Assembly: GCA_951804945.1 (NCBI GenBank)
Contig: OX638156.1
Span: 35,340,001-35,404,000, forward strand
Length of the DNA: 64,000 nucleotides
Source: Podarcis cretensis
Lineage: Eukaryota
Reading direction: 5' to 3'
Below the pieces are notes generated by a model that did not search any database, was not told where the DNA came from, and worked only from the letters and a program-made list of their open reading frames with translations. Position 1 is the stretch's first letter. Each line of letters opens with the position of its first letter. This document shows positions 1 through 64,000 of the stretch, in pieces. The translations under genes and the position numbers were made by a program.

Positions 1-14
1 CCTTCCAAAGGCAG

Positions 15-256
15 CCTCACACGTGGCCGCTCAGCTGAGAGCGCGCAGGCGCAGCTAAGCCGCTTCGCGTTCCCCTTTCAACCCTCGCGTCCCCCAATCG
101 GCAGCAAGTACTCCCCTCGCTGTTCCGAGGCTATTGGGCGACAGGGACGCCATACAGGGACGGGACCGGGAGCGCGGGCCAATGGGAAGCCCGGCAGGGG
201 GCGGGCCCTCTCCGCACGCCTTCTCCGGGGTCAGGCGGCAAAGGAGGATCGCGGCG
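15..256 (+). promoter_or_regulatory. AK2 CpG-island promoter / 5' region
   Basis: CpG-rich; E-box CACGTG 20-25, NRF1-like GCGCAGGCGCA ~43-53, CCAAT/ATTGG boxes at 94-98, 133-137 and 179-183, GC box ~197-206; no TATA. Confidence 0.7.
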
Positions 257-8581
<8,325 letters not shown>

Positions 8582-8767
8582 GGCTCTCCTGTCTGATGCT
8601 TCCTTCTCCTTTCCTGTCTTCTGGGGTCTGCAAGAGCAAGCTCCGTAGGAGAGGTGTCAAGCTGCAAGGGAGGAAGGCTGTTTATATACTGTCCATTAAA
8701 CGGAAATGTCGCGCTTCCTCCGATTTGTATGCATATATTTTTTGAAGAGCTTGTGGCTGTGTGCAGG

Positions 8768-8786
8768 TGGCCTGCAGGGGGCGCAG
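8768..8786 (+). promoter_or_regulatory. CTCF-like motif
   Basis: TGGCCTGCAGGGGGCGCAG closely fits the CTCF core consensus; binding not shown. Confidence 0.55.
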
Positions 8787-11465
8787 CGGCTTCACGCTCC
8801 GCTTTCCAGAACCTGGGAACTAGGCTGCTGCGCCTGTTCAGTCAAAAGTGAAAGCGCTCTGCTACTCATCTTGGCGACAGGGTTAAACTGGAAAATTGCT
8901 GCCACTTCTCCTGTTCCGCCTACATGTCGGGTGGCCTGGTGCGATGTTGTAGGAGTTCTGAAGGTCACAAACTAGCGGCTGTGGGCGGGAAGCAAAGTTG
9001 CTGGCTGGCCTTGTCCTGAGTCCTTGGCTCTAAAACTGCAGGAAATTAAATGCCATGTCAGCTTAAAGAGGGGGTGTGCAAAAGCAGCACAGATGTGTGC
9101 ACCTGTGTGAAGAGACATGGGCACATCCTGTTCTTCCACGGGCCAAGCGGAAACTCTACAACCAGCACATCACTGGAAGTGCGGTGCATATCCCATACTT
9201 CTACAACTTCATGATGAAAGCCTGAAATAGGAAGCCCATATGTGGAAGCATCTACTCTGCATAACTTCTTCATAAGTTTTGTGTGTGTGCTTGTGGCTTA
9301 GTATATTAATGTACAAGCCATAACTTGCATAAGATGGCAAAATGAGGACTGGTTTGACAAGGTGAGAATGCAGACGGAGGGTTCCTAGGCTTTGTGCTGA
9401 ATTGTGCCACCGTGGGGCAAAGGTGCAAGACAATCAACACTCCCTCCCATTTACCTTCCTCTGGCAGGTTAGCAGTGGCGCCAGAATGTGGGCCAGATTG
9501 TATTTGTGGTGAAGAAACTGAAAACCCACTTAACAATGGTCTGGCAGAGCCTGGATGCTGTTGCCCTGTATTACTGGCACACTTAATTTATTCATGAGAA
9601 TTGACTTTGTATTCCGCTAAGGCAGCCTTTTTCAACCTGGTGCCCTCCAGATGGTGTGGACTGCAACTCTCAGCATGGCTGGAACTGATGCGAGTTGTAC
9701 TCCAAAATAACATGGAGGCAAGGGGCACCAGGCTGGGGAAGGCTGGCTGGAAGTGAGCCTGTTCTTGCCTTTCAGTGAGGTGATCTGGAAATGGAGCCCC
9801 TGCTCTCCCCTTTGCAATCTTGCTTTGAAGCAGCCTTGTTGTTCTCATTCAAACTTGACCTGCCTTTGTGATATGCTTGAGATGCACTTGAGTTTTCTTG
9901 AGACGAGCGGCAATGTTGCTGGCGTGCAGAGGGTGGGGGAGGGATCTCTGATTTCATAATGTGCTTCCATCTGCGGGGCTCATCATGCCAGCTTACAGCT
10001 ACATTGCTCGCCTTCACCTGGCTCTTGTGGCTGCCGGGGTCTTTTCCTGTGTTTTGCTGCAGCACAATAAAGGTGCAAATTCTAGCATGCATGGATGTTG
10101 CTGCCTAACTCTGGGGTCACATTTATATCTGCCAGTTAGCCTCACAACCTTCCAGCTCTCTTGTCCTTGTGTATGTGTAGCTGACTTGATAGATCAGGGA
10201 CTGTAAAGTATAGAGTGCCCTTGGCGGGTGGGTGTGGGGGGAGGGAAGTCATTGTGCCTGTCCACTGACCTGTGTCCTTGTCTTTTTCCACTTCTCTCTT
10301 TTTATCCTTCCTTTAATTGTTCTTACATTGTTCTTAAATGCATTTTTGTTCCCAAATGACTCTTCTGAAAGACCTGTGCTCCTCTTTTGATTAAATAGGC
10401 TGAAATAGTATTTCGCTGCGGAAGGATCGCAGCAGTGAGAAGAACACTTTAACCCATTGAACTGCAGAGTATATTGAGAGGCATTTTGCAGCTTTGAAAA
10501 AAAGAAAATTCACAATGGAAATTATGTAGTTTAGTCGAAAATATTTGCTTGTTTGATGGCCTGATAACAGTCCTGAAATCTAAATTGCCTTGTCTCACTA
10601 TATTATCTGATGGCACTGGGGAGACATACCATTCTCACCCCTCAAAATGTTTTGTTTTGTTTTTGTAAAGTTTTTCTCAGAACAGATGTTTGATGGTATT
10701 TTCTCATGGGATTCAAAAGAATGGGACTTGATTACACCTTCTCAAAATGGTGATTTATTGAAAAGAGAATCTCTTTCCAAGAGGAGGCCCATTTCACAGA
10801 ATTTGTGATTTTAAAAAGACCCATTCATCCCATGGGGTTGCAACCCTTTCCCGTTTGCAACCAACCTATGGCTGCTCTTGCCTTAATCTCTTATTCAAAC
10901 AGAGAACTCAGGTGCTTAGGTTTCTGGGGGCACAGATTGCGTGGCTTTGCTTGGAGATGGATGCAACTGAATCAAGCTTGCAAATCACCTGGTCTGAGGC
11001 TTGCTTTTGTTGCCGTCTCTGAGACACTGATGGTGCCTTGTTAGTTTAAGATTATGAACAATCCCTTGAGCGTAAGCAGCTTTGGTCTGTACACTGGGAA
11101 TCCTTTGAGGCCTTCTAAAGGAAGGCCGTTATAATCTAATAGTGAAGGGAGAGCTAGTTTTCCTGTAGGGGATGGAGGTTTTATTAAGAGAGCCTAAGAA
11201 CAAGAACTTCCCAACAAGGACAGGCCAGTCCATTTAGCTCCATTGCAGCTGCCAGTCCGTTCGCCACCCACCATCATCCTTATTGCTCTTTTGTTTTAAT
11301 TTGCATTGCAAGCTACCCTGGGATAAATATTATGAAGGGCAATACACAAGTGTGTTAAATACCCCCTCCTTGATTTCGTATCCCCCCTCTGTCTGCCATA
11401 AAGAAGTATTCCTTTTGAGTTCTTAAGGACCATTTCTCTTTTTTTATATTTTGTCTTCATTTCAG

Positions 11466-11473
11466 CCGCATGA
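11466..11473 (+). CDS. AK2: AK2 alternative terminal exon 7, coding part (AK2B-type, ...FSKATSA*)
   Basis: Strong pyrimidine tract then ttcag|CCGCATGA; joins the internal donor CAT|GTAAAG at 8555/8556 to read TCC GCA TGA, like mammalian AK2B ...KATS*. Confidence 0.75.
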
Positions 11474-12209
11474 ATCCAGGAGGTGGACGAGACAGGACAG
11501 AACACGATCGAATGCTGCATGTTCATCACCCTCACCCTTTTGCCCTCAAGCCAAGGGGGCAAAGGAAGGGAGGGCAAGGAAAGGGGCAGGAAGCACAAGG
11601 GGTAACTTGACAGGAATTTTGTTTTAAGAAAGTCAAACCAGAATTTAGGGAGGAAAATGTGTACTGTATTGTGTTGAAATGGGCTTGTAAAGGCTGGATA
11701 TCACCATAGCTCTGACTCTAGACAGTTGCATTGTAAAAATTTAACTTGGCAGGGAGGGGAAGCTATCTTGGACCCAGTTGTTTTTCCCTGGATGGCCCCA
11801 GTGATTTAGGAAGTTCACTGGAGGCACAGCGCAGAAATTAGCAGACTATGCACTGCAAGAAATCTGCTCAAAGGCTTCTCTAAGCCCAGGAGTTCCAGCT
11901 GTGCACAAGTCCTTGTTTCTGCTGTGCCTTTTCTCCACGTAGCCTCCACTTGGGGTGGACAATTTTGGCCTCAGGTATAACGGCTCTTTCAATCACTCCC
12001 GCTGCAGAGATGCTGCAGAATTCCTGCATCAGCAATTGGCATCTGAAGTCGTCACCTTCTGGACGGGGCAGTGCTGCCTGCTTTACTGTTCAGCGTAGTA
12101 TTCACTTAAATATCGAAAGATCAGAACCAAGAACACTCCCCCTGCCCTCAAACAACTGCAGTTTCCAGTTCTTTTACTTGCCATCCTTTTAGGGCCCACC
12201 TGCTGCTTC

Positions 12210-12215
12210 AATAAA
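12210..12215 (+). terminator. Poly(A) signal for the AK2B-type transcript
   Basis: AATAAA followed by U/GU-rich sequence. Confidence 0.6.
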
Positions 12216-14779
12216 ATGGCTGTCACTTTTGTACCTGAACAATTTTGTCCCTTGATTTTGGGTGTGGGGAACTGTGGGAGGCTGGTTGCAGCAATAGGCT
12301 CAAGTTCTTTGTGACGTGTTTCTCTTGCAAAGTCTCAGGTCCTGCACAGGCTTCAGGGAAGATTTAAACCCCGATAGCAACCTGAACCCTGAAGAGAGAA
12401 ACCAGAAGGATAAACCACAGCCAGCTGTGTTCTAAGTGGGGGGTGGGGCAGGAAAGGAAGTAATGATACTTCAAAGAGAAAATTTAACTTGGGGCTTGCA
12501 GATAGCAAGGTCTGTGATCCTAGCTGTGGGCAGGACAGGACTTGTCAAGTGTCCACATGTTTGTCTGTGCTTCGCTTTCAGTGGTGGAGGTACTGATGTT
12601 CTGAATAGCGATGGCTGTGGAATGTCAGCTGGGGAGAGCGCTGTTGCACACAGGTCCTACTTGTGGGCTTCCCAAAGGCATCTGGTTGGCCACTGTGAGA
12701 AAAGAATGCTGGACACTTGCAGCACACTTGCAGAAAGGAAAACCTCAGCTCATTGAGGCTAGGAATTGGGCTCTTCCCCACCTGACAGCTTTATCAGTGG
12801 GATTTTATTTATACTTTTTATAAAGTCTCCCTAAGCTCAACCTCATCTATGTTCATTCTACTAGAGTAGGGTGCTAAAAATTTACAAACAGAAATTTTTG
12901 GTTGAATAATCGACTGCCCATTAATTTAAATAAATATCCATCCCCATACAAGGAAAAGCTCCGTTCAGGTTGGCCCATGGAGTGTCTGGATTTGTGGCTG
13001 AAGAAGAGAAGTGGCATATGCATTGCATTAAGTGTCCATGTTGGTTTTTATTTGTATTGTTGCCTGTATCTCTTTTATAAAATGCAATATATAAGAAATA
13101 AAGGAAGCAATACAAATACAATTAAGAACAATATGGCATTTAGCACAGCATATTACACTTGCTAAAACTATCTGCCAAGACCCTCAGCGATGTTCAGGTG
13201 GTCTGTGGGGAAAAGGTTTGGGAACAACTGCACTAAACACCTTCCAGAAGTATTGCAAGACCTCCATATTGGAGTAGACCTTCAGGGCTCAGCTTACGCT
13301 GGAAAAGGGTGGGAAATTTCTTACTGAAATAGGCGAAAACTTATTTCTGGCTTTTTGTTGCCTGCTCAGAACCCAAAGGGTTGGGTTTGGTAGTGCAAGA
13401 AGCAATATTTGCCCAAATATCCCCTTGTATATATATCTCTCCCAGGCACAAGGTTGCTTCCATGCAGTTTCCTCTGGAACTCATGGTTTATTCATTATTA
13501 CAGAAAGTCCCCCACTGGGCTGGGGGCTGCAAGTCTATAACCTGAGGCTGGAGACTGAAGCTGAATGGTAGAACACACTTGAAGACCTTTATGCAAATTT
13601 GATTCCATGTGTCTATTAGGTGTCCAGATCTTACGAGTTCTAGTGAAAAAACAAGTGATGTTTGAACAGATGAACAGGGAGCTGCTGGTCCAGACCCTCA
13701 CCCAGGAAAGGAGATGCAAACTCCAGGGTTCACCTTGTAGTTCCCAGAGACAGAGAGAAATGCACCTTCTGTCATGGCATCTCAAGAACAATAGGTCCCC
13801 AGTTCCTTGGTTTCTGCTGGTGCTTCCTGTGCAGGGCAAGTGCTCCCAATAGGATTTACAAGCTTTGGAACCTATGGGAGCAGATGATCTAGGCTTCTGG
13901 TTTTCACTGTGCATAGAAAAACTGACACTAGAGGACAAGTGTCTAAAGGGCATTTGTCATGCATGTATAATTACACACACAGAGAACATAATAAAGTTGT
14001 GTCTGGCTATAAATACAAATCAAGCAGCCAGAAATGGAGGAAGCTGCAACAAGTAACTTAAAGAAACTGAAAGATCTTGGTCATTTGGGATTTCATCATG
14101 CAAAATGAGGCTCCCTTACCTGGAGCAGCTTGAGACTTTTTGGCTCTTGTCACGACTACAGGCTTATCAAGAGCTAAGGATGGTGATCCTCGGAGCTGTA
14201 GTTTTTAAAGGGTTCTGAGAGTTGTCAAGGTCCCCTATTTTGCTCCCAGAATTACAATTCTCTGAGTTCTCTGGGTTTGTTAAATCACCCTGGAAACTGT
14301 AGCTCTTTGAGGGGAACAGGGGGCTTGGAGATGCCAGGGCTAGAATCTGTGCCTTCTACATGCCAAGCATGTGCTTTGCTATTGCCCATATGTTGAGGAT
14401 TGTGCCCTACACCCTTTGTCAACTAGAGGGGCAAAATTAGGGGCTTGGGGTGGCAGCTGGAACGTGTGGCATTTAGAAAACCTACTTTAGCGCCCCCACC
14501 AAAAAAAGGCGTTGGAGCCAGCTAGAGTTGTTTGATGCTATTCCTCAACCTGAACATCTTCCGGCCCAGTATTTATTTTATAAGACTTATACACTGTCTT
14601 TTTTGTGGGGGGAGGCAAATCAAAGGCAAAAATAGCAGAGGCTCACATGAACTCTGCACACACAGAGAAACAAGGCTTTGCCTGCCCACCCTCTGAGACT
14701 GAGAGCGCCTCACGAGCCTTCCTTATGGACCTTCACTCTCTATGAGCAGCTCGTAGGCTCAAAGCACAACGCCTGCATT

Positions 14780-15116
14780 ACATGTAATTACATAAAATAC
14801 ATTGGTTCCTAAGTCGCCTTCCCCCGCTTGGGACGCATGCGCATTGCGAAAGGAGCAGACAGCTTGGGTAAGGAAAGCGAGTTGTGTGGAGCTGACGCGC
14901 CTGCGCCTGCGCAGCCGGAGCTGGAAGGCCGTTGGCGGCGGTTGGGTTACCTCAGCAGTCAGTCAGTGGGTCGGTTGGTCGGGCCATCGGCCGCGCATGC
15001 GCTCTCTCCTCCCCCCGCCTCACTCCCCTTTCTCTCTCGTTTCACCTCAGAGGAGGCGCAGAGTCGAGCGGGCGACGCTGCCGCCGCTTTCTCCGGCTGT
15101 CCGCCTCTCCTTCGCG
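14780..15116 (+). promoter_or_regulatory. RNF19B CpG-island promoter / 5' UTR
   Basis: CpG island; NRF1-type GCGCATGCGC/GCGCCTGCGC motifs at ~14834-14843, 14897-14912 and 14992-15002. Confidence 0.7.
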
Positions 15117-15940
15117 ATGGGCTCAGAGAAGGACTCGGAGTCGCCGCGCTCTACCTCGATCCACGCGGCTGCCCCGCCGGCCAAATGCCCCAAGAGCGGC
15201 TCAGGACAAGCAGGAGGCGGCAGAGGCACCGGCGGCGGAGGAGGTGACGGCAACAGCGGCAGTAACAGCGGCACCAGCCGGGGCCGCCGCCGCCTCCTCA
15301 GCTTCCAAAGCGTCTTCTCGGCCGCCGCCTCGGCCGCCTCGTCCTCAGCCTCCGGGGCCGGAGTCCGCCGCCGCCGGAAGGCCAAGGCCAAGCCAGAGCC
15401 GCCTCAAGCCAAGCCCGCCCCGGTGGTGGAGGCGGTGGCGGCGGCGGCGGCGATCGCCAGCCCCACCGCAGCATCAACCCAGGCCACTCCGCCGCCGCCC
15501 TCATCGCCGCCGCCGCCACAGCCTCCTCCTGCTCCTTCGGCTGCGGTTACCGGGGAGGGCGATGCCGCCGCCGCCGCCGCCACCTCGTCTTCGTCGTCGT
15601 CTTGTGGTGCGGAGTGCGAGGAGGGCGGCGAGGAGTCCTCCCCGTCGGAGCTGGAGTGCCCGCTGTGCCTGGTGCGGCAGCCGGCGGGCAACGCGCCGCG
15701 CCTCCTCTCCTGCCCGCACCGCTCGTGCCGCTCGTGCCTCCGCCAGTACCTGCGCATCGAGATCACCGAGTCGCGCGTCAACATCAGCTGCCCCGAGTGC
15801 AGCGAGCGCCTCAACCCGGCCGACATCCGCCTCCTCCTGCGCGACTCGCCCCACCTCGTCGCCAAGTATGAGGAGTTCATGCTCCGCCGCTGCCTGGCCG
15901 CCGACCCGGACTGCAGGTGGTGCCCGGCCCCGGACTGCGG
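15117..15940 (+). CDS. RNF19B: RNF19B exon 1 (coding part)
   Basis: Low-complexity N-terminus plus RING1; donor CGG|GTGAGA. Confidence 0.95.
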
Positions 15941-15980
15941 GTGAGAGAGAGCAAAGGCAGGGGCAGGAGGAAGGACACGC

Positions 15981-16021
<41 letters not shown>

Positions 16022-19000
16022 TAATAATAATAAGTAAAAACAGCAGCTGCTACTTTGGTGGCCGTTATGGGAAGTAAATTGCTTTATCTGCATTAGCCTG
16101 CTGTGATCTTTACAACAACCCTGGAAAGGTTGGCCGGTTTGGATCTTGCCCCCCATGTTACAGATAGGGGTGGGTGAGGTCCAGACAGCACCACCTAGCG
16201 GGCTCTTGCCAGTGGGGGACATTAAACCTTAGAACAGCATGATTCCAAGCTGCTTAGTCCTGCACCAATTCAGAGCGAAAGCAAGCCAGTACTTCGATTG
16301 GGGCCAGCCATGATTGGCAGGGTGTGTACCAGGTTTCAAGGTTCACGGACGGGCATGCACTACTAGGGAGAGAACTCTTTTTAAAGGTCATGTCACTGAG
16401 CCCTAGCTGCAGTTTAAAGTTTAAAGGTGCAGGGGAGGTGCCTTTGCATTGACTAAATATTGTCTTTGTAGCCAAGCCAATGTTCTGTACCAGCTCAATA
16501 CATGGTGCATTAGAGTGAAATGAGCAAAAATGGTATGTCACTCTGCCATCAACAGTTTACAGTTTAAAAGTGGATAGTTTAGAGAGAAAATGGCAAAGTG
16601 ATGGAAATATAAGAAAAAGGGGTGTGAAGAGCATCCTCTGGCTTTTTTCTGTTGGGGATAAGGGCTTTGGGAATTAAGCCCAGAGGCTTTGTGGGAGAGG
16701 TGGTTTTTGCAGATTTTATATTCTTGTTTAGTTCACACACTGCTGCTTCATTTGGGAAATAGTGCATAATTGTGTCTATAGTTCATATCTCACCTGCCAT
16801 GAACAGTCATAGCAAGCCATTTAGCTTTAGCCCCTTATCTGCAATAAAGTTAACATCATTATTTTATATTTTTTCCAACTTGTAGGAGTGTTTGAAAAAC
16901 ACCTGAACACTAAGAACATTGTATGCAGTAATAAGTATTGTATTTTTAACTACTGTTCACTTATTTTATTTTATTAAGTTTCTATCCTGCCCTTCCTCTG
17001 AAAGGAGCCCAGACTGCTCCATGTTCCTATAGAAATTAAGTGTAGTACGGGGAATGTTGCTTCAACAATGGTGCCTCATCTGACTTTTTCTGTCCAGAGG
17101 GAGACAAGTAAGTGCCCTGTTCCCAAACTGCTCACACTGTCTCTTTCAATATCCATGGGGAAATGGTGGCAAACAGCAGAATTTTTTAAGACTAAAGCAT
17201 TGCTGATCAAGTGCATGCAGTGCACCAGCAGGACTATGTCCAGCAATGAAGTGTCAATTTGAATGCACTTAGCTTCTTCCAGTCATTCGCAGCCCTTATT
17301 AAAGGAGTTTCTCCAATCTCATTAAGGCAGCTACTTTTGCTGCCTAATGGTTATAATTTTGCAAAGGAATAGGTGTGAGTGAAAGTGAAAATGAAAACAA
17401 AACTTTCATTATCAGGTACTTTGGAAGTGCCAAAGATGTGCTAGAACCTGCGTTAAGTATTTAAAAACCAGCAAATCAGCATATACATTCCTCATAGAAT
17501 TGTAGTCTAAACCTTTAGAGGACCCAGGGAGCTGCATCTCTTGAGTAAACACTTTCTTTACAGGGCTTGGGTAATACTGAACACGGTCACAGTGTAGGAA
17601 GGGAAATAGGATGTATGTATAAGATCAGTTATCTTGGTGCAGACTGAAAACACGTGGAAGACACAAACTTTACAAGATCAGTATATCTTGTAAAGTTTGA
17701 GGTGTTTATTAAGGACTGTCTTTCCCTCTGTAAATGGAGGGCTACACATAAGTAATGGAGGGAAGCACATGTATGTGTAAACAAAACTAACTGCATTTAC
17801 AAGGATTTGTGCCTCTAGAAATTTATTAAAGGGCAGACTATAATGAAACAGTTCACTCTATGCTGTGGCTATCAAATCCTCAAGAGGAATACTTATATGA
17901 AATGGAAATGCTATCTCAAACACTTTGTGTTGGCATGTAAAGATAAGCTGGGATCTCTGGGTTATAGTGGTTTAGCATGAACGAGTAGTACCTGCTGCTT
18001 GATTGATCCCACATTTCTCCTCCCCAGTACAAGGAGCATAAACAAACCTAAGAAACCATGAGTGGTGGTGGTTAGTAATAAACTGCCCTTCTTCAAAAGA
18101 CCTTAACAAATCTTAAGCTGTGGTTTATTGTTACCTTGTAGACTATGACTTGTTGGTCTCAGTAATAGAGGAGGGGTGGCCCATCAAGAGGGAAGATAAT
18201 GTGTCAGACAGCTGTGGAAAGTCCCAGTTTATGGTGATCTAGATACTCCCAAATCATTCTGTGGCTTGAATCCTTGGCAAGGACTGGCTGGCACTGCTGA
18301 TGGTAGTTAATTAACTAGGTCCTGCAGTGAGGTGTGAATTGTACTTTGTGTCATTCCTGTCTACTTAGTTGCAGGTAGACTTTGCTCAGAATCGTTTTGT
18401 CAGTAAAATTTATTTTCCTGAGAATCTTCTTTAAGTATTAATGAACATTTATAGATGTGGGGTTGATGTTACAGATGAGGAGGAGTGGGTGATCCTTGGA
18501 AGTAGGGGCAGGGGGAGTTTGATTTGAAATTTTCTGATCACAAGTGTTGCATGTATTTCAGGTTTGTGGTGGGATTTTTTTTACTGAAAAGTTCCTGTTT
18601 CTAAAATGCCAGGGAATTGTGGGTCTTTCCCAGCCCCTCTGTATGCTGAGAAGTTCAGCAGCCTTAAGCTATCCTTTCACAATAGTGGAGGAAACTGTAA
18701 ACAATGACTTTCAGTAAGAACAGAAACTTGCACATTCTGGTAAGAAAGTATTTTATGTATGGGGATGCAGGTGGTGAAATGTTGAATCATTGTGATTCAA
18801 CATCCAGTTGGGTAACTGGGAAATGGCCTAGCCTTTGGCAGTTACCATAGTCAGAATGAGATTTGAGTAAGTCTTGTTTTACTTTCACTTCTGTTTTCTT
18901 TTAAATCAGCCTCCCAATGTTTCTCTTAAGACAGCATGGAAAGTACAAGCAATGATTCTTTAAGTTGTCCTTTAGAACATTCATCTTAAAACATGGGGTA

Positions 19001-22000
19001 AGGGAAGTTGTAACGTACTGGGCACTGCAGAATATTCTTGGAATTGTTGTAATTGCTTCTGATTCTGTTGATTTCTGTCATGCATATGTTGTTGCTGGGC
19101 AGTCCCAAATTATGCTGTACTGCATAATTAGAGGAATTAGAGATCAAAGGAAGGTGGGCAAGCATACCACCCACATGGTAGCTCCACTAAATACTCTTGG
19201 GCAGTTTTTCTGCTTTGCTTAATTAGCAAGAATCTGGTTATCACTTAACTGTTTCCTCTATTCAACCGATGCAAAGTTTATCAGATTTGATAGGAAACAT
19301 AAAACAAGCTGATGGAACACTCTGCTCTTGGATAGATGCCCGCCAACTTGCTTTATTTGAGATAGTGCTACTTCTGTGGCAGGGTTCTGAAGGTTAGTGT
19401 GCTATTTAACACTGAAATGAAATATATCCTATCTGGTTGCCTTGTATTCTAAGCTAATAGTTTGTACATAGAGACCCTGAAGACTACCCAGAAACATTCT
19501 GAAAGAAGCTTCAGCACTGTATCCTTTGTAACAAACTTGAGACACTGGTAGGTTTCATGATGTTCACTGTTGGCATCTAGATTTTGTTTTGTTAAAAAAT
19601 ACACTGTTCTTAAATTTTCAGAAGTTCATTTAAAAATGAAATATCACCCCTGCCAAAAGTCTGGAAACAGGCAGGAGATAATGAACCAGACCTTTTCCAT
19701 ATTAAAGTGTTATGTTTTACATTTCTCTGTATATAATAACAATGTAAGAATGTAGCCCCCATTTGTAGTGCCTCATCACAATCCTGGATTTGCATGAAAT
19801 CAGGGTGGGGTAAGGGGCAAAGTTACAGGCAGGTTGCGCAGAAAGTTGCCATGGCGTGGTCGCAAAAAAAGAAGAAGAGAGACATTATGAGGGGGAAAGT
19901 GGTTTTAAACAATGGCAGAAGTTTGAGTAGAGTAGCAGGGGTGACACTGAGTGGGGCAAAGTGGTAGTTTAAAACAGGGTTTGAGTACACTGAGAAGGGA
20001 GTTTTGAAAGGCTTTGCTTTAGCTTTGTGCTGTTAGCTTCTGTGTTGTATGCATCTCTGCTTGTTCTCTTTCTTAAAACCGATTTGGTTTAAAACAAGCA
20101 AAAATCCTCAGTGGTCTTCCATTCTTGCTTTACTTAAACCTCTGTTGTTGTTTAAAATCACAACCACCACCACCCCAGGGTTACTCCACCACAGCTTTAT
20201 TCAAACTTTTACCAGTTTAAAACAACCTCTTTTCCTCTTTCAGTATTTTTTCCTTGTTGCTGAACTCAAACTTCTCTCTCTTCCATTCCTCAGAGAAATA
20301 AAGGATGCTGAGCCCTCAAATATCCCACAGTAGCTTCACAGAATGTATGTCACTCCTGATACCATGTGTTGTCTTCAACATGAAGTTCAGTGAAGATTCA
20401 GTGTAGTAATTTAGAAGAGTTAGTTTGTTAACAGTCAAACATCTATATATGTACAACATCCTTTAAAACTGAACAGCCCAACTGACAGTCTTGGTTTTAA
20501 GATTCTACTCATTTTTAAAGTTGCAGTAATGTATATCATCATGGTGTGTGTCCACAAAGGGGGCTGCAGAATAGGGGAGTTGAGAAAGCATGCAAATGGT
20601 GATCTGTGTGTAAGGGAGAGTTGAGAAAAGTGAGGATGAGGGTGGAATAAAAAAGGGGGTGATGGTAAAAATAGGAGTGTAAAAGGGGTTGCAAAAAAGA
20701 GGTAGTAAGAGGCATGGGAATGGGGTTGAGGACTAAAGCAGAGTCATGAAAGGGTCTGCAGAATAGGAGGGAATAGCTTCATAATTGAGTGGAAGGTGAA
20801 AAAGGTGCTTAGTTGCTCTGTGTTGGAAGAGGAAGGTACCCGAGATTACCATGCGGTTGGTTTGTATGTAAGGGTGTTGCACAAAAAAGAGGACGAGGCA
20901 CAGACAAGGGGGTGAAGATGAAATGAGTTCAAAGTGAGTCTATAGAATAGAGAGAACTGGCATCAGGAATGGGGTTTGAGAGGTGAAAAGTAAGCTTTGG
21001 AATTGCATGGGGTGGGAAGGGGAAGCTCTAGGGCACGGGTCAGCAAACCTTTTCAGCTGTGGGCTGGTCCACTGTCCCTCAGACCTTGGGGGCTGGACTA
21101 TATTGCGGGGGGGGGGGGGAGAACAAATTCCTGTGCCCCACAAATAACCCAGAGATGCATTTTAAATAAAAGGACACATTCTACTCATGTAAAAACACGC
21201 TGATTCCCTGACCATCTGCAGGCTGGATTTAGAAGGCAATTGGGCTGGGTCCAGCCTCCAGGCCTTAGTTTGCCTACCCATGCCCTAACTGTTGCTTTTC
21301 CTTCCCCCTTTGCAATTGTTGAATCTTCATAGAATTTTTGGGAGGCAGGGAGAGATGGAGAAAGAGCACAGATCTACCCATGGGTAGGCAAACTAAGGCC
21401 TGGGGGCCAGATCCAGCCCAATCGCCTTCTAAATTCAGCCCATGGACAGTCCGGGAATCAGCGTGTTTTTACATGAGTGGAATGTGTAATTTTTATTTAA
21501 AATGCATCTCTGGGTTATTTGTGGGGCATAGAAATTTGTTAACCCCCCCAGTATAGTCTGGCCCCCCACAAGGTCTGAGGGACAGTGGACCATCCCCCTG
21601 CTGAAAAAGTTTGCTGACCCCTGCTCTAGGGGGTTAATGTGGGGGGCTGTTAGGTGGGTTGGTGAGCAGCACAAGCAGGCAGTGCAGCTGCTAGTGCTAG
21701 TAATACCGTTAGAATACAGTATCAAAAAAATTGGTTGTACAAAATCCAGCTGCAGTTTTGCATATCACTTGCTTGAACAGCAGCTATCAATTTTTCACCT
21801 ATCAGGTGGGGGATTTTATGTGTAAAAAACATTTGGAAGAGACAGTGGGATAGGGCATGTGCTCTGATGAATAGCTGTCACATTTACACAAAAGTCAATT
21901 GTACATGGTGCCAAGATAGCATATGTGCTGCCTGAAGTAGTACCTAAGAGCTGTCAGTAATCTGTGTGGGTTCAGAACGATGCATATGATTTCTTTCTCC

Positions 22001-25000
22001 CTGCTTCTCACATGTTTTGTAGAAAATCTTTGTCACATAGGTTTCATAGTTCAGTTTCTCTGTGAGACTGCAATAAAAGCATGTTCTGAGAAAAATAGCA
22101 TGCAAAATCCTCATGGTTTCTGCATCCCACCCATGCTTCAAGCATCTTCATAAATTGGCAAGCTTAGCTATTCTGCCTAGGGAGGTAAACTGCAGACATA
22201 ACACAAGGGTGTGTTTCCATGGTAATGTTGGTCTTCTAGTGCACAGTTAGATCTGCATACAAATCTGGAACTACCTTTTTCATTGTAGTCAGCTCGTGCT
22301 GCTGTCTGACATTCGTTGCTTTGTATTTTTCCCTGAGGTTGAGGGGGAAATTTCAGGGCATTAAAATAAATCCATTGTGTTGGCAGAATTACCAGTAAAT
22401 GAGTAGAGCAGAGCATGAATAGGGTGGGGCATGTATTTAGCTCTCATTCAGTCAGTGGAAGTGAAAGGTGGTAGGCAGATTGGTACTTGAGGTCAAGGTA
22501 GAAGCAGGATTCTATATCGATTTTTATTGACTTGACTTGTATTGTATTATATATTATATTCATTATATTATATTATACTATACTATATTAAATTTGTATA
22601 CATACAGCTTTTTATTTATAAATTTGTGCACCTCAAAGCAGTTCAAAATATGCAAATAAATAAAATAAATAAATACAATTAACTGTTAAAATACTAGATA
22701 GTCACATCTTTTCAGCAGCTAGAACCCAAAAATATCTTAAGATTGGCTGTTGGAAAATGTCATGATAAACAGAATGGTCTTTAACTATCTGTGAAATTAT
22801 CCTATCACCACTGCTCTCCTGATCTCCATGGGGAGCTTATTCCACAAAATGGGTGCCATAGTAGTTGTCCCTCCAGCCAACTAAGCAGTGCAGTCAGAAG
22901 TGCCCCACCCAAATAACACAGTGTCATTGATGGACTATAAAGAAAAGGGAGTCTTGAATATACTGTAATCTGTTCCCAAGCTGTTTAGGGCTTCAGAGGT
23001 CAAAAACAACACTTAAAACTTTGTTCAGCAGCTAATGAACTGCCATTGCAGATCCCTCTTTATTGATGTTACATGTGTGCAGTAGGAAGCTTCAGCAACC
23101 TAGGTGCAGCTTCTAGACCAACCTCAAGGTTAGCCCACATAGAATGTGTTACAGTAACCCAATTGTAAGGTTACCAGCATGTTGATCACAGTAGCTGGGT
23201 ATCCCTGTAATCATACTTAGCAGACCTGCCAGGCATTTCCTGCCACTGAGGTCACTTGGGCCTCCAGTGACAAAGATGGATTAAAGAGTACCCCCAAACT
23301 GTGCACTTGTCCTTCCAAAAGGAGTCCAACCCCATCTAGAACTGGCAGATTTCCCTATTTCCAGACTCAAAAACACCCACCCACAATGTACTTCATTAAG
23401 GATTCTGCCATGAGTCCTGTGGAGGTCTTGTGGAGCGGTTGGTCCAATCCAGATGAAAAATAAGAACTTGGGGAGTTGAAGTTTGGAAATATAGAGAAGG
23501 GTTCCAGTGGGTTGTGGAAGATGAAATTGGGATCCCACGGAATTGAATCATAGAATTACAGAGTTGTAAGGGACCCTGAGGGTCATCTAGTCCAACCCCC
23601 TGTAATGCAGGAATCTCAACTAAAGGAGGGGGGTAGTGACTGCACAGCTGGATTCAGGGGAGGGATCGAGTGGGTTGACAGAGATATGTTGTTCTTCTGT
23701 GGTAACAGCTGCCTCTAGTCAGACCTCTGCTATTGTGGAACCACCTCTGATGTTGCCTCCTGTTAGTGATGAGCTGCTGCCTTTTGGGGAGGCAACAGAG
23801 TAGGTTGGATGCAGAGCCAACTCCACTTCCGTCTTCAAGGGCATGGAGGTACTGGCACCTGCATGAATAAACCGCAGTTCCAACCCACTCAGGGGAATGC
23901 TAATTTGCTTGCTCACTCCAAAGACTCCAGCTCCTTACCACACACACTAAAAGCACCCCCCTCCACAACAGGCTCATGGGGCATGCCGTTTGTTAGTTCA
24001 GTGTGTTCACTTGTGCCTAGCCATGCATCTAAACCTTTCTTGTACCGTCTATACCATGTAACCAGTGACTTGCTTATATAAAAATCTGCTTTACACTTTA
24101 AAAACTTTGGCAGAAACAAGAGGCTAGCAGCAAATGCCAGGATAGATTCAAATTCAGTTTCTGAAGGTCATGCATGACACTCACGACTCAAATGTAGTAG
24201 AGAAATAGAACTTGCCTCCAAACTTCAAATGACCACTCCTATGGCTATGTTTAGATGTTAAATAGCATTGGCAATAGAATAGTACCCTGCAGTACCCATA
24301 GCATAACTGCAAGGAAGCTGTGGAACCAACCCCATAGATAGGACCAGAACCACTGCAATATCGTGCCCTCAACTTGTATCTTACAAAGCTGATCGGGCGG
24401 ATATTATGACCTGAAGCCAGTCTGGAATGGCTCAAGATAATCAGTATCCTCCAATAAGCCTGTGTTAGGACTTCCACCATTCTTGATTTGGCTAAAAAGG
24501 GAGAACCTGTGTTCAGGAGGTAGTTAATCATAAACCTTGGTTTGCAGGTAGGGCTTATTGAGGAGTGGTCACACAACACATCTTTAAGGTTGTCTGGCAC
24601 TACCCCATTGCATAATGACACATTCACCAATCCCTGGACTTTCCTTGCCAGCCCATTCCTGCTAGCTTGAATTAGCCTTGATGGGCAAGGATATGGTAGG
24701 ACAAACTGTTACAAATATCTTTTCTACATCCTCAGTCCTCTTTAGCTGAAACTGATCCTACAGGACTAAACCAGATGATGAGTTGGAAACCTCACCAATA
24801 TCCTTTCTAACTTTGGTGTTCAGATCACTGTGGAGACGAATGTTTTTACCTTTACTTGGTGCCTAGCAAAATTATTACAGCAGGCCTCAGAGGGTCCCAG
24901 CCTACTTTTTGCTGGAGCAGGTATAAGTAAAGCACATGCCACTTTGAAAAGATCTGCTGGACATACTTGAGGACACAATGGTGGCAGCCAGTTAAGCCTT

Positions 25001-28000
25001 TGGTGCCTTCACCACCACACAATAGGCACAATTATGTTCAGTCACTCTCACATCACATCTTAGCCCAAATGTGCTTTACCTATCATCTGTTCTATGTCAT
25101 TGTCTGAAATTCTGCAGAGAACCACAGTGTTACTCAGGCTCCACAGTGTCAAACAGAGGGCTTGAGGGCAATTTTGCTGATAGCCTGCTTCATCTCACTG
25201 TTCCACATCAAGACAGGAAACATCCCCAGAGCATTCAAGAATCAGTTGGATTCCATAAGTCTTCAATGGCAGACCATTCTGATAGACCCTTTACGCTTGC
25301 AGGGAGGGATTTTTGTCATGACACCAAATCTCGCAAAACAACATCAAGGCTTGCGTTACGTGAAATACATTTGACAAACACACAAGACGTAACCGGCTAT
25401 GCATTCACATAAACAATACTCCTATATATTCTTATCACAATATCAAATGTTTATCTTGCACATAAACAGCACACAAAGTGCAATAATATAGATGGAAGTC
25501 CCAATAAATCAGTTCATTCATAAAGACCAATGTCTTCTAGTTTCTGTTCCACATATGTTCATAAAGTCCAAATTGGAGCGTACTACAGTTCCACAGTGTT
25601 GACAAGGATTTCCGGAATAATGCCTTGTTTCACTCTCATGGGCTTCATCCGTTGTACATATTCTAAGTAATATAAATGAATATAATGTCGTAATTCAACA
25701 TATTTTAACAAATTAAAATTATATAAACAATTGTGCTATAGAAGTACATACCATATATGAAGTATCAAGATAATAGAATTTCTAACTTAGTGGTTTCTGC
25801 AGTGAACAACAACTGTTACAATGTAAGATTATATAGACAGGCGCAGCATTGATTTTAGTTACAGGTGACAGAAATCTGCAGCTGTGAGGTTTTCTTAAAG
25901 TTACCCCTTTAAAACAACAAATGTAAAACAAACTTTATCCATAAAGAGGTGTTATATATACAAGCATTATTAATGACTTAGAGAAAGCAACTATAATCAA
26001 TTTCAGTATTCAGACCTGAGGGATGCAAAGAATCAAGTAGAAAAATAAATCTAGTTTCTTTCTGCATAAGAAATGACACCAAATCTCATCAAGAAATGAT
26101 CTAACAGCAGCGCTATAACAATACCTTCACATCTCCAGACAATCTCTCTCACACCCTGTGGCAAAGACTGAAATCAAAGTTATATCCCATCTTGTATGTC
26201 AGGCCGTGCAAAAATATGCTGAGACAGCTTCATGGATGCAGTGGAGGCTGGTCCAGTAGAGGCAGATTAGGCATGAACTTTGAATTCTCTAGAACAGTCC
26301 TGGGGTTCACTAACACCACAGTCAAGGACACCTCCTTCAGCTGGGTCAGAGAAGCTGTTTGTTTAGCAGCAGGGTGGGTAGAACATCTGATAGCAACCCC
26401 AATCTATCTGGCCCAACAACAGGTGCAGGTCATCTAAGCCTGCTCCAATGGGGAGAAGTTCTCTGGTGAATGCAGTGATAGTTTATGAACCACAGTGACT
26501 CTCCTCCTGCCTAGATCCACTAAAACCAAATGGTTATATGAAGACTGAGACTGCTCAGTAGGTGCTGAAAACTGATGGAGTGAGGGGAGATACCCAGAAA
26601 ACAGGGTGGGTGTAGGCATGTGAATTGGAATGCAGTGTATTGGAAAAGGGCCTGGCTTGCTGACTGGAACCTTAAATAAAAGCACTTCAGTGTTTTGTTG
26701 CAGGTCCCACTTGCAGATTCTGTTCTCAATGTAGTTTTGGCTGTGGAAATGCGGGTAGTTAAGAGGCAAAACATGAATGGATTAAAGGAGTCTTGAGAAT
26801 TAATTATTGGCTTCTGTACCTTCAAGACTGAAAGGTTTGTCATTAACACTATGTCATTGAACTTGATGTTATCAGCTGTCCTCTTGCTCTCCTTGTGAAA
26901 GATGATTCTTGTAGGACAGCAGTTGGCTTCCTGATAAAGATGGGGTGGAATGGCTAGAGGGGGCTTAATTGCCCAGTGGGGACTCAGTTTAGAAGAGCTG
27001 GAATAGTCAAAGCCTCTTTTCCCACCTGCTAGGAGATTATCAAACTGACAAAAAGGAAGTATAGATTCCCCAGCAGCTGCATACAAATTGTACAGCGCAG
27101 GGCCTCCCCTCAGAAGCAGCCCTGTCCTCCATGTAAGAACTATGGCTTTCTGGAATCACATCCACTAAAAGAAATGAATGTTACATTTAGAATAACTTGT
27201 GCAAGTTAAGCACATTGCAAAAAAACCCTAGACATGTTTTATTCTGGTTGCATGTTCTGCAGAATTTGATTGAGCTGGGGAAGTTGAAATTACCTGAATT
27301 TTGACAGTGCAGAATGAAGGGAAGCATGCTCTGTAGTCATGCATATTTCTGTATCTCCTGATGAAACATAATTGTTTTTGTTGAGGACTTGCATAAATTG
27401 AGGGTAGTCCATTTGATAACAGGTGGTGCCAGTTAATATATTTAAATGTGCCTCTCTGCTGGTACTGGGCATTCTTGTATACTAGAAATATAAAGCGGTC
27501 CTACAGATGTACATGGACCTCCTTTTCTGTCTTTTGAATCTGCATATTGGCACGTAGGTATGTGATGGTCACCTTTTCTAATTGTGCTACACTTGGGTAA
27601 AATGGTTTCTCCAGCTCCCAGAGGTTGTGAATCATGTGGACTATTCCAGATTTCTCATGCTGCAAGATCTGAGAAATAGTCATGCAACCTGAATTATTTG
27701 GGAATTAATAGAAGAGTAACAAGGGTGATCCTTCTGACCCTTACAAAATATGCAAACTACAGTGTTAGACAACCTCCTTGTGTCATTTTTTTGTGTATGG
27801 TGGGTAGCTTCTGTGACAAGGAATTGTTTTTTACCTCTCTTCTGACTTCTTTTTTGTGCTCAGGTAGAAATTGTTTGCCAATTGGTGCTTCTGTTTCCAA
27901 AGTACTAACTATAAGCCCATTAAGGGAGATGGGGAGAAAACTAACTTTATTATGACAGGCTTCTCATGGTTAGAGCTCTTAGAATGTTACACAAGCAAGT

Positions 28001-31000
28001 CAGTAAATGTCTTGTTCTCACCAAGGGAGAGAACAATATGTTAGATTGTAGATGTACATCGAATTACCTTAATTTTTGCTGAGATATAGGTAGTAAATCT
28101 GAGAAAGTTAGGTTAATTGTGACTGAGTAGGTTTCTACAGAGACAGTTGTCTGTGTGGCTTTACTTCACATAGTCCAGTTTTGTCAATACATGTCCCAAA
28201 CAAAACACTGTCCTGCCATTTACTTTTTTGCTTAGTTATGCTGTTATTGCCTATGGATGTGCAAGCTGCCCCAAACTGACGTGTGAGAGAGAAGGCTGCC
28301 AGACTGAATTTTGCTATCACTGCAAGCAGATATGGCACCCAAACCAAACTTGCGACATGGCCCGCCAACAAAGAGCACAAACTCTGCGGGTACGGACAAA
28401 GCACACCTCAGGCCTCAGTTATGGACAAGAATCTGGACCAGGTATGTACCAGTGAGCTACTTGCCAGTTATTGCAGTTGTGTGTGAAGATCTCGGAAAGA
28501 GATTGACTTAAGTAAACGTGACTTTTACCTTTGTATGGTAGCTAAATTTCAGCAATGTAAAAGGCAAAGGTTTATACACATACACATACACTCCTCTATC
28601 TAGGCAAGCAGGAAGCATCATCACAGTTCAAGGACACATTCTGGACAGGCAAAACTACTTGAGGAGAATAAGGGATGTGGCCTGAGAAGAATCTCAAGGT
28701 TGGATAGAGAGGCCTTGAGGGATGCTTTTAGCACCGAGGTCTAAGATTCCACACCTCTGTTTTAAAGTACCCACTTGCTTCAAGTGAGTTATAAAACTTT
28801 TACCTCAGACATAACATAACTATTGAACATAACTAGTTCAAATCAAATGTCATTGTTCAAATTGCATGCTGGCAACAGCAGTGTGTTTTGGTGGAGTTGG
28901 GAACATAGAAAGCTGCTTTCTGCTAGGTCAAACTGTTTCTCCATCTAGCCCAGTGTTGTTTAATCTGACTGGCAGTGGCTCTCCAAGGTCTCAGGCAGAG
29001 GTCTTTCCCCATCACTTGATATAACTAGAGATGCCGGGGACTGAATTTGGGACCTCCTGAATTTAAAGGACTTGCAGTAATAATGAGCTATGATCCTATG
29101 CAGCCTTGTTAAAAATATCAGGGATGAATTACTTGTCAGGCCCAGGATACTCTTACCCTTTTAAACTAAGAATGAGTTTCTCAGGCAATAACCTTACCAA
29201 GTGACTTTCAGACATTCATTCTCAGTCTGCGCCCCTGCCTATATGACAGGATTGTGGTAAGGATAAAATGGGGGTGGAAGGGAGGAGCATATTCTCTCTT
29301 GAACTCCTTGAAGGAAAGGTGAGATTTAAATTTGGTAAATAAGTGAGTCAGGCCATGGTCCTAAGCACAGTCAGTTGAATTAGAAACAATGAGGTTTTTG
29401 AATCTTGACCTGCCATGTGATTTAAACACTTTTTTTCATTCAAAGGAGGATGGGCTGGAAGAGTAAGACTGTGGTGGTTCTTTCACCTTCTTTCTTACAA
29501 TGGAAGATCTCAAAGATTTTCAATTCCTTCTTGGGATTTATTTAGGTGCACAAAATTTGACTGGGTTCTCCTTTTCAATTCCATAGCAGATGACATCAAG
29601 CCATGTCCACGTTGCAGTGCCTACATCATCAAGATGAATGATGGCAGCTGTAATCACATGACTTGTGCTGTATGTGGCTGTGAATTCTGCTGGCTTTGTA
29701 TGAAGGAAATCTCTGATTTGCATTACCTCAGGTAAGTTGGAGGGTAAAATGCCCTCAAGCTGCTCTACCTTGCTAGAGCTATGTTGCTGTGGTCCAAAAC
29801 CTTTACTACTCAAAAGATACTGTGCTGTGGGAGTATCAAAAAAGATAAAATATTGATTTGTGTTCTTATACTTAGAAATGTAGACTGATGGACTTAAAAT
29901 TGATTGGAGATGGCCTTAGAACCCTTCCCAATTTCATGGGCAGCAGCACTTGCTTCTCTAAGAGCGTTCTGTCATTTTTGCTCCTTGGCATTATGTTAAA
30001 ACACACCTGAATGCTCCAGGCCAGCAAACTGCTAAAATATTTGGCTTTTATAGAGGTGGGCACACTTGCTGATGATAAATTAAGGGCATTTGATTAGCAG
30101 CCCCTGTCTGCTATTTAGCCTCTTAATTCCTGTGGAAGCAGTAAGGGTGCACTTAGTTTTTCACACATGATTTCTCCATCTTGGCTTTATTTCTGTTAAA
30201 CATATCATGACATGGTGTAATATGTCATGTATTGTTGTTTATCTGAGGTTGTTTTTACCTAATTTTAAGACCTGTTAAGGAACAAATGATTGCTATTATG
30301 TCCTGATATGTAAAGCCACAGAATTCAAAGGAGGTGCACTTTCTTTTACCCATGACTATACATGGATCAGCTGCAGGGGTGGGGGGCTGTGTACTGTGTA
30401 CATACATGTGTGTGCGTATTATGTGTCTGTGAGAAAGTGTGCCCTCCCTCCCCCCCCCCACTGCTGGCATGTGGCCCTTGGAGGGTTGGCAGCGAGGGAA
30501 TGCATGCCTCAGAGCAGCAATCGAAACTCCCATTGTTCTAGGCACGTTTTGCGACAGGGAATTTCATTAGCGAGAGCAGTTTCTGAGCCTAAGATTTCAG
30601 ATTAAAATTGCACAGTGGAAGGAAAGGAGGACTTTTTTCTGCCTCCCCATTTCCAGCCACTCTCTGAAGACTGGAAAAGAAACCCTCTTAAGAATATTAG
30701 AGGGGTGGGCAGGGGAAGAATGGCTTTGTTTTTTGCAGTCTTCAGATGAGGACTAGACCATGTGAAAAATGAACATAAGACTTTTAGCTGCCGTTCATTC
30801 ATTTTCATTTTTGTATTCTTGTTATTAAAAAAGCGCACCTAGATATTCTGTTGTTGTGTGCATAACCTAGATTTAAGGTGCCATTTAGCTCCTAGCTTTC
30901 ATATCTCAGTTTCTAACGCTGCCGCAGAGTCGAAACAGTTCCCCATCTGTGCTGTAGACACACCTTTAGCTACTTGGACAGGAAGAGGAGGGGAGAGGTT

Positions 31001-34000
31001 TGGTAGAACCTTTGTGGGGAGGTGTCTGCCTTCCCCCCATTTTTGAATCTTATTCCTCTGAAGACCAAATATAAAATCTCTTGCAGCCCTTCTGGTTGCA
31101 CATTCTGGGGCAAGAAGCCATGGAGTCGTAAAAAGAAGATTCTCTGGCAGCTCGGAACATTGATTGGTGCCCCAGTGGGTATTTCCCTCATTGCTGGCAT
31201 TGCCATTCCAGCCATGGTCATTGGAATCCCGGTTTATGTTGGGAGAAAGGTAAGAATAATAACTGTATATGCTGAATTAAATCCAACTACAAGGCTGATG
31301 GTTTTTTTGCAGGGGGGAGGGGAGGTACAGAAGTGGTGGTGGTTCCCCTGATAGTTAAGAGGGACCATACAATATATTACACCATACCTTTGAATATCAA
31401 TCATTGGTAATGACAATGGAGGAGGGCTTTTGTACACATAGCTGTTTGTGGACTTCCCATTGGCATCTGGTTGGCTACTGAGAAACAAGATGCTGGACTA
31501 GAAGGGCCTATAGTTAGATCCAGGAGGCTACTCTTAGGTTGGAGGTGGAGAGATCTCAGTGATAATTGAAGTTTGCATTGTGGGACCTGGGGTGGGTAAT
31601 CTTTCCTTAGAACACGTGTGTGGCCAGCCCAACTGCATATTGCCTGCGGCTTTGCATGCCTAGTAAGTTTCATTGAAGTTGTTGCTGATTTTGTGGCATT
31701 GATTCTTGTTGATGGTCCCTGCTCTGATTTCTGCCAGCCTGTCCAGTTATGGACAGAGTGAGACTTCCACCTCTAGAGAGTCCTTCAGCCTCTCTTCTTT
31801 TTTTCTGGAGAATCCATCTCTGCTATAAACTATTAAGAGCTGCAATAGGTAACATCTTCCTAGAATGCCATTCTTCTTTGTGTTGCAAGGCCTGTTTTTA
31901 TCCTTGATTCTTCTTATATCAGATTCATAGCAGGTATGAGGGGAAAAAAACCTCTAAGCACAAGAGGAACCTGGCCATCACTGGTGGAGTAACCTTATCT
32001 GTGATTGCATCGCCTGTCATTGCTGCTGTCAGTGTAGGTAAGTAGATGAGTTCTGTGTTAGAAAGCACAGTCTGACAGTGGCGTTAAGAATTTCCAAACC
32101 CCAACACTCCTTAGATGGGTTATAATTTAATTACATGGAACACATATATTTCAGTTCAGGATGCAATGCAGTGCCTTTGCAGAGCATCTGCAGAACTTGG
32201 GATGGGTGGTGGTGGTCAATGTTCATGCTTTGCAGAGTGGTGGTGAATTCCTTTCTGCTCAATAATCTTCTGGCATTGTGGAAGTGGTACAGCCAAGGAC
32301 TTCCTTTGAGAGAGCTCAGGAAAACAAAACTATCTTTCTCCTCCCTGTCCCTATATAGTTATGGAGTTTTCTATCATTTATATTAATGTTGCCATGCACC
32401 ACCTCTGTTTTCTATGGCAGGGGCAGTCAGCATGATGCCCTCCAGCTTTTGTAGTACCACAGCATCTTTTACAATAAGCCACACTGAATGAGGTTGAACG
32501 TTGTCACTCTCTCCTTTGCTTGAAATAATAACTCAATAAAAAGTTGTGTGTCTTTCCTTGAAAATGAGCCTTGGTCAATACCTTCCCTAACATTACTTAA
32601 ATAGGCAACTGTGTCCAAGCAACAGAGCATGCTTTCAAAAAGAAGCAGCTCTGCTTCCTTTATCCATGCCCAGTGGATTTATATGGTTTCTTTTGCTGAT
32701 ACCCTTGATATGGTTTCCATTCATAGATCTAGAGGATGTTTGCTTTTACATTAATATCAACTGCAACTCTATAGATCTCTTGTTGTGATTCGCAATACCT
32801 GCTACTGGTATTATGTGCTATCTCTACAGTGCTAAGAGTCTTTTCACTGTGCCCAGAACAACAAGTACAGATGCTTCCATTTCTAATCTGACATAGGGTG
32901 AGAAGAATATCAGAACTCTTCAGCATACTTTACAGTCCCTTGATCTCACAGTTTAGTAGATACATCCCAACCAAATAACCTCCAAGGAACTAAACTTGAT
33001 ATTTTTGAATGAACAGAACCCTTCCACTTGGAGGTCTTATGCAAAATGGATAGACTTTTGTATATTTACTACTTCTTAAAGTTTAGACCCTGTGTCATAT
33101 TTAATGTTTGATATTTTCCCTCTGGACCCATGTTCCTCCACCTCAGTCCTGCCATAGATCAGCATTTTCTCACTCTTTAACAATTATGTTTTTAAAAGAA
33201 TTTTATTTATCCCTGTTCTCTTGCTAAGCTTTGCCTTTCACGAGGACAAGGTGATTTGTCAACCAGACCTCACCTTTAATTGAAATCTATTTCCCGTTTT
33301 TACCTTAGTCGAGATATAAAGTCATTCATCTCCCTGCCTCCCCCACCCACAATGACAGGAAGTTTGCTTTGCACACACTGGGTGTCAGTTTCATAATTAT
33401 CTTCTATCTTCATAGAATCAAGGATTTTTGCTAGAATAAAATGTTTGTTGTGACTTAGTGCAAAGGCAAACTGGTTTCAAAGCTCTCTTGTTTGGTTGTT
33501 TCAACTTTCATGCTTTGCTAGTTGGTCAAACAGCCTATAATCACAAATCTCAATTGAGAAATGGCTATTTTCTCAGCATATCCTGGGTGTCTCTGTTATA
33601 CTACAAAGCTCCCACTATGCTCACTTAATCCTTGATGTGAAAGTTTGTGCTGGTACTGCAGTTGAAAGAGACATTCTCCTGAGGTTACACAAACTGCAAG
33701 AAAGAAAGGCAAGCTACTTACATGTTACTGCTGTTCTTCTAGTAGCCATCTGTGTAATCTATGCAAACTACTCTTCTCTCCGGTTGATAGTGTTCTTAGT
33801 CTCTGACTAAGCACTTTCATGGTGGTAAGAAGATAACTGAGCGAGATGTCACTCATCCTGTCCTTGAAGAACGTGCAGAGAGGACATGTACCTGTATTTG
33901 TAGGATTCTGGTTTCCTACTAACTTTTATTCTTTTTTTCCAGGTATTGGAGTCCCTATTATGTTGGCATATGTTTATGGAGTCGTGCCAATTTCTTTGTG

Positions 34001-37000
34001 TCGTGGTGGTGGTTGTGGAGTTAGCACAGCCAATGGGAAAGGAGTCAAAATCGAGTTTGATGAAGATGATGGGCCAATTACAGGTAAAGAAGTAACTGTG
34101 GTTTTAATCTTATTGGGGAAAAACAACTAGGACTGTGCTTAACAGTTGTATCCAGGAGCAAGTGGAAGGGTTAGATAATTGATGGGGTGAACTTGTAAGG
34201 TCAGTTTGATTTTCTTTCTCTTTCTTGCTAACATTACAAACACATTACTTTGTACATATTCTTCACTTGCTGCTCCAAACTGATAGGGACGAAAATATTT
34301 AAAACTACTAGATTCATTCAGCTTCATTGTTTTGCTTCCAGGTATGCTAGTTTACATAGAACTTAATTGGCTAATGTAGGATTGCTGCTGTCAAGTCACC
34401 TTTTGTGTTTTGTTCCTTCTTATATTTTTCATGGTCTCTAGTGGCGGATGCTTGGAGGGCTCTGAAGAATCCCAGCATTGGGGAAAGCAGCATTGAAGGC
34501 CTTACCAGTGTGCTGAGCACCAGTGGGAGCCCTACTGATGGGCTCAGTGTCATGCAGGGCAACTACAGTGAGACAGCCAGCTTTGCTGCGCTCTCGGGGG
34601 GCACCCTGAGCGGTGGAGTCCTCTTGGGAGGGAAAGGAAAGTACAGCAGGTAATTAAAAGTTCATTTAGGCTACAGCACCTGTGTGTGATATCATGGGTT
34701 TGAGACTCAGTCATAAGTAAACCTAGTTTGCTTGTATTGCACAACCCCAAGCTAGGTGTTCTCATGCAAGAATGTCCCCTGTTTTTTCTTCATGGTTCTT
34801 TTAGATTAGAAATAAAAATGAATTGGGTTAAGTCTTTTCTGTCCTTTTGTCATGCATTGTCTTGCATGCTTTAACATCCCATAGGCACAATGACAAGAAA
34901 ACTTGCCTCCTGAATCATAAGGTTATAAGGTCTGTTCCTCTGATTCAGTGTCTGAAATAGGCAGCTGTGTAATCAAATCTCTATCCAGCACCAAATATAC
35001 AGCTGAGAATTTGACTGTAGAATGTATGGGAACGTGCTACACAGGAACTGTTAGTCATGACCACAGACATGACCTAATCCTGTTCTAGAGAAAAACAGGC
35101 AAAGCAAAATTCAGCAAAATAAGTTGTTGCTTAAAACTGAATCACTTTATGCTTAATTCTTGTGAATTAAATAACTCCTTTGTGTAGTCAAACATCAAGT
35201 GAGGTGGGAGAGCTACATTAGTATAAAGAACCTAATAAATTCCTATCCCTTGCCCAGGCTGGAAGTGCAGGCTGATGTCCAGAAAGAGATTTTCCCGAAG
35301 GACTCGGTCAGCCTTGGAGCCATCAGTGACAATGCCAGCACGCGAGCTATGGCAGGCTCCATCATTAGTTCTTACAACCCCCAAGACAGGTATGTTAATG
35401 CAGTTAGTTTGTGTTTGTAATGTGGTCAGTGGTCTCTGAAGAAAGCCCGTCATTTTTGTTCTGATCTTGTCAACAGACGTTGGCAGGAGGTCACCATAAC
35501 TTGTTTTCTATGGAAAACTTCATTTAGTGAGAAGAGCCTTTTCTTGTATGGCAGATTTGGATGGAAAGTTGGATGAATGTGGCTTGGTGTGGACTTTGTT
35601 GACTATCATTCTCTGCAGATCATTCAGAAGTATTTAGCTACAGGGGCTGATTAATGTGTAGTGAAAAATTAACTGGAAGCTTAAGACATAAGAATACAAA
35701 TACTGGATACTTCCTTAGAGTAAATTTTCAGATACAATGGACCCTCAGGATATGTACTTAATTCGTTCTGGGGGTCCGTACGTACCCCGAAAAGTCTGCA
35801 ACATGAGGCGCCACTTCTGCACACACACGCGGCACGATAGAGCGCTTCTGTGCATGCGCACACGGCGAAACCTGGAAGTTTACATTTCCAGGTTTGCCAT
35901 GTTCGCAACCCAAACGTTACGTTACCCGAAGGTAATGTAACCTGAGGGTCCACTGTACCTCTCTTGTCACTTTGTTTCAGCTAACATATTTCTATGTGCT
36001 CTCAGTGTACTTCAACTGTTGCCTGCTCTTATAGGCTTGCAGCACCTAGTTGGAAGCAACAACTTTTGCATAAACTTATGTGGAATGTTTTCAGGATTCT
36101 TTAGTTCTGTGTGTGACCTAGAATCAGGGAAGGCTGCTGAAACTCAGGATGACAGTTCAAATCACTTGCAGGAGTTAGCCATCTCATTATTTTGAATTGG
36201 TTGTACTGCTGTTGCAGGCTGCAAGAGTGAGGTTCAGAACAGGGCTAGATGAGCCTTTGGCTTGATCCAGCAGGGTTGCACTTTGTCAGTGTTTAAAAAA
36301 CATCTGTCTGTCTATGTGTCTAAGTGTGTGTTTTTGTGCACACATATGGACCCACATTGGAGCAGTGACTTAATGTTGTTGATGTTAACATTTTGGGTTT
36401 TTTCTAGCCACAGGCTCAGGTAGTGCATACACATCAGGGATACATAGCAATATGTTGTGGGGCCTTGTTCATGTATTATACTGTTTATTTTGTAGTAGGT
36501 TTAAAAAAACTATATTAGAAATGTTAGCTTGCCAGAACTTCAGAATTGCAATAAATAGTTCTGAAATAAAAGTTGTCTCCTAGAACTCACATGGGCTCCT
36601 CCTTCCACAGAGAGTGTAATAATATGGAGATCCAGGTGGACATAGAGACCAAGCCGAGCCATTACCAGCTTGTTAGTGGGAGCAGCACAGAGGATTCTCT
36701 CCATGTTCACACTCAGATGGCAGAGAATGAGGAGGAGGAAGCAGAAGAAGAGCAGGAGCAGATGTGCAACCACCAAAGCTGTGAGCAAAAAGACTGCATT
36801 GCTAGCAAAACCTGGGACATCACTCTAGCACAGCCTGAAAGCATCCGAAGTGACTTGGAGAGCTCAGACAGTCAGTCGGACGATGTGCCTGACATTACCT
36901 CTGATGAATGTGATTCCCCCTATCCCCAGACTGCTGCCTGCCTGCATCCCCCAAACGCCAGAGGTGCTGAGAGCCCAAGTGCCCATATTGGCCAGTGTGC

Positions 37001-37067
37001 CCAAGCAGAAGGGCACAGGCCAGAGGAGAGAGTCTCTACGCTGGAGTGCATTGAGGCCCGAGTATGA
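15117..37067 (+). CDS. RNF19B: E3 ubiquitin ligase RNF19B (RBR type, 796 aa); exons 15117-15940, 28236-28441, 29587-29731, 31087-31249, 31923-32037, 33943-34083, 34442-34649, 35258-35389, 36611-37067
   Basis: [14 protein letters not shown] start; RING1 (CPLC...CPHRSC..C...CPEC), IBR (WCPAPDC...[15 protein letters not shown]), RING2 (KPCPRC...DGSCNHMTC...FCWLC), hydrophobic TM segments, C-terminus EARV; exons sum to 2391 nt in frame, all GT-AG. Confidence 0.96.
15981..16033 (+). repeat. (AAT)n microsatellite
   Basis: Read directly; 40 nt downstream of the RNF19B exon 1 donor. Confidence 0.95.
21034..21282 (-). mobile_element. hAT-type MITE copy A
   Basis: Ends CACGGGTCAGCAAAC ... GTTTGCCTACCCATG; inverted homolog of 21379-21623. 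Confidence 0.8.
21379..21623 (+). mobile_element. hAT-type MITE copy B
   Basis: Ends CATGGGTAGGCAAAC ... GTTTGCTGACCCCTG; same ends as the element at 47956-48329, which has an 8-bp TSD. Confidence 0.8.
25333..26072 (-). mobile_element. 5'-truncated Penelope-like element (Neptune-like) with 15-bp TSD
   Basis: Exact direct repeat ATGACACCAAATCTC at 25318-25332 and 26073-26087; minus strand 26070-25978 encodes [30 protein letters not shown], resembling a PLE GIY-YIG C-terminus; hammerhead-like motif downstream. Confidence 0.8.
25601..25651 (-). ncRNA. Degenerate type-I hammerhead ribozyme motif (PLE-associated)
   Basis: CGGAUGA-agcccaugagagu-GAAA-CAAGG...UUCCGGAA...CCUUG-UC; core U4 replaced by G, helix II imperfect, helix I not evident. 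Confidence 0.55.
28236..28441 (+). CDS. RNF19B: RNF19B exon 2
   Basis: [16 protein letters not shown]...YGQESGP. Confidence 0.96.
29587..29731 (+). CDS. RNF19B: RNF19B exon 3 (NAGNAG acceptor; alternative start 29590)
   Basis: [26 protein letters not shown]...ISDLHYL. Confidence 0.95.
31087..31249 (+). CDS. RNF19B: RNF19B exon 4
   Basis: [17 protein letters not shown]...PVYVGRK. Confidence 0.96.
31923..32037 (+). CDS. RNF19B: RNF19B exon 5
   Basis: [38 protein letters not shown]. Confidence 0.96.
32540..33700 (+). mobile_element. Decayed DIRS-type (tyrosine recombinase) retrotransposon fragment
   Basis: Frame-broken motifs [15 protein letters not shown] (from 33233), LHTLGV (33369), FYLHRIKDF (~33402), KGKLVSK and LDV in the order expected for a DIRS YR domain; boundaries approximate. 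Confidence 0.6.
33943..34083 (+). CDS. RNF19B: RNF19B exon 6
   Basis: [25 protein letters not shown]...DDGPIT. Confidence 0.96.
34442..34649 (+). CDS. RNF19B: RNF19B exon 7
   Basis: [16 protein letters not shown]...GKGKYS. Confidence 0.96.
35258..35389 (+). CDS. RNF19B: RNF19B exon 8
   Basis: [10 protein letters not shown]...SYNPQD. Confidence 0.96.
35735..35955. mobile_element. Tc1/pogo (Tigger-like) MITE
   Basis: TA|CAATGGACCCTCAGG ... CCTGAGGGTCCACTG|TA terminal inverted repeats with TA duplication; CpGs retained. Confidence 0.85.
36611..37067 (+). CDS. RNF19B: RNF19B exon 9 (terminal)
   Basis: [12 protein letters not shown]...ECIEARV*. Confidence 0.95.
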
Positions 37068-37367
37068 GGCCGCTCTCTCCTGAGAAGAAGCACACTGATT
37101 GTTACTGCCTCTACTATGGTGAGGGCCACCCAGGAGTGGGGGTGATTATGTCATTGTTGGCTTTTGTTTCTGATTCCCCAGACTGCTGCCCTAACCTGAC
37201 TCTGGGGAAATGGCATTTCTTACACGATAATAAACCCTTGATCTCTCTCTTTTTTTTAATTTATTGGTTCAAGCGCTTGGTGATGCTCTGTGAGTTGTGT
37301 AAGAGTGTACATAAAAGTGTGCGTGTACATCGTATGTCTGCCAAACATACGCCTAAAGAACGCCTTT

Positions 37368-37373
37368 AATAAA
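37368..37373 (+). terminator. RNF19B poly(A) signal (another AATAAA at 37229-37234)
   Basis: AATAAA about 300 nt after the stop codon. Confidence 0.6.
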
Positions 37374-37943
37374 GATTCCTGTTGCCATTCATAGTGGATC
37401 CTGTCCTCCCTTTTCATAGGACTAGTAAGTTCTTCTGAATTTTCCTTGTTGCGCTCCTGCCTTGGTAAAGCTTGTTCCTTGCCCTAAAACATAAGTGATG
37501 TACCTCTAACTCAGTCTGATTAGTGCTGCTGTGTAGAAGCCTGGGTGTGGCACACATACTTCCAACAAGAGTAAGGTGAAAGTTTGAATTTGCTGCCCTC
37601 CAGAGGCTGCTTGAGTCTCTGCACTTGCAAGTTTGCTTTGCATCATGACAGAGCACTCAGTGATACTGTGGTGTTGAATGCTCTGAGACTATTGAAGTGA
37701 TAAGGACACTTGACAACAATACACTTCATTTAGGAGGCATAGCCTGAAGGAAATGAGTCCAGAGGAAAGCTTGATGCAGCTTGCAACTGGAGTGTGGCAA
37801 GTGACTGGAGGGCTGAAGTGGAACAGATGTATGTCATGTAGCAATAGCCCCACTGGGTACCCCCACATTGTATAACAGGAATGAGTGTAAAAGGCTGCGA
37901 AAGATAGCAGAAGCATAAAGGTGAAGGAGGCTCTTCGGGAAAT

Positions 37944-37944
37944 T

Positions 37945-37975
<31 letters not shown>

Positions 37976-37978
37976 TTT
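37944..37978 (+). repeat. (TTTA)n microsatellite
   Basis: Read directly. Confidence 0.9.
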
Positions 37979-40122
37979 GACTCTTTCACATCCTGTTAGT
38001 CCTTGTATAAGCAGCTTTGCTTTTCTGTGCGCACATGCACATCCACCCACACACCCTTAACCCTTCATGCAGAGGTGTTTAGAGTGAAAGCCTCTCAGAG
38101 GGCAAAGTGGAGATCCAAATTGTAGGAATACTATGTGGTACAATTTCCCTCAAGCCTTTGTGGGTTTGTTTTGCGTATTTGAAAGCTCCCCAGTGTCAAA
38201 CATTTCCTGCATGTAGAAAGTGGAAACTTTCTCCTGATAACACTAGCTTTCATGTTTGGGATGTTATATGTATTAAAAATGTGACAACTACATTCATTCT
38301 GAAGTGGTATAGATCCTGAGGATCCAGTACCATGTACTTGCTCCGACTTAACTGTTCAGCAGTTCACTGTTCAGTAACCAAAACCGAGTTTCCCATTCTC
38401 TTTGCCCGGGCAGTTTCTGGTATCTGCTATACAAAGTGTTGTGTGCACAGGACAAGACACCTGCATCCGGCCTGAAGCCTGCATCCTCCTTGCACTCCAG
38501 TTCAAGGGCTAGTTGTGAATGCTGCCTCCACAATACAAAATTCATGACTGAAGCACTTTACAGCCAAATTTTCCTACACTTCTATTCTTGTAGCCTTATG
38601 CAAGATGCCCAACTGTTAAACTGCTGTTTGAATTTCTAAATATTTCAGCATTTTTCTCCTTAATGAGCTCTGGAGCAGAGCAGTTAAAACAAGTGCAATC
38701 AAGGAGAGGAAATAGCTGTCATTGCTGCTCCATTCTAAAATTAGAAAGAGAAGGAGCAGCAGTACAGAGCAGCACCAGTTTGGTAGTCCTGTGCAGAAAT
38801 GGATGGGGTGCTATCTGAGTTCAACCTAGTAATGAATGACTGTCAGGATACTGGCGATGTGAATAATTCACTGTGTGTGTCCCTGACATACCAGTGATGG
38901 TGGCATGTAGACGATAATACAGAAGTTACAATGAAAGTTCTCAAAAAACCCACACACAGCTGGAATACTGATAGGAGCCCCATGCGTGGTGAGAGAATAA
39001 GGCACAGGATCTGTACTGCTAGACCAGTCCCTATCTATCTCCCACAGTGGTGACCAAATCTTTCTAGGAAGTTCACAAGCAGGGCATGACAGAGAATGAT
39101 TCTGTGTTAATGCATTTTTATCCTGCTCTTCACCCCAAAAAGGCTCCCTGAGCACTTAACAAATGTTAGTCCCTGCCCCCAGGCTTGCAGTCTCAATACA
39201 TGGCTCAAAATGAAAACAGACTGGGAAGGAGGATGGAAAAAAGTAAACTCAGGTGCTATTTATTCCTTAACTGATCAGCTGAAATGAAAATATTTCAAGG
39301 AGAAGAGGAGCCAAAAGTTGCTTGTCTTCCAGTAATGCTGGTTGAGAGGCCCCACAGTCCCATCTCACTTCTACAGCCTGGTGGAATGGTTGCTATAGAT
39401 AACAGCTGAAGGAGGAGCCTGACGGAGCTAATCTTCAAGCAGAGTGTACAGAGGGGCCCTGCAATCCCATCTCTCTCTCCCCCCCCCCCACGTTCCCTGC
39501 TGCTGAATGACTGTATGTGCTGGTAGTGAATAGCCTCTGAACATGGTATTAACATTATAACTATGGATGTGGGAAATTTGGAGACTCCCTGAGTGTAATG
39601 TCAAAATACCCTTGACCTTCAGTAGCTCCCACCAAAAAATCCTATTGAAGCACTCTGATTACCTTGTGTTTAAGAAGGAATCTCCCTCCAGCCCAGACTG
39701 GTTATGATACTGGGATGTACATGTGGTGATGTTGTGATGTTGTGCTTTCATTTTCCTTGCAATGCAGCTTCACTTGCTCTAGTGAGTCCTCTGAAACTAG
39801 GCCTCTGTGAGTACCTGAAATTTCTCTGCTTGTGGTTTGGATTGCCTGGAGATCTGAGGGAGACCTTGGGGAATGGATGACACTTGGAACTAGGCATTTT
39901 GGTCCTTCCCTGCTCTATGAGTCTGTTCTGTCTCTTTCTGTTGTGTGATGTGAAAAATTGGCAACCTCTTGAGGTTTCTGTTACAGCTTAATAGCTGAAG
40001 GCACTTAGTTGGTGGGTGTTGATAGTATAACTGATTATCCCAGAATCTGCAGTGCAAGCCAAACTCTCCTATTGGTGAATGAGACAGAAAAGTTAAAAGC
40101 CATGCAGCAAAGGAAGAAAACA

Positions 40123-40290
40123 AGGGGCGTAGTTCAGTAGCAGAGCACCTGCTTGCATGCAGAAGATCCCAGGTTCAACTCATTGCATTTTCAGGTGGTG
40201 TAGGGAAATGTCCCTTGTTTGAAACCTGGAGAGCCAGTCACTGCTGACAATGCTGAATTAGCTGGGCCTATATTCTGATTCCAGATAAGG
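40123..40290 (+). mobile_element. tRNA-Ala-like-headed SINE
   Basis: ggggcgtagttcagtagcagagcacctgcttgcatgcagaagatcccaggttcaa head; related copies near 2350-2520 (+), 28900-29090 (-) and 57880-57975 (-). Confidence 0.7.
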
Positions 40291-40411
40291 CAGCTTCCTA
40301 TATGTTCCTAAGTGGTTTGCTCTCTCTTCACTCACCTCAGTCTGGAATTGGGTAAAAGAGACATACAGACAGGGCAGATGAGTTCAGGTTCTAACAACAA
40401 CAACAACAACA

Positions 40412-40910
40412 AAATAATTTATTATTTATGCCCCACCTACCTGGCTGGGTTTCCCCAGCCACTCTTGGCTGCTCCAAACACAATATTAAAAACACAACAA
40501 AACATCAAACATTAAAATCTTCCCTAAACAGGGCTGCCTTCAGATGTCTTCTAAAAGTCAGATAGTTGTTTATTTCTTTGACATCTGATGGGAGGGCATT
40601 CCACAGAGCGAGTGTCACTACCAAGAAGGCCCTCTGCCTGGTATATTGGGCCGATGCCATTTAGGGCTTTAAAGGTCAGCACCAACACTTTGAATTGTGC
40701 TCGGAAATGTACTGGGAGCCAATTGGCTGACAAAGAGAAGTCTTCAACCAAGCCTTTGGCTGATAAACATACTATATCTGTTTAATTGTGGGGATTTTTT
40801 GTGGGGGGAGGTATTGGGTTGTTTTTGTTTTTATTATGTATTTTGTGTTTTTATCTTGTATTTTTATGCTGTGAAGTGCCCTGAGATCTCCAGATGGAGG
40901 GTGATATAAA
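40412..40910. mobile_element. L2-type LINE 3' fragments in opposite orientations
   Basis: Minus-strand L2-like ORF2 end (VHFRAQFKVLVLTFKALNG) at ~40412-40730, followed by a plus-strand T-rich LINE-type tail. Confidence 0.6.
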
Positions 40911-42016
40911 ATTAGATAGCTAGCCAGTCAGCCAACCTTAGGAAATTACCAGAGCACACTTGCTGTTGGTGGTATGGCTCACGTTGCCTTAGAAGAGCAC
41001 CAGATGTGTGCCTGCTTGCTCCTCGCCCTTCCTGTATCTCTTGGTAAACATACTAACTTTTAAAAGATATTATTTTCAAATGTTTTACAACAAACAAAGG
41101 GAAATGCACAAGGTGCTACAATAACTCAGTTGCATGAATAAGAATTCTGGAGGTTGGAAGGTGGGCACTATGGTCTGGCTTTCCAGAGTGTGTGAGGAAT
41201 GGGATCAAGTGCCTTCTGTGAGAGCAGTGCTGGCTGCGTAGTCTACTATAAGAACTACAAATTGCTGTGTGTGTATTTTTGTCTGGCAAATGGTGGTGGC
41301 ACTACAGCAAAATGAATCCAAGAAGCCAACGGCCCTAAGAATAGACCTGCAGAAAGATTGTTGTGCACCTGACTCTGCTGCCTTCGAATTTGTGACATCC
41401 GGAATAGCAAGTTTGCGCACCTTGAAATGCAGGGCTGATCAAAAGATATTCAAGTTACTGCTCTGGAATGACACTCCTGATTCTATTTTGGAATGCACAT
41501 GAGCTTTTCAAAGCCACATTTTCTGTCTCAAATGTTTTGCAGATGGGAGGAAGAGAAATAAATACCAAAACTCTTGCAGTGCAAAGCATGCAGAGGGGGC
41601 AGGGTGGGAAGTTTAGATCAGACAAACCACTGGAGTCTGAGCATGTTAAGTCAAGCTGACATACCTGGGGAGCAAGTCAGGAAGGCTGGAGCAAGGAACT
41701 CCAGAGTGGGTGGGGTTTGGGAGGTGACTCACATTTCCTGCGGGAATGAGAAGGTGGAGTTTGGCCCTTTGTTCTAGAGCCTGGAGAGCTGGTCAAACAG
41801 GAAGAGCTGATTTCAAATTGCAGTTGTAGGGCTGGAGGAGGAGGAGGAGGGTTGATGGTGAGAGCCAGGCGGCACCAGAAGAAGCGCGAAATAGGTGGAT
41901 GGTCAAGAAGTGCCAAGGCAGCTGCAACAAGGCCAGCTCCCAGGTGCTCTGCAGAGACAACAAGAACAGAGGACTTTAACTCATGTATTTTGATGGCCTG
42001 ATCCCAAACTGCAAAG

Positions 42017-42029
42017 ATGTGTCGGCTGG
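42017..42029 (+). CDS. TMEM54: TMEM54 first coding exon (MCRL-G)
   Basis: aagATGTGTCGGCTGG|GTGAGT: consensus donor, phase 1 fits exon 2, resembles the mammalian MCLRLG start. Confidence 0.8.
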
Positions 42030-43082
42030 GTGAGTTGGCTCCTCTCCAAAGTCAAAGGCAAGCGGGGCAGGGCAGACCCTTGGCACTTCCCTTCCCTAGA
42101 AAGGTGTCAGTACCTTCAGGCTTCCTTGCAACAGTGCCAAGTGTCCCACGATGCAACCAAACACAGCTTAAGAGGTTTGGCTCAGCATCTTCAGTGGCAG
42201 CCAACCTGGCCACCCTCTGGCTAGTGGATTACAGCTCCTATTAGTGTCAGTCAGCAAGGCTGTGCTGGTCCTGGGACTGATGGGAGTTGCAGCCCAAAAC
42301 ATCTGGAGGGCACAAAGTTGGCAAAGGCTGTTCTGTGGCATCCAAAGGGATCCTGGGCTTCAGTCGTATATGAGGGCAAGGCACACTGTTTGAGAAAGTG
42401 ATTTGCCTAAGACTGGCTAGTAGAATAAAAATGGAACTCCTATTTTCTTCTTCAGCTCTTGGTGGTTTTTGTTCTTTAAAAACAGCTTTAGTTAGAACCA
42501 TCAGCACACATGGGACTTTACAAATTTTCATAATCCCCCCCCTGCCCAAAAGGCAGGCACCTGTGCCTAAGGTGCGTAAGTGAAATGTTGACAAGTGAAG
42601 AAAACAGGGAGGAAGACACTGCGCCCTGGGAAATCACCTGTCTGCAAAGATGATTTCCAGAACAGATTCTTGAGAAGTACCTGCCCCCACCGGTTACCAC
42701 ATTGACCTGCAAGAGCAAAAACGGGAGTCTAAACCACTAGCATGCTGAATGTCCTTTACAATTTTACCTTCTGCTCCCTCCCCCCACCCAAAAACCCTAC
42801 TTGCAGCCTGTAGACTTTGGGATGTTCTAGCAGGAAGATGACCTTGATTGCTGTTTGCTGTTTAACGAGTGGTTAATCTTTAAAGACACAGACTTGTTTT
42901 CCAAAGGAAATGCCACCTTGCTGGGACTTCCTTATGGAGCTTGAGTCAACATGCCTGAATGTTCTCCATAAACCCTTGATCCAATGGTGTGAAGTTTTCC
43001 CTCTGAAAAGGTGTCTGTCACCTCACTTCCTCTCTCTGTCTCTGTCTCTCTGCCTTGATCTGTGGAAGGTGGCTCTGCATCT

Positions 43083-43117
<35 letters not shown>

Positions 43118-55402: not shown

Positions 55403-57164
55403 TATGGATACCCTGGGTCAAATCTCACACCCATTCGTTGGTCTTAACTGAGTCATTGCTCTCTCACAGCCTTCAATCTGTAATACAGGGAATGAGAAGA
55501 TTGGCCTACCTTGCAAGGGTGGTGGTGAAGGATTAACTGGTTGTGCTCAAGAGGAAATTGAAGATGTTTTTATCTGCCCAGGCCATTGGATGGGGGTAGG
55601 CACTGGAGTTGTATGGTTTATTATTATTATTATTATTGTACACTGGATATTGTTGTCTTTTTATGTTGATAACTGACTGCCTTGGACATCTTTCAGAGAG
55701 GGAGATGGGATATAAATAAAACTGATAAATAAATAAACTACAGACATGTGAAAGTGCTGAAGGGATGTGAATGCCTAACCTTGGCTTCTGAGGGGTTGGC
55801 TTCTGTAACTCTTCCTCTATGGGCAGCCTTGAGACCCGATGAGTCCCTTGCAGCTTTTCAGGGTCCAATGGAGGGGCTCTCCTTGACTGCGCCAGGTGCT
55901 CTAAGGTGTGCACCCTGAGACAACAAATGTGGAAAGGCTTAAGGAAGGGGGCTTGGGCTATTCCTTTCAGTGGCGCTTGGAACAGAGGTCAAGGATGACG
56001 CTCTGCCCTTCCTGAAACAAACACGCAAGGAAGGTGTGGGTTACAAATCAACCAACTAAATAAATTGCCCTACATGCTGTCAATGTGTGATTCCTCCTCA
56101 GGTTCTTTATATGCTGATCTGCGGGCACCTGAAGGCCATCGAGGCCCAGCACCTTTCAGTGAGACAGGATTGTTTGCGTTCAAGCACCCTTGAAAAGTGT
56201 GAGACTGCTCCATGTGAATCAGACAACAACCAGGGTTTGCATGTAGTGTAGGTGAAAAATACTAGCTCTATACTGGAAAGAGATGCTCCTAAATGATGTG
56301 AATGTGTATATTTGTGCTTATATTACATTGGCCTGTGCCAACCTGGTGCCTGCCAGATGTATTGGGTGACAACGCCCAACAGCTCCAGCCAACAGGTGCT
56401 GGCTGGGGCTGATAGGAATTGTAGTCCAATACATCTGGTGGGAACCAGGTTGGCAACGGCTGTTCTATACGTAATATATTCTCCTAGCCAGGGTCGAGAA
56501 GCCAACAACTACACAGAGTACTGAGCAAATGACCACTGCTAGTCCTGCTCATTGTCCCATCATATCTTTTAACATCCCCCCCCCCCCGCATCTCCTTCTT
56601 CCTTCTGAGATTTCATTCAGTTTCCCAAGAGTCTCCCTTGGCAGCCCCAAATCCTAGAGGGCTTGCTTTACAGAAAGAGACAGCGCAAGGTTCTCAAGAG
56701 GTTGAACTGGACCCCAGGCAGCATATTCTGCTCCTGTAATTAAAGACGTACAAACACACACACACACATACACACATGCAGTCACAGTTATAGTGCATCA
56801 CAAGCAGCAGTCAGGTGTGGAAAACAGTTTGCAAAACCCAAATGCCAACACCTCAGCAAATGAGCTGGCCTGTGTGCTCCACCTTCTTGCTGCCACTGTC
56901 CTGACCACACAGGAGCCCCCACCCCCACATCAGTGTCACATTCATACACAACTACAGTGTTCAGGGGAGGGGGAGAGAGGAAACCTGTGAATCAGAAGAC
57001 AGAAATACGTCGGCAGTGCCATTTGCCTCCTTGGGGACATGTCCGTTACCCCAAGGGGAGAACTGGGAAGCTGGTCACCTCCTTGGGGGAGGGGAGAGAC
57101 CGTGAGCCAAGTGAGGTGTTGGTGGTGGTGCCGCCTCCGCTTCCGAAAGCTGCCTTGTCCTGCC

Positions 57165-57187
57165 GCTGCTGCTGCTGCTGCTGCTGC
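57165..57187 (-). repeat. (CAG)7 in the HPCA 3' UTR
   Basis: Read directly. Confidence 0.9.
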
Positions 57188-57211
57188 ACAGGGAAGACAG
57201 GGCGGGGGCGC

Positions 57212-58370
<1,159 letters not shown>

Positions 58371-61300
58371 TTAAGCAAGGAGTTCTCTCCCTTGAGCTCT
58401 ATTTTGCCTTTCCGGCAGATCAATAAAGAGAATGCCATGAGGGCTGGAGAAAGCGGCTCCTCTTAAAAGTGCATAGTCACAACCAGCCCCCAAGCCTCTG
58501 AAATTCTTGCCGGGGGTGGGGAGAGATATTTCCAGGGGAAAAGGCTGCCCTTTCCAGGCAGCTGAGCACTCCCAACACCTGAATTCGTATTTTAAGACAG
58601 GCCAATGTAGTTCCCTCCAACACCCATCATCTCTGACCATTGGACTTGCTAGCTGGGGGTGACAAGAGCTGTAGTCCAAAATATCTGCAGGGCGTCACAT
58701 TGGCTGCCCCTATGATAAGGTCTGCCAGAAACTCTACAAAAACCTTCCCAACCTTCCCAATGCAACACTAACACACACCGGCAGGCCCATCTCAGATCTT
58801 CAGGTTGTGCTAAGATTCCTGCCACGGGTCAGAAGAAAGCGTGTGAAATTCACCAGCCTCCTTGCGTGCCAGGCTAGCAGCACAGTGCAGATGGCAGGGA
58901 TTGATGGGGAAGGGCCCTCCAGAGCAGCCCGTGACCTCCCCAGCATTGTCTGGGCAAGCTGGGCGATGCTGGTAACTCAAGAGCTGCCAGCACCATCTGC
59001 TCAGCTCTGGGTTTCCTGGTTTTGCTCCGGAGCTTCCCACATCTAATGCATGTCTAATCCTCTCCCCACCCTAGTATCTCTTGCCCTAAGCCAGCTTTCC
59101 CCAACCTTGTGCCCGCCAGATGCTTAACAGCTGCCATAAGCCCCAGCCAGACCAAGGGTAGGGCAGGCTTCTCTAAGGAGTGGTGGAGGCCCCCTGGGTA
59201 AGAGTCAACGAGAAATGCCACTATGTTTGTGCAATCTCCAAGCGCTCGGAGGCCAAAAGGAAGAAAGGAGAGCAGACTTTATTAAATAAAAAAGCAGCAT
59301 TTACAAAATAATGTTCTTTTCTTTTCTTTTTTACCCAGGCATGCTGTTTCCCAGGAGGCTTTGTGCATTGCGTGGTTGGAGAAACTGGTAATTAATATTC
59401 TAAACATTGAGGACAGGATTCAATGGGGAGGAAAACAAACTGTAAGGACAGATGGGGAAGTGTCTCTGTCTCTCTGTCAGTCTTCCCACCACCCCCACCC
59501 TTCTGCATGGTTGCCCTGCATGGGGCAAGATCAGAGTCCAGGAGGGCAAACCCAGGCTAACAGCAGCAGCAGCGACCCTTAATGCCGACATGCAATACTC
59601 TCCTGCCACCAGGAGAGGGCAATATAAAACTAGGCAGGAAATTCAGTAAGAACACAGGCATTGCACCAGCATCCTGCAGCAGCTGGAGACAGATGCGTCC
59701 TGCAGCTTCCAAGGAGAACCTGGAGGTGATGTCCACTTTCCCCTGCTATCTCCTATACTACCTCTGCAGACAGCTGTTAACAGAAAGGCTATCCTCTGTG
59801 AATTTGCCAAACCCTTAGTCAGTCTAAGCGACTGACCAAACACCACTACCTTGTGGCTGTGAGTTCCATAAGCTGGCTGTGTGTTGTGTGAAGTCAAGTG
59901 ACTTGCTTTTGGAGCTCAGTGACCCTGAATTCTAGTATGAAGTGGTGGGGAGGAAATGTTCCCACCCTGGCACCCTCTGGATGTTGTGTGGGATTTCCAA
60001 TTCCCATCAGCCCCAGACAGCGTGGTCAACGTCCAGGGATGTTGGGAGCTGGAGTGCAGCAGCATCTGGAGGGAGGCAGACTTCCCAGGCCAGCTGCCAC
60101 CGAGATCAAGGTGTCTGGTCTGTGTTGCATTTCCATAACCTCATAAGATGCTTCCTGGGAAGTCCCTGCTGAGTTCTTTTTTCTAAGGAAGCTGCCTTGG
60201 CTACTCTTCCAAGCAACCTCAGGAAAAGTAGGGCACACACCCTCCTCCTCACCATGTTTCATTGCCCTGTGTGAGTACCTAGCAAATTCCACAAAAGCCC
60301 CTCCGGATAGACAGATCAGGGGCCAGGGCCAACCATGAAATGGCCATGATACTTCAAACCAAACCAAAATAAGTGAGGATTTCTGATCACTGATTATTTT
60401 GTGGCAATTATCATCACCATCACCACCATCATAATCATCATTGCAAGCCCTTGTCATTCCCATTTTACAGATAGGGAAGATAGGATGACCCTTCCAGTGA
60501 ATTCTCACATCTTGGATAAAGGTTTGAAATCCAGGATTCCAACACCAACTCCCTCACTGATGCCTCTGAGTTCACGGCAGCCATTTGCTACGAAGTCAGC
60601 CTCCCCCAACCTGGTGCTCTTGAACTGCTCTGGACTGCAACTCCCACCAGCCCCAGACGGTTGGATCCTTCACAGATCTGGGTTTTCAACCTGAAATGGG
60701 ATGTTGTTATTCTTTCTACCTCTCAAGAGGAATGGGTAAATGGGACCCTCGACTGATCTTGGAACACACCCAGCTTTAATCCACCTGCACAAAAAAGAAG
60801 CCACCCTCCCAGGTGCTCCAATTTCTCTCTGCCAAGGACACTTCAGAGCTCCAATTTATCCAAGACCCAGTTAAAAGATTCACGGCTGCCTCCAAGCAAT
60901 CTGGACTAGTTCTTGCTTTCTGTGGGGAACCCACCTGTTCTCTCCCAAAAAGCAGGTGCTTTAACCCGGATGGGATCAAAAACAACCATAATGTATGTCA
61001 GCGTGGAATAAAAAGGGATCCCCAAAGGCAAGTTCATTTACAAAGGGTTTCTGCTCCCTCCCCCACTCTGGCTGCCTAGAGGAACGTTCGAAGTAAATTG
61101 TGGTTTGAAAGACACAGAACCAGAACAACAGCAGCAGCAGGCTGAAGTCAAACCTGGTTCTCTTCTGGGTGTAAGACAGCATTCCTCAACCTGGTGCCCA
61201 GATGTTTTGAACCACAGCTCCCATCAGCCAGTGTGCTGCAGTCCAAAACATCTGGGAGGCATCAGTTTGTGAAAGACACCAGAGTTGGACCCACCGAACC

Positions 61301-64000
61301 TGCAGGCTCCACCGCCTGTTTTTACCAGGGCACAGCCCAGGAAGCTGCTGAGGACCAGGGCTGCTCTTTGGAGAGAGATCTAGGCTATGAACACATTCAT
61401 GGCTTAAAATGGAGTGAGGTTGCTTCCCCCCAATGCATACAAGCCCCATTTGCACATTGCTGTACACACCAGAGAAGGGGACAGGAGCATCTTTGCTCGA
61501 TGCGCATGACCCAATTTGTTTCCCCAAACCTGCAATCCTACCTGAACTCCTTTCCGAAAAACAGCTGTCTTAACAATGCACACCTCACCGTAAACCATGG
61601 TTTGTGTTTTCAAATCAGATGAAAGCTGGCTTGAGGAAAAACGTATTGAACAGGGATATTTCTCAAAAGACTACAGGATTGTGGCTAATGTCACACATGC
61701 TCAGCTTCCAACCCCTGTGGTGGGAGCGCACTGGAGCCAGAGTAAACAGTCTTGTGTACATAGCCCTTGGTATGCACTAATGTGTCACATGTGTATACTA
61801 ATGTCCCTGATGCAGTTTACTTTAACAAAGAAGAAGAAGAAGAGAAAAGAAGTTTTGGGAGGAGACAAAGTGGAGAAATGTGGGGGTGCATGGCACTTTT
61901 CTGGTTCACTATTTCCCTGCTCCAACCTGCCTCATCTGTCGGGGTTCGGGGTGTCTCTGCTCCCAGACTGTAGCTGTCCTAAACACACAAAAAGCCTCCA
62001 TTGCAACAGCCTTGGTGAAGGTGTTGTGAAATTCAGCCTCTCTCCTACTGAAGACCTTTCCAGCTGAGTTCCATTTAGGGTATTCCTGAGATGTCAGACG
62101 TAGCTTCATAGGGTCCCAAGAGGCCTCCAAATTTTAACCACCAAGGGATGGAGAAATGTGATGTTTCAGCACTTCTGACCCCTCTCTGCTCCTTCTCTGA
62201 ATAACATCTAGTTCTTATCTAGATGATGAGGTAAAAGCCAATATGAAACCAAAAGGCACCGAGGGGAATGGGGCAAAAGCGGGACAGGGTCCAAGCCTCA
62301 TGCCTGTGCCCACTGGCAAGTCCCTAGTTTCCTCAGTCTCAGTTCCATCTCCTGAAAAATGGGAAGAGGAATAATAGGAACAGTGATGATGAAGGTGATG
62401 CTGTGACACCTCTTAGGGAGGAGCTGTGAAGAGCTGAAATACAAATCCCACAAAGCCGTCTGAAAAATTGCTACCAAAATTATTAGGGATGGACTCTTCT
62501 ACAACTGTGCCCTGGGGCTCCTTTGAGAGGTCTGTAGCTTTGCATCTTGCAATATGGACCTAATTTCCCATCCAAATCACCGATGGGGGGGGGGGCTTCC
62601 TTTGACTTGCTGACACTGGTTGGGATTAAAGCCTCCATGTCTCATTTCATCTTGTTGTGGCACGGAAATGGAACAGCTGTTCCTGCCCTCCCCCCCCCTC
62701 TAGTGGGCAGTGAAGGGTGGGGTGAGCAGTTGCCAGAGTAGGAAGGCGCCCCGGGTGCCCCGGCACAGAGGGATCCATGAGGGGCAAGCCAGTCACACCC
62801 TTCACCCCAGCTAATCTGCTCCCTTTGCCGATTAAATTTCCATGAAAAGCAGCTCTCCCATCTCCTCTGTCGGGCGTATCCTCCTTTAAATCTGCAGCAG
62901 CGCTTAGAGAGTGACAGAGAGAGGGGGAGAGAAAGAGAATAAGGCACACAGAGAGAGTGTGGAAAAGAAGAAGGGAGGCAGACAGACATGAAGGAAAGGC
63001 CTGTCTACAAAACCGGAGAAAACCCCTGGGCTTCACTGACAGGTCATCCACTCACCCACACCTCCAAGGAATTACTCTGGGCCACTGCAAATACTGTTGA
63101 TAAACACAGCCTAAATACATATCTTAAAGCTTTGTGCGTTAATCAACTGAAGCATAGATTAAATCATCACTACTAACGGCACACACTCAAGATTAATTAC
63201 CCCATAAGACTGGATTTGCCCACTCCTTCAATTAGGACTGCAAGCTTTGATCAACTTAATCAGCACATTAACCAACTATGGCTTTGGTTGATTAAGCAGT
63301 GAGGGCCAGTTTTAATTAGGGGGAAATTCTGAAACTGTTGAGTTTTAGGGTCCAGTTATGCAGAACTATTTTGGTCCTCCTGCATTACATATCTTAGGGG
63401 TTGAAAAAGGCAATGTCAACACTTCCCTTCAAACAGTGAGTGGTAGGTGGGAAGAGAAAGGCTGCTTGAAATAAACCCAACCAAGATGAGAACTACATCA
63501 AATGCTGCAGTGAATTCTCAGCTCCTGTTCAAGCCTCCAGCCAACCCTAAAAATGAGCATTTCGTTGCTATATATTGGGGGATATAATGTTTCTGGAGAG
63601 TGGGGAGAGCACATCTGTTTTCCTTTCTTCTCACTTGACACCTCCCAATGTAGTGCAGGGGGAAGTTTTTTCTTTCCTCCACCTCATGACATGCATCTTC
63701 AAGCCCTTATTTCTGCCTCTAGTATACTATAAGCAATTGGGACTTCCATTGCCTATCTGAGACCCTGAGACTACAATTCCCAGACAAAATTCATCACTGA
63801 AAGAGCTCCCATGAGCCCATAGTTCCCACCATGGAGGAGTCTCCCTGTCATTTCTCTGCATGATTTGCTGCTTTGGTCTCACCTCCTTCTCAGAAGCCTG
63901 ATTTAAGACTGAGGATCTGCACTGGGTGCACCTGGATCATTCACTCATTTCTGGTGTCGAGACACCAGAATTGCCTTTTGCACCTCTGCATGGTCCACCC

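Follow-up and report, generated by a model that had tools for sequence, protein, structure and literature searches.

Results

The locus and its host gene

The window, by which we mean the whole stretch of 64,000 nucleotides of Podarcis cretensis analysed here, contains a gene of the RING-IBR (RNF19-type) class on the plus strand. Pfam detected RING/IBR sequence in exon 1, which ends at 15940, and an IBR in a later exon; exon 2 starts near 28245. Directly upstream and on the same strand are exons at 59–5000, which we take to belong to an adenylate kinase 2 (AK2)-like gene. Judging from synteny with this AK2-like gene at the start of the window, the host gene is presumably RNF19B. The initial annotation placed the motif studied here antisense to RNF19B; the antisense placement was borne out, in intron 1, and the gene name is our assumption. 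Elsewhere in the window we observed an approximately 600-bp MITE-like element (21026–21629) with long inverted arms that are 85–93% complementary, and an end related to it at 47950–48337, flanking a stretch of N.

Intron 1 of the host gene holds a 740-bp Neptune-like Penelope element that carries the motif and is truncated at its 5′ end, at 26072 (Table 1). The number of matches given for it comes from a search of the same genome with a 1-kb query. Our reference frame, L160, encodes 749 amino acids with reverse transcriptase (RT) and GIY-YIG domains; RVT_1 scored above the Pfam cut-off and GIY-YIG fell 0.5 bit below it (E 2e-4). The close copies L004, L005 and L006 have the RT thumb and a Cys linker upstream. 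In L004 and L006 the frame runs from RT through endonuclease (EN) in order, so the family has the RT followed by a C-terminal GIY-YIG domain that defines EN+ Penelope-like elements (PLEs). Between RT and EN, L005 and L004 aligned to L160 have the CxxC-xx-C motif of a Cys-rich linker. The remaining PLE features are also present, namely a pLTR with intron and hammerhead, a target-site duplication (TSD) and inverted 5′ parts. Together, the linker and the host range, which we take to favour Neptune rather than Nematis, suggest that the element is Neptune-like. Such a linker is a mark of Neptune and Nematis PLEs, and Penelope/Poseidon are described without it (PMC3846280). From the element ends, the ORF remnant and the linker, we place the hammerhead in the 3′ pLTR of a 5′-truncated, Neptune-like element, on its sense strand. 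Contigs that span the junctions have the insertion at the same site in two related organisms, A and B (9/394 and 5/375 bases differ), so it predates their split.

Table 1. Positions of the inserted element, its parts and the host intron in the window
Feature	Position	Strand	Basis
Intron 1 of the RING-IBR (RNF19-type) gene; element antisense to it	15941..28244	+	Exons by Pfam; 3′ end approximate
TSD, 3′ copy, 15 bp	25318..25332	-	Identical 15-mer flanks both element ends
Penelope element, ORF end and 3′ pLTR	25333..26072	-	64 matches in own genome; dispersed copies share 3′ end position
C17, predicted scissile bond 25601/25600	25601..25601	-	Inferred from hammerhead geometry; UC here in 99/111 places
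GAAA box and helix III, 15-nt loop holding 8-nt palindrome	25602..25631	-	Predicted pairing
Extra nucleotide after A9 and helix II (helix II 25643-25632)	25632..25644	-	C.A mismatch; C11.1 to U at 25632
Catalytic box C3-A9, reads CGGAUGA, U4 to G at 25650	25645..25651	-	C3 = 25651
11-nt exon start, would-be 5′ strand of helix I, unpaired in subfamily	25652..25662	-	A.A at 2.1/1.1
pLTR intron GT...AG, 89 nt, retained in window copy	25663..25751	-	Copies exist without exactly this segment
Last 30 codons and stop of PLE ORF (GIY-YIG C-terminus)	25978..26070	-	47% identity to L160 residues 720-749, E 1e-4
TSD, 5′ copy, 15 bp	26073..26087	-	Identical 15-mer flanks both element ends

The hammerhead motif in the window copy

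On the minus strand the letters are exactly those quoted in the initial annotation, and each of its structural observations was found again: a helix III that pairs perfectly up to a GUC triplet with C at 25601, an 8-nt palindrome, and three deviations, which are the CGGAUGA box, a mismatch in helix II and no helix I. The GAAA box is at 25631–25628 and helix III (25627–25603) is formed by CAAGG at 25627–25623 and the CCUUG of CCUUG-UC at 25607–25601, with the palindrome at 25617–25610. Helix III has 5 pairs plus A15.1-U16.1 and, together with H17, agrees with a type-I hammerhead. The rest departs from that class. In the core C3 U4 G5 A6 N7 G8 A9 / G12 A13 A14, position 4 is G and not U. Helix II contains a C.A mismatch and is closed by G.U where the family has G10.1-C11.1, which leaves only 2 contiguous pairs, and helix I is absent, with A.A at 2.1/1.1.

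The pattern from core to helix III gave 211 matches in the genome and 0 for a reversed control, so the motif is not a product of chance. The isolated segment folded no better than shuffles (z 0.26, 114/200 as good), and the structure of lowest energy was one other than the hammerhead; canonical copies of the larger subfamily M likewise do not fold as hammerheads on their own, which makes this weak evidence. Rfam, which the initial annotation had proposed as a check, gave no hammerhead match in the window, yet it was equally blank for 8/8 loci with canonical cores, so its result on the window copy is uninformative. The predicted dimer gain for helix III was –12.1 kcal/mol, compared with –5.5 ± 2.9 for loop shuffles (6/200 as good), and helix III and its palindromic loop are thus predicted to favour a dimer. 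The initial annotation was right to see here a type-I hammerhead of a PLE, with a loop III whose palindrome suits dimer formation. Non-LTR retrozymes are described as tandem units, each with a type-I hammerhead (10.64898/2026.07.22.740005). The window has a single copy with an ORF remnant and a TSD, and on these grounds we rejected a retrozyme reading. Raw RNA data of organism A (4 runs, 6–13% sampled) yielded only 26 reads, 24 of them only partly on the stretch, with no joints and no pile-up of ends, a sample too small to bear on expression, splicing or cleavage. A search of sequencing runs recorded no RNA run with the sequence, which weighs neither way.

Three features go beyond the initial annotation. 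Two are taken up below, namely that the G at position 4 is common to one other insertion and that the deviations of helices II and I belong to the subfamily; the third is an intron that ends just upstream of the core. The intron ends 11 nt before C3 in three subfamilies (M, S and W, the last being that of the window), and its acceptor abuts C3 in two related families, Y and Z. Among the M places (n = 87) 38 are spliced, 24 have the acceptor and 25 are unscorable; 4/17 W places and 10/23 Y places are spliced, and the other 13/23 Y places retain the intron. Since the intron is retained in the window copy and the sequence runs on across the cut site, this copy probably derives from an uncut, unspliced template.

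Position 4 across the genome

We searched the genome for the pattern with the letter at position 4 left free (reversed controls 0). Of the 180 matches, 162 have U at position 4, 10 have G, 6 have A and 2 have C. The fetched loci represent 111 distinct places, 87 in M, 7 in S and 17 in W, and the canonical CUGAUGA is found in 84 of them. By raw count G occurs in 10/17 W places and in none of the 87 M and 7 S places. However, 9/10 G matches lie within 2.6 Mb of contig C4 and have an inversion breakpoint and much of their flanks in common, so these nine are one insertion multiplied by segmental duplication. Counted as independent insertions (n = 8), W has U in 5, G in 2 and C in 1. The raw nearest-hit consensus CGGAUGA was therefore rejected as an artefact of segmental duplication, and we note as a warning that such a consensus can be set by segmental duplicates. 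The C4 region at 3.5–6.2 Mb (G000:C4, a subset of L009–L030) is segmentally amplified, with many nested repeats. L029 and L030 each contain an intronless frame of 202–203 amino acids, which we take to be a CHMP6/VPS20 retrocopy.

The initial annotation left two readings side by side, a decayed copy or, if CGGAUGA were the consensus of the family, a non-canonical variant. The alignment of genomic copies that it called for gives a canonical consensus core, with helix III compensated between families. These data uphold the first reading and contradict the second, both in the family at large and in the nearest subfamily.

The window copy and the ancestor of the C4 copies share U4G and one other weak site, and each has changes of its own; the simplest reading would be a common source copy with U4G. 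Among the C4 copies with G, A9G is found in 5, C3U in 2 and an insertion in helix III in 1, and one C4 duplicate, L022, reads U at position 4. Within the G-bearing W copies, only that of the window has C11.1 changed to U, a CpG-type change. A piece from organism B matches 25584–25667 with one difference and has the G, and an inverted copy in organism A does not contradict it. Because U4G is common to two insertions and to the organism B piece, it is old and was carried by a mobile source. U4G is not conserved as a unit; the G lineage decays further (A9G, C3U, C11.1U, the insertion) without compensation.

Helices and conservation in subfamilies M, S and W

Helix II has a perfect 4 bp in S and 3 pairs in M, and the C.A mismatch is the state of W. 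At 2.1/1.1, A.A was found in 15/15 W places scored and in 6/7 S places, compared with A-U in 76/78 M places. W and S lack the 13–15 nt directly after C17 that form the 3′ strand of helix I in M. Since M and other families have the pair, the loss of helix I in W and S is probably derived. The helix II mismatch and the absent helix I are traits of the subfamily and not private damage of the window copy.

Core boxes, helix III and palindrome are unaltered in the W and S majorities. Over all 111 places a GUC-type triplet is present in 99, and the palindrome is intact in 52 and has a CpG-type change in 39. Identity of W or S to M is 85–88% in the motif, 67–68% in the intron and 47–49% in the next 60 nt (2, 4 and 10 copies); between W and S it is 0.88 in the motif and 0.82 in the intron. 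The divergence of S from W copies is 13–15% and that of W copies from the window copy 5–10%. Three W loci (L003, L006, L008) have a common chimeric pLTR, in which an unspliced unit that ended inside the hammerhead, with an older 4-bp helix II, is joined to a spliced unit; this is likely to reflect a template jump in the source element.

Related families and junctions at the predicted cut site

Helix III shows a compensatory change between families, CAAGG/CCUUG versus CAGUG/CACUG, the latter with a CCGG-centred loop. In families Y (62 matches) and Z helix III is a 12-nt palindrome and helix I has 4–5 bp; other related families have only 0–2 contiguous helix I pairs. Family Y (L159–L163 and L169, for example L160:3835-6081 on the minus strand) is young and Neptune-like; its RT + GIY-YIG frames are long and open, L159 has a further, separate frame upstream, and the pLTR contains two introns. 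After splicing in this family, the end of the exon can take the place of the intron end in forming helix I (one bulge, by eye).

We surveyed copies without the core by searching from downstream of the cut, and placed the 5′ junctions that fell between C3 and about +5. Counts were made partly by eye and the test was chosen after some cases had been seen, and the p values below are to be read with this in mind. In Y, the junction lies no more than one or two bases from the cut in 4/9 loci (binomial p 0.008), or in 3/9 (p 0.05) when L248, which has a 5-nt microhomology, is omitted; five more junctions are spread across the next 35 nt. In Z, 3/10 events are at the cut (p 0.07), counting three loci with a common junction as one and dropping five with internal indels or later insertions. 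By contrast, there was no excess at the cut site in M, the larger family of the window copy (2/14, p 0.24), where the loci fetched were those 26, out of 86 places, that lay on C1–C9 and had no core match. Pooling gave p 0.002–0.009 for Y+Z and 8/33 (p 0.007) for Y+Z+M. C17 is the end of L189, and one base is missing at this point in L252 and L303.

Junctions and one-base losses that lean to the predicted cut were seen in Y at L248, L251, L254, L255, L189 and L252, and in Z at L284, L285, L302, L303, L308 and L314. L254 consists of three 40-bp tandem units, each beginning at the predicted cut site. Three unrelated Z junctions (L274, L275, L301) lie just after A9, at –29/–30 from the cut. The clustering in Y and Z is possibly a trace of cleavage in vivo, or of RT stalling at helix III. 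We treat the excess as a lead and not as a result on the window copy. No report of junctions at PLE cut sites was found in the main texts of the open-access papers and the few subscription papers that our search covered.

Discussion

The motif is best explained as the hammerhead of a truncated Penelope element of Neptune-like type, situated in its 3′ terminal repeat. The element lies antisense in a host intron, and the hammerhead is likely to be catalytically dead; we put the probability of this reading at roughly 0.85. Four defects, U4G, C11.1U, a mismatched helix II and an absent helix I, together with a strand that is wrong for host transcription, point to a dead ribozyme. The ancestral motif would have been a type-I hammerhead whose self-complementary helix III and loop pair two RNAs into a dimer that cuts after GUC. 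In the source lineage a deletion at the cut site would have removed helix I, and the mismatch in helix II would have followed. One source copy may then have gained U4G and seeded at least two insertions, those of the window and of contig C4, from uncut, unspliced RNA, after which the window copy would have lost C11.1. Host transcription would produce the opposite strand, so that as a rule the motif would not be made as RNA. Seeding by a damaged source fits with the observation that an Anolis PLE with a dead core can still insert in vitro (PMC11167929).

As a counterpoint to a dead ribozyme, the motif is better kept between subfamilies than the intron or the downstream sequence, although this conservation may predate the loss of helix I. 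Folding predictions may also understate activity, by analogy with a viroid in which U4C stays active enough and a lizard PLE ribozyme that needs the protein of its element. A rival idea is that the W/S lineage still works without helix I in cis, the helix being supplied by a partner RNA or by the protein of the element, and that only the copy with U4G and C11.1U is dead. The intact core boxes, helix III and palindrome of the W and S majorities and the perfect helix II of S would fit with this, as would the few helix I pairs of other related families and the divergences within W and S, which indicate that the lineage kept inserting after the deletion. However, changes along the lineage run in one direction (helix I lost, helix II mismatched, U4G) without compensation, the motif is only slightly more alike between W and S than the intron, and W and S together make up 24 of 111 sampled places next to 87 for M. 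We consider a working W/S hammerhead improbable.

It is far less probable still that selection in a sub-subfamily has made CGGAUGA a functional, non-canonical core. The raw W majority for G, its occurrence in two independent insertions and its presence in the organism B piece, uncontradicted by the inverted copy of organism A, speak for such a core, but that majority is a duplication artefact, G is absent from M and S, and the copies that have it gather more core changes, with one duplicate reading U. The least credible idea is that the host took over the insertion to regulate the RNF19-type gene, as an antisense or intronic element. Organisms A and B do have the element at this site, yet it has about a dozen private changes across its 740 bp, one of them within the motif, it lies antisense, and it shows no sign of conservation beyond neutral retention; we therefore rejected exaptation.

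Returning to the decayed hammerhead, a wider reading is that the lineage records a ribozyme dying stepwise in a PLE that still jumps, with helix I deleted exactly at the cut, helix II broken and U4 changed to G, and that in sister families, whose ribozymes are intact, template jumps have left scars at the scissile bond. Taken as one, these genomic traces would indicate that hammerheads of Neptune elements cleave in vivo and set the 5′ ends of the RNA, although the elements can spread without them. We offer this tentatively and are inclined to doubt it as a whole.

There is nothing unusual in the finding as such: PLE ribozymes of this kind are known, and the window copy is one among about 200 that are decaying. 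Hammerheads occur in the pLTRs of metazoan PLEs, including Neptune elements and reptiles (Cervera and De la Pena, 2014; PMC4209133). The window copy is probably a decayed member of this group and not a new variant, since it lacks three defining features of an active type-I hammerhead. Like the hammerheads of that paper, it and its family have a type-I form in the pLTR, an extra nucleotide after A9, G10.1-C11.1 in the family, a palindromic helix III and loop, and dispersed single copies from truncated elements. By contrast, helix III is long here (5 bp and a 15–16 nt loop), nearer to the fungal and protist form than to the minimal one, helix II has 2–4 bp and not 7–8, helix I is weak in M and missing from W and S, and U4G is present in the window copy. 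The conservation of helix III and the predicted dimer gain support the dimer model of PMC4209133 for the ancestral ribozyme.

Most core changes lower activity drastically, and the tolerated natural case named in the main text of Perreault et al. (2011; PMC3088659) is U4C, which keeps enough activity in a viroid, and not U4G, which occurs 0 times there. Neither a natural U4G hammerhead nor a rate for U4G was found in our literature search, which covered main texts that were open-access for the most part. Natural core variants resemble the window copy in having a single change in the C3-A9 box; unlike it, they have intact helices, where the window copy lacks helix I, and tested activity (PMC3088659). 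Stem II often has two pairs (PMC3088659) and the mismatch is the W state, so this deviation in helix II does not point to anything new. The natural M, S and W copies offer a ready-made set for working out which of its parts the ribozyme requires.

As in Penelope of Drosophila virilis, where the 5′-UTR intron ends in helix I, the pLTR has a spliceosomal intron whose end falls at the 5′ strand of helix I or directly ahead of it, and copies that retain the intron transpose (PMC4209133; PMC8557442). Compared with that element, intron-less copies are as common here as retaining ones (38 vs 24 of 87 in M, 10 vs 13 of 23 in Y), and the acceptor abuts C3 in Y and Z and lies 11 nt upstream in M/S/W.

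The Poseidon element PAc of Anolis carolinensis belongs to another clade (Penelope/Poseidon, without the Cys linker; PMC3846280). Its hammerhead cuts only with the protein of the element, and its dead-core mutants insert normally in vitro (Frangieh et al., 2024; PMC11167929). No reads ended at the PAc cut site (PMC11167929), whereas the Y and Z junctions lean to it here. The junction lead bears both on these absent in vivo cut-site ends and on the role of hammerheads in EN+ PLEs, which has been called unclear (PMC8557442, preprint). If the excess in Y and Z holds, genomic copies would be a cheap in vivo read-out of cleavage. The two systems have in common that each is a lizard PLE in which uncut RNA appears to be the inserted substrate, and the damaged source proposed here is consistent with a dead core that permits insertion in vitro (PMC11167929).
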